From contig JAFXTH010000006.1 in NCBI GenBank assembly GCA_017525035.1, positions 7,714 to 71,713 of the forward strand: 64,000 bases of DNA. The letters run 5' to 3'. The notes under the pieces are model-generated. The model had not been told where the DNA came from and made no database searches. It saw only the letters and a program-made list of their open reading frames with translations. Positions within the stretch are counted from its first letter, which is position 1; each line of letters starts with the position of its first letter. This stretch comes from Bacilli bacterium. Lineage in GTDB: Bacteria > Bacillota_I > Bacilli_A > RF39 > UBA660. Positions 1 through 64,000 of this stretch are shown here, one piece after another. A program made the translations under genes and the position numbers.

Positions 1-1
1 C

Positions 2-1222
2 ACTGGATCAAATGTTGATACTGATAGCGTATCTGATTACATTACATTAGATGGTGAAATGGGTAGTGTGTTCTATGAATTACTTGATAATGAGGATGTA
101 TTAAAGAGTAGATATGAAATATTAGCAGGAAAACTTCCTGAAGAATATAATGAAGTAGTTATCATTGTATCAAAAGATGATATCATCCCTGATACAGTTT
201 TATATTCATTAGATATTAAAGATAGAAGTGAAGTTGCAAAAAGAATTTCTGGTGGTAAATTATTAGAAAATACTTCAACTAAATATAGTTATGAAGATTT
301 AATGAATAGAAAATATAAACTTGTATTAAATACTGATTATTACAAAAAAGAAAATGGAGTATATATTGATTATTCTAAGAATTATAATTATATGAAAAAT
401 GTAATTAATAATGGTCTAGATATTAAAGTAGTAGGTGTTTTAAGAAGTAAAGATACTGCTAGATCAGGTGTTGTTGGATACAAACAATCACTAACTAGAT
501 ATGTTATTAATGAAATAAGTAAGACAGAAATTTATAAAGAGCAAACAGGAAATAAAAAGATAAATGTATTAACTGGTAATAAGTTTGAAGGTACAGATAC
601 TAGTTATGAACAAGTTGCAAGAACTTTAGGCATTGCAGATTTAGATGATCCTAAAACAATTAATATTTATCCAAAAGATTTTGAATCAAAAGAAAAGATA
701 ATGGATTATATTGATAAGTATAATGAAGAACAGAAGTCTGCAGGAAAGTTAGAGAATGTAGTATCATACACTGACGTTATACAAACAGTTGTTAAAGGAA
801 TTACATCAGTAGTAAATGTCATTTCACTAGTACTAATAGGATTCGTTGCAATAAGCTTAATAGTATCAAGTATAATGATATCAATTATTACTTATATATC
901 TGTTCTTGAAAGAACAAAAGAAATTGGAATATTAAGAGCAATTGGTGCAAGTAAAAAAGATGTATCACATGTATTCGTTGCAGAAACTATTATCGAAGGA
1001 TTATTGGCAGGAATTATGGGTATTGTGGTAGCATTACTATTATGTGTACCAATAAACGCTATAGTAAATCATTTCATGAATTATAGTGGTATAGCTTCTC
1101 TACCAATGGGAAGTGCTATATTCCTAATTGCATTAAGTGTAGGATTAAATGTTTTAGCAGGATTAATTCCAGCTAAGATGGCAGCAAAGAAAGACCCTGT
1201 AATTGCACTTAGAAGTGAATAA
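2..1222 (+). CDS. ABC transporter permease, FtsX/MacB type (5' end cut by window edge)
   Basis: Reading frame is open from nt 2, with no stop upstream of the listed ATG at 59. A long extracytoplasmic segment is followed by a C-terminal 4-TM FtsX block with ERTKEIGILRAIGASKKDV. Confidence 0.8.
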   Translation, partial: TGSNVDTDSVSDYITLDGEMGSVFYELLDNEDVLKSRYEILAGKLPEEYNEVVIIVSKDDIIPDTVLYSLDIKDRSEVAKRISGGKLLENTSTKYSYEDLMNRKYKLVLNTDYYKKENGVYIDYSKNYNYMKNVINNGLDIKVVGVLRSKDTARSGVVGYKQSLTRYVINEISKTEIYKEQTGNKKINVLTGNKFEGTDTSYEQVARTLGIADLDDPKTINIYPKDFESKEKIMDYIDKYNEEQKSAGKLENVVSYTDVIQTVVKGITSVVNVISLVLIGFVAISLIVSSIMISIITYISVLERTKEIGILRAIGASKKDVSHVFVAETIIEGLLAGIMGIVVALLLCVPINAIVNHFMNYSGIASLPMGSAIFLIALSVGLNVLAGLIPAKMAAKKDPVIALRSE

Positions 1223-1281
1223 AAAGACATAAGGCATAACCTTATGCTTTTTTAATGATATAATTAAATTAAGGAGGAGTT

Positions 1282-1755
1282 ATGAGTAAAAGATTAATTA
1301 GTTATTTTTCAGCAAGCGGAGTTACAAAAACAGTTGCAGAACATTTAAGCAAAAAAATATCTGCAGATTTATTTGAAATCGAACCAGTACAAAAATATAC
1401 AGAGGAAGATTTAAATTGGATGGACAAAAACTCTAGATCATCAATTGAAATGAGCGATAAAAATTCAAGACCAGAAGTAGCAAATAAGGTAGATAATATT
1501 GATAGTTACGACACAGTTATTATTGGCTTTCCAGTATGGTGGTATATAGCACCAACAATTATAAATACATTTATAGAAGAGAATAATTTAGAAGGGAAAA
1601 ATATTCTAGTATTTGTAACATCAGGCGGAAGTGGAGTATCACAAAGCTATCAAAATTTGAAAGAACAATATCCAAATCTTAACTTTGTAGCAAGCAAAAG
1701 AATAGCAGATACAGAAGATGAAGATGCGTTTGTAAAGATGATAGAAGAATTTTAG
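1282..1755 (+). CDS. flavodoxin-family protein
   Basis: 157 aa. AAGGAGG RBS 6 nt upstream. N-terminal YFSASGVTK phosphate-loop-like motif and a GFPVWW segment typical of short flavodoxin-like proteins. Confidence 0.75.
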   Translation: MSKRLISYFSASGVTKTVAEHLSKKISADLFEIEPVQKYTEEDLNWMDKNSRSSIEMSDKNSRPEVANKVDNIDSYDTVIIGFPVWWYIAPTIINTFIEENNLEGKNILVFVTSGGSGVSQSYQNLKEQYPNLNFVASKRIADTEDEDAFVKMIEEF

Positions 1756-1778
1756 CACTCACACTTGACAAGTGCTAA
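1752..1778. promoter_or_regulatory. CIRCE operator (HrcA binding site) upstream of hsp20
   Basis: TTAGCACTC-ACACTTGAC-AAGTGCTAA matches the CIRCE consensus TTAGCACTC-N9-GAGTGCTAA with one mismatch. It overlaps the flavodoxin stop codon and is followed by a TGCTATAAC -10-like box (about 1784-1792). Confidence 0.8.
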
Positions 1779-1851
1779 AATAAGTGCTATAACATAGGTG
1801 TAATAAAGAAAAGTTATTACGAGGTATTAGATTATATATTATGAAAGGAAG

Positions 1852-2280
1852 ATGATTTATATGATGTTAGTACCAAGAAGAAATGATTTTGATTTATTTG
1901 ACAATTTCTTTGATGATGGATTTTTCCCTCCTAAGAAAGAAAGAAACATGATGAAAACAGATATAAGAGAGTTAAAGGATAAGTATTTAGTAGATGTAGA
2001 TCTACCTGGATATGAAAAAGAGAATATAAAAGTATCTCTAGAAAATGGTTACTTAACTGTATCTGCTAAAGTAGATAAAAAAGAAGAAAACAAGGAACAT
2101 GAGAAATATGTTCATCGTGAAAGATTCATGAGTGAATGCTCACGTAGTTTCTACCTAGGAGAAGATGTTAAAGAAGAAGATATCGAAGCTGAATTCAAAA
2201 ATGGTATCTTACAAGTAAGTATTCCTAAAAAAGAAGAAACAAAGAAATTGAACGAACCAAGACACATAGAAATTAAATAG
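1852..2280 (+). CDS. Hsp20/alpha-crystallin small heat-shock protein
   Basis: Alpha-crystallin core (DIRELKDKYLVDVDLPGYEKENIKVSLENGYLTVSA ... AEFKNGILQVSIPK). The true start is probably ATG 1861/1864 behind GAAAGGAAG. Confidence 0.9.
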   Translation: MIYMMLVPRRNDFDLFDNFFDDGFFPPKKERNMMKTDIRELKDKYLVDVDLPGYEKENIKVSLENGYLTVSAKVDKKEENKEHEKYVHRERFMSECSRSFYLGEDVKEEDIEAEFKNGILQVSIPKKEETKKLNEPRHIEIK

Positions 2281-2342
2281 TTAAAAAGACCATTATTGGT
2301 CTTTTTCTATTGTTATGATAAAATTATATTAGAGGTGATTAT

Positions 2343-2852
2343 ATGAAAGATAAATTCAGTAAAATACTATTATCATTAGGAACATTAGTAATAGGTATAT
2401 GTTTATTATTATGGGCTGATAAAGTTACTACAACTGCAGCAATGTTATTTGGTATATGTCTTCTTTTATACGGATTAGTTAATGGATTAACAGTATACAA
2501 AAAAGAACCAAATAATACTGGAAAACTTATTTGCCAAATATTAATTGGAATAGTAGGGATAGTACTTATAATTAAACCAAATATTATAAGTGAAATTATT
2601 TCATTCGTAATTGGAATTTATATTATGTTTTCTAGTTTAGTAAGTTTAAAGTCAGTGCTTGATAATAAAAGTAGCAAGAAATATAAAATGGGATTAATAC
2701 TTAGTGTTTCAGGAATCGTAATTGGATTTTTATGTATTCTTGGTAAATTATTAATTCCTAACTTGATATTAAGATTCTTAGGAGCAGCATTAATAATATA
2801 TAGTTTAATTGCTATTATTAACATCGTAATATTTCCAAACAAAAGTAAATAA
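2343..2852 (+). CDS. small polytopic membrane protein (DUF308/HdeD-like by resemblance)
   Basis: 169 aa, 5-6 hydrophobic helices, AGAGGTGA RBS, terminator at about 2921-2948. Confidence 0.6.
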   Translation: MKDKFSKILLSLGTLVIGICLLLWADKVTTTAAMLFGICLLLYGLVNGLTVYKKEPNNTGKLICQILIGIVGIVLIIKPNIISEIISFVIGIYIMFSSLVSLKSVLDNKSSKKYKMGLILSVSGIVIGFLCILGKLLIPNLILRFLGAALIIYSLIAIINIVIFPNKSK

Positions 2853-3005
2853 TTAATGTTAAGTTCTTAATAATGTATTTTAAATGCACTATTAAGAATG
2901 TAAAATAAATGTTACACAGTAAAAAGGTGGTATATACCATCTTTTTTTGTTGATAATACATATAATTTGTGCTATAATAACAACATTTGAAAAGAGGGAA
3001 ATGGC

Positions 3006-3992
3006 ATGGATATATTAGGAATACCAATAGTAATAGGTAGTGCGTGTGCACTAGCAAAGGCAATAGAAATTGGAATTGTATTAAAAAAAGAAACGACATT
3101 CAGATTAGGAAAAATAGGAAGACCTAATAGAGAAGTGTTAACACCACTTAACTTAGATGTTATTAAAGGTTTGGATGAAGAGTATAAATTAAAAACGGAT
3201 ATTAACAAATTAGATGAATTATTAGATAGAAGAAATAAAACATACTTACGTAAGAACATTAGAAATCTAAAATTAGGAAACCTATCTAAATATGATTTTA
3301 AAGATCCAAATGGTGCTTATAATCCTGCATCAAATAAAATTGAATTAGGTCAAATAGCTGATAGAAGTGAACTAGACCATGAACTATTACGTATAGCAAG
3401 TACTACTAAAGTATTTGGACATGTCTTTAGTGGATTTAGTCAATCTACTTTCTTTAGTAACGTTGGTAAAGGATTAAATACTGGATATATACAAGTATTA
3501 AATAGCAGATATTTTGATCATAAACCAAATAATGAATTTTATCCGGAACGACTATTTGCCAGATGTATTGAAAAGATGGTTGGAAAAGATAACATGGAGA
3601 ATTATTATTTCATGGGAGAATTAAGTTTCTTAATTGAAGATCTTGAACCATACATGAAAGAAAGCGATGTAGAAGCATTAATAATAAGCTTAGATATTAT
3701 TAATAAATATGGACATAAAGAAAAGAAATCAAAAAGACAGGAAGAACTTGTTAAGAAAGCATATATTAAGGCTACTCTTGCTACAAGAAAAGGTTTATTA
3801 CTTCTAGTACAAAAATCTGGTTATGACCCATCTATGATAGATATGTATTATAAGTGTACAAATATGATTAATGAGTTATTAAATGAAAATGGAATAACTG
3901 AAGAAGATTTATCTATTGATGATGTTGTAAAATTGGAACCAATAAATCTTATGGAAATAGCAAGAAAAAGAAAAGTAAGAATCGAGAAATAA
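3006..3992 (+). CDS. hypothetical protein with N-terminal hydrophobic helix
   Basis: 328-aa ORF behind a TGCTATAAT promoter (about 2970-2978) and GAGGGAA RBS. No recognisable motif. Confidence 0.6.
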   Translation: MDILGIPIVIGSACALAKAIEIGIVLKKETTFRLGKIGRPNREVLTPLNLDVIKGLDEEYKLKTDINKLDELLDRRNKTYLRKNIRNLKLGNLSKYDFKDPNGAYNPASNKIELGQIADRSELDHELLRIASTTKVFGHVFSGFSQSTFFSNVGKGLNTGYIQVLNSRYFDHKPNNEFYPERLFARCIEKMVGKDNMENYYFMGELSFLIEDLEPYMKESDVEALIISLDIINKYGHKEKKSKRQEELVKKAYIKATLATRKGLLLLVQKSGYDPSMIDMYYKCTNMINELLNENGITEEDLSIDDVVKLEPINLMEIARKRKVRIEK

Positions 3993-4020
3993 AAAAAACT
4001 GCATTATGCAGTTTTCTTTT
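3991..4020. terminator. bidirectional rho-independent terminator
   Basis: A-run, ACTGCA-TTA-TGCAGT hairpin, T-run, between convergent genes. Confidence 0.7.
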
Positions 4021-4774
4021 TATTTGTTTTTTTAGCTGGTTTTTTAGTTTCTTTTTTAACTGGTTCTTTAACCTCTTTTTTAGGTTCTTCTTTCTTTTCT
4101 TCTTTAGATACAGCTTTCTTAGCTCCACCACTTAGTTCTTCATAAGCGTACATGAATGTTATATTCATATAAGGGAATAGCCATATCATAAGAATACCTA
4201 AAGTTAAACCTGTTAAGAACATCCATCCAATGAATGATAGACCAAGAACAAATAATTCTGCCTTATGTCCGTTTGTGATATCCCAAGTTTTTCTCATAAC
4301 TTCTCTTGAAGTTAATTCTTCGTTATCAACATATACTTCTTGGTAGAATGAAAGTCCAATAGCAAAGATGATACCTGGAATTATCAATAAGATTGAAGCA
4401 AGACCTATTACTAGTCCAACTAGAATGCTAAGAATAAGTGTAGGTACGATATGACCTTTAACATACTTATATGGCATTGTCCATTCTTCTTCTTTACCAC
4501 GAACTAGGTGTAAACAATATTTAGTATATCCAAACATAAATACTGTTTCTAGAATTCCAAAGACACCACCTACGCAAGCCCCTACAACGCTAATAATGTC
4601 GTTTGTAGTTGCTTCATCAAGGTCAGCTATAGTTACTGGAATACCTATTACCATTCCAACTAAAAATGCGAATATTAAAATAGTAACATTCCACATTACA
4701 ATTGGTTTCCAAAGATACCATTTTTTACCTTCAATTTTCTCTTTAGCTTTTTCTTTTAAAACAACTCTATCCAT
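4004..4774 (-). CDS. DUF975-like integral membrane protein with Lys-rich C-terminal tail
   Basis: The N-terminus (REKAKEKIEGKKWYLWKPIV) followed by 5-6 TM helices is typical of DUF975. The C-terminus is a KKEEPKKEVKEPVKKETKKPAKK low-complexity tail. Confidence 0.6.
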   Translation of the reverse strand: MDRVVLKEKAKEKIEGKKWYLWKPIVMWNVTILIFAFLVGMVIGIPVTIADLDEATTNDIISVVGACVGGVFGILETVFMFGYTKYCLHLVRGKEEEWTMPYKYVKGHIVPTLILSILVGLVIGLASILLIIPGIIFAIGLSFYQEVYVDNEELTSREVMRKTWDITNGHKAELFVLGLSFIGWMFLTGLTLGILMIWLFPYMNITFMYAYEELSGGAKKAVSKEEKKEEPKKEVKEPVKKETKKPAKKTNKKKTA

Positions 4775-4863
4775 AATACTTCTCCTTTAAGAATATTATA
4801 CTCCATATATAAATGTATTTCAATTCACTAATTATATTATGTTATAATATATTTGGTGATAAT

Positions 4864-5445
4864 ATGAAGTGCCCAAAGTGTAATGCCGAATATAAAACAA
4901 ATTTAAAATTTTGTCCTAAGTGTGGAGAAGTATTTGAATCAAATGATATTCAAATGTTTTCAGATATTTATAATTTAGAATTATTAGAAATGTATTATCC
5001 AAATAAAGAAGAAAAAATATATACTAAAAAGATTAATTATAAATATTTACTTCTTGGATATGTTTATGCAATATACAAAAGAATGTATAAACATGCAGCA
5101 ATTTCTATAATATTATTTGCACTAGGATTGTTAATATTATATTATTTTAAATTAATGGTAGTTTATAGTTTAGGTTTTTTGTTTTACTTTATATTTTTTA
5201 TTATGATATCACCTATAGTATTCTACATTTATAATGTATTCAATTTTGATCGTTTATTATTGTTGTATAGAAAACAGAGAATAAATAAAATAATTTCAAA
5301 AAATAGGGATAAGTCAAAAGAAGAAATAGAAAAAATAATAATTAAAGATAGTGTTAATGATAAATCTGGTGCAGTTATAACTGGAGTAATAAGTACTATT
5401 ATTTTGATTATCTATATTTGTTTATTTATTAGAAGATTTCTTTAA
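4864..5445 (+). CDS. zinc-ribbon membrane protein (DUF2628-like); paralog of 12119-12673
   Basis: MKCPKCNAEY..FCPKCG zinc ribbon followed by TM helices around an AIYKRMYKHA motif. The listed start 4813 overlaps the TGTTATAAT promoter (4840-4848), so ATG 4864 behind GGTGA is preferred. Confidence 0.65.
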   Translation: MKCPKCNAEYKTNLKFCPKCGEVFESNDIQMFSDIYNLELLEMYYPNKEEKIYTKKINYKYLLLGYVYAIYKRMYKHAAISIILFALGLLILYYFKLMVVYSLGFLFYFIFFIMISPIVFYIYNVFNFDRLLLLYRKQRINKIISKNRDKSKEEIEKIIIKDSVNDKSGAVITGVISTIILIIYICLFIRRFL

Positions 5446-5506
5446 AAAAACAAAAAGGATTATTTGAATAAATAATTCTTTTTTTAATTGTTACTAAATT
5501 TATAAT

Positions 5507-5534
5507 CACTAAATTATTTATAATTCATACATTA
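5507..5534 (+). promoter_or_regulatory. orphan copy of the amidase promoter (sigma-K/E-like AC-N16-CATACATTA)
   Basis: The 32-nt block 5525-5556 (TCATACATTAATATAGGTGATTATGATGAATG) matches 9379-9410 with 2 mismatches. It includes a -10-like CATACAtTA, an AGGTGA RBS and ATGAATG. Confidence 0.4.
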
Positions 5535-5744
5535 ATATAGGTGATTATGATGAATGGCATTGGACTCATTTTGTTTGGAAATTATACTATGAAAGAATGC
5601 CAGATGAATGTAAAAATGAAATGAATAATTATATTGAAACAAAGAAGTCAAACAAAATATCTGATTATAGATTAAATGCTTTACAACGATATAGACCATT
5701 AGTTAAGAACAAGAATAAATAGTTTTTAGATTAACTAATTAACT

Positions 5745-5870
5745 AGCAAGTACTGAATTTGTAATACAAACTCAATTTTGGATTTGAATTCACTGCTTGC
5801 GAGCAAGCACTGAATTTATGGCCAAGTGCCACAAACCCAAATATCTAATGGGAGTTTTTCCCCAATCCCC
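5745..5870 (+). repeat. conserved hairpin-module element, copy R1 (possible structured ncRNA)
   Basis: About 90% identical to 12898-13022. Two AGCAAGYACTGAATTT seeds (5745, 5802). A 15-bp imperfect stem joins 5746-5760 to 5786-5800. It is followed by an AT-rich hairpin plus T-run at 5881-5909. Confidence 0.6.
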
Positions 5871-5916
5871 TTTGCATAAAAATTAAGTTTATTACTTAAT
5901 TTTTTTTTATTCTAAT

Positions 5917-5933
5917 CTCTACTCAAAGTAGAG
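5917..5933. promoter_or_regulatory. perfect palindrome CTCTACT-CAA-AGTAGAG at the -35 position of the XRE-ABC promoter
   Basis: 7-bp arms. It lies about 21 nt upstream of the extended -10 TGTATAAT (5954-5961). Candidate auto-operator for the HTH of the downstream gene. Confidence 0.35.
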
Positions 5934-5979
5934 AAGCAATATTATTGACTTATTGTATAATTAATTTGAGGTGATTTAA

Positions 5980-6963
5980 ATGGACTATGAAAAAATAGGT
6001 ACTTTCATTTTAAATCTTAGAAAAGAAAAGAATATGACACAACAAGAATTAGCAGATAAACTTCATGTAACCGATAAAGCGGTATCAAAGTGGGAAACAG
6101 GAAGAGGTATTCCAGATATTGAAACTATAAAAAATCTTGGAAAATTGTTTAATGTAACAGAAAAAGAATTATTAAATGGTGAAAGAGATTATAAGAAAAA
6201 AGAAATAGATCCTAATCATCACTCTATTGTTCTTGATGTTCAGAATTTATCGAAGTCTTTTGGAAAAAGAAAAATACTAAGTAATGTTAATTTGAAGATA
6301 TATGAAGGAGATATAGTTGGGTTAATTGGTCCTAATGGTGCTGGGAAAACAACTTTAATAAAAACAATTTTAAGTTTATATAAAGCAGATACAGGAACAA
6401 TAAAAATATGTAATTATTTAATAGACAATGAATTAGAAAAGGCTTTATCAAAAGTTGGTTCAATAGTAGAAAATCCTGATTTATATCAAAACATTTCAGG
6501 ATGGAAAAATTTACAAATTGTATGTTTAACAAATCATATAAAAGATACTAGTATTATTAATAGCGTAGTTAAACTTGTTGGACTAGAAGATAGAATAAAA
6601 GATAATGTAAAGAGTTATTCTCTTGGTATGAAGCAAAGACTAGGTCTTGCTGCTGCATTAATACGAAAACCCAAAATACTAATATTAGATGAGCCGACAA
6701 ACGGATTAGACCCATATGGTATCAAAGATTTAAGAAAAATATTAAAATACTTAAGCGAAAAAGAAAATATGAGTATTTTAATAAGTAGCCATATACTTGC
6801 AGAAGTAGAAAATATTTGCGATAGAATAATTATCATAAAAGAAGGAAAGTTATTAAGTAATTTTGGAATAGAAGAAATTAAAAACAAGCATATTAGTTTG
6901 GAAGATGAATTTATAAGGAGAACTAAAAATGTAGAGGAGAATTTGTATAATGAAAATAATTGA
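5980..6963 (+). CDS. XRE-family HTH fused to an ABC transporter ATP-binding domain
   Basis: N-terminus NMTQQELADKLHVTDKAVSKWETGRGIPD (HTH_XRE). Then Walker A GPNGAGKTT, signature YSLGMKQRL, Walker B ILILDEPTNGLD and H-loop SSHIL. Confidence 0.85.
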   Translation: MDYEKIGTFILNLRKEKNMTQQELADKLHVTDKAVSKWETGRGIPDIETIKNLGKLFNVTEKELLNGERDYKKKEIDPNHHSIVLDVQNLSKSFGKRKILSNVNLKIYEGDIVGLIGPNGAGKTTLIKTILSLYKADTGTIKICNYLIDNELEKALSKVGSIVENPDLYQNISGWKNLQIVCLTNHIKDTSIINSVVKLVGLEDRIKDNVKSYSLGMKQRLGLAAALIRKPKILILDEPTNGLDPYGIKDLRKILKYLSEKENMSILISSHILAEVENICDRIIIIKEGKLLSNFGIEEIKNKHISLEDEFIRRTKNVEENLYNENN

Positions 6964-8494
6964 TTTAATAAAAGGAGAATTTATAAAGAATTTCAAAATT
7001 AAAAAAATTATAATAGTCTTAATTATCTTATTACTTTCTATAGTTGGAAAAAATTATATAGATGAGTTGAAGATTACAAATGACAATAAAGCTATTTTAG
7101 AGCAAAGTGTTTCATATTTTAAAAATCAACTTGATTTTTACAAAAGTCATCCTGATACAAATCAAATAAAAAAGGAATGGTATTTATTCTCAAATCAAAA
7201 GAATTATGAAATGTATAATAAACTATTGAAAAGTGAAAAATACAATGATTTATCAACACAAAGCTGGCAACATGAATTAAGTAGACGTATTGTCAAAATT
7301 GATACATTAGTTTTTTGGATAGAAAAATATAAAGCAGATAAAAACGTAGACATTAGTTGGATAAATGAAGATTATGAGTTTACTTTGATGTATCAAACTT
7401 ATTTGGAAAAACTATCAAATATGAGTAATGAAGAATTAAGTCAAGAACAGGATAGGATGTTAAAGACTAAATCCGATTTTGAAAACCTTTTAAAAGATAA
7501 TAAATATTACAAGTATATCGAATATATATTAAATAATAATATAGACGATGCAATTTGGATATACGATATTTTTGAATTAGAAACTAAATATTATGAAGTA
7601 ATTATTGATAATAAAGTAGAGGAAGAAAGTTATTTAGTAAAAAATATTAATCAACTAAGAACATTAGGAGTCTTTAATTATGAAAATAAAAGAGCAAATG
7701 ATTTAAGAGATTCTATATTAAAAAAAGATAGAGAAATATTAAAATATTCAATAGATAAAGTTAAAAAGCAAGATATTTCATATGGAGCAATCAGCGTAGG
7801 TGCAGAATCGATTTATATTAGTACCAAATCTTGCGTTAATGGAATATTAGATTTATCAATTGTAATTATGATATTAGTTGTATTATTAGATGGTAATATT
7901 GTTAGCAAAGAGCATAATAAAGGTACTGAAAAATTATTACTAACAACCTCAAACAAGAGGTGGAAAATTCTACTTAGTAAATTTTTATATCTTATTTTAG
8001 AAACATATATTATCTGGTTTGTTGCATTAATACTTCTATTATTATTTGCAGGATTAAAATATGGATTTAATGATTTAATAACTCCAAAGATTTTATATCA
8101 AAACGGAAAAATTATTGAAGTAAATTATATTATTTATATAATAAAACAAATATTTTATTGCAGTATTCCAGTATTAGCTTTTATATCAATAGTTTTTATG
8201 ATTTCAACGATTACCTTAAATTCTGGACTTACAAATGGATTATGTATGATCTTTGCAATTATTTCACCTTTTATGTGGCATTTTATTTATAATTATCATT
8301 TATCGTTATTATCTTTTTTACCATTTCCTTATTTTATGTTCAGTAGTGTTATCACTGTAACTGAAGATTATTTAGGTTCTGTTGATGTTTCATATGCGTC
8401 AGAAGTATATGGTATTATAATTTCATTAGTTACTTTTGTTACATGTTATATAATATCAAATATAGTATTTATAAAAAGAGATGTTAAAAATTAA
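6950..8494 (+). CDS. ABC-2-type permease with large extracytoplasmic domain
   Basis: Overlaps the upstream ATPase gene by 14 nt. One N-terminal TM helix, an approximately 270-aa soluble region, then 5-6 C-terminal TM helices. Confidence 0.6.
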   Translation: MKIIDLIKGEFIKNFKIKKIIIVLIILLLSIVGKNYIDELKITNDNKAILEQSVSYFKNQLDFYKSHPDTNQIKKEWYLFSNQKNYEMYNKLLKSEKYNDLSTQSWQHELSRRIVKIDTLVFWIEKYKADKNVDISWINEDYEFTLMYQTYLEKLSNMSNEELSQEQDRMLKTKSDFENLLKDNKYYKYIEYILNNNIDDAIWIYDIFELETKYYEVIIDNKVEEESYLVKNINQLRTLGVFNYENKRANDLRDSILKKDREILKYSIDKVKKQDISYGAISVGAESIYISTKSCVNGILDLSIVIMILVVLLDGNIVSKEHNKGTEKLLLTTSNKRWKILLSKFLYLILETYIIWFVALILLLLFAGLKYGFNDLITPKILYQNGKIIEVNYIIYIIKQIFYCSIPVLAFISIVFMISTITLNSGLTNGLCMIFAIISPFMWHFIYNYHLSLLSFLPFPYFMFSSVITVTEDYLGSVDVSYASEVYGIIISLVTFVTCYIISNIVFIKRDVKN

Positions 8495-8555
8495 TTAAAA
8501 ATATTATAATTCTACTTTTAATAGGTGTTATTTAATAGTTTCTCGAATTAATATT

Positions 8556-8583
8556 ATTCACGAAAGGAGGAATATTCGTGAAT
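8556..8583 (+). promoter_or_regulatory. 9-bp perfect inverted repeat bracketing RBS and start codon
   Basis: ATTCACGAA-AGGAGGAATA-TTCGTGAAT. The SD sits in the loop and the GTG start (8578) in the 3' arm. Confidence 0.4.
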
Positions 8584-9330
8584 CAAGAAAAAATAGGAAG
8601 GTTTATAAGTGAAAGAAGAAAAATAAAAAAAATGACTCAAGCTGAACTTGGAGAAATACTTGGAGTAAGTGATAAATCAGTATCAAAATGGGAAACTGGA
8701 AAATGCATGCCAGATTTATCATTGTTTCCTGAATTGTGTAAAGTGCTTGATATTACAATTAATGATCTCATGAGTGGTGAAAAAGTAGACAACGAAAAAT
8801 ACATTAACACACTTGAAGTCAATATAGTTAAACTAGCAGATTCCTTAAAAAAGAAAAGAAAAAATAAAATTAAAATGTGCATTATTACTGCTATTATATT
8901 TTTATTTGCTATTTGGGGATATACTGCATATTATAATCTTGCAGAAGAAACTATATCATTTGATGTTGGAATGATGACTTGTAATGTATATAATAATGAA
9001 TTAACTTTTAGTATAAAAGGAACATCGATTTTAAATGAGCATTACACTATAAAAAAAGTAGATGGAAAAGATGTTTATATTTTTAATTGTACACTATTAA
9101 AAAAATATAAAGACTTTTATGCATGGGAATTAAAAAAAGGAATTAATTGTTTAGATGGAGACATTTATTGTAAACAAGGAACTCGTCATAATTTCAAGCT
9201 TAAAGATGACAATATTGATGTATATTATACAGAGTATTCTATAAGTAAATTTGAAAAAGCTACCAATGATGAATTAAAAAATCTTTTAGAAAAATCAAAC
9301 AAAATGGATTGCTCAAATGAAGAAGAATAA
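8578..9330 (+). CDS. membrane-anchored XRE-family HTH protein
   Basis: GTG start behind AAGGAGG. N-terminus KMTQAELGEILGVSDKSVSKWETGKCMPD, a single TM helix (MCIITAIIFLFAIWGYTAYY), then an approximately 130-aa outside domain. Confidence 0.75.
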   Translation: MNQEKIGRFISERRKIKKMTQAELGEILGVSDKSVSKWETGKCMPDLSLFPELCKVLDITINDLMSGEKVDNEKYINTLEVNIVKLADSLKKKRKNKIKMCIITAIIFLFAIWGYTAYYNLAEETISFDVGMMTCNVYNNELTFSIKGTSILNEHYTIKKVDGKDVYIFNCTLLKKYKDFYAWELKKGINCLDGDIYCKQGTRHNFKLKDDNIDVYYTEYSISKFEKATNDELKNLLEKSNKMDCSNEEE

Positions 9331-9360
9331 GAAAAAGATAAACATCTTTTTCTTTTTATT

Positions 9361-9388
9361 CACTTATTAATACAAATCTCATACACTA
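9361..9388 (+). promoter_or_regulatory. sigma-K/E-like promoter of the split amidase gene
   Basis: tCAC-N16-CATACACTA. CATACAnT matches the B. subtilis sigma-E -10 consensus, and AC-N16/17-CATAnnnTA matches the sigma-K consensus. AGGTGA RBS, ATG at 9404. Confidence 0.45.
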
Positions 9389-9403
9389 ATATAGGTGATT
9401 ATA

Positions 9404-9460
9404 ATGAATGAAAGAACTACTAAAAGAGTAGTAGTTGATGCAGGGCATGGAGGACACTGA
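9404..9460 (+). pseudogene. 5' fragment of split N-acetylmuramoyl-L-alanine amidase (codons 1-17, then element-derived His-stop)
   Basis: MNERTTKRVVVDAGHGG-H-stop. DAGHGG is the start of the Amidase_3 motif that continues at 20804. Confidence 0.85.
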
Positions 9461-9564
9461 AAAGCCCAAAATGATAAATGGCTACTGAATCGTGATGTAA
9501 AAGAAGGAATTTTTTAATTCTTACTTTTTTTATGTTATAATATTAATTATGATAGGAGAGTACT

Positions 9565-12090
9565 ATGTTAGAGTTAAAAAATGTTAATAAAATATATAAA
9601 TCTAAGAATGCTAATGATACTGAAGCTTTAAAGAATATCAACATATCTTTTAATAATGTTGGTATGACTTTTATTCTAGGAAAAAGTGGGTGTGGTAAAA
9701 GTACTCTTTTAAACATATTAGGTGGACTTGATATTCCAACAAGTGGAGAAATAGTATTTAAAGGTAAATCATTTAAGTTGTTTAAAAACAATGACTATGA
9801 TAGTTATCGTAATACTTCTGTTGGATTTGTTTTTCAAGAATACAATTTAATCGAAAAGTTTAATGTATTTGATAATGTAGCATATGCTTTAAAACTTCAA
9901 AACAAAAAAATTGATGATAATGTTGTACTAGATGTTTTAGATAAAGTAGGATTAAAAGATCTTGCAAAAAGGAAAGTAAATGAATTATCAGGAGGACAAA
10001 AACAAAGAGTAGCTATTGCTAGAGCTCTTGTTAAGAATCCAAGCATAATTTTAGCAGACGAACCAACAGGAAACTTAGATAGTGAGAGTTCAAAAATGAT
10101 TTTTGACATACTTAAAAATCTTTCACATGAAAGATTAGTAATAGTAGTATCTCATGATGAAGAAAGTGCTAGAACTTATGGAGATAGGATAATAAGCCTT
10201 CAAGATGGAGTAGTAATAAGTGATACTAATCCTATTATTAATCAAGAAGAAAACAATTATACTTTAAAGAAAAATCATTTACCATTTACTGAAGCATTTA
10301 GATTTGCATTAAAAAATATATTTGGTAGAAAAGGTAAGTTAATTTTATCTATAATATTAATATCTTTTGCATTATCATTCTTTGGCTTTGCAGTAATGCA
10401 AAACAAATTAAGAAGTACTAATGAAATAGAAAGAATAATAAATGAATATGATGTAAACTATATTGATATAGAAAAATTAGAGGAGAATTATAGTAATTGT
10501 ATTTTTAAAGGCTATTGGCGTAACTGCTACAATGAAGGAATTATAACAGAAAAAGAATATAATGATTTATCGCAAATAAATGAAACTCCTCTTACTATAA
10601 GATATAGATTTCAAGTATTAAATGCCTATATTAAGCCAATAGAATTATCAGATGAAGAACATAATAAAATGAGTTATTATTATTCAAATTATAAGTATAT
10701 GGGTGCTTTTTCTGAATTAAATAAAGAAGATTTTAATTTTAAATTAATTGGAAGTGTACCAAATACTTATGATGAAATAGTAATAATAAAACCAGTAGCA
10801 GATTACATAATAAAATATGGTGTATATCTAGATAATAATGAAGAATATAAACCACAAAGTTACGAAGAAATAATAAATGATAATAAATATTTAAAATTTG
10901 GTAATGGTAAAGTAAAAATATCAGGAATAATAGATGATGACTTGTCTATATTTGAACCTTTAAAAAATATTAGTAGTGATATAAGAGAAGATAGCTTATC
11001 ACTTGAAAATAAACGATTAATAGAAAAGTATAAATATAAATATCCAGTTCATTTTTATGCTTTAACTGATTTTAAAGATAATATAGAATTAAATGAAAAT
11101 AGTACAAGATATTTTAATATATTAGATAGTAATGATGAATTAAAAACTATAAAAGCTTTTGAACCAATGAAAGTATATACTGAAAATGGACTTATTGATA
11201 TGAAACAAATAGATAAAAGTGGCATAATAGTAAACGAAAACTATTTGGACATTATATCTAAAGGTGATTTCTCTAAAAAAATGAACGATTATATTATTAA
11301 AGGAAAAGATATTGATCCATCAAAATCAAGTGAAGATTATCGTTTAGAATTTGTAACAAATTATATTAAAGAAAATGATATTACTAATAAAATGGTAGCA
11401 TTCTATTTGGCTAAATTATATTCAAATGATGAAAATAATCAAGAAATGCACTTAAAAATATCTGGTGTCATTCTAGATAGTGAAGACTACTATGCTAGTA
11501 AAGAAATACTAAGTCAAGATAGTGATGAAAAATATAATATGTCTTTATATGTATTAACTAAAAATATTAAAGATTATAACAAATACTTTAACGAGTACCC
11601 AATAGATGGAGAACAATATATATCTACAAATGATTTTATTTATAGAATAGCTGAACATGAATTTACTATGAAAGTATTAGCTAAATATATTTTTATAATA
11701 GGTTTAGTATTCTCATTATTTGCTATACTTCAATTATTTAATTTTATAGGTTTATCAATAACTGATAATAAGAAAGAAATAGGAGTTTTAAGAGCTCTTG
11801 GAACAACAAAAAAAGATGTATCAAAAATATATTCAATACAAGGCCTTTTAATTGGATTATTATCATATATGTTATCAATAATTTTGATTATTATCTATTC
11901 TAAAGGAGAAAATGATATTTTTCTTTCAAATTATTTGAAAGAAGTATTTAATTTAGAATTATTTGGCATAACATTTAGTACACTTGCAATAGTATTTGTA
12001 TTCTTTGTAGTAGTTGTATTATTGTCAGTAATAAGTGTAACTTTTAAAATATCTAAGATGAGACCAATAGATGCAATTAATAATAAGTAA
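9565..12090 (+). CDS. fused ABC transporter ATPase-permease (MacB/FtsX type)
   Basis: Walker A GKSGCGKST, signature LSGGQKQRV, Walker B IILADEPTGNLD. Then a TM helix, an approximately 430-aa outside domain, and a C-terminal FtsX block (KKEIGVLRALGTTKKDV). TGTTATAAT promoter at 9533-9541. Confidence 0.85.
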   Translation: MLELKNVNKIYKSKNANDTEALKNINISFNNVGMTFILGKSGCGKSTLLNILGGLDIPTSGEIVFKGKSFKLFKNNDYDSYRNTSVGFVFQEYNLIEKFNVFDNVAYALKLQNKKIDDNVVLDVLDKVGLKDLAKRKVNELSGGQKQRVAIARALVKNPSIILADEPTGNLDSESSKMIFDILKNLSHERLVIVVSHDEESARTYGDRIISLQDGVVISDTNPIINQEENNYTLKKNHLPFTEAFRFALKNIFGRKGKLILSIILISFALSFFGFAVMQNKLRSTNEIERIINEYDVNYIDIEKLEENYSNCIFKGYWRNCYNEGIITEKEYNDLSQINETPLTIRYRFQVLNAYIKPIELSDEEHNKMSYYYSNYKYMGAFSELNKEDFNFKLIGSVPNTYDEIVIIKPVADYIIKYGVYLDNNEEYKPQSYEEIINDNKYLKFGNGKVKISGIIDDDLSIFEPLKNISSDIREDSLSLENKRLIEKYKYKYPVHFYALTDFKDNIELNENSTRYFNILDSNDELKTIKAFEPMKVYTENGLIDMKQIDKSGIIVNENYLDIISKGDFSKKMNDYIIKGKDIDPSKSSEDYRLEFVTNYIKENDITNKMVAFYLAKLYSNDENNQEMHLKISGVILDSEDYYASKEILSQDSDEKYNMSLYVLTKNIKDYNKYFNEYPIDGEQYISTNDFIYRIAEHEFTMKVLAKYIFIIGLVFSLFAILQLFNFIGLSITDNKKEIGVLRALGTTKKDVSKIYSIQGLLIGLLSYMLSIILIIIYSKGENDIFLSNYLKEVFNLELFGITFSTLAIVFVFFVVVVLLSVISVTFKISKMRPIDAINNK

Positions 12091-12117
12091 AAAACTATCT
12101 TGATGATAGTTTTTTTA
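12091..12117. terminator. bidirectional terminator
   Basis: AAAACTATC-TTGAT-GATAGTTTTTTT between convergent genes. Confidence 0.7.
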
Positions 12118-12118
12118 T

Positions 12119-12673
12119 TTATAAAAAGATAAATAATATTAATATTATAGAAACAAATATAGATATAATTAATAATTTATAATCAATTTTATTTTGTTCA
12201 ACAATTTTCTTATTAAGTTCTTCTTTACTACATTCCTTAGAATTATTTAATAATTTTCTATATTTAGACATTATATCTTTGTTAATCAAGCTACTTAATA
12301 ATACTGGATGGTATTTAACAAATAATACCACTAAGATTACTAATAATGGACCACTTAATGGAAATAGCCTTATATATAGTAATATTACCACATCCCATTT
12401 TTTTATACAGTATAATATGAACAGAAACCATAATAATAAATATATAGTTGTTCTAATCATTTTCTTAGAAATTGAATAAAACCAACCAAATAAAAAGTAT
12501 TCATCTTTAGGATTCCCATTGTTTTCAAAATTATATTGAATATACTGTTCTACATCATATGATGAATATTTTTCTGAAAATTCATCTACTATTTTTGAAT
12601 TAAATAAGTTACCACATCTAGGGCAAAAGTTTAATTGCCCTTTGAATTTAGAATTACATTTCGAACATATCAT
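12119..12673 (-). CDS. zinc-ribbon membrane protein (DUF2628-like); paralog of 4864-5445
   Basis: MICSKCNSKF..FCPRCG followed by TM helices. The listed start 12715 overlaps a TGGTATAAT promoter on the minus strand, so ATG 12673 behind GAAAGGA is preferred. Confidence 0.65.
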   Translation of the reverse strand: MICSKCNSKFKGQLNFCPRCGNLFNSKIVDEFSEKYSSYDVEQYIQYNFENNGNPKDEYFLFGWFYSISKKMIRTTIYLLLWFLFILYCIKKWDVVILLYIRLFPLSGPLLVILVVLFVKYHPVLLSSLINKDIMSKYRKLLNNSKECSKEELNKKIVEQNKIDYKLLIISIFVSIILILFIFL

Positions 12674-12741
12674 ATATATTTTCCTTTCATAAAAATTATA
12701 CCATAAAATAGACATTTTAGTTAAATAGTAAGTTACTAGCT

Positions 12742-12897
12742 AGCAAGCACTGAATTTGTCCGACAAAGTAAGTTTTCAGTAATTGCTAATAACAGCAAGC
12801 ACTGAATTTGTCCGACAAAGTAAGTTTTCAGTAATTGCTAATAACAGCAAGCACTGAATTTGTCCGACAAAGTAAGTTTTCAGTAATTGCTAATAAC
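12742..12897 (+). repeat. three perfect tandem copies of a 52-nt hairpin unit
   Basis: Unit AGCAAGCACTGAATTTGTCCGACAAAGTAAGTTTTCAGTAATTGCTAATAAC at 12742, 12794 and 12846. The arms AGCAAGCACTGAA / TTCAGTAATTGCT pair at 11 of 13 positions. Confidence 0.95.
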
Positions 12898-13022
12898 AGC
12901 AAGTACTGAATTTGTAATACAAACTCAATTTGGATTTTAATTCACTGCTTGCAAGCAAGCACTGAATTTATGTCCAAGTGCCACAAATCCAAATATTCAA
13001 TGGAGGTTAAACCCCAATCCCC
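12898..13022 (+). repeat. conserved hairpin-module element, copy R2
   Basis: About 90% identical to 5745-5870 (1 indel, about 11 substitutions). Seeds at 12898 and 12954. Confidence 0.6.
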
Positions 13023-13071
13023 AGCCCTTTTCTATTAATAAAAAATATGATACAATATTATCAAGTTAGAG

Positions 13072-13800
13072 GTGGTCAAAGTGATAGTAGTATCTTCTAT
13101 ATTAATTATACTTCTATTATCAATTTATCTTATTGAAAGAAAGCAATTAAAAAAGGAAACCAAAAAGAAATTATTACTAACATTGTTTGTAGTATTATTA
13201 ACTAATATTATATCTTTTAGCCCCATTGCATTAATACTTGTTTTAATAGTTATCATACTGATATATTCATGGAAAGAAATAAATGAAAAAACAAAGAAAA
13301 AAATTTACAAAATATGTGCTATTACTTTAGGAATCACATTATTATTTTTCATTTTAACACCTAGGTGGCTTTACTATCGAGTATTGTACCTTGATGATAG
13401 AGTAAAAATAACTGCTAAGATATATGTAGATGGAGAACAAATGAATATAGATGAAGATTTTGTTACTATAGGTGGTAAAGGAATAGGAAAAAAACACATC
13501 AGCAGTGGTGATGATGGAATAAAAATATCATTCAAGGGAAACGAATATGAAAATTATCATATTAATATGAAAATAGAACCATATCACAATGATTATTACA
13601 TCGACTTATTACTTCAACATTGGAATTGGTGGGATATAAATCGTATTGATGTAGTAATAAATATAGACACAAAAGAAAACACAATTAGTTATTCTGTAGA
13701 AAATAGATTTATTTCTGAAGAAAAAAATTATACAGAAGATGTATTAACATTGAGTGAAACAAAAGAATTATCAACAATTAATAAACTGTTTCTTGGGTAA
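13072..13800 (+). CDS. membrane protein, unknown function
   Basis: GTG start (13072 or 13081) behind AGAGGTGG. TGATACAAT extended -10 at about 13047-13055. 3-4 TM helices then an approximately 130-aa soluble domain. Confidence 0.55.
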   Translation: MVKVIVVSSILIILLLSIYLIERKQLKKETKKKLLLTLFVVLLTNIISFSPIALILVLIVIILIYSWKEINEKTKKKIYKICAITLGITLLFFILTPRWLYYRVLYLDDRVKITAKIYVDGEQMNIDEDFVTIGGKGIGKKHISSGDDGIKISFKGNEYENYHINMKIEPYHNDYYIDLLLQHWNWWDINRIDVVINIDTKENTISYSVENRFISEEKNYTEDVLTLSETKELSTINKLFLG

Positions 13801-13840
13801 CTAATTGAATTTAAGTAAAAAAATAAAGAGATAATTCTCT

Positions 13841-14608
13841 TTATTTTAATTGTTCTAATATTTCGATAATTTCATCTTTTGTGTAATTATAGCTTATAAA
13901 TTGATAGTAAACATTATCATATACAAAAGCTGCAGTCATTCTAGTTTTATCCCAATTATTTTCATAAATAACTGCCTTAGTATTAAGATTCTTTATTTCA
14001 TATACTAGATCTAATTCTTTTTCACCTGTTGCATCTTTTCCTTCTAAGAATGGATATATGTATCTTTCTTCAGCACACTTATTTAGAATAGATATATCTA
14101 CAGAAATAACTTTTCCTGTTTTATCTCCGTTCTTACCAAATTGACCATTAGTATTATCAATAAATTCAGACCACCACAAGTGGACTACTCCAATTTCTCC
14201 ATTACTATTTAAAGATGTACTATATCCTATTGATTTACTAGTTGTGTAATCATAGTCTAAGATATGGAAGCCAAGATTTTGTTCGACTTCATTGTGTGTC
14301 ATACTAACAAAATTTTCACTTTTTCTAGCATTAATGTTTATTTCTTTAAAATTTGCATTTTCCACAATATTTACTTTCGTTCCATCTTCAAACTCAACAC
14401 CTGTAGACCAACTTTTAAATAACTCTGCTATTTGTTTTGCATATACAATTGATATAGATATTGTAAATACTAATACTATTAAACCCAAAGAATAACCAAG
14501 TTTTTTATAATTATATTTTCTTTTGCTAATAGTTTTTTCCATTATTTTGTTTTCCAAATTATCACTTATTCTTATTGATTTGTAAGAATCACTAATTTTA
14601 TTATTCAT
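13841..14608 (-). CDS. putative anti-sigma factor (single-pass, DUF4367-like outside domain)
   Basis: Overlaps the stop of the upstream sigma gene by 8 nt. A short cytoplasmic N-terminus, one TM helix (LGYSLGLIVLVFTISISIVYA), then an approximately 190-aa outside domain. Confidence 0.5.
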   Translation of the reverse strand: MNNKISDSYKSIRISDNLENKIMEKTISKRKYNYKKLGYSLGLIVLVFTISISIVYAKQIAELFKSWSTGVEFEDGTKVNIVENANFKEININARKSENFVSMTHNEVEQNLGFHILDYDYTTSKSIGYSTSLNSNGEIGVVHLWWSEFIDNTNGQFGKNGDKTGKVISVDISILNKCAEERYIYPFLEGKDATGEKELDLVYEIKNLNTKAVIYENNWDKTRMTAAFVYDNVYYQFISYNYTKDEIIEILEQLK

Positions 14609-15080
14609 TATTTTCCTCCTTAATAATTTCCTTTAATTTTTTTCTTGCTCTATAAAGAATTGTTTGAATATTAGTTTCTGTTTTTTTCATTATACTTGAT
14701 ATTTCTCTAATTCTATAATTTTCATAATAATATAAAAAAATAACAAGTCTTTCATCTTTAGAGAGTTTATTTATTTCATCTAGAAGCTCACATTCTTTAT
14801 TATCAACTTTTAAAATATTTTCCTCTTTTTCTGTTAAAGTACATATCTTTCTTTTCCAAGATGATAAGAATATAGTTTTACAATTATTAATGGTTATTTT
14901 GATTAACCATTTTTTAATTTCAGTATCGTTACATTCAAGAATTTTCTTTTTTTTATATAGTTTTATGAAAACATTTTGAACTACATCATCAGAGTCTGCA
15001 ATATTTTTTGTATAACTATATGCTAATCTATAGATATCATTTTTATATAAATTAAAAATTCTTAAGAATTGTTCATCCAT
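14601..15080 (-). CDS. ECF-like sigma-70 family RNA polymerase sigma factor
   Basis: Region 2 (IYRLAYSYTKNIADSDDVVQNVFIKLY) and region 4 HTH (YENYRIREISSIMKKTETNIQTILYRARKKLK). ATG 15080 behind GGAGG is preferred over the listed 15128. Confidence 0.8.
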   Translation of the reverse strand: MDEQFLRIFNLYKNDIYRLAYSYTKNIADSDDVVQNVFIKLYKKKKILECNDTEIKKWLIKITINNCKTIFLSSWKRKICTLTEKEENILKVDNKECELLDEINKLSKDERLVIFLYYYENYRIREISSIMKKTETNIQTILYRARKKLKEIIKEENNE

Positions 15081-15270
15081 GATTATCCTCCATATATTGA
15101 AAAGCTTTTCACTATAATAACTATTCATTATTATAAAATATCACATAATATTTAAAAAAATATAAATAATAATACATTACAAATAAAAAACTACACTATT
15201 AGTACAATATTAGAACAAAAGAAATTTTGATTTCTTCTTTTAAATGTTATAATAAAAAAGGGGTGATTTT

Positions 15271-16698
15271 ATGGATGATGATTTTCTAATTGAATATATA
15301 GAACATGAAGTAGAAAATGGTTGTATCGATTTTAAAAAAGATATTTATGATTTTGATGTTCCAAAATGCAAGGAAGATTTTTTAGTCGATGTTATATCTT
15401 TTGCAAACAGTCATATTAATGGTGATAAATATATAATAACCGGAATTAAGCTACACAAAGATAATTCAAGAGACTTTAATGGAATAACTGAGTCCAAAAT
15501 TAAAGATGGTGCTGATTATCAGAGTATAGTAAATGATAATATAGAGCCAAATATAGTAGTTGATTTTAAAATAATTGAATATAAAAACAAAAAATATGGT
15601 ATTTTTAGAATTGGTAAAGAGAATCAAGATCAACCATACTTATTGAGTAAGCAATTTCTCAATTTGCAAAAGGGATTTATAAGAATAAGAAAAGGTCAAA
15701 AAAATGAAAACATTACAAGAAGAGATTTTGACTTATACTATAAAATTAAAGATTTAAATGATTATAGCAATATTCATATTAAAGGAATAGTTGATGGAAA
15801 AATAAGTGATAAATATCAAATAAATCAATACAATGATAATTTGAATTTTGAAAAGGCAAAGTCATTAATAAATGAAACTATAGTAGAAATAAAGAAAATT
15901 AAGTTAGCCAAAAGCTCTAATTTTTTGGCATTTGGGGATTTATTGTCACTGGATGAAAAAGAAATAGAAACAATTAAAACATATGCACAATTATATAGTA
16001 TAGTTTTAACTGATGATTTTTTTGATATAGGTAATATTAGGATTTTTACTGGTCCATATTCATCAGCAAGTTTATATGGAAGCAAAACTGAAGAAAAAAA
16101 ATATAAATTAATACGTAAGTTGATTACTATGATTTCAAGTTTTTTAGGATTTGATGAGTATTATAAAAAGATTAATTCTATTTATTACACAGAATTATTA
16201 ATAAAAAATGAAGGAAAAAAATTTGATGAAGATATTGAAGTAACATTAAAAATTGAGAAAAGTAAATTATTAAATTATTCTAAATTTCCTGTACCACCAG
16301 AGTCAATAATAGAAAAAATAATAGATGATAAATTATTAGATAAACATTTGAATAATCAAAAGGTAAATGGTGTTAATAATTATACTTGTAAAATTCCGAG
16401 AATATTTCCAACTTATCCAATGAAAATAAAATTGCCAATTGGATATTCGAAACCAGATTATAAAGAATATGTAGATTACTATATAAACTATGTTCAAACA
16501 ATTGCAGATTATGATGTAAGTGAGGATGAAGATTATTATTATTTAAAATATAATCAAAGGGAGATAAAACCTAATGAATTAATACATTTACCAGCTAGGA
16601 TTATTTTTATTGATAAACCTAATGAAATAGAATATGAAATTAAAACAAAATATAATTCAAATATAAATAAAGGGAAAATATCATTGATTGAAAAATAA
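15271..16698 (+). CDS. AlbA_2/Schlafen-like (divergent AAA-type DNA/RNA-binding) N-domain protein with unknown C-terminal half
   Basis: N-terminus EHEVENGCIDFKKDIY...DVISFANSHINGDKYIITGIK...YGIFRIG..QPYLL resembles the PF04326 pattern (E..LEFK, then aNt.GG.l.iGv). The C-terminal 270 aa have no recognisable motif. Confidence 0.45.
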   Translation: MDDDFLIEYIEHEVENGCIDFKKDIYDFDVPKCKEDFLVDVISFANSHINGDKYIITGIKLHKDNSRDFNGITESKIKDGADYQSIVNDNIEPNIVVDFKIIEYKNKKYGIFRIGKENQDQPYLLSKQFLNLQKGFIRIRKGQKNENITRRDFDLYYKIKDLNDYSNIHIKGIVDGKISDKYQINQYNDNLNFEKAKSLINETIVEIKKIKLAKSSNFLAFGDLLSLDEKEIETIKTYAQLYSIVLTDDFFDIGNIRIFTGPYSSASLYGSKTEEKKYKLIRKLITMISSFLGFDEYYKKINSIYYTELLIKNEGKKFDEDIEVTLKIEKSKLLNYSKFPVPPESIIEKIIDDKLLDKHLNNQKVNGVNNYTCKIPRIFPTYPMKIKLPIGYSKPDYKEYVDYYINYVQTIADYDVSEDEDYYYLKYNQREIKPNELIHLPARIIFIDKPNEIEYEIKTKYNSNINKGKISLIEK

Positions 16699-16782
16699 AA
16701 ATTATATAATTAAAAAAAAGATTAGAAATCAATGTTTCTAATCATTTTTAATTTGTTATAATATTTATCCAAATTCTCTTTT

Positions 16783-17190
16783 TTATTTAAAGTAATCCTT
16801 GATTGCTGCTTTAATAGTTTTTTGATCATTTTTACTTTGGGATTTAAACCATTTTGTATTGGTTATGTCATTACTTGCAAAATAACTAGAGAATAATTTT
16901 TTATAAGTGTTCTGCCTTGCCATATATTCTTCCATTTCTGGATCTATGGTAGTTTCTATATCTTCTTTAGAAAAACCTGCAATAGTCATTAATTCCCTTA
17001 AATCTAAGTTAAGTACATTTGCCATCTTTTTAAGAGTTAAGGCATTTGTACTTTTTCTTTCTCCATTTTCCAATCTAGCTATGGTATTATTACCAACTCC
17101 TATTTGCCTAGCTAATTCTCTTTGTGATATTCCTTTCTTTTCTCTAGCTTCTTTAATAATATCAGCTAATTCTCTTTTATTATTTGTCAA
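16783..17190 (-). CDS. XRE/cI-like HTH repressor
   Basis: GISQRELARQIGVGNNTIARLENGERKST, a classic HTH_3. It is the second gene of a leftward operon facing a divergent promoter region. Confidence 0.8.
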   Translation of the reverse strand: MTNNKRELADIIKEAREKKGISQRELARQIGVGNNTIARLENGERKSTNALTLKKMANVLNLDLRELMTIAGFSKEDIETTIDPEMEEYMARQNTYKKLFSSYFASNDITNTKWFKSQSKNDQKTIKAAIKDYFK

Positions 17191-17201
17191 ATTATCACCT
17201 T

Positions 17202-17930
17202 CTAATTTGTTTTCCTTTTATAATTATTTTTTAGTTGCTTTTCTATTTTCTTAGATAAACTTTTAACTAATTGTTCATAGTTTTTAGATAAATATAATTC
17301 ATTATCAATTATACTCAATCCAATTATTGCTTTCTGTGTATATGCTCTTTCAAATACTATCCTTTTTTCACTTATTAATTCTTTTAATACTTGCCCACCA
17401 TCATCCGTACAAATGACAAATGTTATTTCAAGTCCTCCAACTTTTGTTTCTTTCATAATGCTATTGTAAAAATCTACCATTTTATCGATAGCTACTTCCT
17501 TATTTTTTGAATTAAATGATTTTGTATGATGAGTAACTATAATACTATAACAATCATTGTGATACGTTTTAATGTATAAAGATAAATCTTTATCTGATTT
17601 TTTTAATTCAAAGTTATGTTGTTTCATTGATTTACTAAAATCTTTAAAAAAATGCTCGTATGTCTTATAGGGACTTACATAAACATCTGGTTGAACAATC
17701 TTTTTCTTTTCTTTTTTAACTATAATATTCTTTTTTTCAGCGATACACATTAAAATTATCAAAAATAAACTTGCAATCCAAGCTACAATTCCAAAAATAG
17801 TAGGGATTAAATCTGAATAATGAAATATTAGACAACCCAAGCCAATTATAAAAAACAGAGACCAACTAATAATAACAATGTAAAAAAATAGATAATATAA
17901 TATTTTCAATAATAGCGTTTTTTTATCCAT
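17202..17930 (-). CDS. membrane protein, unknown function (co-operonic with the repressor)
   Basis: Three N-terminal TM helices then an approximately 150-aa cytoplasmic domain. No HExxH, so it is not an ImmA-type protease. Confidence 0.55.
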   Translation of the reverse strand: MDKKTLLLKILYYLFFYIVIISWSLFFIIGLGCLIFHYSDLIPTIFGIVAWIASLFLIILMCIAEKKNIIVKKEKKKIVQPDVYVSPYKTYEHFFKDFSKSMKQHNFELKKSDKDLSLYIKTYHNDCYSIIVTHHTKSFNSKNKEVAIDKMVDFYNSIMKETKVGGLEITFVICTDDGGQVLKELISEKRIVFERAYTQKAIIGLSIIDNELYLSKNYEQLVKSLSKKIEKQLKNNYKRKTN

Positions 17931-17941
17931 CTCATTATCAC

Positions 17942-18040
17942 CACAATTATAGTATTACACAAATTGTGTCCTTTTGCAACAAAAATGTTGACTTTTATTT
18001 TCTATCCATGTTATATTGTAGTAAAGATATTGTGTCTTTA
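17942..18040. promoter_or_regulatory. divergent promoter/operator region (lysogeny-switch-like)
   Basis: Half-sites CACAAT (17942), CACAA-A-TTGTG (17958-17968), and ATTGTGTC at 17963 and 18029. Rightward promoter: TTGACT (17988-17993), 17-nt spacer, TTATAT (18011-18016). Leftward TATAAT on the minus strand at 17946-17951. Confidence 0.55.
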
Positions 18041-18071
18041 GGAAACAATACAACAAATAAGGAGGGGAAAT

Positions 18072-18335
18072 ATGCATGAAAAGAAAGAACTAGATATGAG
18101 TAATCATAGGATATGGAAAGATAAGAATATTAAACCTGAATGTAAAAGAATATTTGCTTATCTATATTCAAAAGGATTTAATGTATCAGATTTCTATTTA
18201 AATGTGGGAGACATACAACAAGTAGTAAGAATTAAAAATGTTGGATTAAGAAAGAATCTAAGTACATTAGAAGATAATAAGTATCTAATATTTAGAGAAT
18301 ATGATACAGGAATGTATGAAATAAGTATTTGTTAG
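18072..18335 (+). CDS. small winged-helix-like protein
   Basis: AAGGAGGGG RBS. 87 aa. CKRIFAYLYSKGF...IQQVVRIKNVGLRKNLSTLEDNKYL resembles phage/plasmid wHTH replication or regulatory proteins. Confidence 0.5.
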   Translation: MHEKKELDMSNHRIWKDKNIKPECKRIFAYLYSKGFNVSDFYLNVGDIQQVVRIKNVGLRKNLSTLEDNKYLIFREYDTGMYEISIC

Positions 18336-18457
18336 ATTGGTAAAACACTAATAAATAATGGTACAGTAAATGTTTTGAGATTTATGTTAGTACCTTTTCT
18401 ATTAGATATAGAAAAAACATCGGTAAGAAAAGTCCTAATTTAATAATAAGGAGAATT

Positions 18458-18928
18458 ATTATATTAAATGGTCAATTTATCATTACTCCTAGAATATTAT
18501 TTAATGATGAGAACTTATCAAGAACTGAAATAGATGTTCTTAGTCTCATTATTTCACTTACCTTAAAAAAAGGATTTTGTTTTGCGAGTAATGACTATTT
18601 AAAAAAATATATTAATACATCAGAAAGAACAATTACTAGTTCATTGTCAAAATTAAAACAATTAAAATATATAATAATTAAAACAAATAACAATAAAAGA
18701 AGAATATATCTTAATAGAGATAAGATACCAGCAGAAATTTCTAAATGGATAGCAAGAAATTGCAATGGAGAGGTAGAAAAAACTTGCGACTATAAAATAA
18801 AGAATAAAAATAAAAAAGAGAATAAAAACATTAATCCATATTGGTTAGATCATCCTGAAATGATTAAAGAACCGAGCATTACTGAAGAAGAAAGAAAAGA
18901 ATTGGAAGACTTACTTAATAATTTCTAA
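18458..18928 (+). CDS. HTH (replisome-organizer/DnaD-N-like) protein with non-canonical or damaged start
   Basis: The frame is open from 18359. The conserved-looking N-terminus GQFIITPRILFNDENLSRTEIDVLSLIISL...ERTITSSLSKLKQLKYI lies upstream of the first ATG (18644). AAGGAG at 18448 is followed only by ATT/ATA codons in frame, and ATG 18468 is out of frame by 1 nt. Confidence 0.45.
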   Translation: MILNGQFIITPRILFNDENLSRTEIDVLSLIISLTLKKGFCFASNDYLKKYINTSERTITSSLSKLKQLKYIIIKTNNNKRRIYLNRDKIPAEISKWIARNCNGEVEKTCDYKIKNKNKKENKNINPYWLDHPEMIKEPSITEEERKELEDLLNNF

Positions 18929-18948
18929 TAAAAAGGGGGAATGATTAA

Positions 18949-19089
18949 ATGGAGGTAGTATATAATGTAAAAAATAAATATAAGACAAATGAATTTAGTT
19001 CAACTGATGACATGAAAAAAATAATTAATATTAAACTAATAAATGTCATTATGAAATTAGAAAAACAAAAATATCTATTAAACAATTAA
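18949..19089 (+). CDS. 46-aa ORF directly upstream of the recombinase (speculative directionality-factor candidate)
   Basis: AAAAGGGGGA RBS 8 nt upstream. MEVVYNVKNKYKTNEFSSTDDMKKIINIKLINVIMKLEKQKYLLNN. No homology can be asserted. Confidence 0.25.
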   Translation: MEVVYNVKNKYKTNEFSSTDDMKKIINIKLINVIMKLEKQKYLLNN

Positions 19090-19094
19090 CGAAA

Positions 19095-19114
19095 ATATGT
19101 TATATATAACATAT
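19095..19114. promoter_or_regulatory. perfect 20-bp palindrome upstream of recombinase gene
   Basis: ATATGTTATA|TATAACATAT, 35 nt upstream of the recombinase start. Confidence 0.5.
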
Positions 19115-19149
19115 CATCGATTAAGTAGCCATTTATCCGAAATGGAGGA

Positions 19150-20757
19150 ATGGCTATGGTAGAAAAGGTAGGTGTATATTGTAGATTATCTGATGAAGAT
19201 AGAGATAAAGTAAATAAAACTGATGATAGTGATAGCATAATAAATCAAAGAAGTATGTGTTTAAAATATGCCAATCAAAATGGTTGGGATGTAGTAGATA
19301 TATATTCTGATGATGACTTTTCTGGAGCTGGAACTTATAGACCAGATTTTGAAAGACTTATTAAAGATTGTGAAAGTGGAAAAATTAACCTTGTTCTTTG
19401 TAAATCTCAATCAAGATTTTCAAGAGATATGGAAGTAATAGAAAGATACCTTCATAATAAGTTCATAGAGTGGGGTGTAAGATTCGTTAGTATCGTAGAT
19501 AATGCAGATACTAGCATTGAATCAAACAAGAAATCTAGACAGATAAATGGGCTTATAAACGAGTGGTATTTAGATGACTTATCACAAAATATTAAAAAGT
19601 CATTAAAGAACAAAAGAGAAGATGGTTTGTTTATGGGTAGCTTTGCTTCTTATGGATATGAAAGAGATGAAGAAGATTATCATAAACTAATAATTGATCC
19701 AGTAGCAGCAGAAGTTGTTAGAAAGATATTTCAAATGTATGCAGAAGGATATGGATATCACAGAATATGTGTTTATTTAAACAATAATAAGATTCCACCA
19801 AGATCCATTTATAAAAAACAAAAAGGTAGTAAATTTGTTTGTGGAAGTTGTGATTATGATAATGTTATGTGGAATCCAGATACAATTGCTCAAATATTAA
19901 GAAATGAAGTATATATTGGTAATTTAGTTCAAGGAAAAACAACACATGTTAGTTATAAAAATCATAAAAAGAAAAATGTTCCTCAAAAAGAATGGTGCAA
20001 GATAGAAAATACCCATGAACCAATTATTGATATGGAAACCTGGAATAAGGTCCAAGAAATACTAAATAATCACTTTAAGACAACCAAGAATAAGCAAATG
20101 ACTTATTTCACAAAAAAAGTGTATTGCAGTTGTTGTGGTAAAGCATTTATGAGAAATGTTTATAGTGTTAAATCAGAGAAAACTGGAAAAAGAGCATATA
20201 TGCAATGTAAAGGAAATAAAAAGTATCATATTTGCTCAAATAATAAAGCAATTAGAATGGATAAACTCGAAGAAATAGTATTAAAAGAAATAAATGATTT
20301 ATTAAAGAATTACTATGATAAGAATAATTTAAAAGATCTCTATGAAAAAAGATGTTTACAAGAAACAAATAATATTGATTCAATAAAAAATCTAGAAAAA
20401 GAAAAAGAAGAACTAAATAAAAAGATTTCTACTAATAAAAACTATTATAGAAATCTATTTGAAGAAAAAGTAAAAGGTGTAATTTCTGAAGATATGTTTC
20501 AAATGATGTCGAAAGACTATTTCAATGAAATCGAAAATATGATGATTAGAATTGAAGTAATTGATAATGAGATAAAAGAGATAAAAAAAGACAAAATTGA
20601 TAAGAAACAAGCTACAGATATATTAAATAAATATAGACACATTAAAAAGTTGAATAAAGTAATTCTAGATGAATTTATTGATAAGATTTTTATAGGAGAA
20701 ATTGATAAAAACAATAATACAAGAGATATAGAAATAATATGGAACTTTGAGTTCTAA
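19150..20757 (+). CDS. large serine recombinase
   Basis: N-terminal resolvase domain with VGVYCRLSDEDRD (catalytic Ser), DSDSIINQR and SQSRFSRD. Recombinase domain, then Cys-rich zinc ribbon (CSCCGK...CKGNKKYHICSN), then a long coiled-coil C-terminus. The start may be ATG 19156 behind GGAGG. Confidence 0.92.
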   Translation: MAMVEKVGVYCRLSDEDRDKVNKTDDSDSIINQRSMCLKYANQNGWDVVDIYSDDDFSGAGTYRPDFERLIKDCESGKINLVLCKSQSRFSRDMEVIERYLHNKFIEWGVRFVSIVDNADTSIESNKKSRQINGLINEWYLDDLSQNIKKSLKNKREDGLFMGSFASYGYERDEEDYHKLIIDPVAAEVVRKIFQMYAEGYGYHRICVYLNNNKIPPRSIYKKQKGSKFVCGSCDYDNVMWNPDTIAQILRNEVYIGNLVQGKTTHVSYKNHKKKNVPQKEWCKIENTHEPIIDMETWNKVQEILNNHFKTTKNKQMTYFTKKVYCSCCGKAFMRNVYSVKSEKTGKRAYMQCKGNKKYHICSNNKAIRMDKLEEIVLKEINDLLKNYYDKNNLKDLYEKRCLQETNNIDSIKNLEKEKEELNKKISTNKNYYRNLFEEKVKGVISEDMFQMMSKDYFNEIENMMIRIEVIDNEIKEIKKDKIDKKQATDILNKYRHIKKLNKVILDEFIDKIFIGEIDKNNNTRDIEIIWNFEF

Positions 20758-20794
20758 ATACTAATAATAAATTTGGACTTTTCCGATGCCCCGA

Positions 20795-22000
20795 CATGGA
20801 GGAAGCGATCCAGGTGCTGTTAATGGAAATATAAAAGAAAAAGATTTTAACTTACAAGCAGCAAATTATATATATGAAAGATTAAATGAATTAGGAGTTC
20901 CAGTAGCAATTACTAGAATAGATGATGAAGATATTGGAAGAAGTGAAAGACTAAGAAGAATGGTTAATTCATTTGGTAATGATAAAGATGTGATAATTCT
21001 TTCTAATCATATTAACGCAGGAGGTGGAGAAGGAGCAGAAGTAGTTTATTCTTTAAGAAATGATGACACACTTTCTAAAATGATACTTGATGAAATAGGA
21101 AATGCTGGTCAAATAGAAAGAAAAGTTTATCAAAGAAGATTACCAGAAAATCCAAGTAAAGATTATTATTACATAATGCGTGAGACTCCAAATACTGAAG
21201 CAGTATTAATTGAATATGGCTTTATTGATAACCCAAGAGATTTGTATAAACTTCAAAATAATTTATATGATTATGCTGAAGGTGTTGTTAAAGCTGTTAC
21301 TAATTATATAGGTGTACCTTATATTCCAAAGGAAGAAACAATTGTAGATACAAATACTTATATTGTTAAAAGTGGAGATACACTTTATTCAATTGCAAGA
21401 GCTTATAACACTACGGTGGATGAATTAAAAAGAATTAATAGGTTATCTAATAATGTTTTATCTATTGGGCAAACTTTATTGATACCGGAAACTGAAGAAG
21501 AACTTCAAAGTGATTATTTAATATATACTGTTAAGAAGGGTGATACATTATATTCAATTGCAAGAGCATTTAACGTAACTGTGGATGAGATAATTACGCT
21601 AAACAGATTAAATAGTATTGGCTTATCAATTGGTCAACAATTGTTAATCCCAGAAAATGGAATTCAAATAATCGGAGTTGTTGATTACACAATAAAACCT
21701 GGTGACAGTTTATGGAAAATTGCTAATAGATGTGGTGCAACTGTTGATGACATTGTTAAACTAAACAACCTAGATTCAACAATTATTTATCCAGGACAAA
21801 TAATAAAGTTATCTGAGCCATGCGCAGCAAAACAAAATTACGAAGAATATGAAACTTACATAGTTAAAAGAGGCGATACACTTTATTCAATTTCAAAAAT
21901 GTTTAACACCACTCCAAGTGTGATAAAAGAATTAAATAATTTAAATACTGATATGCTTCAAATAAATCAGATGCTTATATTACCAAAAGAAAATGTCTAA
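20795..22000 (+). pseudogene. 3' part of split N-acetylmuramoyl-L-alanine amidase (Amidase_3 + 4 LysM)
   Basis: HGGSDPGAVNGNIKEKDFNL...LSNHINAGGGEGAEVVY (Amidase_3 zinc ligands), followed by four LysM repeats (Y.VK.GDTLYSIA..). The listed ATG 20786 lies in element DNA and has no SD. Confidence 0.88.
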
Positions 22001-22046
22001 ATGACATTTTTTATGTTATTATAATGCTAAGAAAAGAAGTGATATT

Positions 22047-22601
22047 ATGACAATAGATAATATTAAAACTCCAGAAGATATTTTGGATTTTATGAAACAA
22101 AATATTAAGTATGGATGGATTGATACAGAAAACAAAGAACATATAGGAACTCTAAAAGATTTTAGAAAACTATATAGGACTATGTCTTTAGAAGATACAT
22201 TAAAACATGGGATTGGAACATGTATTGAACAAGTACATTTAATGAGTACATTACTTACTAAGCTTAATATACCCAATAAAATGTTTTGTACTAGAATTTA
22301 TGAAGACGAGAATTTTAATGATCTAAATAGCGATGAACATATGCATTGTTTTGTTCTTTATTATATGAATGGTAAAGTATATCAAATAGAACATCCTAAC
22401 TGGGAAAAAATAGGTATATATGAATTTGCAAGTGAAGAAGAAGCTATCAAAAAGATTAATGATATTTATATAAAAATGTCTGGGGGATATGCAAGACCAG
22501 TAACAGAATTTTTTGAAGTACCAGTAGGTTTATCATTTAAAGAATTTAATCTATATATAAATGGTTTAGATAAGCAAGATAAAAAGCACTTGAATAATTA
22601 G
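22047..22601 (+). CDS. transglutaminase-like cysteine peptidase superfamily protein
   Basis: GIGTCIEQVHL (Cys), EHMHCFVLYY (His) and a downstream EHPN fit the Cys-His-Asp/Glu arrangement. Assignment is tentative. Confidence 0.5.
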   Translation: MTIDNIKTPEDILDFMKQNIKYGWIDTENKEHIGTLKDFRKLYRTMSLEDTLKHGIGTCIEQVHLMSTLLTKLNIPNKMFCTRIYEDENFNDLNSDEHMHCFVLYYMNGKVYQIEHPNWEKIGIYEFASEEEAIKKINDIYIKMSGGYARPVTEFFEVPVGLSFKEFNLYINGLDKQDKKHLNN

Positions 22602-22630
22602 TCTTCAAGTGCTAAAATACTTATATGCGT

Positions 22631-22704
22631 AGGGGATTAGTTAAATGGTATAATAATGGTCTCCAAAACCACTGTTGGGAGTTCGATTCTCTCATCCCCT
22701 GCCA
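22631..22704 (+). tRNA. tRNA-Trp (anticodon CCA)
   Basis: 74-nt cloverleaf. Acceptor AGGGGAT/ATCCCCT, D-arm GTTA-AATGGTA-TAAT, anticodon loop CT-CCA-AA, T-arm GGGAG-TTCGATT-CTCTC, discriminator G, encoded CCA. Confidence 0.9.
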
Positions 22705-22716
22705 TTTTGAATATTA

Positions 22717-22747
22717 AAACACTAACTATTTGTTAGTGTTTTTTTAA
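22717..22747. terminator. bidirectional terminator
   Basis: AAACACTAAC-TATTT-GTTAGTGTTT plus T-run. Follows the tRNA and overlaps the stop of the HD gene. Confidence 0.75.
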
Positions 22748-23403
22748 CATTTACCATTCCATTCATCTAAGAATTCATTAACAAAATTTTTCATAAATTC
22801 AACTCTTTTATCTGCAAGGTCTTTTGCGGTTTTTGTATTCATGTTATCACCAAGTTTAAATAGTTTGTGATAAAAATGATGAATTGTAGATTGATCATAT
22901 CCATTTTCTTCTTTAAAAGTACTACTATCATCTAATGGAATTGAATCATCATATAAAGGTAATTTATGAGCTCCTGTGAATGCAAAAGTTCTTACAATAC
23001 CTATTGCTCCAATTGCATCAAGATTGTCAGCATCTTGTAATATTAATGCATTTATGTCATCAACATTATTACCATTCCAATTGTAATCTTCATGGTGTTC
23101 GATACAATAACATATTTCATTAACTTGTTCTTCATTTAGATCAACATGTGATAATATTTCTTTAACTTTAGGAATAGTTTCAACTGGTAATATAACTCTA
23201 TTATCTTCGCTCTTCATTATTCTATGAATATCGTGTAAGAAAGATGCTATCCCAATTATAAGTCTATCGCCACCTTCTTTTTCTTGAATATATAAAGCTG
23301 CATTCATAGTTCTCACTAAATGACCAATATCATGACCACTTGAATCATCTTTAAATAATTCAATTACATAAGGTTTTAATTCTTCAATATATTTTTCTAG
23401 CAT
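22744..23403 (-). CDS. HD-domain metal-dependent phosphohydrolase
   Basis: GHDIGHLVR and FLHDIHR (His...His-Asp) motifs. Confidence 0.8.
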   Translation of the reverse strand: MLEKYIEELKPYVIELFKDDSSGHDIGHLVRTMNAALYIQEKEGGDRLIIGIASFLHDIHRIMKSEDNRVILPVETIPKVKEILSHVDLNEEQVNEICYCIEHHEDYNWNGNNVDDINALILQDADNLDAIGAIGIVRTFAFTGAHKLPLYDDSIPLDDSSTFKEENGYDQSTIHHFYHKLFKLGDNMNTKTAKDLADKRVEFMKNFVNEFLDEWNGKC

Positions 23404-23417
23404 TTAAATCACTCCTT

Positions 23418-24650
23418 TTATACAATGTGTAAGAAATTATTAAATCTTCCAATTAATATTAAAATTAATAAAGATATATTTATCATAATTATTATAACAA
23501 TATGTTTTTTTCTTTCTTGCACAAGGTTTGCTATAAATTCTCTTATAAGTGCGTTAGTATAAAAATACCACTTTGTTTTACTTCCCATTCCTTCACATTC
23601 AATACCTTGTTCATTTGCTATAACACCACTTCTAAATACATGATAATTAGTAGTAGAAAAACTAATCTTCGCATCTTTATTAACATTGTCGATTTTTTCT
23701 TTAGAAAACTTCATATTTTCAAAAGTATTTGTTGATTTATTTTCAATTATTATTTGCTTTTCTTTAATACCATTTTCAATTAAATATTTTTTAATAGCCT
23801 CAGCTTCTGCAATCTTTTCATCTTTACCTTTACCACCAGAAGGAACATAGATAATTTTCTTTTTTGTTAATTCATATTGTTTTTTCCCAAAATCAATTGC
23901 TTTATCAACTCTTCCTTTTAATAAGGGAGTAAGTGTTCCATCTTTATTTATTTTTGATCCTAAAATTATTATAAAATCTTTATCAAATTTTGGTGTATGT
24001 CTTGCAGCTCTTACATTACAATATAAAGTTGCAATTATTAATGTATAAAAATATGATAGTGTACCATTAATACAAATATCGAGAGTGTATTTAATTGCTT
24101 TCATATCATTTCCAAGTAAGAAGTTTTTAATTACATAATATAAAGTTTGGCTTCCTAAAAGGCCAAAAATTGCTAAGAATCCTAAACTTACTCCTAGCAT
24201 TCTTCTAGGACTAAAACCTTCTTTTTTGATTAATATAAAGTTAGTAATAATACTATATAATGAAAGAATAATAATACATGGAAGTGTTAACATTGCAAAG
24301 TATGAAAATGATTTTAAAGTATTATTATATATATCTACTATATTTATAACATTCCAGTTAAATGCTAATAAGTTTAATTGTCTTAAAATATTAATGTTGA
24401 TAAATATTAATAAACCTAAATTCATAATTATCGCATAGGAATATTTTCTTTTTTCATATTGTTCTTTTATATAAAACGTACATCCAATTGATACTCGTAT
24501 TAAAAATAATATTAATATTATTTGAATTGATTTACTTAAATCAACATTATTTGCTAAATCAGTATGATTCAATATACTAACAGTTAATAAAATAAATACT
24601 AATGTAACAATTAAGTAGATAACCCATCTTTTTTTCATAGTATCCGTCAC
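23418..24650 (-). CDS. polytopic membrane protein with C-terminal DUF218/YdcF-like domain
   Basis: Six to seven TM helices, then IILGSKINKDG...VPSGGKGKDE...STNTFENMKFS, typical of DUF218. Confidence 0.65.
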   Translation of the reverse strand: MTDTMKKRWVIYLIVTLVFILLTVSILNHTDLANNVDLSKSIQIILILFLIRVSIGCTFYIKEQYEKRKYSYAIIMNLGLLIFININILRQLNLLAFNWNVINIVDIYNNTLKSFSYFAMLTLPCIIILSLYSIITNFILIKKEGFSPRRMLGVSLGFLAIFGLLGSQTLYYVIKNFLLGNDMKAIKYTLDICINGTLSYFYTLIIATLYCNVRAARHTPKFDKDFIIILGSKINKDGTLTPLLKGRVDKAIDFGKKQYELTKKKIIYVPSGGKGKDEKIAEAEAIKKYLIENGIKEKQIIIENKSTNTFENMKFSKEKIDNVNKDAKISFSTTNYHVFRSGVIANEQGIECEGMGSKTKWYFYTNALIREFIANLVQERKKHIVIIIMINISLLILILIGRFNNFLHIV

Positions 24651-24691
24651 CTACCTTTATAATAACATAAAAAAAGATAAACTTTTATAGT

Positions 24692-25354
24692 TTATCTTTT
24701 ATATTTTTGCAAATATTCTTCTAATGTTAATCCTTCATCAGTAATTTTTTTAGCAATTTCAGGATTATCAATATATCTTAAATGCCATGGTTCATAAGAA
24801 TATCCAGTGATATCATCTTTTCCTTCAAGATATCTTAATATAAATCCATATTTAGCAAGTTTAGCATGTATCTTAGAAAAGATTTCACGTTGTGCAATCA
24901 TTTCATCATTATCATAAATTACTTTATCACCAACAACTAATTTGATATCAATTGCAAGACCAGTGTGATGTTCAGAATATCCTGGAACAGCCACATATTT
25001 TTTAACATAATCTTCACCATATTCAATAGTCCATGTATCCCATAATTCTTGTTGCGAAGCTACACTTCTATAAGTACTATCAAGTTCGATGATAACACCG
25101 TCTTTTTCAAGATCTTCTTTTAATTTTGCATAAGCTTCTGCAGCTTTCTTTTCAACTTTATAAGTTTCTCCTAATCCGTTAGTAACATCAACAAGTTCAA
25201 CTTTATCTTCCCAATCATCAGGTAATTTGTTTTGCTTGTTTACCAGTTGAAGATAATTTATGCCATCTTTCATAGTGTCCTCCTTTTTACCACATCCAGT
25301 TATTAAAGTAACAGCACATAAAATAACTGCAATTAACAATATTTTATTTTTCAT
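24692..25354 (-). CDS. VanY/M15B-family D-alanyl-D-alanine carboxypeptidase lipoprotein
   Basis: Lipobox LITGC. SYRSVASQQELW, GYSEHHTGLAIDI and EPWHLRY zinc-peptidase motifs. Confidence 0.85.
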   Translation of the reverse strand: MKNKILLIAVILCAVTLITGCGKKEDTMKDGINYLQLVNKQNKLPDDWEDKVELVDVTNGLGETYKVEKKAAEAYAKLKEDLEKDGVIIELDSTYRSVASQQELWDTWTIEYGEDYVKKYVAVPGYSEHHTGLAIDIKLVVGDKVIYDNDEMIAQREIFSKIHAKLAKYGFILRYLEGKDDITGYSYEPWHLRYIDNPEIAKKITDEGLTLEEYLQKYKR

Positions 25355-25460
25355 AGTTCGCCTCCAAAAGTATTATAGCATGTTTTTGCTTTGTAAAAAA
25401 TATTGGAAATGTTATAATTAGTTTGTATCATAGCTTTATAAGCATGTGAGGAGAATTAAT

Positions 25461-25550
25461 ATGAAATTTCACATATTTGAATTCTTCAATCCAATCGTTG
25501 CAATAATTCTATTTATTATTGCGCAAATATATGGGCTTATTAAATTATAG
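25461..25550 (+). CDS. 29-aa hydrophobic micro-protein (candidate)
   Basis: Strong TGAGGAG RBS 7 nt upstream. MKFHIFEFFNPIVAIILFIIAQIYGLIKL forms one TM helix. Confidence 0.3.
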   Translation: MKFHIFEFFNPIVAIILFIIAQIYGLIKL

Positions 25551-25564
25551 ATGAAGGTGAACAA

Positions 25565-25969
25565 ATGAAAGTTGTTGGAACAATGTTTTTTGATAACAAT
25601 AAATTATTAATAGATAAACCTAGAAAAAGACCTACCTATCAAATGATTGGCGGAAGAGTAGAAGATAATGAAACACCACTTGAAGCAGCAATTAGAGAAT
25701 GCCATGAAGAACTAGGTGATAAAGCAGTATTCGATGAATCTTTGATTGAACAGATCTTAGAGTTTGATGAAATTGCAACAAGCGATGGAGTAACTCCAAT
25801 ACATTTTTATGTATTTAAGTATACTGGAAGCCTAACAGGTGAATTAACAACATCAGAAGAAATAGAAGAGTTTAAATGGTATGATTCTTCATGTGGAACA
25901 GATATTTTATCTAATACCTTAAAGCATAAAGTAATACCATATTGTTTGGAGAAAAAACTTATAAAATAA
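25565..25969 (+). CDS. NUDIX hydrolase
   Basis: Nudix box GGRVEDNETPLEAAIRECHEELG. Confidence 0.85.
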   Translation: MKVVGTMFFDNNKLLIDKPRKRPTYQMIGGRVEDNETPLEAAIRECHEELGDKAVFDESLIEQILEFDEIATSDGVTPIHFYVFKYTGSLTGELTTSEEIEEFKWYDSSCGTDILSNTLKHKVIPYCLEKKLIK

Positions 25970-26095
25970 GCACTGACAAATATCAGTGCTTTTATTTGAG
26001 CAATTGGTTTACATAAGAAACTGAAAAATATCATTCTTTTTTTGGTATATAACTAATAATATATTATAATTTATATATAAGGATGGTGTTTAAAT

Positions 26096-28309
26096 ATGCA
26101 TGGAATGGATGAAAAAAAGATTTATGAAAATGACGACGTTCCTATGAAAAAAGGAAAACATTTTTTATTAGTAGTATCGGTAATTGTAGTCGTAGTAGGA
26201 TTAGCTTTTCTTCTTGCAATGCTTGTACCTAAAGGTGAAGAAAAGTATGAATCTGCTATTACTAAAAAACTAGAAATGAATGTAGGTGAAAGGATTAACA
26301 TCTTAGATGAAATAGATGATGTTGCTAATCCTGCATTATATTCATATTCAGTAAGTGATGAAAAAATTGCAACAGTTAATAAAGAAACTGGAGAAATAGT
26401 AGCTAAAGACGATGGTAAAGTAGTGGTAACTATTAAATCCAATAATGACAAAAACTATGAAAAGAAAGTTGAAATAAACGTAACAAAAGGAAAGACATGG
26501 ATTAAATATGACAAAAAGAATTATTCATGTAAAGAAGGGGAATCATTCAATGTAATGATTAATGCTGGTGGACCAGAAATACCAACTATTGAAAGCTATA
26601 GTAGTAAAAATGAAGATATAGCAACAATAGAAATAGGGACAGTAGATGGTGCTTTAACTAACTGTACTGACTGTGTAGCAGCACATGTAACATGTAAGAA
26701 AGCTGGTAAGGCAACACTTGTTGCATCCTCATCAAGTAATGATACAGCATCAGCAACAGTAACAGTAACTGCATCTACACCAACACCAACACCAGACCAA
26801 CCTTGGATAAAATATGATAAAACAAGCTACAGTTGCAAAGTAGGGGAAACTTTTGACGTAATGATAAGAACAGGCGGAGATCAAAACTCAACTATTCAAA
26901 GTTATAATGTTGAAAACAAAGAGCTAGCAACAATAGAAATAGGAACAACAAGTGGATCAGTAACAAATTGTGTTGATTGTGTAGCAGCTCATGTAACATG
27001 TAAAAAAGCAGGAACAACAAATTTAACTGCTAAATCTTCAAATGGTGCAACAACAAAAGTAAAATTAGCAATTGCATCTAAAGAACAAACAACGCCAACA
27101 ACACCAGAAAAAGGATGGATTAAATTTAATGCATCAACTTATACTTGCGATGTAGGATCTAAATTTGATGTAATGATAACAACTGGAGGTGCATCAACAC
27201 CTGCTAGTGTTAAATCATATACAAGTAGTGATCCAACTATTGCAAAAATAGAAATAGGAACAGTAAGTGGTGCTGTTACAAATTGTAGTGATTGTAGAGC
27301 AGTACACGTAACATGTAATAAAAAAGGTAGTGTTACATTAACAGCAACATCAAGTACTGGTGCAAAAGCAACTGCAACAGTAACAGTAAATGAAGCACCA
27401 GCAGTAGAAGACAAAGGATGGATCAAATACAATGCAACAAGCTATACTTGTAAGGTAGGAGAGTCATTCAATGTAATGATAAGAGCAGGTGGAGCTTCAA
27501 CTCCAGTATCAATAAAATCATTTGCTAGTAGTAATACAGGTGTTGCTACTATAGCAGCTGGTAGAACAGATGGTGTAGTAACAAATTGCTCTGATTGTAT
27601 GGCAGCGCATGTAACTTGTAAAAAAGAAGGAACAACTAACTTAACAGCAAAGAGTTCAACAGGTGTGACAACATCAGTTAAAGTTACAGTTGCAGGAAAA
27701 GCTGTAGCAGTTCAAAAAGTTACAATAAACGAGCAAAACTTACATATGATGGTAGGTGACACTGAGCAATTAACAACAACTGTTTTACCAAGTAATGCAA
27801 CGAATAAAAACATTATTTGGACTTCAGCAGATAGTAGTATTGTTTCAGTTGATGCAAACGGAAAAATAACAGCTAAAAAAGCAGGACACACTGAAATATA
27901 TGCTCAACCAGCAGACGGTACTAATATAATGGTATGGACTACAGTAGTAGTATACTCAAGCAAAGGTGGAGTAGAATTTACATCAAATAATAATTCAGTA
28001 TCAGTATGTGCTGGTAAATACTGTTATGTAGGTAAATATCAATGTAAGGTAGGAGACAAATTTGCTGTTAGAATTCAAGCATATGGAAAAAAGACTACAA
28101 ATGGTCATGAAACATTTGCATCAGTTGCTTCATATTCAAGTGCTAATACTTCTATAGCTACAATTACAGCACATCCTACAATAATAGTAAATTGTACTGA
28201 TTGTTTTGTAACAGAAGTAACATGTAAGAAAGCAGGAACAACAAAACTAACTGCTAAAAACTCATTTGGTGCAACAAAATCAATTGACATTGAAGTAACA
28301 GCTAAATAA
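26096..28309 (+). CDS. membrane-anchored surface protein with Big_2 domains and five ~100-aa four-Cys Ig-like repeats
   Basis: N-terminal signal anchor. One canonical Big_2 domain (VTINEQNLHMMVGDTEQL...VDANGKITAKKAGHTEIYA). Repeats of WIKY(D/N)..Y.C.VGE.F.VMI..GG...SY....IATIE.G...G.VTNC.DC.AAHVTCKK.G with Thr/Pro linkers. Confidence 0.75.
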   Translation: MHGMDEKKIYENDDVPMKKGKHFLLVVSVIVVVVGLAFLLAMLVPKGEEKYESAITKKLEMNVGERINILDEIDDVANPALYSYSVSDEKIATVNKETGEIVAKDDGKVVVTIKSNNDKNYEKKVEINVTKGKTWIKYDKKNYSCKEGESFNVMINAGGPEIPTIESYSSKNEDIATIEIGTVDGALTNCTDCVAAHVTCKKAGKATLVASSSSNDTASATVTVTASTPTPTPDQPWIKYDKTSYSCKVGETFDVMIRTGGDQNSTIQSYNVENKELATIEIGTTSGSVTNCVDCVAAHVTCKKAGTTNLTAKSSNGATTKVKLAIASKEQTTPTTPEKGWIKFNASTYTCDVGSKFDVMITTGGASTPASVKSYTSSDPTIAKIEIGTVSGAVTNCSDCRAVHVTCNKKGSVTLTATSSTGAKATATVTVNEAPAVEDKGWIKYNATSYTCKVGESFNVMIRAGGASTPVSIKSFASSNTGVATIAAGRTDGVVTNCSDCMAAHVTCKKEGTTNLTAKSSTGVTTSVKVTVAGKAVAVQKVTINEQNLHMMVGDTEQLTTTVLPSNATNKNIIWTSADSSIVSVDANGKITAKKAGHTEIYAQPADGTNIMVWTTVVVYSSKGGVEFTSNNNSVSVCAGKYCYVGKYQCKVGDKFAVRIQAYGKKTTNGHETFASVASYSSANTSIATITAHPTIIVNCTDCFVTEVTCKKAGTTKLTAKNSFGATKSIDIEVTAK

Positions 28310-28317
28310 AAAAATAA

Positions 28318-28347
28318 AACACTAACAAAAGTTAGTGTTTTTTTTAC
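28318..28347 (+). terminator. rho-independent terminator
   Basis: AAACACTAAC-AAAA-GTTAGTGTTT plus T8. Confidence 0.8.
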
Positions 28348-28551
28348 GTTATTTTTTTATTATTGTGTGGTATTAAAAAAGAACCTCCTTTCATGAACAG
28401 CAAAATCTATCACAAAATTTTTCTGCGATATTTTTGTTATTCATGATGAGATTCTTAGGTCCTTATCATTATTAACCCCACATAAAGTGTTACGGTAATA
28501 AAACGCGAATAACTAATTGATTTATTACGCCTACAATATATCAAAAAAACT

Positions 28552-29571
28552 TTATTTGTCAATTTCTACGGTATTTAGTAACACTACTATTTCTTCATCA
28601 TTACCTAAAGTATCTTTACCTAAATACTCACTTATTATTTTAAAATTATTTTTTTGATAACATTTAATTGCTCTTATATTTCTTTTAAATGGTCTTAAGA
28701 TAATCGCATCACTTTTATATTCATTAAATATTTTTTTATTAACTAGATTTATTATTTCTGTACCTATACCTTTAGATAAATAATCTTCTTCACCAATATA
28801 GATGTCATATTCATAAACGTTTTTGTAATTGCTAAGATCTAAATCAATATCATTTTCAAATTTATATATTTGGATAAGACTAATATCATTATCATCACAT
28901 CTAATGATAAATAAATCTTGCTTATTTAATTTATTCTTGTATTTATTTTTTATCTCATCAAAAGATAAGACTCTTTGTTCAAACCATTCATAAACATTTT
29001 TATTTGAACACCATTTGTGAAGCATTTTATATTCATCATCACTATCTTTCATTTTTCTAAAACTAATATCGTAAGATAGTTTTTTTAGATAGATGTTTCT
29101 AATTCCTCTTGTGAATTCTTTTGTACCAGTTAATTCAAAATTATCTTTTAATAAATTATTTATTGAATAAATATTTTCTGGATGAATTGTTCCTGCAGCA
29201 TATTTATATCCTAGTGATAAAGAGTATTTATCTATTTCTTTTAACATTTGATATTGTAATTTGTTTCCAACATATTTTGGATTAACAAACATCGGACCGT
29301 AATCTACTACTATATTGCTATCAAGATTTATATCAAACTTTTTTAATGTTTTTTCAGTTGATGGAATAAGCATCATAGAACATACAGGTTCTTCACCTAA
29401 ATAATAGATCCAGATTTTAGATTTGTTGTTTAACAACTCTTCTAACTCTTCTTTCGAAAAATCACCAAGCCATTCTGGATGAGGCATATTCTGTTTAACT
29501 AATTCTCTAAACTCTATGTATGAATCTAGATTAATATTTTCACTAATTTCTTTTAAATCTTTTAAGAACAT
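28552..29571 (-). CDS. tandem GNAT acetyltransferase; C-terminal half AAC(6')-like
   Basis: The C-terminal half (MLHKWCSNKNVYEWFEQR...IYIGEEDYLSKGIGTEIINLV...AIILRPFKRNIRAIKCYQKNNFKII) parallels, from memory, the AAC(6')-Ie pattern MLKWLTDERVLEFY...[20 protein letters not shown]...[25 protein letters not shown]. Confidence 0.65.
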   Translation of the reverse strand: MFLKDLKEISENINLDSYIEFRELVKQNMPHPEWLGDFSKEELEELLNNKSKIWIYYLGEEPVCSMMLIPSTEKTLKKFDINLDSNIVVDYGPMFVNPKYVGNKLQYQMLKEIDKYSLSLGYKYAAGTIHPENIYSINNLLKDNFELTGTKEFTRGIRNIYLKKLSYDISFRKMKDSDDEYKMLHKWCSNKNVYEWFEQRVLSFDEIKNKYKNKLNKQDLFIIRCDDNDISLIQIYKFENDIDLDLSNYKNVYEYDIYIGEEDYLSKGIGTEIINLVNKKIFNEYKSDAIILRPFKRNIRAIKCYQKNNFKIISEYLGKDTLGNDEEIVVLLNTVEIDK

Positions 29572-29698
29572 TTTATCACCTCAAATACAATATTATTATA
29601 TCATGTTAAGCACTAAAGAAATAACTTCAAAAAAACTCTAACATAAGTTAGAGATTTTCTTTTTCTATGTTATAATATTAATATACTAGGAGATTATT

Positions 29699-30235
29699 AT
29701 GGAAGAATATTATGACGATATAGAAATGGCTATTAACAATAGCTTTGATTACTCTAATATAGTTCCAACAGTTAGTAACATAGCAGTACTAATTAAATAT
29801 TGTGAACAAGTGTATAACAAGCATGAAGAGTTAATCAATGAAGATGAAGAAAAAAATAAAATGATCAGATATGACTTACAAACTTATAATTATAAAAGAA
29901 ATTTTGATGATGTTTTTGAAGTAACGATAAGAGATAAAAACTTTGCTTCATATACTTGCAAGAAATATGATTCATTTATGGAACTAGTTAACAACGGACA
30001 AGCAAAAAATTTAACAAGTTTGGATATTCGTTTAGGACTTGGATATAAATGTGGTGAGACTAGTAGTTTCATTGATCATCAAAATGATTTAGAAATTAAA
30101 TTCAGACCATATGAAATTACATTTACAAGGAAATCAAATTTTAAAGAATATACTGTTGATCAAGTAGAAAAAAATATTAATAAATTGTTACAAGAATTTC
30201 CTGCAGTTGATACAATATTCTATTCTAAAGATTAA
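29699..30235 (+). CDS. hypothetical protein (soluble paralog of the N-domain of 30247-31170)
   Basis: TGTTATAAT promoter at 29668-29676, AGGAG RBS. Shares KYDSFMELV / KFDSFLTVY and the following strand pattern with the next gene. Confidence 0.55.
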   Translation: MEEYYDDIEMAINNSFDYSNIVPTVSNIAVLIKYCEQVYNKHEELINEDEEKNKMIRYDLQTYNYKRNFDDVFEVTIRDKNFASYTCKKYDSFMELVNNGQAKNLTSLDIRLGLGYKCGETSSFIDHQNDLEIKFRPYEITFTRKSNFKEYTVDQVEKNINKLLQEFPAVDTIFYSKD

Positions 30236-30246
30236 GGGAGTTTATT

Positions 30247-31170
30247 ATGAGTACTGACAGAATGGGTCTTGCAAACAAGATATTAACTTCTGATGATTTA
30301 TTTGAAATATTCTCTAAGATGAATGAAACAATTAGTCGTTATAAAAAGATAAGTGCAATAGAAGAATCAAGAAATGCTACACTTGATTATTCTTATCAAG
30401 AATGGTCTTTTAAAGATAATAGTAGTAAACTTGAATTCACTGTGGATTTCTATGATAACACTAATGTTAAATATGATAAGTTTGATAGTTTTCTAACTGT
30501 TTATAATACAAGATTAGAAGAGATTAAAAGAATAGATGTATATTTTTGTTTGAGTTATGACGTAACACAAGAGCATACTAAGAAATTCCATTATCACAGT
30601 ATAAATCTATATATAACTGAAACTGATTTAAGTGTAAGTTATAATATAGATGATTCAGATAATAAAGTAGAAGAAGTATATAATCTTATTAAAAATAAAA
30701 TTGTTAATGCAAAAGAAAAATATGATTATGTAGTTAAGAATAAGACAAAGATAGCTACTATCATTGCGTTAGCAATTGGATTAATGCCAGCAATAGTAAT
30801 AACTACATTGGGTATATTTGTACCACAATTAAAGGAGTTATATACAAGAGGATATGTTTTATATCCAATAGCATGCTTTGTAATTGCGTTTGTAGTAGGT
30901 GGTACAATCGAGTCTTATATGCTTGATAAATATTTTAAACATATAGTACCAGACAAGAAGTATGCTTATTACGATGCAAATAAAGGAAAAAGTGTTTATA
31001 AAGATGATATTGAAAAATTTACTTCAACAAGCGAAATATTAATTGGTAAGAATGTAAATAATGTTGAATGCAGAACAAAAATCAAAGAAGCTTATGATAA
31101 ATATAAAGGATTAGTACCAATAGAGGTAGCAATAGTATTAATAATGTCGCTAGTAATATTCTTAATATAA
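30247..31170 (+). CDS. hypothetical membrane protein (N-domain paralogous to 29699-30235)
   Basis: AGGGAG RBS. Soluble N-domain of about 165 aa, then 2-3 TM helices and a C-terminal TM helix. Confidence 0.55.
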   Translation: MSTDRMGLANKILTSDDLFEIFSKMNETISRYKKISAIEESRNATLDYSYQEWSFKDNSSKLEFTVDFYDNTNVKYDKFDSFLTVYNTRLEEIKRIDVYFCLSYDVTQEHTKKFHYHSINLYITETDLSVSYNIDDSDNKVEEVYNLIKNKIVNAKEKYDYVVKNKTKIATIIALAIGLMPAIVITTLGIFVPQLKELYTRGYVLYPIACFVIAFVVGGTIESYMLDKYFKHIVPDKKYAYYDANKGKSVYKDDIEKFTSTSEILIGKNVNNVECRTKIKEAYDKYKGLVPIEVAIVLIMSLVIFLI

Positions 31171-31188
31171 CAAAAGGAAGGTGTTAAA

Positions 31189-32145
31189 ATGTTTTGTCAA
31201 AAATGTGGAAAAAAATTAAATAAAGGAGATAGGTTTTGCGATAGTTGTGGAACAAAAGTTGAAATAGAAGAAAAAGAATCAACTAAACAACCAATAGCAG
31301 TGGATAAACCAATTGAAACAGCACCAAAAGAACAATATCAACCATATCCTTATTATCAACAAAAGAGTAATACAGGATTAAAAGTATTAGTAATTATAAT
31401 GGGAATTATTATTCTTGCAGGTGTAGGATTTGGACTTTGGTATTTCGTAATTAGAGACAGCGGTAGTGAAAATAACACAAATGCTAACACTAATACCAAT
31501 GCAGGATTTAATACAGATGTTAATGCAGTAATTGATGTAAATACTAATACCAACACAAATACGAATACAAATACATCAACAGTAGGAACATTTGGAAGCG
31601 GTTCATCAGATAATTTCACATATGAACTTTCAAGAACTGAAAAAGGAAGATTAATAGTAGTATTTAAAAATAACAACAATGAAGTATTAGATTTAAGTGT
31701 TAAAATAAACTTTTATGATAATAGTGGAGCACTTATAGGCAGTGATGATGATTATCTTCTTGGTATAGCACCAGGACAAGAATTTGTATCTGAATTTTTT
31801 GAAGCCCCAAGTAAATTTGATACATATAAAATAGAATTTGAAAAAGAAAAGAGTAACTATATATCACGCAATAATGATATAGAAGTAACTCCAAGTAAAA
31901 ATGATGTTGATGAAAAAATAATCTTACAATTTAAAAATATTTCAAACGAAGAAATAAGAAGCGTTGATGTAGGTGTAGTATTCTATAGAGATGGAAAAAT
32001 TGTTGGATATGATAGTGATTATGAAACAGGATTAAAAGGTGGAGAGACTGCCGTTTTATCTGCAAGATATCCAACAGATGAGTACTACAATACAGTTAAA
32101 TTTGATAACTATAAAGTTTATATAAATGGTGCTTATTCATATTAA
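31189..32145 (+). CDS. zinc-ribbon / TM / (Asn-Thr)n / tandem FxLYD-like domain protein
   Basis: MFCQKCGKKL..FCDSCG, one TM helix, an NTNANTNTN...NTNTNTNTNTNTS tract, then two ~90-aa beta-rich repeats (V.FKN..NE.L....V...FYD..G). Confidence 0.6.
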   Translation: MFCQKCGKKLNKGDRFCDSCGTKVEIEEKESTKQPIAVDKPIETAPKEQYQPYPYYQQKSNTGLKVLVIIMGIIILAGVGFGLWYFVIRDSGSENNTNANTNTNAGFNTDVNAVIDVNTNTNTNTNTNTSTVGTFGSGSSDNFTYELSRTEKGRLIVVFKNNNNEVLDLSVKINFYDNSGALIGSDDDYLLGIAPGQEFVSEFFEAPSKFDTYKIEFEKEKSNYISRNNDIEVTPSKNDVDEKIILQFKNISNEEIRSVDVGVVFYRDGKIVGYDSDYETGLKGGETAVLSARYPTDEYYNTVKFDNYKVYINGAYSY

Positions 32146-32178
32146 AAAAGGTTGTGTATTAAACACAACCTTTTAAGT

Positions 32179-32529
32179 TTATTTTTTCTTTGGAATTAAT
32201 AATACTGAAAGCAATAATAAATAAACAATTATTAATGCTATATTGAAAACGACTAAAGTTTTTATTGTAGTGATATCTAAAACGTAATTAATTACGAAAC
32301 TTGCAATGGCATATAATACACCAGCTGCAATAACATCACCATTTTTACTTCTCATAAATCCAGCAATTAAGACAGATAAGTAAATAACAGCTTCAGCTCC
32401 TAAAATAAATCCAAATGCAACAAGTTGTATATCTGTTTTATCTTCAGGACCTAATCCAAAAAACAATAAACATGTTAGTGCTACTACAAGTACAAATGCA
32501 ATAGTACTAAATAACCAATTAGATTTCAT
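32179..32529 (-). CDS. small 4-TM membrane protein
   Basis: 116 aa, four hydrophobic helices, AGGAGG RBS on the minus strand. Confidence 0.55.
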   Translation of the reverse strand: MKSNWLFSTIAFVLVVALTCLLFFGLGPEDKTDIQLVAFGFILGAEAVIYLSVLIAGFMRSKNGDVIAAGVLYAIASFVINYVLDITTIKTLVVFNIALIIVYLLLLSVLLIPKKK

Positions 32530-32586
32530 ATAATTCCTCCTAACTTGATTATACTATAAAATAAAAAAAAGAACACGTGTTGTGTT

Positions 32587-34191
32587 CTATTTTTTAATAA
32601 TTAAATTTTTGTTGCGTAAACTTAATATAAAGTAGTTCTTAGTTAATTTAATACCATTATTATCTTTTCTTAAGAATGCTGCAACATCAATATTTTCTAA
32701 TGTACCAATTTGTTGTTCATCAAGTGTTACAACAGCATTAGCAGATTTATCAGTAATATTAACTGTAATCATATAACTTTGATAAGATCTTGTTAACGTA
32801 CTAACATTGTTTCTAAATTTACCAGTATTTAATTCAAATAATTGTCTTCCATTAATTATGAAATAGTTATTTAAATATATTGCAGCACTATCTAAATCAT
32901 TATCTTTTCTACCAGTGTTATAATCTGCAACCTTTTTCATATTAGAATCATACATTGTAACTACTGTACTATTATTTTTACTAGTTACTAAATAATTGTT
33001 ATATATTGAATAATTATTGAAAGGATATTCTGTTAATTTACCATTTTTATCAATAACACCATATTTTGTATCTACACCAAGACCATTATTTAATCTTATT
33101 ATTATATTGTTTTTAAATGATTTAACAGCGAATGGATTAACACTTCCACAACAAGGGTGATAAGTTAAATCATCGTATCCATCAATTTCTATTGGTTCAC
33201 CAATTTCTTCATATTTTGAATTGAATATATGAATCTTTTCTTGATATCCGACGAAGTATAAACCATTTGCATAAGTGATATAGTCATAATCAAAGTCTAA
33301 TAATACTTTATTATTTGAATTTATTAATCCGCTCTTGCCATTTTTTATTCCAACAAATACATCACTGTATAAATATTCAATTCCTTCATAACTTGGTTCA
33401 ATTAAAATCTTTTCATCTTTAACATCATATAAACCATATTTGTTATCTCCACCAAGAATTACTGCATATCTAGAATTATATATATATTTGTTTTCTCCTT
33501 CTGCAAGTGCAAAAGAATAAATCATATTACTTCCTAAATCAATTACTTTTGAAACGTTATTAGTAATAATATGTAGTCTAGAACCAGTCTTATCATATAC
33601 TCCAACTAAATTACCTTTGTTGTCATATAAATATCCACTGCTACCTTCAGGTTCAACTTTAATAACATCAATAACTCTATCTTCACTAACTTTTTTAATA
33701 ATAAATTTAGTGTTTTTGGCTTCGTTTGATTCTCTATATACTAAATAATTAGTACTTCCTTCGACTAGATTATGTTTTTTATCTAGCTTTAAAACAACAT
33801 TTCCTTCAAGACCAGTTATATAGCCATTATCACCATCTTCAACATATAAATAATTATCATCTAAGAAGTAAGATGTTTTTGTAGCTACTTCAATAGTTTC
33901 TTCTTTAGTTTCAGGATCTATTGGAGTTACATCTTCGCTATCTGGTTCTTTGTCTTCAGGTTCTGTTTTTGATCCTCCTATAACACCCGTTGCAAATAAA
34001 ATAATGATTAGTAAAAGTATTGCAATAACAATACCACATATAATGATAATTAACTTACTTTTATCATCCATCTTATTTCCATCTTTTTTAGGATGATTTT
34101 CTTCTTCAATTATCTCTTCATCTTCTTCGCTGTTATTGAATTCTACATTCTTAAGATTCATCTTTGCTTTTTCAATATCTTTCTCATTCAT
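32587..34191 (-). CDS. membrane-anchored WG/KWG-repeat protein
   Basis: N-terminal acidic tail, one TM helix, then repeated motifs ..YG(L/V)(Y/I)D..G..(L/V)..P.Y. (for example KYGLYDVKDEKILIEPSYEGIEY and KSGLINSNNKVLLDFDYDYITY). Confidence 0.55.
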   Translation of the reverse strand: MNEKDIEKAKMNLKNVEFNNSEEDEEIIEEENHPKKDGNKMDDKSKLIIIICGIVIAILLLIIILFATGVIGGSKTEPEDKEPDSEDVTPIDPETKEETIEVATKTSYFLDDNYLYVEDGDNGYITGLEGNVVLKLDKKHNLVEGSTNYLVYRESNEAKNTKFIIKKVSEDRVIDVIKVEPEGSSGYLYDNKGNLVGVYDKTGSRLHIITNNVSKVIDLGSNMIYSFALAEGENKYIYNSRYAVILGGDNKYGLYDVKDEKILIEPSYEGIEYLYSDVFVGIKNGKSGLINSNNKVLLDFDYDYITYANGLYFVGYQEKIHIFNSKYEEIGEPIEIDGYDDLTYHPCCGSVNPFAVKSFKNNIIIRLNNGLGVDTKYGVIDKNGKLTEYPFNNYSIYNNYLVTSKNNSTVVTMYDSNMKKVADYNTGRKDNDLDSAAIYLNNYFIINGRQLFELNTGKFRNNVSTLTRSYQSYMITVNITDKSANAVVTLDEQQIGTLENIDVAAFLRKDNNGIKLTKNYFILSLRNKNLIIKK

Positions 34192-34282
34192 AAGTACACT
34201 CCTATTTATATATTAATGATAACACAATATTTTGACTATTTAAAGTCACTATGTTATAATATGCCCCATTGAGGCGGGTTTT

Positions 34283-34966
34283 ATGAGTAGTGAAGTAGAA
34301 GACAAAATATTTAAATATTTTATGAAATACGGAAGTCATTATGATGAAAATTGTACTGATTTCATTGTTAGAAATATGGAAGAATATCTAAGAACAGGTA
34401 AACCGGTGGATGTTATATCTCAAGTTGCTTATGCGATTGGAGAAAGACCTGAAGTAGGGGAAACACGATATGATACCTTTTTTGAATATTTAAAACAAAA
34501 TGGTCATCTTGATAAAAATATTCTTGAAGTATCATGCGGAAGGTATCCTGCCTTAGCAGATATGATTGATAAATATCAAAGAAGAACTGGTGTAGGTACA
34601 ATAGCAGCATATGATCCATGTTTAGTAACAACTAGATTAGGTAATATAAAACTATATAGAGATTTTTTTAATCATGATACTGATATTTCAGCATATACAT
34701 TGTTAACTGGATTATATCCATGTCACACTACTTTAAATATCATAAGAAAAGCTAATGCAGAAGATAAAGACTTTGTAATAGGTTTATGTGGATGTATTCA
34801 TTCATTTAATGAACCTAAAGTAAGACCAGAGCCAACATATGAAGGGTGGTTAGGCCATTTACAAGAAGTAGCACAAAGAACAGTACACGATGATAGAGAA
34901 ATAGTTTTAGAAGATGTAAAAGGTCTTAAATATCCAGTTATATCTAGTAGAAGAAAAATGAAATAA
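34283..34966 (+). CDS. hypothetical protein (weak SAM-MTase-like LEVSCG motif)
   Basis: 227-aa ORF with GAGGCGG RBS. Only a short ILEVSCGRYPALA motif hints at a Rossmann fold. Confidence 0.45.
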   Translation: MSSEVEDKIFKYFMKYGSHYDENCTDFIVRNMEEYLRTGKPVDVISQVAYAIGERPEVGETRYDTFFEYLKQNGHLDKNILEVSCGRYPALADMIDKYQRRTGVGTIAAYDPCLVTTRLGNIKLYRDFFNHDTDISAYTLLTGLYPCHTTLNIIRKANAEDKDFVIGLCGCIHSFNEPKVRPEPTYEGWLGHLQEVAQRTVHDDREIVLEDVKGLKYPVISSRRKMK

Positions 34967-35021
34967 GTACTTCCAAAAATAATTCTAAATGATATAATAA
35001 TCTCATCGGTAGGAGGATTTT

Positions 35022-35573
35022 ATGGATTACGAAAAACTTAAAGGAACAAAGACAGAAGAAAATTTAAAAGCAGCTTTTGCAGGTGAAAGCCAAGCAAGAA
35101 ATAAATATACTTATTTTGCATCAAAAGCTAAGAAAGATGGTTATGAACAAATTGCAGCAATTTTTGAAGAAACTGCAAACAATGAAAAAGAACATGCTAA
35201 AATGTGGTTCAAATATTTAAATGGCGGAGAAGTACCAACAACAACTGAAAACTTAAAAGCAGCTGCAGATGGCGAAAACTATGAATGGACAGACATGTAT
35301 GAAGATTTTGCTAAAACAGCTGAAAAAGAAGGATTCAAGGAATTAGCTACAAAGTTCAGAATGGTTGGAGAAATAGAAAAGCATCATGAAGAAAGATATA
35401 GAAAACTTCTTCAAAATATTGAAGACGAAGTTGTGTTCTCTAAAGATGAAGAAAAGATTTGGATTTGTAGAAATTGTGGACATATAGTTATTGGTAAGAA
35501 AGCACCTGGAGTATGCCCAGTATGTGCTCATCCACAAAGCTATTTCGAAGTAAAAGCTGAAAATTATTTATAA
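35022..35573 (+). CDS. rbr: rubrerythrin
   Basis: Ferritin-like di-iron ExxH motifs ([19 protein letters not shown]) plus a C-terminal rubredoxin CRNCGH...CPVCAHP. Confidence 0.92.
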
Positions 35574-35663
35574 GAAAAAGAAAATAGTCAAACGACTATT
35601 TTTTTTTATTATATTTTTTTAGTTTCTCATGCTATAATTAAAAAGGAAAGATGGTGAGAGTTA

Positions 35664-36428
35664 ATGCAGAACTTTTTTTATTTAACTACTGAGCAAAGCG
35701 ATTGGGTATCTAATGAATTAGCACCATTATTATTAAACTTATTAATTGCTATAATTCCATCAATTATAATTTGTACTTATGTTTATAAAAAAGATGTAAT
35801 TGAAAAAGAACCAATGCCTATGTTAATAAAACTATTCTGCTTAGGTATTTTAATTACAATACCTGCATCATTTGTTGAAAAGTCATTAATGTCTGCCTTA
35901 GATTTGAATAAAAGTGGATTGGATGTAGTAGAATGTATTGTTATTGCATTTTTAGTAGTAGGACTTGTAGAAGAAGGATACAAATATATAATTACTTACT
36001 TTGGATGTTGGCATAATAGAAACTTTGATCATGTATATGATGGCATAGTATATGCAACATTTGTCTCACTTGGATTTGCAATGTTAGAAAACATTCTTTA
36101 CGTAGTTGAAAATGGAACACAAACAGCTTTATTAAGAGCATTTATATCAGTTCCTGCGCATGCATTCTATGCCATAGCGTGTGGGTATTACCTCGGAATA
36201 TCGAAACTTAATTATTCGATAGGTAATAAGAGAAAAGCAAGACTATATAAATTCTTTAGTTTTATAATTCCAATACTATTGCATGGTATATTTGACTTTT
36301 TACTATTAACTAATAACAATGACTTATTATGGATATTCTTTGCTTTCGTAGCAATTCTATATATAGTATCTTTCTTTAATATAAGAAAGTTATCAGCAGT
36401 AGAAATGACGTCAAGTATTCAGAATTAG
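35664..36428 (+). CDS. prsW: PrsW-family intramembrane metalloprotease
   Basis: EEGYKY, PAHAFY and HGIFDF motifs in a polytopic membrane protein. Confidence 0.8.
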   Translation: MQNFFYLTTEQSDWVSNELAPLLLNLLIAIIPSIIICTYVYKKDVIEKEPMPMLIKLFCLGILITIPASFVEKSLMSALDLNKSGLDVVECIVIAFLVVGLVEEGYKYIITYFGCWHNRNFDHVYDGIVYATFVSLGFAMLENILYVVENGTQTALLRAFISVPAHAFYAIACGYYLGISKLNYSIGNKRKARLYKFFSFIIPILLHGIFDFLLLTNNNDLLWIFFAFVAILYIVSFFNIRKLSAVEMTSSIQN

Positions 36429-36439
36429 AGGTGTGAAGT

Positions 36440-38608
36440 ATGAAAGAAGTATTTGAAAAAAATGATAAATTATATTTATTCTCTCTAGTATTATTTTTAA
36501 TAACTTCAATAATATTTAAGATAATACCTAGTGATGTAGTAAATGTATTAACATATATTATTTTCCCAATTTATTTTTTCGTATTAGTATTCTTTCATTC
36601 AAAGAATAATAAAATTAATTGGAATGTACCAATAATACTTACTATCATTTATACATTAGTAGGATACACTTGTATGGGTGGAAATATAAGTGCTAAGAAA
36701 ATAGTAGTTGCATATATCTTTGGACTAATTCCATTAATAATTAAATTATTTACTGATAAGAAAAAGAAAAATAAAAAAGAAAAAGTTGAAGAATTTTCGG
36801 AACATGAAAAAAGAATTATTTCGTATGCAATGCCTGCTATTACAATGATTGTTTTAGAGTGGTATTATACAGTATGTACTTTTAATACTTTAACTATTAA
36901 TATTGAACCTAAAGCTATGATAATAGGACTAATATTAACATATTCAATTTATTTAATATTGTTATCAATCTTTAGAAGAAGTAGTATAGCAAATAAAACA
37001 TATGCAATATTATTCTTTGTAATATTTATAATTAATGAATTAAGAATTTATTATACTAGTGATACAGTTCAAATAACGGATATCTTATTCTTACAAAATA
37101 CTGGTGAGATAGCTGGATTTGCAGATGTCACAATGATGAATGCAATTAACTTTATTCTATATCCAACTATACTTGCAACAATCATAATGGTATTACTATT
37201 TAATTTATATAAAAGAAGTAATATTAAATTAACAAGTAAAAAAGAAATAGCTATAAAGGGTCTTGTTTCACTAGCTGTTTTAATAATAATGTTTTTACCA
37301 ATAAAGTCATTTAATCTATTTATGACTAACCATGTGTTTAATATACATGATGGTAAAGATAATGCTATAACAGCAAGTAACATGAGATACTATAAACGCT
37401 TTGGAGTACTTCCAGGACTTTATGGTAAGTTTATTGAAACAAGAAGATATGAACCTGAAGATTATAATGAAGATGAATTAAAGAAGATGCTAAGTGAAGC
37501 AGAAGTTACAAACAATTCATGGAAGAAGCCTAATATAATTGTTATCTTCTCAGAATCATATTGGGATGTATCTAAACTTGATAAGATTAAGTTTGATAAA
37601 GATGTAACACCAAACTTTAATAGAATTAGACAAGAACAAAAAGCAATTGAAATGATTTCTCCAGCATATGGTGGAATAAGTTCAAATGTTGAATTTGAAA
37701 TATTAACTGGAGGAAGCTTAAATTATTTCAGTAAAGGATATACTCCTTATATGCAATTGTTTAAAAAAGGATTAAGTGAGAATAATCCTTCAATAATTCA
37801 AGAATTAAAGAAAAATGGTTATAAGACTAAGATATTAAATTCATCTGGAGCAGCAATGTTTAATTGTGATTATATTTACGATATCTACGGAGTAGATGAA
37901 AGAAATCATTTATTTGATGAAATAGATCTTGGTGGAGATTATGTTACTGATGAATATTTAACTGATAAAATTATTGAATATTTTGATAGTAAAGATAAAG
38001 ATGAAAAAACATTCTTCTTCACAATTACTATGGGTGGACATATGCCATATTATGAAGAAAGATATGATAAATATGATGTTAATATTGTAGAAAGCCCATA
38101 TACTAAAGATGTTAATGAAGTTATTCATTCATATGCTCAAGGTATATATTTAGCAGATCAACAATTAGGAAGACTATATGACTACATTCAAACACTTGAT
38201 GAAGATACTATAGTAGTGTTCTTTGGAGACCACTTACCACATCTTGCAACACCAGATGGTAATGATGCATTATTTAAAACAGGATTCTTAAGTGATGATT
38301 ATGACCTTGAAAGTGTTTATAAACAATTTAATACAACTGCACTTATAATGAGTAACTATGATATTGATTATGATGATACAAAATACTTAAGTCCAGATTT
38401 ATTAATGACTTATATTCTTGGTAATATGGATATTGAATTATCAGATTACTATCAATGGTTATATACAACAAAAGATGTTTTACCATCATCTAACTTTGTA
38501 GTAGCACAAGATAGTGATGGAAACAAATACTTTACTTTAGCACTTGATGGTAAGATGAAAGAGATGTATGAACTAAGAAAGAAAGTTCAATATATGTTAT
38601 TTAAATAG
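36440..38608 (+). CDS. LTA synthase (LtaS)/sulfatase-family membrane protein
   Basis: About 300 aa of TM helices, then a sulfatase-fold domain (IIVIFSESYWD, GGISSNVEFE, GGHMPY, FFGDHLP). Confidence 0.8.
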   Translation: MKEVFEKNDKLYLFSLVLFLITSIIFKIIPSDVVNVLTYIIFPIYFFVLVFFHSKNNKINWNVPIILTIIYTLVGYTCMGGNISAKKIVVAYIFGLIPLIIKLFTDKKKKNKKEKVEEFSEHEKRIISYAMPAITMIVLEWYYTVCTFNTLTINIEPKAMIIGLILTYSIYLILLSIFRRSSIANKTYAILFFVIFIINELRIYYTSDTVQITDILFLQNTGEIAGFADVTMMNAINFILYPTILATIIMVLLFNLYKRSNIKLTSKKEIAIKGLVSLAVLIIMFLPIKSFNLFMTNHVFNIHDGKDNAITASNMRYYKRFGVLPGLYGKFIETRRYEPEDYNEDELKKMLSEAEVTNNSWKKPNIIVIFSESYWDVSKLDKIKFDKDVTPNFNRIRQEQKAIEMISPAYGGISSNVEFEILTGGSLNYFSKGYTPYMQLFKKGLSENNPSIIQELKKNGYKTKILNSSGAAMFNCDYIYDIYGVDERNHLFDEIDLGGDYVTDEYLTDKIIEYFDSKDKDEKTFFFTITMGGHMPYYEERYDKYDVNIVESPYTKDVNEVIHSYAQGIYLADQQLGRLYDYIQTLDEDTIVVFFGDHLPHLATPDGNDALFKTGFLSDDYDLESVYKQFNTTALIMSNYDIDYDDTKYLSPDLLMTYILGNMDIELSDYYQWLYTTKDVLPSSNFVVAQDSDGNKYFTLALDGKMKEMYELRKKVQYMLFK

Positions 38609-38670
38609 GAGATTACATCTCCTTTTTTTTGTGCTATAATAAAATGCACGAATGAGTATTAGGTGATTTT

Positions 38671-40515
38671 ATGTATCTAGAAAAAATTGAAAAACCTAGT
38701 GATGTTCAAAAGTTAAAGTTAAAAGAAAAGAAAATTCTCGCAGATGAAATAAGAGAATTTTTGATAGATAAGGTATCAAAAACTGGAGGGCATCTTGCAT
38801 CAAACTTAGGAGTAGTAGAAATTACTATTGCTCTTTTATCGTGTCTTGACTTAGATAATGATAAAGTTATATTTGATGTAGGACATCAAAGTTATGTTTA
38901 TAAGATGTTAACAGGAAGAAAAGATGAGTTTGATAAGCTAAGAAAGTATAAAGGGCTAAGAGGATTTCCATATAGAAAAGAAAGTAAATATGATTTCTTT
39001 GATACAGGACATAGTAGCACTTCAATATCTGCAGCACTTGGAATGGCAAGAGCACGAGATATTAAGAAGGAAGATTATAACATTGTTTCAGTTATTGGTG
39101 ATGGATCAATAAGTAGCGGAGAAAGCTTAGAAGCAATAAATGATTTAGGTTTTAATAAAACTAAAATGATAATAATACTAAATGACAATGGAATGAGTAT
39201 ATCATCCAATGTTGGAGGTATCTCAAGTTATTTAAGTAGAATAAGTATTAATACAAGATATTTAAAAATAAAAAATAAAGTTAAGCATAGTTTAGATGGA
39301 ACTAAATTTGGAAGTGGACCAGCAAAATATTTATCAAGAATAAAAGATGGTCTAAGAACTTTTTTGGTACCATCAAAATATTTTGAAACAATGGGGCTTA
39401 CATATATTGGACCAGTTGATGGTCATGATATAAAGTTATTAACCAAAGTTATTAACCAAGCTAAGAAACTAGAAAAACCAATCATAATACATGCAGTTAC
39501 TAAAAAAGGTAATGGTTATGAACATGCAATGAAGAATCCTGACAAATATCATGGTGTTTCAGCGTTTGATAAAGAAAAAGGTGTTGTCAATACAGAAAAA
39601 GTAACATATTCGACTGTTTTCGGTAAAACAATGGTCGAAATAGCCGAAAAAAATGACAAGCTAGTAGCCATTACTGCTGCCATGAAAGATGGTGTACAAC
39701 TAAGTGAATTCTTTGAAAAATATCCTGAAAGAAGTTTTGATGTAGGAATATGTGAAGAGCATGCCACAACATTTTCTGCAGGTCTATCTAGCGAAGGCAT
39801 GATTCCAGTTTTTGCAGTATACTCAACATTCTTACAAAGAGGGTTTGATCAACTTCTTCATGATGTATGCATGCAAAATTTACCAACAGTCTTTGCACTT
39901 GATAGAGCAGGTCTTGTTGGAAGTGATGGGGAAACACATCAAGGTATTTTTGATTTATCATATTTATCGCTTATGCCAAATATGGTTATAACTTCTCCAA
40001 AGACAATGAAAGATTTACCAAAATTATTAAAGTGGGCAGTTAAATCAAAAATGGTTGTAGCAATAAGATATCCAAGAGGTGGAGATTATATTGATTTAAA
40101 AGAAATAAAAAAAGTTGAACTAGGCAAATGGGAAGAGATTAATGATGGAGAAAAGGTAGCAATTATTGCGACAGGTAAAATGGTTCAAAAAGCATATCTT
40201 GCTAACAAAGAATATAAGTTAAATGCCAAAATAATAAATGCAACTTTTATAAAGCCTTTGGATGAAGACATATTAAATGAATTGATTAAGAAAAAATATA
40301 ATATCTTAACTATTGAAGATAATGTTTTAAATGGAGGTCTAGGTTCACTTATATCTTTCTATCTATTACAACATGGATTTAAAGGAAGAATTAAATCAAT
40401 GGGATTTGATGATAAATTTATTGAACAAGGAACTATTGAAGAATTATATAATCAAGAAGGATTAACAATAGAGAAAATAAAAGATAACGTAGAAAGCTTA
40501 AAAAAAGAAGGTTAA
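38671..40515 (+). CDS. dxs: 1-deoxy-D-xylulose-5-phosphate synthase
   Basis: GGHLASNLGVVE, FDVGHQSYVYKMLTGR, GDGSISSGE and the transketolase-like C-terminal domains. Confidence 0.95.
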   Translation: MYLEKIEKPSDVQKLKLKEKKILADEIREFLIDKVSKTGGHLASNLGVVEITIALLSCLDLDNDKVIFDVGHQSYVYKMLTGRKDEFDKLRKYKGLRGFPYRKESKYDFFDTGHSSTSISAALGMARARDIKKEDYNIVSVIGDGSISSGESLEAINDLGFNKTKMIIILNDNGMSISSNVGGISSYLSRISINTRYLKIKNKVKHSLDGTKFGSGPAKYLSRIKDGLRTFLVPSKYFETMGLTYIGPVDGHDIKLLTKVINQAKKLEKPIIIHAVTKKGNGYEHAMKNPDKYHGVSAFDKEKGVVNTEKVTYSTVFGKTMVEIAEKNDKLVAITAAMKDGVQLSEFFEKYPERSFDVGICEEHATTFSAGLSSEGMIPVFAVYSTFLQRGFDQLLHDVCMQNLPTVFALDRAGLVGSDGETHQGIFDLSYLSLMPNMVITSPKTMKDLPKLLKWAVKSKMVVAIRYPRGGDYIDLKEIKKVELGKWEEINDGEKVAIIATGKMVQKAYLANKEYKLNAKIINATFIKPLDEDILNELIKKKYNILTIEDNVLNGGLGSLISFYLLQHGFKGRIKSMGFDDKFIEQGTIEELYNQEGLTIEKIKDNVESLKKEG

Positions 40516-40524
40516 ACCTTCTTT

Positions 40525-41418
40525 TTATATTTCATCAAATTTAGTGAAGTCTGGAATAAAGCTTTCTTTACAAGTTTCTCCTTCTTGAATAAAAGCATTA
40601 ACTATTCCTAGATCACAAGCATAATTAATTAAATCATCATATTCATTATCACTTACTGTTTCGTTTAATTCACTATATTCTTTTATATTCCTTAATGGAG
40701 TATATTGATTCATAATACTTATATAAATATTATCTTCATAAGTATTATATAAATACTCTAGAATCTTTTTTGAATCATCTATATGTTTTGGAAGAAGTAA
40801 ATGTCTTACAATAACACCTTTAGTCATAATGTCATTTTTAAATTCATTTTTTCCAACTTGTCTATACATTTCTTCTAATGCTTTTTTAGTTATTTCAAAA
40901 TAGTTAAAAATATTAGAAAAATTCTTTGCAAGATTATCATCATAATATTTAAAATCTGGTAAGTATATATCTATTAGACCATCTAACTCTTTTAAGGTTT
41001 CAACATTTTCCCATCCACTTGAGTTATATACAATAGGAATTTTAAGCCCTTCTTTTTTTGCAAGAATTAATCCTTCTTTTATTAATGGTATATACATTGT
41101 TGGAGTTACTAAGTTAATATTTAGTGCTCCTTTTTCTTGTAATTCTAAACATATATCTTTAAATCTTTCAATAGATATTTCTTTTCCTATGTTGTTTGTA
41201 GATATATCATAATTCTGGCAAAATATACATTTTAGATTGCAACATGAGAAGAATATTGTCCCTGATCCTTGAGTACCCGATATGCATGGTTCTTCCCACA
41301 TATGTAATGAATATCTAGCAATTTTTATTTTGTTAGTCGCCTTACAGAAACCGAGTTCACCTTTGTTTCTATTTACTCCACATTTTCTTGGACACAACAT
41401 ACAATTATTTAAATCCAT
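40525..41418 (-). CDS. radical SAM protein, PflX-like (PFL-activase homolog)
   Basis: CMLCPRKCGVNR...GFC N-terminal cluster and CNLKCIFCQN radical SAM CxxxCxxC motif. ATG 41418 behind GGTGA is preferred. Confidence 0.75.
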   Translation of the reverse strand: MDLNNCMLCPRKCGVNRNKGELGFCKATNKIKIARYSLHMWEEPCISGTQGSGTIFFSCCNLKCIFCQNYDISTNNIGKEISIERFKDICLELQEKGALNINLVTPTMYIPLIKEGLILAKKEGLKIPIVYNSSGWENVETLKELDGLIDIYLPDFKYYDDNLAKNFSNIFNYFEITKKALEEMYRQVGKNEFKNDIMTKGVIVRHLLLPKHIDDSKKILEYLYNTYEDNIYISIMNQYTPLRNIKEYSELNETVSDNEYDDLINYACDLGIVNAFIQEGETCKESFIPDFTKFDEI

Positions 41419-41492
41419 AAAAATCACCAAAGATATTATATCACATATACTAAAATGTAATAATTATGTTATAATGTCAATGGGTGATTCGA

Positions 41493-43139
41493 ATGAATGA
41501 TATAGAAATAGCAAAAACATGCGTAAAAAAAGATATTAGAGAGGTAGCACAACGTCTTGGACTTAGCGAAGATCAAATTGAAATTTATGGTAAATATAAA
41601 GCTAAAATTAAGTTTAATGACGTTATGAGTGGTAAACAAGGAAAACTTGTACTAGTCACTGCTATTAACCCAACTCCATATGGAGAAGGTAAGACAACTG
41701 TATCTATTGGACTTGTAGATGCTTTTAATCATAATGAATTAAATGCTATAGGTGTATTAAGAGAACCATCTTTAGGACCAGTATTTGGACTTAAAGGAGG
41801 AGCAACTGGTGGAGGTTATAGCCAAGTTGTACCAATGGAAGATATAAACTTACATTTCACTGGTGACTTACATGCTATAACAAGCTGCAATAACTTAATT
41901 TCTGCAGCAATTGATAATCACATTTATCAAGGAAATGAATTAAACATTAATCCAGATAAAATATGTTTTAAAAGATGTGTAGATGTTAATGATAGAGCAT
42001 TAAGAAGAATTAGTTATGATATTAAAGATGGAATTATAGAAAACAATGGTTTTAATATTACAGCAGCATCAGAAGTAATGAGTATTTTCTGTTTAGCAAA
42101 AGATTACACTGAATTAAGAGAAAAACTTGGAAACATTATGGTTGCAGAAGATGCTTTTGGTAAACCTATTTATGCAAGAGATTTAAAACTAGAAGGATCA
42201 CTTGTTACTTTATTAAAAGATGCATTTAATCCTAACTTAGTTCAAACACTTGAAAACAATCCAGTAATAATTCATGGTGGACCATTTGCAAATATAGCAC
42301 ATGGATGTAACTCAATCGTTGCAACTAATCTTGGATTAAAACTAGCTGACTACGTTATCACTGAAGCAGGATTTGGAGCAGATTTAGGTGCAGAGAAATT
42401 CATGGATGTTAAATGTCCAATTGCAGGAATTAAACCTGACTGTTTAGTTCTTGCAGTAACAACAAGAGCACTTAAACATAATGGAGGATGCCCTAAGGAA
42501 GAAATAAATGAGCCTAGTGTTGATTATTTAGTAGCAGGACTTCCAAACTTAGAAGTACATATTGAAAACTTAAGAAAATTTACTTCACATATCATTGTTG
42601 CACTTAATAAATTTGCAACTGATACACCAGAAGAAGTTGAAACAATAAAAAAATATTGTAGTGAAAAGCAAATTGAATTCTCAATTTGTGATACATATGA
42701 AGCAGGTGGAGTTGGAGCAATCGCACTTGCTGATAAAATTAAAACAATGTGTGAACTTGAAAACGACTTCAAACCACTATATGATAAAGATGAACCATTA
42801 ATTGCTAAGATAGAAAAAGTTATTAAAGAAATATATCATGCAGGAACAATTAATTATTCTAAAGAAGCAGTTGAAAAACTTGAAATGATTAATCGTCTTG
42901 AAGAAAATAATTTACCAATATGTATTGCAAAAACTCAATATTCAATAAGTGATGATCCAAAGAAACTTGGATATCCTAAGGGATTTGAAGTAATGGTAAG
43001 AGATGTTGAACTTCATACAGGAGCAGGATTTATTACTGTTCTACTAGGTCAAATAGTAACAATGCCAGGACTTCCAAAAAGACCTAACTATGAAATCATA
43101 GATATTGATGAAAATAACGAGATAACTGGTTTATTTTAA
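41493..43139 (+). CDS. fhs: formate--tetrahydrofolate ligase
   Basis: DIEIAK...VTAINPTPYGEGKTT...GLKGGATGGGY...GGPFANIAHGCNS, diagnostic of FTHFS. Confidence 0.95.
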   Translation: MNDIEIAKTCVKKDIREVAQRLGLSEDQIEIYGKYKAKIKFNDVMSGKQGKLVLVTAINPTPYGEGKTTVSIGLVDAFNHNELNAIGVLREPSLGPVFGLKGGATGGGYSQVVPMEDINLHFTGDLHAITSCNNLISAAIDNHIYQGNELNINPDKICFKRCVDVNDRALRRISYDIKDGIIENNGFNITAASEVMSIFCLAKDYTELREKLGNIMVAEDAFGKPIYARDLKLEGSLVTLLKDAFNPNLVQTLENNPVIIHGGPFANIAHGCNSIVATNLGLKLADYVITEAGFGADLGAEKFMDVKCPIAGIKPDCLVLAVTTRALKHNGGCPKEEINEPSVDYLVAGLPNLEVHIENLRKFTSHIIVALNKFATDTPEEVETIKKYCSEKQIEFSICDTYEAGGVGAIALADKIKTMCELENDFKPLYDKDEPLIAKIEKVIKEIYHAGTINYSKEAVEKLEMINRLEENNLPICIAKTQYSISDDPKKLGYPKGFEVMVRDVELHTGAGFITVLLGQIVTMPGLPKRPNYEIIDIDENNEITGLF

Positions 43140-43170
43140 ATAATATGTCCATAATATTAAAGGTGATATT

Positions 43171-43878
43171 ATGGACTTTTTTATTTTAATTATTAAATCA
43201 ATTTCTTCTTTATTAATTCTTTTTTTATTTACAAATATGTTAGGCAAAAAACAAATTAATCAGCTAAACATGTTTGATTATGTGATAGGAATATCAATAG
43301 GTAATGTTGTTGCAGAAATGACTGTTAATAAAGAAGTGGTATTTATGGATGGAGTAATTGTAATGGCAGTTTATGCCTTAACAGATGTTTTTATTTCCTT
43401 CGTTATGACTAAAAGCATTATTCTAAGGAGATTAATTAGTGGTACCCCAACAGTACTTATGGAAAATGGCAAGATAATAGAAAAAGGCTTAACAAAGTGT
43501 AAGTTAGATATAAATGAATTTTTAGAAGAAGCAAGATGCAATGGCTACTTTGATATATCAAAAATAGAATATGCAATCATGGAGGCAAATGGTAAAATTA
43601 GTTTTCTTTTGAAAAGTAAATATGAGCCTGTTACATTAAAAGATGTTAAACTTAAAGCAGACTATAATGGGTTATGTACCAATGTAATTATTGATGGAAA
43701 AATTATGAAAAACAATTTAAAAAATATTAACAAAGATGAGAAATGGTTAAGAACAAGACTAGATAATTTAAATTATAAAGAAATAAAAAAGTTACTTTTA
43801 GTAACTGTGGATACTGATGAAAAACTTTCAATATTTGAAAAAAATGTTAAGCAAAATAGTGAGTCAAACTTTGAATAG
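43171..43878 (+). CDS. DUF421/YetF-family membrane protein
   Basis: LGKKQINQLNMFDYVIGISIGNV plus a C-terminal YetF-like soluble domain. Confidence 0.7.
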   Translation: MDFFILIIKSISSLLILFLFTNMLGKKQINQLNMFDYVIGISIGNVVAEMTVNKEVVFMDGVIVMAVYALTDVFISFVMTKSIILRRLISGTPTVLMENGKIIEKGLTKCKLDINEFLEEARCNGYFDISKIEYAIMEANGKISFLLKSKYEPVTLKDVKLKADYNGLCTNVIIDGKIMKNNLKNINKDEKWLRTRLDNLNYKEIKKLLLVTVDTDEKLSIFEKNVKQNSESNFE

Positions 43879-43936
43879 TTTGATTTTTTAATGATTTTGT
43901 GGTATAATATAGCAACAAATGAGGGGGTATAGTAAT

Positions 43937-44989
43937 ATGAAAAAAACAGCTGTAATTAGATACAAAGTTGTAACAGACAAAGCAAACAGAAAAATAGTTA
44001 TAATTTCTGACTTCCATGATTACCCAGGTGGAAGAAAAACAGACTTAGCAGAAAGAGTTAAAGAATTAAAACCAGATTTAATTTTAGTAGCAGGAGACCT
44101 TATTCAAGGTACAAAATATAGAAATCCAGTAACATTAAAACAAATAAGAGATTTCTTAGCAGAGTTATCAGAAGATTGTCCTGTTGTTATTTGTAGAGGA
44201 AACCACGACTTGATTAAATATGACGCTGCTGCCGACGTGGCATATAGATCACTTGAAAGTGCAAGACCTGGTAGAGTATTCCCACTTGAAAACGAAATGG
44301 TTAGTGATAAAGATATTAGAGTAGTTGAATTTACTCCAGGAAGAAAATCATTTGCACCATCTGGACAAGAAAGTGGATTTGCATTACGTGATTTCGTTGA
44401 ATCTTGGGAAAAAAGTGGTATTAAGTTCCAAGAAGATGATAAGTTCTCAATCCTTTTAACACATAACCCTAAGATTGTTGCACAAGCATTAAGTACACAT
44501 GAACAAAAAAGATTAGGTTTTAATTTAGAAATGTTAGGAAGATTAAGAGCAATGGCTAATACATTTAACCAATTTGATATGTTCGCTTGTGGTCACTTAC
44601 ATAGTGGATATAGAAGAGCAGATACAGTAAGTGCTGATCCTGATAAATACATGGATAAAGGATATTGGGAGATGCCAGCAGAAGTGGATATAAATGGTAA
44701 AATGACTTTCTTCCGTCCTTGGATATATAAAGGAACAGACTTCTGCCGTGGAACAAACTATGTAGGAAAAGGTGGAGAAAGAATAATCCAATTAGAAAAC
44801 GGACATTATTATTACTATACTGCTAAAGATGCCGAACCTACACCAATAGATGAAGATATAGCATTAAGAGTAGTTGAAACAAGACATTTAAAACCAATAG
44901 TTATTTCAGGTGGAGTTAATAAATTCTTCGGTTTACCAATAGATAAGAGTGAAATAACTGAAGTTAAAATATTAAAGAAAACTAGATAA
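43937..44989 (+). CDS. metallophosphoesterase
   Basis: ISDFHD, AGDL, GNHD and GHLH motifs. ATG 43937 behind GAGGGGG is preferred. Confidence 0.75.
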   Translation: MKKTAVIRYKVVTDKANRKIVIISDFHDYPGGRKTDLAERVKELKPDLILVAGDLIQGTKYRNPVTLKQIRDFLAELSEDCPVVICRGNHDLIKYDAAADVAYRSLESARPGRVFPLENEMVSDKDIRVVEFTPGRKSFAPSGQESGFALRDFVESWEKSGIKFQEDDKFSILLTHNPKIVAQALSTHEQKRLGFNLEMLGRLRAMANTFNQFDMFACGHLHSGYRRADTVSADPDKYMDKGYWEMPAEVDINGKMTFFRPWIYKGTDFCRGTNYVGKGGERIIQLENGHYYYYTAKDAEPTPIDEDIALRVVETRHLKPIVISGGVNKFFGLPIDKSEITEVKILKKTR

Positions 44990-45031
44990 AGACATAAAAA
45001 AAGAATGTGCCCAGTGCATTCTTTTTTTTTA

Positions 45032-46120
45032 TTATATTAAATTTTTCTTAACGTATTCATTTAAAGGTTTAATTTTAAATGATGGTTCACCAATTAAATC
45101 AGTAGTAACATATCCAGGTTCAGCATCAATAACATCTGGAAGTCTGTTTACAACTGTAGCACACGTTAATTCAACAGTAGCTGGTCTATTAACCACTATT
45201 GTTGTATCTGGTTCACCATAAACAGTCCATTCATTTTTATCAAAATCATCTTTTGAATAAACTTTACCAATACATTCAGATTCAATTGTAATACCTTCTT
45301 CTGTAGTAGTTGTAACTACCGCACTCATTCCAGTGGCATTTCCCTTTGGAATAGTCATACCTAAAGTACTTGACTCTAAATCTTCACTGTGAGTTTGTGG
45401 TACACATTTTTGTGTTTGACCAGTAACAGTTAAACCAAGTTTAGCTGCTAACCATCCGTTAACATTCCACATGTATGAAGGCAAGAATTCGCACTTATCG
45501 ATCTTTTCCTTTCTTTCCTCATCTGTCATATTATCTGCACTTGCGATCTTTTCTTCGAATTCATCTAATGTAAGCCCAGCTCCATGAGCTTCAGCTAATG
45601 CTATTCCGTATTCTTCTACGTTATAGCTAGAACTACCTTTTATTTTAGTAATTCTTTGAGTAGAAGCAGCAATTGCTGCAATTAATTCTCCCCAGTATAC
45701 ATCTTGGTATCCACTACCAGTAATTGTACATCCAGTTTCTCTAGCTATTGCGTTTAAAGCTTTAGTAGATACTGGATTTGAATTAATAGGGAAGAATGCT
45801 TCTTCACATGTTGTAATAGCGTTTATACCTAATTTTGCGCATAGCTCTAAAGAAGAGTACAAGTCATTAATTAAACTCATTGTGGTTACAATACAAATAT
45901 CTGGCTTAGTTTCTTTTAACATCTTTTCAGCATCATTAACAGATGTTATTAAAACTCCAGTAGGATTTCCACCTAAAATTTCAGAAATATCTTTTCCAAT
46001 AATTTCTGGATTAATATCGATTGCACCTACAATCTCGCACCCCTTTTCAAGAGCGTATCTCATAGTGTATAAACTCATTTTTCCTACACCATACTGTACT
46101 ACTCTTATTTTCCTTTCCAT
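45032..46120 (-). CDS. DapB-like NAD(P)-binding oxidoreductase (amine-dehydrogenase family)
   Basis: N-terminal IRVVQYGVGKMS Rossmann motif and the overall length and pattern of the dihydrodipicolinate-reductase-like amine dehydrogenases. Tentative. Confidence 0.5.
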   Translation of the reverse strand: MERKIRVVQYGVGKMSLYTMRYALEKGCEIVGAIDINPEIIGKDISEILGGNPTGVLITSVNDAEKMLKETKPDICIVTTMSLINDLYSSLELCAKLGINAITTCEEAFFPINSNPVSTKALNAIARETGCTITGSGYQDVYWGELIAAIAASTQRITKIKGSSSYNVEEYGIALAEAHGAGLTLDEFEEKIASADNMTDEERKEKIDKCEFLPSYMWNVNGWLAAKLGLTVTGQTQKCVPQTHSEDLESSTLGMTIPKGNATGMSAVVTTTTEEGITIESECIGKVYSKDDFDKNEWTVYGEPDTTIVVNRPATVELTCATVVNRLPDVIDAEPGYVTTDLIGEPSFKIKPLNEYVKKNLI

Positions 46121-46289
46121 ATCTACCTCCTATTTAACTAAAATATACAACACGTTTTTAATTTTAACAATAAATATCAAGATATATTTTTCGTCAAAAT
46201 GTAAAGAAATGTGAATAAAAAAATATGCTTAAATTGCTTTTTTTTAAAACGATATGTGTTATAATATTGTAATGAAAAAGAGGGATAGT

Positions 46290-46583
46290 ATGAAGAAATT
46301 ATCTAAAGAAGAAGTATTACATGTTGCTCACTTAGCAAGAATTAACCTTGAAGATGAAGAAATAGAAAGATACGCTAATGATTTAGGTAAGTTATTAGAA
46401 GACATTGACAAGATTAAAGATATAAAAGGCTATGATGATGAAATGATGATATCACCTGTAGAATATAATAGTGATTTAAGACCTGATGTTGAAGGTAAAA
46501 TGTTAGATTATAAAACTGCAATGAAGAATGTTCCTCATTCTACAGGAAATTTTGTGGAAGTACCGGTGATGTTAAATGAGTAA
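46290..46583 (+). CDS. gatC: Asp/Glu-tRNA amidotransferase subunit C
   Basis: EEVLHVAHLARINLEDEE...LRPD. Overlaps gatA by 8 nt. The listed start 46254 lies inside the TGTTATAAT promoter. Confidence 0.9.
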   Translation: MKKLSKEEVLHVAHLARINLEDEEIERYANDLGKLLEDIDKIKDIKGYDDEMMISPVEYNSDLRPDVEGKMLDYKTAMKNVPHSTGNFVEVPVMLNE

Positions 46584-48033
46584 TTATTTAGATTTAAGTA
46601 TAAAAGAGATAAATAATCTATTAAAATCTAAAAAGATTAAACCGATAGATTTAGTAGAAGAAGCATTTGATAGAATTGAAAAAAGTTCTAGTTTAAACTG
46701 CTTTATAACATTAAATAAAGAAGCAGCATTAAAACAGGCTAAAGAATTAGAAGATAAAGAAGTAGATAATTTATTCTTTGGTATTCCTATTGCTATTAAA
46801 GATAATATTTGTACAAAGGGTTTAAGAACTACTTGTGCATCTAAGATGCTAGAAAACTTTGAACCTATCTATGATGCAACTGTTATTGAAAAAATAAATG
46901 AGAAACATATGATCATAATAGGTAAAACAAATATGGATGAGTTTGCAATGGGATCTTGTTCTAAAACAAGTTATTTTGGAGCACCTCGTAATCCATGGAA
47001 TGAAAGTAAAATAACTGGTGGATCTAGTGGAGGAAGTGCAGCTTGTGTTTCAGGAAGACTTACTCCAATTGCCTTAGGTAGTGACACTGGTGGATCAATT
47101 AGACAGCCATCATCATTTTGTGGTGTAGTAGGGCTAAAACCTACATATGGAAGAGTATCAAGATTTGGTTTAATTGCATATGGTTCAAGTTTAGACCAAA
47201 TTGGACCAATAACTAGAAATGTAGAAGAAAATGCAGAACTTTTAAACATTATTTGTGGAAAAGATGAAAAAGATTTAACTAGCGCAAAACGCGATAGTGA
47301 GGACTTCACAAGATTAATAGGTAAAGATATTAAAGGAATGAAAATAGCAGTTCCTAATTACTTTGTATCAGATATTGTATCAAAAGAAGTATTAGATGTA
47401 TTTAATAAGACAGTTGAAACTTTAAGAAATTTAGGGTGCACAGTAGATTATATAGATATGAAATACTTAGAAAATGTTGTAACAATATACCAGATTATTA
47501 CAATGGCTGAAGCAAGTGGTAACTTAGCTAGATTCGATGGAGTTAAATATGGATATTCTTATCCGAACCCTAAAGACTTGGAAGAATTATATACAAAAAC
47601 AAGACAACTTGGTTTTGGAGATACAGTAAAGAAAAGAATTATGGTTGGTTCATTCATACTTAGTGGTGAGAATGCAAAAATATATTATGATAAAGCATTA
47701 AGTATCAGAGATGATATTAAGAAAAGCTTTGATATGGCATTTGAAAAATATGACTTTGTAATTGGACCGGTTGTAACATCAGAAGCATATGACTTAGATG
47801 AAGAATTTCCAGATCCTTCAAAAAGCTTTATGGATGACGTATTAGTAATGCCAGTTAATATGGCAGGACTTCCTGGATTAAGTCTTCCAGTTGGGTTTTC
47901 TCCAAATCATCTTCCAATTGGTCTTCACGTTATGGCACCAAGATTTGAAGAAGCTAAATTATATCAATTTGGAGCTTTCTTAGAAAAAGAACTTAATTTA
48001 AATCTAGATCCAAGAGGTGATAAAAATGAGTAA
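46576..48033 (+). CDS. gatA: Asp/Glu-tRNA amidotransferase subunit A
   Basis: Amidase signature GGSSGGSAACV...GSDTGGSIRQPS. Confidence 0.95.
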   Translation: MSNYLDLSIKEINNLLKSKKIKPIDLVEEAFDRIEKSSSLNCFITLNKEAALKQAKELEDKEVDNLFFGIPIAIKDNICTKGLRTTCASKMLENFEPIYDATVIEKINEKHMIIIGKTNMDEFAMGSCSKTSYFGAPRNPWNESKITGGSSGGSAACVSGRLTPIALGSDTGGSIRQPSSFCGVVGLKPTYGRVSRFGLIAYGSSLDQIGPITRNVEENAELLNIICGKDEKDLTSAKRDSEDFTRLIGKDIKGMKIAVPNYFVSDIVSKEVLDVFNKTVETLRNLGCTVDYIDMKYLENVVTIYQIITMAEASGNLARFDGVKYGYSYPNPKDLEELYTKTRQLGFGDTVKKRIMVGSFILSGENAKIYYDKALSIRDDIKKSFDMAFEKYDFVIGPVVTSEAYDLDEEFPDPSKSFMDDVLVMPVNMAGLPGLSLPVGFSPNHLPIGLHVMAPRFEEAKLYQFGAFLEKELNLNLDPRGDKNE

Positions 48034-49438
48034 CTATAAAACAACTGTTGGAATAGAAGTACATGCTGAATTAAAAACAAAAACAAAAATATTTTCAGAT
48101 AGTGCTAACCATTATGGTAAAATGGCTAATACATGTACAAATGTTATAGATCTAGGTTATCCTGGAACTCTTCCTACAATGAATGAAGAAGTTATTCATT
48201 TAGGTCTAAGAGCAGCTTTAGTGCTTAATTGTGAAATTAATAAACATATGCATTTTGATAGAAAAAACTATTTCTATCCAGATAATCCAAAGAATTATCA
48301 GATTACTCAAAATAGAACACCTATTGGAGTAAATGGATATGTTGAAATTGATACAGAAAATGGTAAAAAGAAAATAAGAATACACGATATTCATATAGAG
48401 GAAGATACTTGTAAGAGTATCCATGCTGATAAAAAATCAATGCTTGATTACAATAGAGCAGGAGTACCTCTTGTTGAAATAGTAACTGAAGCAGATATGA
48501 ATAGTGCTGAAGAAGCAGTTAAATATCTTGAAAAACTAAGAGAATTACTTTTATATGCTGATGTTTCAGATTGCAAAATCGAAGAAGGAAGCATGAGATG
48601 TGATTGTAACGTTTCTGTTAGTAAAACAGATAAATTGAATACTAAAGTAGAAGTTAAAAACATTGGATCAATATCTAATGTTGGAGTAGCAATTAAATAT
48701 GAAGAAGAAAGACAAATCGCTTTATATGAAAAAGGTGAAACATTCAAAGAACAAACAAGAAGATTCGATGATAAAACTATGTCTACAATATTAATGAGAG
48801 TTAAAGAAACAGGAAATGATTATAGATATTTTCCTGAACCAGATATCCCTTTTGTAGATTTAACTGATGAATATATAAAAGAAACAAAAGAAAATCTTCC
48901 AATGTCAGCAGAACAAAGAAGAGAAGTGTATAAAGAAGCTGGAATTAACGATATTAATGTTGAAAAAATTATTCAAAATAGAAATATTTCAGATTACTTA
49001 AATAAGTTTATTAAAAAGATTAACTTAGTAATTGCAAGTAATTTATTACTTGGGGATATAGCAGCATACTTAAATAAAACAGAAATGAATTTAGATCAAA
49101 CTAAACTTACAGATGAAAAGTTTGAAGATGTTGTTAACTATTTAGATAGTGGTAAGATTAATAGTAAAATTTTCAAAGAAATACTTGATGATGTTATGGA
49201 ATCTAATGATTCTATAGACAAAATCTTAGATAATCATAATATTAAACAAATGGGTGAAGACGAAGTAATAGATATTATCAATACTGTTATTGAAAATAAT
49301 CCACAAAGTGTTCAAGATTATAAAAATGGTAATGAAAGAGCTATTAAATTCCTTATGGGTCAAATAATGAAAGAAACAAAAGGTAATGCTAATCCACAAA
49401 TGGTTACTGACAAGTTAACAGAATTATTAAATAAATAA
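48026..49438 (+). CDS. gatB: Asp/Glu-tRNA amidotransferase subunit B
   Basis: TTVGIEVHAEL, NRAGVPLVEIV and C-terminal GatB/YqeY domain. Overlaps gatA. Confidence 0.95.
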   Translation: MSNYKTTVGIEVHAELKTKTKIFSDSANHYGKMANTCTNVIDLGYPGTLPTMNEEVIHLGLRAALVLNCEINKHMHFDRKNYFYPDNPKNYQITQNRTPIGVNGYVEIDTENGKKKIRIHDIHIEEDTCKSIHADKKSMLDYNRAGVPLVEIVTEADMNSAEEAVKYLEKLRELLLYADVSDCKIEEGSMRCDCNVSVSKTDKLNTKVEVKNIGSISNVGVAIKYEEERQIALYEKGETFKEQTRRFDDKTMSTILMRVKETGNDYRYFPEPDIPFVDLTDEYIKETKENLPMSAEQRREVYKEAGINDINVEKIIQNRNISDYLNKFIKKINLVIASNLLLGDIAAYLNKTEMNLDQTKLTDEKFEDVVNYLDSGKINSKIFKEILDDVMESNDSIDKILDNHNIKQMGEDEVIDIINTVIENNPQSVQDYKNGNERAIKFLMGQIMKETKGNANPQMVTDKLTELLNK

Positions 49439-49513
49439 CTACGCAAGTAGTTATTTTTATTTACAAAAATTAGAAACAAAAATATAATTAAAGTAGAAAG
49501 ATAGGTGACTATT

Positions 49514-50203
49514 ATGGAAATAGCTGAAGAGAATTTAAAAGAATTACATGCTCTACCAGGTGAGCCGTTAGATGTATTTTTATATAACATGGAAGAGTTA
49601 AGAGCAATTGGATTTGAAGTAACCGGAGTATATAATGGAGTAAGATTTAATAATATGGCTTTTGCATCAGCCAAAGCATCTTACTTAGATGCAGCAAGAA
49701 ACACAATTGTAGATAAAGAAAAGTTAGAGCAAAGACGCGATAAAATAAGAAAAAGAGCAATTGAAATAATAAAAGGTTTTGTTAAAATAAATCAAGGAAA
49801 CACACATTTAAGCACAGATGAAATAATTTCGTTTATAAGAATGATTGCATCAGTAACAAGACTTACGGATGGCTTTGAGATTCCTAAAGACGTTTGTGAA
49901 GATGTTATCAGATTGTTACAATCTTTAGGATATGAACCAATTGAACCAGAAAAAGCTTTCCAAAGAACAGGTGAAGCAAAGAAGGAAGGAAATGTTGGTA
50001 TCAGAGTATGGGAACATTCTGTATATATACCTGAAACAGAAGTACCTGGTCTTCGTAGTGCCTTCCGTGAAGAATTTTCAACATACGTTATTAGAAACGC
50101 TATGGCACAGCTTAGAGAAGGTTCTATTGATAAGCGAATTGAAGACTTCTGCTTTGAAGCAGGCGAAAAAAATAGAACAGATCCAAGAAGTTTTGATAAG
50201 TAA
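49514..50203 (+). CDS. hypothetical protein
   Basis: 230-aa ORF. ATG 49514 behind TAGGTGA. No recognisable motif. Confidence 0.5.
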   Translation: MEIAEENLKELHALPGEPLDVFLYNMEELRAIGFEVTGVYNGVRFNNMAFASAKASYLDAARNTIVDKEKLEQRRDKIRKRAIEIIKGFVKINQGNTHLSTDEIISFIRMIASVTRLTDGFEIPKDVCEDVIRLLQSLGYEPIEPEKAFQRTGEAKKEGNVGIRVWEHSVYIPETEVPGLRSAFREEFSTYVIRNAMAQLREGSIDKRIEDFCFEAGEKNRTDPRSFDK

Positions 50204-50334
50204 AAGAAAAGTATCTAGAAATAGATGCTTTTTTTATTATGAAATATAGTTATTTTGTCTTCAAAATATTTCCTTTTTGTTGTATAATTAATATACAAAC
50301 GTGTAAAGAGAAAAGTAATATATGAGGTGATTAC

Positions 50335-51081
50335 ATGGAATACATAAAGAAACACAAATTAACATCATTTATAATTTTAGTATATATAATAGTAATAGCA
50401 TTTGGCTTTTTTGTATACAATCTATTTATAGGTAGTAGTGGACTTCCTGTATATGGAGATAGACTTGACGGAATCGAGGATGTACCAATTACAGAAGAAC
50501 AAACAAAAAAGATTGTCAGTGAGTTAAAAAGCGAAAAGATAGTAACAAAAGTAAAAGATCCATATTTAAGTGGTAAAATCTTCAAAGTTATTATTACTGT
50601 TACAGATGATGCTGATTTAAAATCAGGTAAAGCATTAGCAAGTAAAGTAACAGCAGTATTAACAGAAGAACAAAAGAAATTCTACGATGTTGAAATTTTT
50701 GTAACAAAAGAATATTCTTGTACTTTAGAGGCTACTGGTAAAGTAGATGAAGATGGTAACTTTACTGATGATGTAGTAGTTACATTCCAAAAGAAATTAG
50801 GAGATGTTGAGTCAGTCTTAGAATATGGAATGGCTTCTAAAGATTCAAAAGATTACAATAAAGAAACAAAGATAACAATTACTAAAGATGGAGAACACAT
50901 TATCTATGGTTATACAAAAGATAAAGGTGGAGAATACAAGTGCAGTATCAAAATAGTTAAGAAATCAGCAGAAAGCGCTGTTAAAACAGAAACTATCAAT
51001 TCTATTAAGAGTAGAAACTATCCAATCATTGGATATCAAAAACAAGGAACAAATAAGATAGTTTGGACAAAAGATAGATAG
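50335..51081 (+). CDS. hypothetical membrane-anchored protein
   Basis: GAGGTGA RBS, one N-terminal TM helix, soluble beta-rich remainder. Confidence 0.55.
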   Translation: MEYIKKHKLTSFIILVYIIVIAFGFFVYNLFIGSSGLPVYGDRLDGIEDVPITEEQTKKIVSELKSEKIVTKVKDPYLSGKIFKVIITVTDDADLKSGKALASKVTAVLTEEQKKFYDVEIFVTKEYSCTLEATGKVDEDGNFTDDVVVTFQKKLGDVESVLEYGMASKDSKDYNKETKITITKDGEHIIYGYTKDKGGEYKCSIKIVKKSAESAVKTETINSIKSRNYPIIGYQKQGTNKIVWTKDR

Positions 51082-51095
51082 AAATAGGTGAAACG

Positions 51096-53144
51096 ATGAA
51101 ATTAAAGAAAAAATGGATAATAGGGATATTGGTTGTAATTCCACTAGCTATTTTTATAGGTTTATTCTATTACTTCTATGGTGAAGATAAAAATTCATTC
51201 ACAGTAGCAGATAATAAATGGATTGAAAAGCATTTATCAACAATAATAGATTTTAATGTTATAAGTGACTATCCTGTATATAGTGATGGAGTATTTAAAA
51301 AGTTTATTGATGATTTTAGTGAAGATACTAAATTTGAATTTAATACAATTCAAAGAGGAAAAGAAGAAGATACAACATCAACTGGTTATAGATTTAGAGT
51401 ACTAAATAATCAAGATCAATTAACTGACAATGATTTACTATTACAAGAAGATGTTTATGTATTGTTTGGTAAAACAAGTGAAAGAGTAGATTCAATTAAA
51501 GATGTTGGTGCTAAAACTATTGGAGTTTTAGAAAGTGACTCAGATGAAATTATCTATTATTTAAAATCATATAGTGATCTTAAATATAAAAACTATGAAA
51601 CATCAGAAGAACTATTTAAAGCTTATGAAGATGATAAAGTAGATTTAATAATTGTTCCAAATACAATGTATTTAAATCAAACATTATTAAATGAAAAATA
51701 TAACATAAAATATATCTTTACTGAAATAAATAAGAAACTAGTATTAACTCTTGCAGATGATAAAAACAATGAAGAGATGAATAATATAGTTAGAAAGTAT
51801 TTCAATAACTGGAAAAAGAAGAAATACATAGAAACATATAATAAATCAGTATTAAATTATTATTTAGAAAAAGCAGATGTTTCAGATAAAGATAAAACTG
51901 AATTTTTAACAAAGACATATACTTATGGATTTGTAGAAAATTATCCATATGAAGTATTAAGAAAAGGTGACTTTAATGGTATTGCAGCAGAATACGTTAA
52001 TAGAATGTTACGTCTTGCTAATACTGATTTCATAACATTTAAAGAATATGATACTATCGATGAATTAAAAAAAGACATCGATGCAGGTGAAGTAGATATT
52101 TATTTCAATTATTACGATTATGAAAATAATGATTATAAATCAACTATTTCAACTTTTGTTGAAAAATATGTTGTTCTTGCTGAGGATGAAGATGAGTTTG
52201 TAGTTAATAGCTTCGAATCAATGAAGAACAAAAAAGTATCAATAATGATTAATAATTCTATTTACAATTACTTTAAAGATAATAGTAAAGCGCAATTAGT
52301 GCCTTCAGAAACAATTAGTGAATTACTTGATAATGGAGAAGATTCTTTAATTGTTGTTGATAAAGAAGTTTATGAATATTACAAGAATAGCAAATTCAAG
52401 AATTATAGTGTACTATTTGAATCAACAATAACAAACGAATATAAGTTCATGATTCACAATGATGATAGTAATAAAGTATTCTATGATATCTTCAATTATA
52501 TAATTGGAACAAACTCATATTACAATTACAGAAATACTGGACTTAATGAATTAAATGCTTCAGTACTTGAAAAAATATCATTTGAAGAATTATATGTAAT
52601 CTTATTATGTGTTGTATTGATTCCAATTATTGTAATGACAATACTATATTTTGCACTTAAGAGAAGAAAACAAGTAAAACAAATCAAAAAAGAAGACAGA
52701 AGAAAGTATACAGATATGCTTACTTCATTAAAGAATAGAAACTATTTGAATCATAATATAAAAGCATGGAATGATTCTCAAAAATATCCACAAGCTATTA
52801 TATTGATAGATTTAAATAATGTTAAATATGTTAATGACAATTATGGTCATGAACAAGGAGATAACTTAATTGTTGGAGCAGCAAGTATCTTAATTAATAC
52901 TCAACTTGAAAACAGTGAAATTATAAGAAGCGATGGTAATGAGTTCTTATTATACCTAGTTGGTTATAGTGAACAACAAGTATCAACATATTCTAAAAAG
53001 TTAGCAAAAGAATTTAAATCACTTCCATATGGATTTGGTGCTGCAGTAGGATATAGTATGATCTTAGATGAAATTAAAACTATTGATGATGCTATCAATG
53101 AAGCAACAATTGAAATGAAAAAGGATAAAGAAGAATACAAATAG
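51096..53144 (+). CDS. membrane protein with two periplasmic SBP-like domains and a degenerate GGDEF domain
   Basis: C-terminus YTDMLTSLKNRNYL...LIDLNNVKYVNDNYGHEQGDNLIV...IIRSDGNEFLLYL. The GG(D/E)EF position reads DGNEF. Confidence 0.75.
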   Translation: MKLKKKWIIGILVVIPLAIFIGLFYYFYGEDKNSFTVADNKWIEKHLSTIIDFNVISDYPVYSDGVFKKFIDDFSEDTKFEFNTIQRGKEEDTTSTGYRFRVLNNQDQLTDNDLLLQEDVYVLFGKTSERVDSIKDVGAKTIGVLESDSDEIIYYLKSYSDLKYKNYETSEELFKAYEDDKVDLIIVPNTMYLNQTLLNEKYNIKYIFTEINKKLVLTLADDKNNEEMNNIVRKYFNNWKKKKYIETYNKSVLNYYLEKADVSDKDKTEFLTKTYTYGFVENYPYEVLRKGDFNGIAAEYVNRMLRLANTDFITFKEYDTIDELKKDIDAGEVDIYFNYYDYENNDYKSTISTFVEKYVVLAEDEDEFVVNSFESMKNKKVSIMINNSIYNYFKDNSKAQLVPSETISELLDNGEDSLIVVDKEVYEYYKNSKFKNYSVLFESTITNEYKFMIHNDDSNKVFYDIFNYIIGTNSYYNYRNTGLNELNASVLEKISFEELYVILLCVVLIPIIVMTILYFALKRRKQVKQIKKEDRRKYTDMLTSLKNRNYLNHNIKAWNDSQKYPQAIILIDLNNVKYVNDNYGHEQGDNLIVGAASILINTQLENSEIIRSDGNEFLLYLVGYSEQQVSTYSKKLAKEFKSLPYGFGAAVGYSMILDEIKTIDDAINEATIEMKKDKEEYK

Positions 53145-53152
53145 AGGTAATT

Positions 53153-54010
53153 ATGAAAGAAAAAGTAAAAAGATTCTTACATTACTTATATGTCAGTATT
53201 AGAAAGCCAGAAATGGAGGTTTTGCCTGGAAATCTGGCCTTTTTCTTTATGATGATGATTATCCCATTATTAACCATAATAGGAACAGTTATTGCAAATC
53301 TTGATATAGCAGATAGATCATTAACAGAAACAATATACGCTAATTTTCCAAATAATATTGCTGATTTAATAACATCTATTATGGCAGAAGGATCATCTAC
53401 AGTAAGTGTTTGGGCAATCCTTATTGGTTCACTTTTACTAGCATCAAATGGAACTTATTCAATGATAGTTACATCTAACTCAATATATGGTATAAAGAAA
53501 AGTAGCGCGATTAAAAATAGAATAAAATCAGTTGTTCTAGTAATAGTACTTGTACTTTTATTCACATTATTGTTGATAATTCCTGCAATAAACTCAAAAG
53601 TACTTGGATTAATTGCTAGATTAACTAAAACAAATATGGCTACTAACATATATTTCATGCTTTATAAAGTATTGAAATATCCAATCTTATTCTTATTTGT
53701 ATTCATATTTGTTAAAATATTATATAAATTTTCACCTAGTGGAAAAAATAGAAAAAGGACAAGTTATGGAGCAGTATTTACTTCAGTTCTTTTAATGATT
53801 TCTACATGGTTTTATTCAATATATATTGAGTATTTTTCAGATTTTGAGACATTGTATGGTGGAATTTCTAACATCTTATTCTTGATGTTATGGATTAATT
53901 TGATTACATACATATTCGTGCTTGGAATGAATCTTAATGCAGCACGCGAAAAAATGATTTTAGAAGATAAGGCTAAAGAAGAAAAAAACGTTGATAAGAT
54001 TGAAAAATAA
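53153..54010 (+). CDS. YihY/BrkB-family membrane protein
   Basis: LPGNLAFFFMMMIIPLL start and a 6-TM architecture typical of YihY. Confidence 0.7.
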   Translation: MKEKVKRFLHYLYVSIRKPEMEVLPGNLAFFFMMMIIPLLTIIGTVIANLDIADRSLTETIYANFPNNIADLITSIMAEGSSTVSVWAILIGSLLLASNGTYSMIVTSNSIYGIKKSSAIKNRIKSVVLVIVLVLLFTLLLIIPAINSKVLGLIARLTKTNMATNIYFMLYKVLKYPILFLFVFIFVKILYKFSPSGKNRKRTSYGAVFTSVLLMISTWFYSIYIEYFSDFETLYGGISNILFLMLWINLITYIFVLGMNLNAAREKMILEDKAKEEKNVDKIEK

Positions 54011-54048
54011 ATAGTATTTTGCTATAATTTACTAGGCGAGGTAGTGCT

Positions 54049-56199
54049 ATGAAAAAGACTATTAAGAAAAAAGAAACTAAAGAAGTTAAAAATAAAAAAG
54101 TAAAGAAGATTAAGAAAGAGGAAAAGTCTAAAACATCCTTTATTTCTAAAGTTAAATCTAACTACAAAAGTTTTAAAAGCAATCCTAAACAATATACAGT
54201 TAGAGTACTTAAGAAAACTAAAAAAATGATTTTAGATAATAGATTCTATTTCCTATTTGTTTTATTAAATGTTATTAATGGTATGTTATTAAGAGCATTC
54301 ACATTAGGTAATGGAACATTATTCGATTTTGATGCTATACTTGCAGATGCAGCGTTTATGTTTGTAATTGGATCATTCTCTTTCTTGTTTAATGAAAAGG
54401 GAAGATTTATCTATATGTTTATTATCACAACATTGTTAACAGCAATTTGTGTATTAAACTCTGCATATTATACTTTCTATACATCTTTCTCATCAATTTC
54501 ACTTATATCAACAGCAAGATTTATAACTGATGTTGGAGATGCAGTTGTAGAAAATGTATTACAACCAAAAGATTTAGTATATATAATTATGCCTTTCTCT
54601 TTAATATTTTTACATCGTAGATATAAGAAAGCTGGTAAATTAAAATTATTTAGAAGTAAATTAGGTTTTTTAAAATCTTTAGGTCTTGGGGCAGTATGTG
54701 CAATTATATTCTGTTGTACTTTAACAGGAACAGATGTTGGAAGACTTACAAAACAATGGAATAGAGAATATGTTGTTAAAAAGTTTGGTATCTATGTTTA
54801 TCATGTTAATGATTTAGTAAAAAGTTTGGAACCAAAATTTGCAGCACTTTTCGGATACGATTCAGCACTTAAAGAATTTAATGAATTTTATGCTGATGTT
54901 AAAGAACCTACAAAGAATAAATATACAGGAATGTATGAAGGTAGAAATATCTTAGTAATTCATGGTGAAAGTATTCAAAACTTCCTAATTGGGCTTAAAT
55001 TCAATGGACAAGAAGTAACACCAAATTTAAATAAACTTGCTAAGACAGGAATGTATTTTGACAATTTCTACACACAAGTAAGTATTGGTACAAGTAGTGA
55101 TACAGAGTTTACATTAAACACATCACTTATGCCAGCAAGTTTGGGAACAGCATTCTCAGATTATGCAGATAAAGAATATGTATCAATACCTAAATTATTA
55201 AAAGAAAAAGGATATTACTCATTTGCAATGCATGCTAACAATGGTGAGTATTGGAATAGAAGAGTAATGCATAAAAACTTAGGATATGATGAATTAATTG
55301 CAAAAGATCAATTTGAAATAGATGAAGTAATTGGTCTTGGTTTATCAGATGCCTCATTCTTCAAACAAGCAGTACCTAAACTTCAAAAGATTGTTGAAGA
55401 ACATGGTAAGTATTATGGAACATTTATAATGCTTACTAACCATACACCATTCTCTGAAACAGACAAATATGGTGAATTTGATGTAGATATCAAAGAAACA
55501 ATTACTAATGAAAATGGTGAAAAGGTTGAAGTTAGTTATCCATATATGGAAGGAACTAAGTTAGGAAATTACATTAAGTCTGCTCACTATGCTGACTATG
55601 CTTTAGGAATATTCCTAGATGAACTTGAAAAAGCAGGACTTCTTGAGAATACAGTTATCGTATTCTATGGAGACCATGATGCAAGACTTCCTCAAAGCAA
55701 CTATGTAAGACTATATAACTATGATAAAGAAAATGATTCAGTATTAGATGAAGATGATCCTAACTATGTAGAATTCAATGATTATCATTATGAGTTGAAT
55801 AGAAAAGTACCATTTATAATTTGGTCTAAAGATAGAATAAATAAAGCAGAAAAAATATCTTATACAATGGGTATGTATGATGTTATGCCAACTCTTGGAA
55901 ATATGTTTGGATTCTATAACAAATATGCCTTAGGTCATGATATATTTGAAATTAAAGATAACAACATAGTAATATTCCCAACAGGAAATTGGCTAACTAA
56001 AGATATGTATTATAATAATCAGAAAGAAGAATCATTTGTATTATCTAGTCGAGTTGTTACACAAGAGCAAATTGAATACAATAGAGAATACACTGATAAA
56101 TTGTTATCTGTATCTAATGACATCTTAGTATATGACTTAATAAGAAATTCAAAAGTACAAACAGTAAATGAATCAGAAGTAGTAGAAGGGAAGCAATAG
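54049..56199 (+). CDS. LTA synthase (LtaS)/sulfatase-family membrane protein, second paralog
   Basis: Lys-rich N-tail, 5 TM helices, then a sulfatase domain (ILVIHGESIQNF, IGTSSDTEF, TNHTPF, FYGDHD). Confidence 0.85.
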   Translation: MKKTIKKKETKEVKNKKVKKIKKEEKSKTSFISKVKSNYKSFKSNPKQYTVRVLKKTKKMILDNRFYFLFVLLNVINGMLLRAFTLGNGTLFDFDAILADAAFMFVIGSFSFLFNEKGRFIYMFIITTLLTAICVLNSAYYTFYTSFSSISLISTARFITDVGDAVVENVLQPKDLVYIIMPFSLIFLHRRYKKAGKLKLFRSKLGFLKSLGLGAVCAIIFCCTLTGTDVGRLTKQWNREYVVKKFGIYVYHVNDLVKSLEPKFAALFGYDSALKEFNEFYADVKEPTKNKYTGMYEGRNILVIHGESIQNFLIGLKFNGQEVTPNLNKLAKTGMYFDNFYTQVSIGTSSDTEFTLNTSLMPASLGTAFSDYADKEYVSIPKLLKEKGYYSFAMHANNGEYWNRRVMHKNLGYDELIAKDQFEIDEVIGLGLSDASFFKQAVPKLQKIVEEHGKYYGTFIMLTNHTPFSETDKYGEFDVDIKETITNENGEKVEVSYPYMEGTKLGNYIKSAHYADYALGIFLDELEKAGLLENTVIVFYGDHDARLPQSNYVRLYNYDKENDSVLDEDDPNYVEFNDYHYELNRKVPFIIWSKDRINKAEKISYTMGMYDVMPTLGNMFGFYNKYALGHDIFEIKDNNIVIFPTGNWLTKDMYYNNQKEESFVLSSRVVTQEQIEYNREYTDKLLSVSNDILVYDLIRNSKVQTVNESEVVEGKQ

Positions 56200-56201
56200 A
56201 T

Positions 56202-56831
56202 ATGAGTAAGAGAAAAAAAGATAAAAGAATAATTATACTAATTGCTGCTGCAATTGTACTATTTATAATTGCTGCCTTCTTATTAATGAATGGTGGATCT
56301 AAAAAAACTGAAGTAGAAGAAGTTAAAAAAGTTGATAATATTAAGACAAAAGAAATAGATTACACTTTATATAATAATAAATCTGATTTATATAAAGATT
56401 ACTTTTCAGAATTAAAAGAAGTATTATTAAAAGATAAAGTTGATGATTTAGAATATGCTAAAGTTCTTGCTAAATTATTTGTAGCAGATTTCTATTCATT
56501 AGCTGATAAAAAAACAAATACAGATGTTGGTGGACTTGATTTTATATATCCAGATATGAAAGAAAACTTCATATTAAAGGCTACTGATACAATATATAAA
56601 TATGTTGAATCAAATGTTTATGGAGATAGAAAACAATCACTTCCAAAAGTAAAAAGTGTTGAAATTAAAAAAGCAGAACCTAAACCATTAAAATATGGCA
56701 AACTATCTGATGGATTAGGATATGTAGTAACTACTACAATAGCTTACGAAAAAGATTTAGGGTTCCCTAAAGAAGTTACTTTATACATAATACATAAAGA
56801 TAAAAAATTATTTATAGTAGAAATAAAATAG
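56202..56831 (+). CDS. hypothetical membrane-anchored protein
   Basis: 209 aa with one N-terminal TM helix. Translationally coupled to the upstream ltaS-like gene. Confidence 0.55.
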   Translation: MSKRKKDKRIIILIAAAIVLFIIAAFLLMNGGSKKTEVEEVKKVDNIKTKEIDYTLYNNKSDLYKDYFSELKEVLLKDKVDDLEYAKVLAKLFVADFYSLADKKTNTDVGGLDFIYPDMKENFILKATDTIYKYVESNVYGDRKQSLPKVKSVEIKKAEPKPLKYGKLSDGLGYVVTTTIAYEKDLGFPKEVTLYIIHKDKKLFIVEIK

Positions 56832-56864
56832 GTTTAATAAACCTATTTTTAGATAAGGGGAAAT

Positions 56865-58052
56865 ATGGAAAGAGTTATTTTAATAAAATATGGTGAATTA
56901 ACTACAAAAAAGGGTAATAGAAACTTCTTTGTTCAACTATTATACAAAAGTATTCAAAATAAACTTGCTAATTATAACGTTAAAATATTTAAAGATTTAT
57001 CTAGAATGTATATTGAGTTTAATGATAAAGATTTAGATGAAATATTAAAAAGAGTTAATAATATATTTGGAATACATGAATATTTAGTTGCATACAAAAT
57101 AGATACTGATGTTGAAACTATTAAAGAAAAAGTATTAGAAATAGTTAAACAAGAAAAGTTTAATACTTTTAAAGTAGAAACAAAGAGAAGTTATAAAGAA
57201 TTCCCAATTAATAGTCAAGATTTTTCAAGGCAATTAGGTGGTTTAATTCTTAAAAATATCAATGATATAAAAGTAGATGTTCATAATCCAGAGTTACTTG
57301 TTAATGTAGAAATAAGAAAAGAATACACTTATATTTATACAAATTATTACTATGGTTTAGGAGGATATCCAAATAATACTTTAGGAAAAGGAATGCTTAT
57401 GTTGAGTGGAGGAATAGATTCTCCAGTAGCAGCCTATCTTGCTATGAAAAGAGGAGTACATGTTGAAGCTTTATATTTTGAAGCAATTCCACATACAAGC
57501 ATTAACGCAAGAAATAAAGTAATAGAACTATGCAAAAAATTATCTATTTATACATCAAGTATTAAGCTTCATATTGTACCTTTTACAGAGATTCAAGAAG
57601 CAATTTATAAAACAGCTGATGAAGATTATGTAATTACAATAATGAGAAGAATGATGTATAGAATAACTGAAAGAATGGCCAAAAGAAGACGATGCTTAGC
57701 AATCATAAATGGTGAATCAATTGGGCAAGTAGCCAGTCAAACATTAACTAGCATGAAAGTTATTAATTCAGTTACTAATTACCCAGTAATAAGACCAGTA
57801 GCATGTCTTGATAAACTTGAAATTATGGATATTGCAAGAAAGATTGATACTTATGATATAAGCATATTACCATATGAAGATTGTTGTACTGTTTTTGTTC
57901 CAAAGCATCCAGTAATCAATCCTAAAATGGAATTATGTGAAGATATGGAAACAAGATTTGATTATCAAGAATTAATAAACAAAGCACTTAAAAATATTAA
58001 GACAATTACAATAACTGAACATGATAAAAATGAATTTGATGATTTATTATAA
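56865..58052 (+). CDS. thiI: tRNA 4-thiouridine(8) synthase
   Basis: N-terminal ferredoxin-like/THUMP region and PP-loop LSGGIDSPVA. Confidence 0.92.
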   Translation: MERVILIKYGELTTKKGNRNFFVQLLYKSIQNKLANYNVKIFKDLSRMYIEFNDKDLDEILKRVNNIFGIHEYLVAYKIDTDVETIKEKVLEIVKQEKFNTFKVETKRSYKEFPINSQDFSRQLGGLILKNINDIKVDVHNPELLVNVEIRKEYTYIYTNYYYGLGGYPNNTLGKGMLMLSGGIDSPVAAYLAMKRGVHVEALYFEAIPHTSINARNKVIELCKKLSIYTSSIKLHIVPFTEIQEAIYKTADEDYVITIMRRMMYRITERMAKRRRCLAIINGESIGQVASQTLTSMKVINSVTNYPVIRPVACLDKLEIMDIARKIDTYDISILPYEDCCTVFVPKHPVINPKMELCEDMETRFDYQELINKALKNIKTITITEHDKNEFDDLL

Positions 58053-58106
58053 TTAAAGTATAAATTGTTTAAAAAATCACATCCTATAAATGTAGGAGGT
58101 GAAACA

Positions 58107-58319
58107 ATGAAAAAAGGACAAAAGAAAAAAACTAGCTCCACAAGAAATTCTACTGCTAAAAAGAATACAACTGATAATATGAAGTATGAAATAGCAAATG
58201 AATTTGGTGTTAGTTTAGGTCCAAATTCTACTTCTCGTGCCAATGGTTCCGTTGGTGGTGAAATTACTAAAAGATTAGTAAATCGAGGAAAAGGTGGAAG
58301 TGCAAAAAGAAATTCCTAA
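58107..58319 (+). CDS. alpha/beta-type small acid-soluble spore protein
   Basis: [33 protein letters not shown] is the SASP alpha/beta signature. ATG 58107 behind TAGGAGGTGA is preferred. Confidence 0.9.
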
Positions 58320-58471
58320 TACTAATAATATGAAATAGATAATAGATGATATTATCTATTTTTTTTGTTATACTATTATTAGAGTAGCGTAATAACTTAA
58401 AAAGTGTTATACTTACAATAAGTAGGAAACATATATAAAGGTACTAACGAAAGTAAAAAGGAGAAGTTAAT

Positions 58472-59188
58472 ATGGCTGAAGAAGAAAAAAAGAAAAAGAA
58501 AGTAACAAAGAAACCTGCGAAGAAAGCAGTAAAGGCTGAAAAAACTGCACCAAAAAAGACTGCGGTAAAGAAAGCAGCAACTAAAAAGAATGATACAATT
58601 AAATAAATTGAAAAGGTATTAAAAAAAGAATTACCAAAAATTATAGAGCCAGAAAAAGAAAAGAAAGTTGAAGAAAAGAAAGTTGAAGAACCAAAAAAAG
58701 ATAAAAAAGAAAAGAAAAAATCTTTTGCCCTAACTAAAAGAGAAAAGATTTTAATTGGTTTAGTTATCTTAACAATAGTAGTTACTGGTTTAATGTATTA
58801 TTTAATGTTTGGAGATAAATATTATAATTTCAAAGCAAACTGGGGATTACATATACCAAGTTCAGTTGAGGAAGTATATTCTGTTAAAGGTAAAAAAGAT
58901 GAATTTGGTGATTATAATACTTACTACATTTTAAAATATGAAAAAGAAGAAGATGTTGCAAAATTAGTTAATTGGTCTAAGAAAGATGTTGAAACAATTC
59001 AATATGATAATGCTAAAGAAGCAGTTAACGAATGGTTAAATGTTTTAGGAATAGATAACAATAGACCAACATTTGAAAATGTAGAATATTGGTATAAAAA
59101 TGATGCCAAGAGTAACGAAATCATCATGATTAAAGATAAAACAAATAAAAGAATCTATATATTAGAATTCTTTCTAAAAGAAGAATAA
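58472..59188 (+). pseudogene. Lys-rich-tail / single-TM / outside-domain protein gene interrupted by an in-frame TAA at 58604
   Basis: AAAGGAG RBS and ATG 58472. 44 Lys-rich codons, TAA, and then the same frame stays open to 59188. There is no in-frame ATG, GTG or TTG before the TM helix, and the first ATG (58793) lies inside it. Confidence 0.5.
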
Positions 59189-59215
59189 AACTTGTATTAA
59201 AAAATACAAGTTTTT

Positions 59216-59902
59216 TTATTCTGAATTATTAAATCCTTTTTTTAATAGATCCATTTCAATTCCTTCTTTTTCAAGGAAAGCTGGCAGCGTTTTAGCCCAA
59301 CGCCCACCATATTTAGCACCACATTGTTTAGGACCATCCCTAAACCATGATAGGGCTTTTACTTTATCTACTTGATAAACATCATAGTTAAGCACGTTTT
59401 GAGAGGCCTCAAGATGCCATGGACTGCACACCATTATGTTTAAAATATCCATTAATTTCTTTTTATCCCATAGTCCGCATAATAAACTTAATGTGAATGA
59501 TGAATTGGGTCCTTTCTTTTTAAAACCTTCATACTCACAGTCTAAATCATTTGAATCAAAAGATAATTCTAGATTAACATATGCAACATTTTTATTATTA
59601 TTTACTATGTCATAACATTCTTTCAATTTATCTAAATTAACGTAGTTGTCTAAGAAGCAATCATCACATATAAATATTACTTTCTCTTCTGGTATATCTT
59701 GAAGAGATAAATATATTCTAGTAGTCCACTCATCTAATTCAAAATCATGGTTGATTGTTTTCATAAGAGGACTATCTAAGGTTTCCGTAAATAAGTATGT
59801 AACTGGGTGATTAGGCCAATATTTATCTAAGCAAGTCATGAATGTAGGCCATACTTCATCATTTAGATCACAACTAAAACATACAATTGCTAAATCATTC
59901 AT
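59216..59902 (-). CDS. hypothetical protein
   Basis: 228-aa ORF, Cys/Trp-rich, no motif recognised. Terminator at 59187-59217. Confidence 0.5.
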   Translation of the reverse strand: MNDLAIVCFSCDLNDEVWPTFMTCLDKYWPNHPVTYLFTETLDSPLMKTINHDFELDEWTTRIYLSLQDIPEEKVIFICDDCFLDNYVNLDKLKECYDIVNNNKNVAYVNLELSFDSNDLDCEYEGFKKKGPNSSFTLSLLCGLWDKKKLMDILNIMVCSPWHLEASQNVLNYDVYQVDKVKALSWFRDGPKQCGAKYGGRWAKTLPAFLEKEGIEMDLLKKGFNNSE

Positions 59903-60001
59903 ATTATCACCATAACAAATATATCATATTTAAATTAACAATACCACTAGAAAAATGTTATAATATTTGATAAAATATTGATATTGAAAAGAGGGATAAT
60001 T

Positions 60002-61183
60002 ATGAAAATAATGTCAATTAATGCCGGTAGTAGTTCACTTAAGTTTTCCTTATTTGATATGTCTACAGAAGAAGTATTAATTTCAGGAGTATTTGAACGT
60101 ATTGGTATTGAAGGTGGTACTTATACATTAAAGTACAAAGGAGATAAAATTAAAGTTGAACAAGAATTAGATTCTCATTCAACAGCAGTTAAAATATTAC
60201 TTGAGAAATTAATAGAATTACAAGTAATATCTACTTTAGAAGAAATCGAAGGAGTAGGTCATAGAATAGTACATGGTGGAGATAAATATACTGAATCAGT
60301 TATGGTTACTGATGAAGTTGTTGATGACATAATCAAATTCAGTGATTATGCACCACTTCATAATCCAGCACATGCTATATGTATTAAAGCATTTAGAGAG
60401 GTTTTACCTAAAACTCCAATGGTAGTAGTATTTGATACTGCATATCATCAAACAATAGAAAAAGCAAGATTCTTATATCCAGTACCATATGAATGGTATG
60501 AAAAATATCATATAAGAAAATATGGTGCACATGGAACTAGTCATAGATATATTGCTCAAACATTAAAACAAGAATTAGGTAAAGATGACTTAGACATCAT
60601 TTCATGTCACTTAGGAAATGGTGGAAGTATTACTGCAATTAAAGATGAAAAGTGCGTAGATACTTCTATGGGATTCACACCACATGCTGGAATCATGATG
60701 GGAACAAGAAGTGGAGACATTGATGTTTCAATCGTTCCTTATATCATGGAAAAAGAAGGTAAGAGTGCAAGTGAAATCATGAATGACTTAAATAAGAAAT
60801 CAGGTTTCTTAGGTGTATCAGGAGTAAGTAGCGACTCACGTGATATCGAAAATGGTATCAAAGAAGGAAATGAAAGGTGTATTCTTGCTGAAGAAATGTA
60901 TGTTAACTCAATTGTTAAATATATAGCACAATACTATGTTTTATTAGGACATGTTGATGCCATCGCATTTACTGCAGGAATTGGAGAAAACAGTCCAGAA
61001 ACAAGATTAGCAGTTATTGAAAAATTAGCTTGTTTAGGAATCAAAATTGATCCTGAAAAGAATAACATTAGAGGAAAATTTGCAAAGATTAGTACTGATG
61101 ATTCAACTGTAGAAGTATATGTTGTACCAACAGATGAAGAATTAATGATTGCAAGAGACACACTAAATTTAATAAATAGATAG
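60002..61183 (+). CDS. ackA: acetate kinase
   Basis: MSINAGSSSLKF, GHRIVHGG, YGAHGTSH and CHLGNGGS motifs. ATG 60002 behind GAGGGA. Confidence 0.95.
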   Translation: MKIMSINAGSSSLKFSLFDMSTEEVLISGVFERIGIEGGTYTLKYKGDKIKVEQELDSHSTAVKILLEKLIELQVISTLEEIEGVGHRIVHGGDKYTESVMVTDEVVDDIIKFSDYAPLHNPAHAICIKAFREVLPKTPMVVVFDTAYHQTIEKARFLYPVPYEWYEKYHIRKYGAHGTSHRYIAQTLKQELGKDDLDIISCHLGNGGSITAIKDEKCVDTSMGFTPHAGIMMGTRSGDIDVSIVPYIMEKEGKSASEIMNDLNKKSGFLGVSGVSSDSRDIENGIKEGNERCILAEEMYVNSIVKYIAQYYVLLGHVDAIAFTAGIGENSPETRLAVIEKLACLGIKIDPEKNNIRGKFAKISTDDSTVEVYVVPTDEELMIARDTLNLINR

Positions 61184-61192
61184 GAAGTAAAA

Positions 61193-62146
61193 ATGCTTAA
61201 ACAAATTTACGAAGAAATAAAAAAATATAATACTATTGTTATTGCAAGACATATTGGAGTAGATCCAGATGCACTAGGAAGCCAATTTGCACTTAAAGAG
61301 GCAATTAACTTAAATTTCCCAGATAAACTTGTTTATGCTGTAGGAAGTAAAAGTTCAAGGTATAACTACTTTCCAAAACTTGATAGATATGAAATGACAG
61401 ACAACCAAAATGTATTGTTAATTGTTGTAGATACTCCTGATAAAAAAAGAGTTGATATTAATAGATTAGATACATTTCCAAATGTTTGTAAAATAGATCA
61501 TCATCCATTAATTGATAACTTTGGAGGGATAGAATATATCGATACTAAAGCATCTAGTGCTTCAGAATTAGTACTTAGATTCTTCAAAGAAAATAATGTT
61601 GAAATAAATAAAAATATTGCTGAATTCTTATATTATGGAATAGCATCAGATACTAACAGATTCTTATTCAATACTGATTACAATACATTTCAAATAGTAA
61701 GTGATTTAATAAAAGAATATGATATAGATGTAGAAGAATTATATTCACATTTATATGCTAGACCATTCAGCGAAGTAAGATTCCAAGGATATATTTCAGA
61801 GAATTTAACATTAACTGAAAATGGATTTGCATACGTAATAATATCCAACGATACATTACTTAAGTATGGAGTTGATGCAAGTTCAGCAGGTAACATGGTA
61901 AATAACTTCAACAATATTGATGAAGTTGTCGCATGGGCAACAATTTCAGAAGATGTTAAGAATGGTTTGTTTAAATTTAATATAAGATCTCGTGGGCCAG
62001 TAGTTAATAATATTGCTGAACGTTACAATGGTGGAGGTCATGCTCTAGCAAGCGGTGCAAGAGTTAAAACTATGGAAGAGGTACAACTACTTATTAATGA
62101 ACTAGATAATATTTGTAGAGTATATAACGAGAAAGAAGGAGACTAA
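61193..62146 (+). CDS. nrnA: DHH/DHHA1 phosphoesterase (NrnA-like oligoribonuclease/pAp phosphatase)
   Basis: ARHIGVDPDALGS, VVDT, DHHP and GGGHALASGA motifs. Confidence 0.75.
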   Translation: MLKQIYEEIKKYNTIVIARHIGVDPDALGSQFALKEAINLNFPDKLVYAVGSKSSRYNYFPKLDRYEMTDNQNVLLIVVDTPDKKRVDINRLDTFPNVCKIDHHPLIDNFGGIEYIDTKASSASELVLRFFKENNVEINKNIAEFLYYGIASDTNRFLFNTDYNTFQIVSDLIKEYDIDVEELYSHLYARPFSEVRFQGYISENLTLTENGFAYVIISNDTLLKYGVDASSAGNMVNNFNNIDEVVAWATISEDVKNGLFKFNIRSRGPVVNNIAERYNGGGHALASGARVKTMEEVQLLINELDNICRVYNEKEGD

Positions 62147-62147
62147 A

Positions 62148-62732
62148 ATGAAGGTTGATAATGTTAACTTATACGTAAGTGCAGTAAGAAGAAGCCAATA
62201 CCCAGAAGATAATCTTCCTGAATTTATAATGTTAGGAAGAAGTAATGTTGGTAAAAGTAGCTTCATGAACACACTTGTTAATAGAAAAAATTTAGCTAGA
62301 ATATCTTCAAAACCAGGAAAAACAAGCACAATTAATTTCTTTAACGTAGAAGATTCATTCTATTTAGTAGATGTTCCAGGATATGGATATGCAGATACTT
62401 CAAAAGAAGAAATAAGAAAGTTTGGATTAATGGTTGAAGAATATCTGCAAAAAAGAAAAGAACTTAAAAGAGTATTCCTTTTAGTAGATTTTAGACATAG
62501 ACCAACAAGCGATGATAAGTTAATGTATGACTTTCTAAAGTATTATCAAATACCTGTTACGGTAATAGCAACTAAAGCAGATAAAGTAAGTTCAAGAGAA
62601 AAAGATAAGAATTTAAAGGAACTTAATAGTGCTTTAGACATAGTAGTAGGTGATAATGTCGTACTATTCTCAAGTGTTAGTAAAGTAGGAAGAGAAGAAG
62701 TATTAAAAATAATTGAAGATATAATAAAATAA
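62148..62732 (+). CDS. engB: ribosome biogenesis GTPase EngB/YsxC
   Basis: GRSNVGKSSFMN (G1), DVPGYGYA (G3) and TKADK (G4). Confidence 0.9.
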   Translation: MKVDNVNLYVSAVRRSQYPEDNLPEFIMLGRSNVGKSSFMNTLVNRKNLARISSKPGKTSTINFFNVEDSFYLVDVPGYGYADTSKEEIRKFGLMVEEYLQKRKELKRVFLLVDFRHRPTSDDKLMYDFLKYYQIPVTVIATKADKVSSREKDKNLKELNSALDIVVGDNVVLFSSVSKVGREEVLKIIEDIIK

Positions 62733-62841
62733 GCACAATAGTGCTTTTTTATTTTACATTTTTTAAATTAATATGTGTAAAATTACTTTACTCCGAAAAA
62801 AAATGATAATATAATTAAAATAGAGGAAGAAGAGGATAGAT

Positions 62842-63492
62842 ATGGAAAAGACTAAAAAACCACAAGAGAAATTAGTGTTATCATTTATCGGAATTGCTGC
62901 AGGTATTGCCTTTTTAGGTGGAACTGCATATGGTGAAAGTTATAATGCCCGTAAAATTGGAAATGTTACAAATTATGCTTCAGATGAAGAAGTAGTACCA
63001 GCTGGATATAACAATGGAAAGAGTACTCTAGGATTTAATGAATACAACATCATTTATGATGAAAATGAATATAATTATACATTTATTTTAGATAATTATG
63101 CAGGGCTAGATGATTCATATTTTGAAGTACGCTATGGTGATGATAAGAGCACTATAAATCTTGTAAGAAATTATATAAAAGATGGACACACAGAAGGACA
63201 TGCAATTGAATTTGATGAAAATGTAGTTGATTCTTTTGTAGCAGGATTTGGTGATAGTAACGAAAAAGATTCAATCTTCTTTATATTAGAAGATGGAAGC
63301 GTTGAATACATTCTTGTTGAAAGAGCTGTAAAAAACGATGATTACAGAACATTTAGAATTGACGGATTAGATAATATTGCTAAGCATTACAATGCTAATG
63401 CATGTAGTGATACAACATTAGAATGTAAAAGAACTGTTCTAGTACAATCTATGGATGGAACAATTTACGACTTAGAAAAATACGTTCAATAA
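62842..63492 (+). CDS. hypothetical secreted or anchored protein
   Basis: 216 aa, N-terminal hydrophobic segment, terminator at about 63494-63512. Confidence 0.5.
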   Translation: MEKTKKPQEKLVLSFIGIAAGIAFLGGTAYGESYNARKIGNVTNYASDEEVVPAGYNNGKSTLGFNEYNIIYDENEYNYTFILDNYAGLDDSYFEVRYGDDKSTINLVRNYIKDGHTEGHAIEFDENVVDSFVAGFGDSNEKDSIFFILEDGSVEYILVERAVKNDDYRTFRIDGLDNIAKHYNANACSDTTLECKRTVLVQSMDGTIYDLEKYVQ

Positions 63493-63557
63493 AGCACGAA
63501 AGTGCTTTTTTCTTTTACCAAATAATATTAATAACATAAAATAATTTAGGTGGTATA

Positions 63558-63950
63558 TTGAAATATCAATTAATAAATAAAAATAAATTTATAATATATC
63601 TTAATTCATCATATATGTGTTTAAATAAAGAAAACTTATATGATAGTATTAAAAATATTTTAATAAAAGTAAGAAAGAGATATGCATATGATATATATGG
63701 CTATTATGATGTTAATATTTATGAAATAAAATGTATAACAACAGTAATTGAGTTTATAAAAAAAGATCAAGATGATTATTTTAAAAACAATGTTGATTTA
63801 AAGATAAACTACATTAATAAAGATTATAAAATAAGAATAGATGACTATACTTTACTTAATAATTTTTTAATATCTTCAAATGACATTAAAAATGGTGATA
63901 TTATTAAGATATGTGAACATTATTCGATAGAAAATCTTAATTTACAATAA
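63558..63950 (+). CDS. hypothetical protein (TTG start)
   Basis: TAGGTGG RBS then TTG. 130 aa, Asn/Ile/Lys-rich. Confidence 0.4.
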   Translation: MKYQLINKNKFIIYLNSSYMCLNKENLYDSIKNILIKVRKRYAYDIYGYYDVNIYEIKCITTVIEFIKKDQDDYFKNNVDLKINYINKDYKIRIDDYTLLNNFLISSNDIKNGDIIKICEHYSIENLNLQ

Positions 63951-63993
63951 TATGATGATATGCTATAATATACGAGAGTTAAGGGGTGATACC

Positions 63994-64000
63994 ATGAAAA
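63994..64000 (+). CDS. start of a gene truncated by the window end
   Basis: TGCTATAAT (63961-63969), AAGGGGTGA RBS, ATG 63994. Confidence 0.35.

Follow-up and report, generated by a model that had tools for sequence, protein, structure and literature searches.

A tandem array of 52-nt hairpin units in a serine-recombinase element of a Bacilli bacterium, probably an amplified module of an orphan oriT-like element

The oriT of Tn1549 is said to have been mapped by Tsvetkova and co-workers in 2010, reportedly to a minimal stretch of 28 bp that comprises an inverted repeat and a core. We take it to lie within the intergenic region upstream of mobC, which in Tn1549 (pMG2200) displays AGCAAGCA, hairpins and then TTGGGGAAATCCCCAAACCCC; a similar mobC-upstream arrangement is present in Monoglobus. 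Nicks in this class are placed about 8 nt past the repeat, within cores that resemble (C/G)(C)TTG/C or ATCCTG/C. Recombination between tandem oriTs occurs in R1162 and R388.

That orphan copies of oriT can be mobilised in trans is documented (PMC4993578, PMC8136818), and the same is suggested for relaxase-less elements of Faecalibacterium (PMC12084326). In the staphylococcal pWBG749 and pSK41 systems, mimics of oriT reside on relaxase-less DNA (PMC8136818, PMC4993578), and relaxase-less elements of Faecalibacterium carry sequences resembling the presumed oriT that lies upstream of mobC within MOBP7 IMEs (PMC12084326). Accessory proteins of such systems may recognise repeated sites, as in the case of the RHH protein SmpO, whose two binding sites within oriT, ossA and ossB, are separated by about 50 bp (PMC8136818). 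Small staphylococcal plasmids are furthermore subject to Pre/RSA recombination (cited in PMC4993578).

The locus considered here is a row of hairpin-forming 52-nt units within a window of 64,000 nucleotides (the whole stretch of DNA that was analysed) on contig JAFXTH010000006.1 of a Bacilli bacterium. We regard the array as a known DNA element in an unusual guise and not as a new RNA. In relatives, the complete element of this family lies upstream of mobC/nikA and of a relaxase of the MobA/VirD2 type (PF03432), which on sequence grounds suggests an oriT of the type found in the conjugative and mobilisable Tn1549-like elements (MOBP7) of Bacillota. With a probability of roughly 0.6, the two copies of the element in the window, R1 and R2, are orphan oriTs, and the array attached to R2 is a recently amplified core module that is probably neutral here. 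The repeat features, in window positions, are as follows.

12742..12793, plus strand: unit U1, composed of the seed AGCAAGCACTGAATTT, an inner hairpin TTTGT-CCG-ACAAA, the inverted seed TTCAGTAATTGCT and a final AATAAC
12794..12845, plus strand: unit U2, 100% identical to U1
12846..12897, plus strand: unit U3, 100% identical to U1 and matching the single unit of the related locus L068 at 52 of 52 positions
12898..12953, plus strand: module X of R2, with a T-variant seed and a long hairpin that has the inverted seed AATTCACTGCTTGC as its 3' arm
12954..13022, plus strand: module Y of R2, with a seed, a degenerate hairpin, GGAGG-TTAAA-CCCC and the C-rich box AATCCCC
5745..5870, plus strand: R1, the second oriT-like copy, consisting of X (5745-5801) and Y (5802-5870), devoid of 52-nt units
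5878..5908, plus strand: AT-rich, terminator-like hairpin with a T-run (RNA fold), directly 3' of R1 and missing after R2

The original prediction of three perfect 52-nt units is borne out by the sequence: the copies starting at 12742, 12794 and 12846 do not differ at any of their 52 nt, and Tandem Repeats Finder reports a period of 52 with 3.3 copies, 99% matches and a score of 341 at 12742-12915. The perfectly periodic run extends over 162 nt (12742-12903). Array and R2 together display the 16-nt seed AGCAAGYACTGAATTT five times (12742, 12794, 12846, 12898 as the T variant, and 12954), at the predicted spacings of 52, 52, 52 and 56 nt, and the same seed is found at 5745 and 5802 in R1. It occupies the first 16 nt of the units and is, as had been proposed, common to R1 and R2. 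At up to 2 mismatches, 8 seed matches were observed compared with 0.05 expected by chance. The original prediction left this seed unrecognised; it forms the core box, which is conserved, in an oriT-like element that is found next to mobC and relaxase genes.

Within each unit AGCAAGCACTGAA folds against TTCAGTAATTGCT with 11 of 13 positions paired, again in agreement with the earlier description. As single-stranded DNA the unit reaches -8.8 kcal/mol on the plus strand (z = -3.6) and -8.2 kcal/mol on the minus strand (z = -3.1), and an alternative pairing between the 3' arm of one unit and the seed of the next amounts to -7.1 kcal/mol (DNA fold). The 3' arm of the unit is an inverted copy of the seed, which makes the array a row of seeds in alternating orientation. 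No ORF of at least 50 aa crosses the array, which is non-coding, as had been claimed. An 8-mer of the unit, ACTGAAAA, recurs in the attP arm, an observation that had been mentioned and rightly discounted: the 8-mer occurs 11 times in the window (7.0 +/- 2.5 expected), three of these 11 occurrences are the array itself, and its sharing with the att arm is due to chance.

Module X of R2 folds as DNA at -9.8 kcal/mol (z = -3.9); it is a paralogue of the 52-nt unit that is older and has diverged. Module Y, which is orthologous to the element of L068, makes up the terminal portion of the oriT-like element. R1 and R2 (12898-13022) are about 90% identical, both contain near-perfect palindromes (AATTCACTGCTTGC-AA-GCAAGCACTGAATT), and they are the sole loci of this element in the 1.25-Mb, 24-contig assembly, both within this window. 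The Y parts of the two copies have diverged and are poorly structured on their own (z = -1.1, DNA fold). We interpret this as an indication that R1 and R2 may be dead or decaying.

The assignment to a family rests on a comparison with relatives, which were found by exact-pattern seed scans followed by a check for extended similarity. Many Bacillota MAGs contain an element of 70-110 nt that has the seed as its 5' box and as its most strongly conserved block. The architecture of this element comprises (TGTCCT)AGCAAGCACTGAATTTG, a hairpin of variable sequence with GAATTTG/CAAATTC as its closing arms, GGGG-loop-CCCC and AA(T/A)CCCC. The seed scans of public genomes and metagenomes recovered 56 elements with this architecture. 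Among 401 genomes of the window's own family, 117 possess the seed with at most 1 mismatch, against about 20 hits for the reversed control. Thirteen of the 18 invariant columns of the alignment fall in the seed, which includes the 5' arm of the first inverted repeat of the element. Both hairpins display compensatory changes, from G-C to A-T and from T-A to G-C in the first and from GGGG/CCCC to GGGA/TCCC in the second, and the wobble counts on the plus strand (8 G-T versus 5 A-C) indicate no clear folding strand.

A family model was built from 32 elements, with the window, L068 and G373 (a genome of the same genus) left out. The highest of its scores in the window, 39.8 bits (E = 4e-9), is obtained for the Y module of R2 at 12948-13024, followed by the Y module of R1 (36.7 bits), the X module of R1 (33.3 bits), the X module of R2 (29.4 bits at 12892-12947) and unit U1 (28.3 bits, E = 5.6e-6, at 12736-12793). 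The 52-nt unit is a seed-plus-hairpin module, corresponding to a core and an inverted repeat and thereby to the 5' half of the putative oriT, and lacks the 3' GGGG/CCCC-AATCCCC part of the element.

In relatives the element is linked to mobilisation genes. A NikA-like gene (PF21983; NikA/MobC-like) is the first downstream ORF in 15 of the 33 relatives scanned. At seven loci the element ends about 20 nt upstream of a gene of about 105 aa, and a gene of about 450 aa comes next. In three of these loci Pfam assigns a NikA/MobC-like identity to the smaller of the two genes and a PF03432 relaxase domain to the other, in one of the three additionally with DUF3801/PcfB and a VirD4-type coupling protein, and full modules (NikA/MobC, PF03432 relaxase, DUF3801/PcfB and VirD4-type coupling protein) were counted in the same three loci. 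This mobilisation module is that of Tn1549-like elements.

A mobC/nikA-relaxase operon directly downstream is thus a property of the family, but not of the copies in the window. A search of this genome yielded no NikA-like/mobC gene and no intact cognate relaxase; a relaxase match is confined to a 109-aa open frame (25 bits) on another contig. With neither mobC/nikA nor an intact relaxase, nothing in the genome can use the element. R1 and R2 are accordingly orphans, and the array is probably neutral here.

Copy number varies between related elements, as the original prediction had suspected, and ranges from one seed (L068, site 1) to five (R2 of the window, where module X, which has diverged, and the terminal module Y come after the three perfect units). 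Two seeds per element are present in G373, in L166, in R1 and in three relatives (L069, L167 and L169), in which an extra module of 53 nt lies between a large serine recombinase gene and the NikA-like gene. The extra module has likewise 53 nt in G373, where it lies ahead of the complete element, 45 nt in a further relative (L168), again ahead of the complete element, and 52 nt in L166, upstream of a membrane-protein gene. L068 has one extra module of 52 nt, which is the one identical to the window unit, and another relative (L145) has an independent two-seed form. The complete element of this lineage is normally preceded by one extra module, and the 52-nt unit hence goes back to an old duplication that comprised part of the putative oriT, namely its core-plus-inverted-repeat half.

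The perfect identity of the units implies a recent expansion, on which we agree with the original prediction. The core module was amplified to three perfect copies in this genome, and two routes can be envisaged. The units may have multiplied by misalignment between the bounding 16-nt seeds, through replication slippage or unequal exchange, or by means of a relaxase that started at one seed and terminated at the next; the perfect identity and the borders exactly at the 16-nt seeds fit both routes equally. It is possible that the additional copies provide extra docking sites or hairpins for relaxosome proteins that are delivered in trans by a helper element. By analogy, the two-site RHH binding of the SmpO type would be the closest precedent for such repeated seeds.

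We also have to consider that the count of three might be an artefact of assembly, in which case the real copy number would be different or heterogeneous. The source genome is a MAG of 24 contigs and 88% completeness, and the periodic run (12742-12903) is longer than a typical 150-nt read, which a short-read assembly may have left unresolved in number. However, the contig traverses the array and has unique sequence on both sides of it, three units can be resolved at k = 141, and single units of the same sequence occur in independent assemblies (L068, L166), which indicates that the unit is real. An artefact is in our view unlikely.

The surroundings of the array and of R1 provide insight into the history of the element. 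The features involved are the following.

5549..5724, plus strand: remnant (3' end) of a KAP-family NTPase gene (Pfam KAP_NTPase), left flank of R1, 98% identical to L068
9455..20794, strand not assigned: large-serine-recombinase element with the recombinase gene at 19150-20757 (Pfam), which splits a LysM amidase gene and contains the array
12119..12715, minus strand: zinc-ribbon membrane-protein gene, likely start at 12673
13072..13800, plus strand: membrane-protein gene (242 aa), 3' of R2, with the junction conserved in L068

The earlier placement of the array inside a serine-recombinase element is supported by G373, in which the two pieces of the amidase gene (window 9353-9454 and 20793-21033) are contiguous. 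Within the window R1 precedes the XRE-ABC gene and R2 precedes the membrane-protein gene, and a comparison of the flanks with those in L068 and G373 gives four combinations.

Window, R1: left flank KAP remnant; right flank XRE-ABC
Window, R2: left flank zinc-ribbon gene; right flank membrane-protein gene
L068: left flank KAP-NTPase gene, 98% to the window; right flank membrane-protein gene, 85% to the window
G373: left flank ABC-FtsX / zinc-ribbon, 80% to the window; right flank XRE-ABC / ABC2 / XRE, 94%

In L068 the KAP-family NTPase gene is intact (579 aa) and is joined to the membrane-protein gene via a single seed and Y, and G373 displays the reciprocal flank combination through an R1-type element. 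These four flank combinations demonstrate that the oriT-like element has been a recombination junction. The Y subtype is constantly paired with the right flank, and because it travels with this flank, the exchanges fall in the seed/X part of the element. The order in the window (R1, XRE-ABC block, amidase-5'/att block, ABC-FtsX block, units, R2) would correspond, judging from the three genomes, to a circular permutation of G373 that was opened at R and inserted into an L068-type element. This mosaic would require no more than homologous exchange within the seed-X-seed stretch of 73 nt. On our main reading the seed-bounded element also served as the crossover point at which related serine-recombinase elements exchanged gene blocks.

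A more direct participation of a relaxase would require a nick site, for which the seed is a candidate by analogy. On the minus strand, the seed presents AGTGCTTG and then CT after the first hairpin, the same geometry as in pC221, with GAATATAC-AACGCTTGCC after the inverted repeat, and as in the RP4-type YATCCTG box; the minus strand of Tn1549 reads CACTCCC-TATGCTTGCT. If the seed were the nick core, the array would represent five tandem minimal oriTs, and both the perfect seed-to-seed duplications of 52 nt and the block exchanges at R in the window, L068 and G373 would be footprints of a relaxase that initiated and terminated at alternative nick sites, which we regard as unlikely. Were it true, orphan oriTs would act as cassette-exchange sites that shuffle the cargo of serine-recombinase elements in small-genome gut bacteria, and would constitute an overlooked path of module exchange. 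If no relaxase was the cause, the array would be an ordinary product of slippage in decaying mobile DNA.

Both genes next to the array are located as originally described, with the zinc-ribbon gene on the minus strand and the membrane-protein gene starting at 13072. A sigma-70-like promoter of the zinc-ribbon gene is predicted at 12724-12695; its -35 side is 18 nt away from the left edge of the array and it is directed away from the array. The membrane-protein gene has an extended -10 (TGATACAAT) at 13048-13056, downstream of R2. The array is hence upstream of both predicted promoters, neither between a -35 and a -10 nor inside a gene, and no promoter reading into the units was predicted on either strand. 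The 52-nt unit is not the repeat type behind classical phase variation, the array is not a proven genetic switch, and the phase-variable role suggested for it has no positive support.

A regulatory function of another kind would result if the seeds were operator sites for a DNA-binding regulator of the two divergent genes, with the number of units tuning expression. The XRE-HTH-ABC fusion, a membrane-anchored XRE protein or the sigma/anti-sigma pair could be the regulator that reads them. The alternating orientation of the sites, the near-perfect palindromes in R1 and R2, the position of the array 18 nt upstream of a predicted -35 and the spacing of 52 nt, which approximates five helical turns, are consistent with this, as is the location of a family element directly upstream of an XRE-HTH-ABC gene, once in the window and twice in G373. 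By contrast, in distant Clostridia the element lies next to genes for mobC and a relaxase and has no XRE-ABC gene in its vicinity, the spacing in relatives ranges from 45 to 57 nt and is therefore not phased, and the hairpins are kept by compensatory changes that a duplex operator does not need. We consider an operator function quite improbable.

We consider it very unlikely that the array functions as a structured RNA (a small RNA or a leader), which, like RsaE/RoxS or CsrB, would use its tandem hairpins and C-rich tail to sequester a protein or to pair with ribosome-binding sites. In favour of such an RNA are folds that exceed shuffled controls in stability (z = -5.7 for the array with R2, z = -4.0 for R1), the terminator-like hairpin after R1, a weak RsaE-like match from UCCCCAAUCCCCUUUG and the probable transcription of the element in relatives, where it ends about 20 nt before the start of mobC. 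These points are outweighed by an RsaE score of 22.3 bits against a gathering score of 79 (with the C-rich box and the R1 terminator as its source), by the lack of a predicted read-through promoter upstream of the array on either strand and of a terminator after R2, by the restriction to two genomic loci inside mobile DNA, and by the association with relaxosome genes, which accounts for the conservation without an RNA.

Searches of existing collections gave a similar picture. With Rfam 15, applied to the window under gathering and E-value thresholds, only a tRNA-Trp passes the gathering threshold and no family was assigned to the array, R1 or R2; five canonical relatives likewise had no family match in Rfam. 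In blastn searches of the PLSDB plasmids neither the window array nor the canonical element found a match. A seed scan of viral contigs returned single hits only, none of which passed the extended-motif check, and these were taken as chance. In a family-wide BLAST of R1 with its terminator only the AT-rich terminator matched, and a literature search by sequence strings retrieved nothing relevant.

Several other classes of repeats and sites were considered and rejected. Dispersed repeats of the REP/BIME type are ruled out by the presence of just two loci in 1.25 Mb, and a CRISPR-like array by the identity of its would-be spacers. Plasmid iterons or a replication origin were discarded for lack of a Rep domain, in a scan that left out the small wHTH genes at 18072-18928; the flanking genes encode a zinc-ribbon membrane protein, a membrane protein, an ABC exporter and sigma/anti-sigma factors. 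A reading of the seed as an ECF-sigma promoter fails on the distance between TGAAT and CGAC, which are just about 5 nt apart. An att site of the serine recombinase is at odds with a conservation that extends over about 70-110 nt and includes variable hairpins, and with a link across taxa to mobC rather than to the recombinase.

The reading as orphan oriT copies with an amplified core module allows a conspicuous mystery repeat to be annotated as a putative part of a transfer origin. It also implies that the serine-recombinase element, about 11 kb long and devoid of conjugation genes, is potentially mobilisable by a helper element. The oriT-like family is common in this uncultured small-genome lineage, and its core module is prone to tandem duplication, with 1 to 5 copies.

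Among the known systems, the BIME/REP sequences of enterobacteria resemble the array in their imperfect palindromes, alternating orientation, tandem arrangement and variable copy number. They differ in their tens to hundreds of dispersed copies per genome, as opposed to two loci here, both in mobile DNA, and the relatives of the window element are clearly linked to mobilisation genes. Recombination by a relaxase at oriT has its parallels in the location of the element at exact block junctions in three genomes and in a unit that runs from seed to seed. A relaxase that initiates and terminates at neighbouring nick sites would produce this pattern, but homologous exchange or replication slippage accounts for it as well. 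Like the orphan oriT mimics, R1 and R2 are oriT-like sequences on DNA that encodes no relaxase. Unlike in those systems, no helper or cognate relaxase was identified in this genome, and whole core-plus-hairpin modules are repeated in perfect tandem instead of two short specificity sites.

The closest comparison is with Tn1549. The copies in the window differ from its oriT in that they have no adjoining mob genes and a diverged terminal part, and in that the core-plus-hairpin module is present twice (R1) or five times (R2) in tandem, not once. The family model recognises Tn1549 weakly (14 bits, E = 0.04), through the 3' box alone, and the tie to the experimentally mapped oriT would accordingly consist of position and short shared boxes. 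The position is shared by the relatives, in which the intergenic region with the element lies directly upstream of the genes for mobC and its PF03432 relaxase, after which come PcfB and a coupling protein of the VirD4 type. The order of boxes, compared by eye, appears to be the same as in Tn1549: AGCAAGCA, an inverted repeat and GGGG-loop-CCCC-AA(A/T)CCCC.

In the commonest form of the oriT-like element in the window's family, whose genomes are of about 1 Mb, a variant of the 16-nt seed, AGCCAGCACTGAATTT, precedes a perfect hairpin, GAATTTGTAC-TCCC-GTACAAATTC, according to the family-wide scan of 401 genomes. This form is often present in 2-4 copies per genome, and the oriT type is therefore widespread in the family.

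Elements of this oriT family are located immediately upstream of XRE-HTH-ABC ATPase fusion genes in three cases, namely at R1 in the window and twice in G373, a genome of the window's genus. The pairing may be regulatory, or it may come from a cargo module that these loci share.

Loci discussed in the text
Window, 5745-5980: R1 ahead of the XRE-HTH-ABC ATPase fusion gene
G373 (L322), 1901-2022 and 5749-5807, minus strand: oriT-family elements before the XRE-HTH-ABC genes of two paralogous modules
Window, 5499-5556 and 9353-9454: copies of the amidase promoter and first-codons block
L069, 1-67 and 659-2530: recombinase and tRNA-Trp-end locus
Own-genome contig C11, about 129366-130418 and 171245-171421: coupling-protein gene and relaxase-domain fragment

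The block of about 100 nt that comprises the promoter and first codons of the LysM amidase gene is present in more than one copy per locus in all three genomes (G373, L068 and the window). In the G373 locus, read as L327+L322+L326 and reverse-complemented, one copy is fused to the 3' part of the amidase, while a second is found 20 kb upstream, adjoining element-like DNA. The repetition of this block suggests either that elements accreted in tandem at the site or that elements bring a replacement 5' end with them, and, given the multiple copies, an intact amidase in G373 may not be equivalent to a truly empty site. The small ORF left of R1 (window 5499-5724) is a 3' remnant of a KAP-family P-loop NTPase gene, which is intact in L068 (3748-5487, minus strand; 579 aa) and 98% identical in nucleotides across the remnant. 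The remnant is joined to a partial amidase start block at 5499-5556, which resembles window 9353-9410.

A third, weak match to the oriT-family model in the window (2604-2669, minus strand; 17.4 bits, E = 0.005) includes a seed with two mismatches, ATCAAGCACTGACTTT, at 2648-2663 and is enclosed by a DUF308 ORF (2343-2852). It may be a chance match or a decayed copy.

C11, another contig of the window's own genome, carries a short fragment of a relaxase domain and a gene for a VirD4/TraG-like coupling protein that shares 27% identity with its counterpart from L122. Both may be relics of a conjugative element which formerly acted as helper. In L069, a locus from the window's own lineage, a two-seed element is flanked by a NikA-like gene and a large serine recombinase gene (623 aa); the latter adjoins a tRNA-Trp 3' end, resembling window 22644-22709. 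No relaxase was found within 8 kb, and this locus is a candidate mobilisable element with an accessory protein only.

An independent two-seed oriT element from a different lineage is present in L145 (minus strand, about 140-262), where the first seed has a long hairpin; next come AACAAGCAATGAATTT and a hairpin, then GCTTGTTAGGG and finally CCCCTAAAACCCC. The core module seems to have been duplicated repeatedly.
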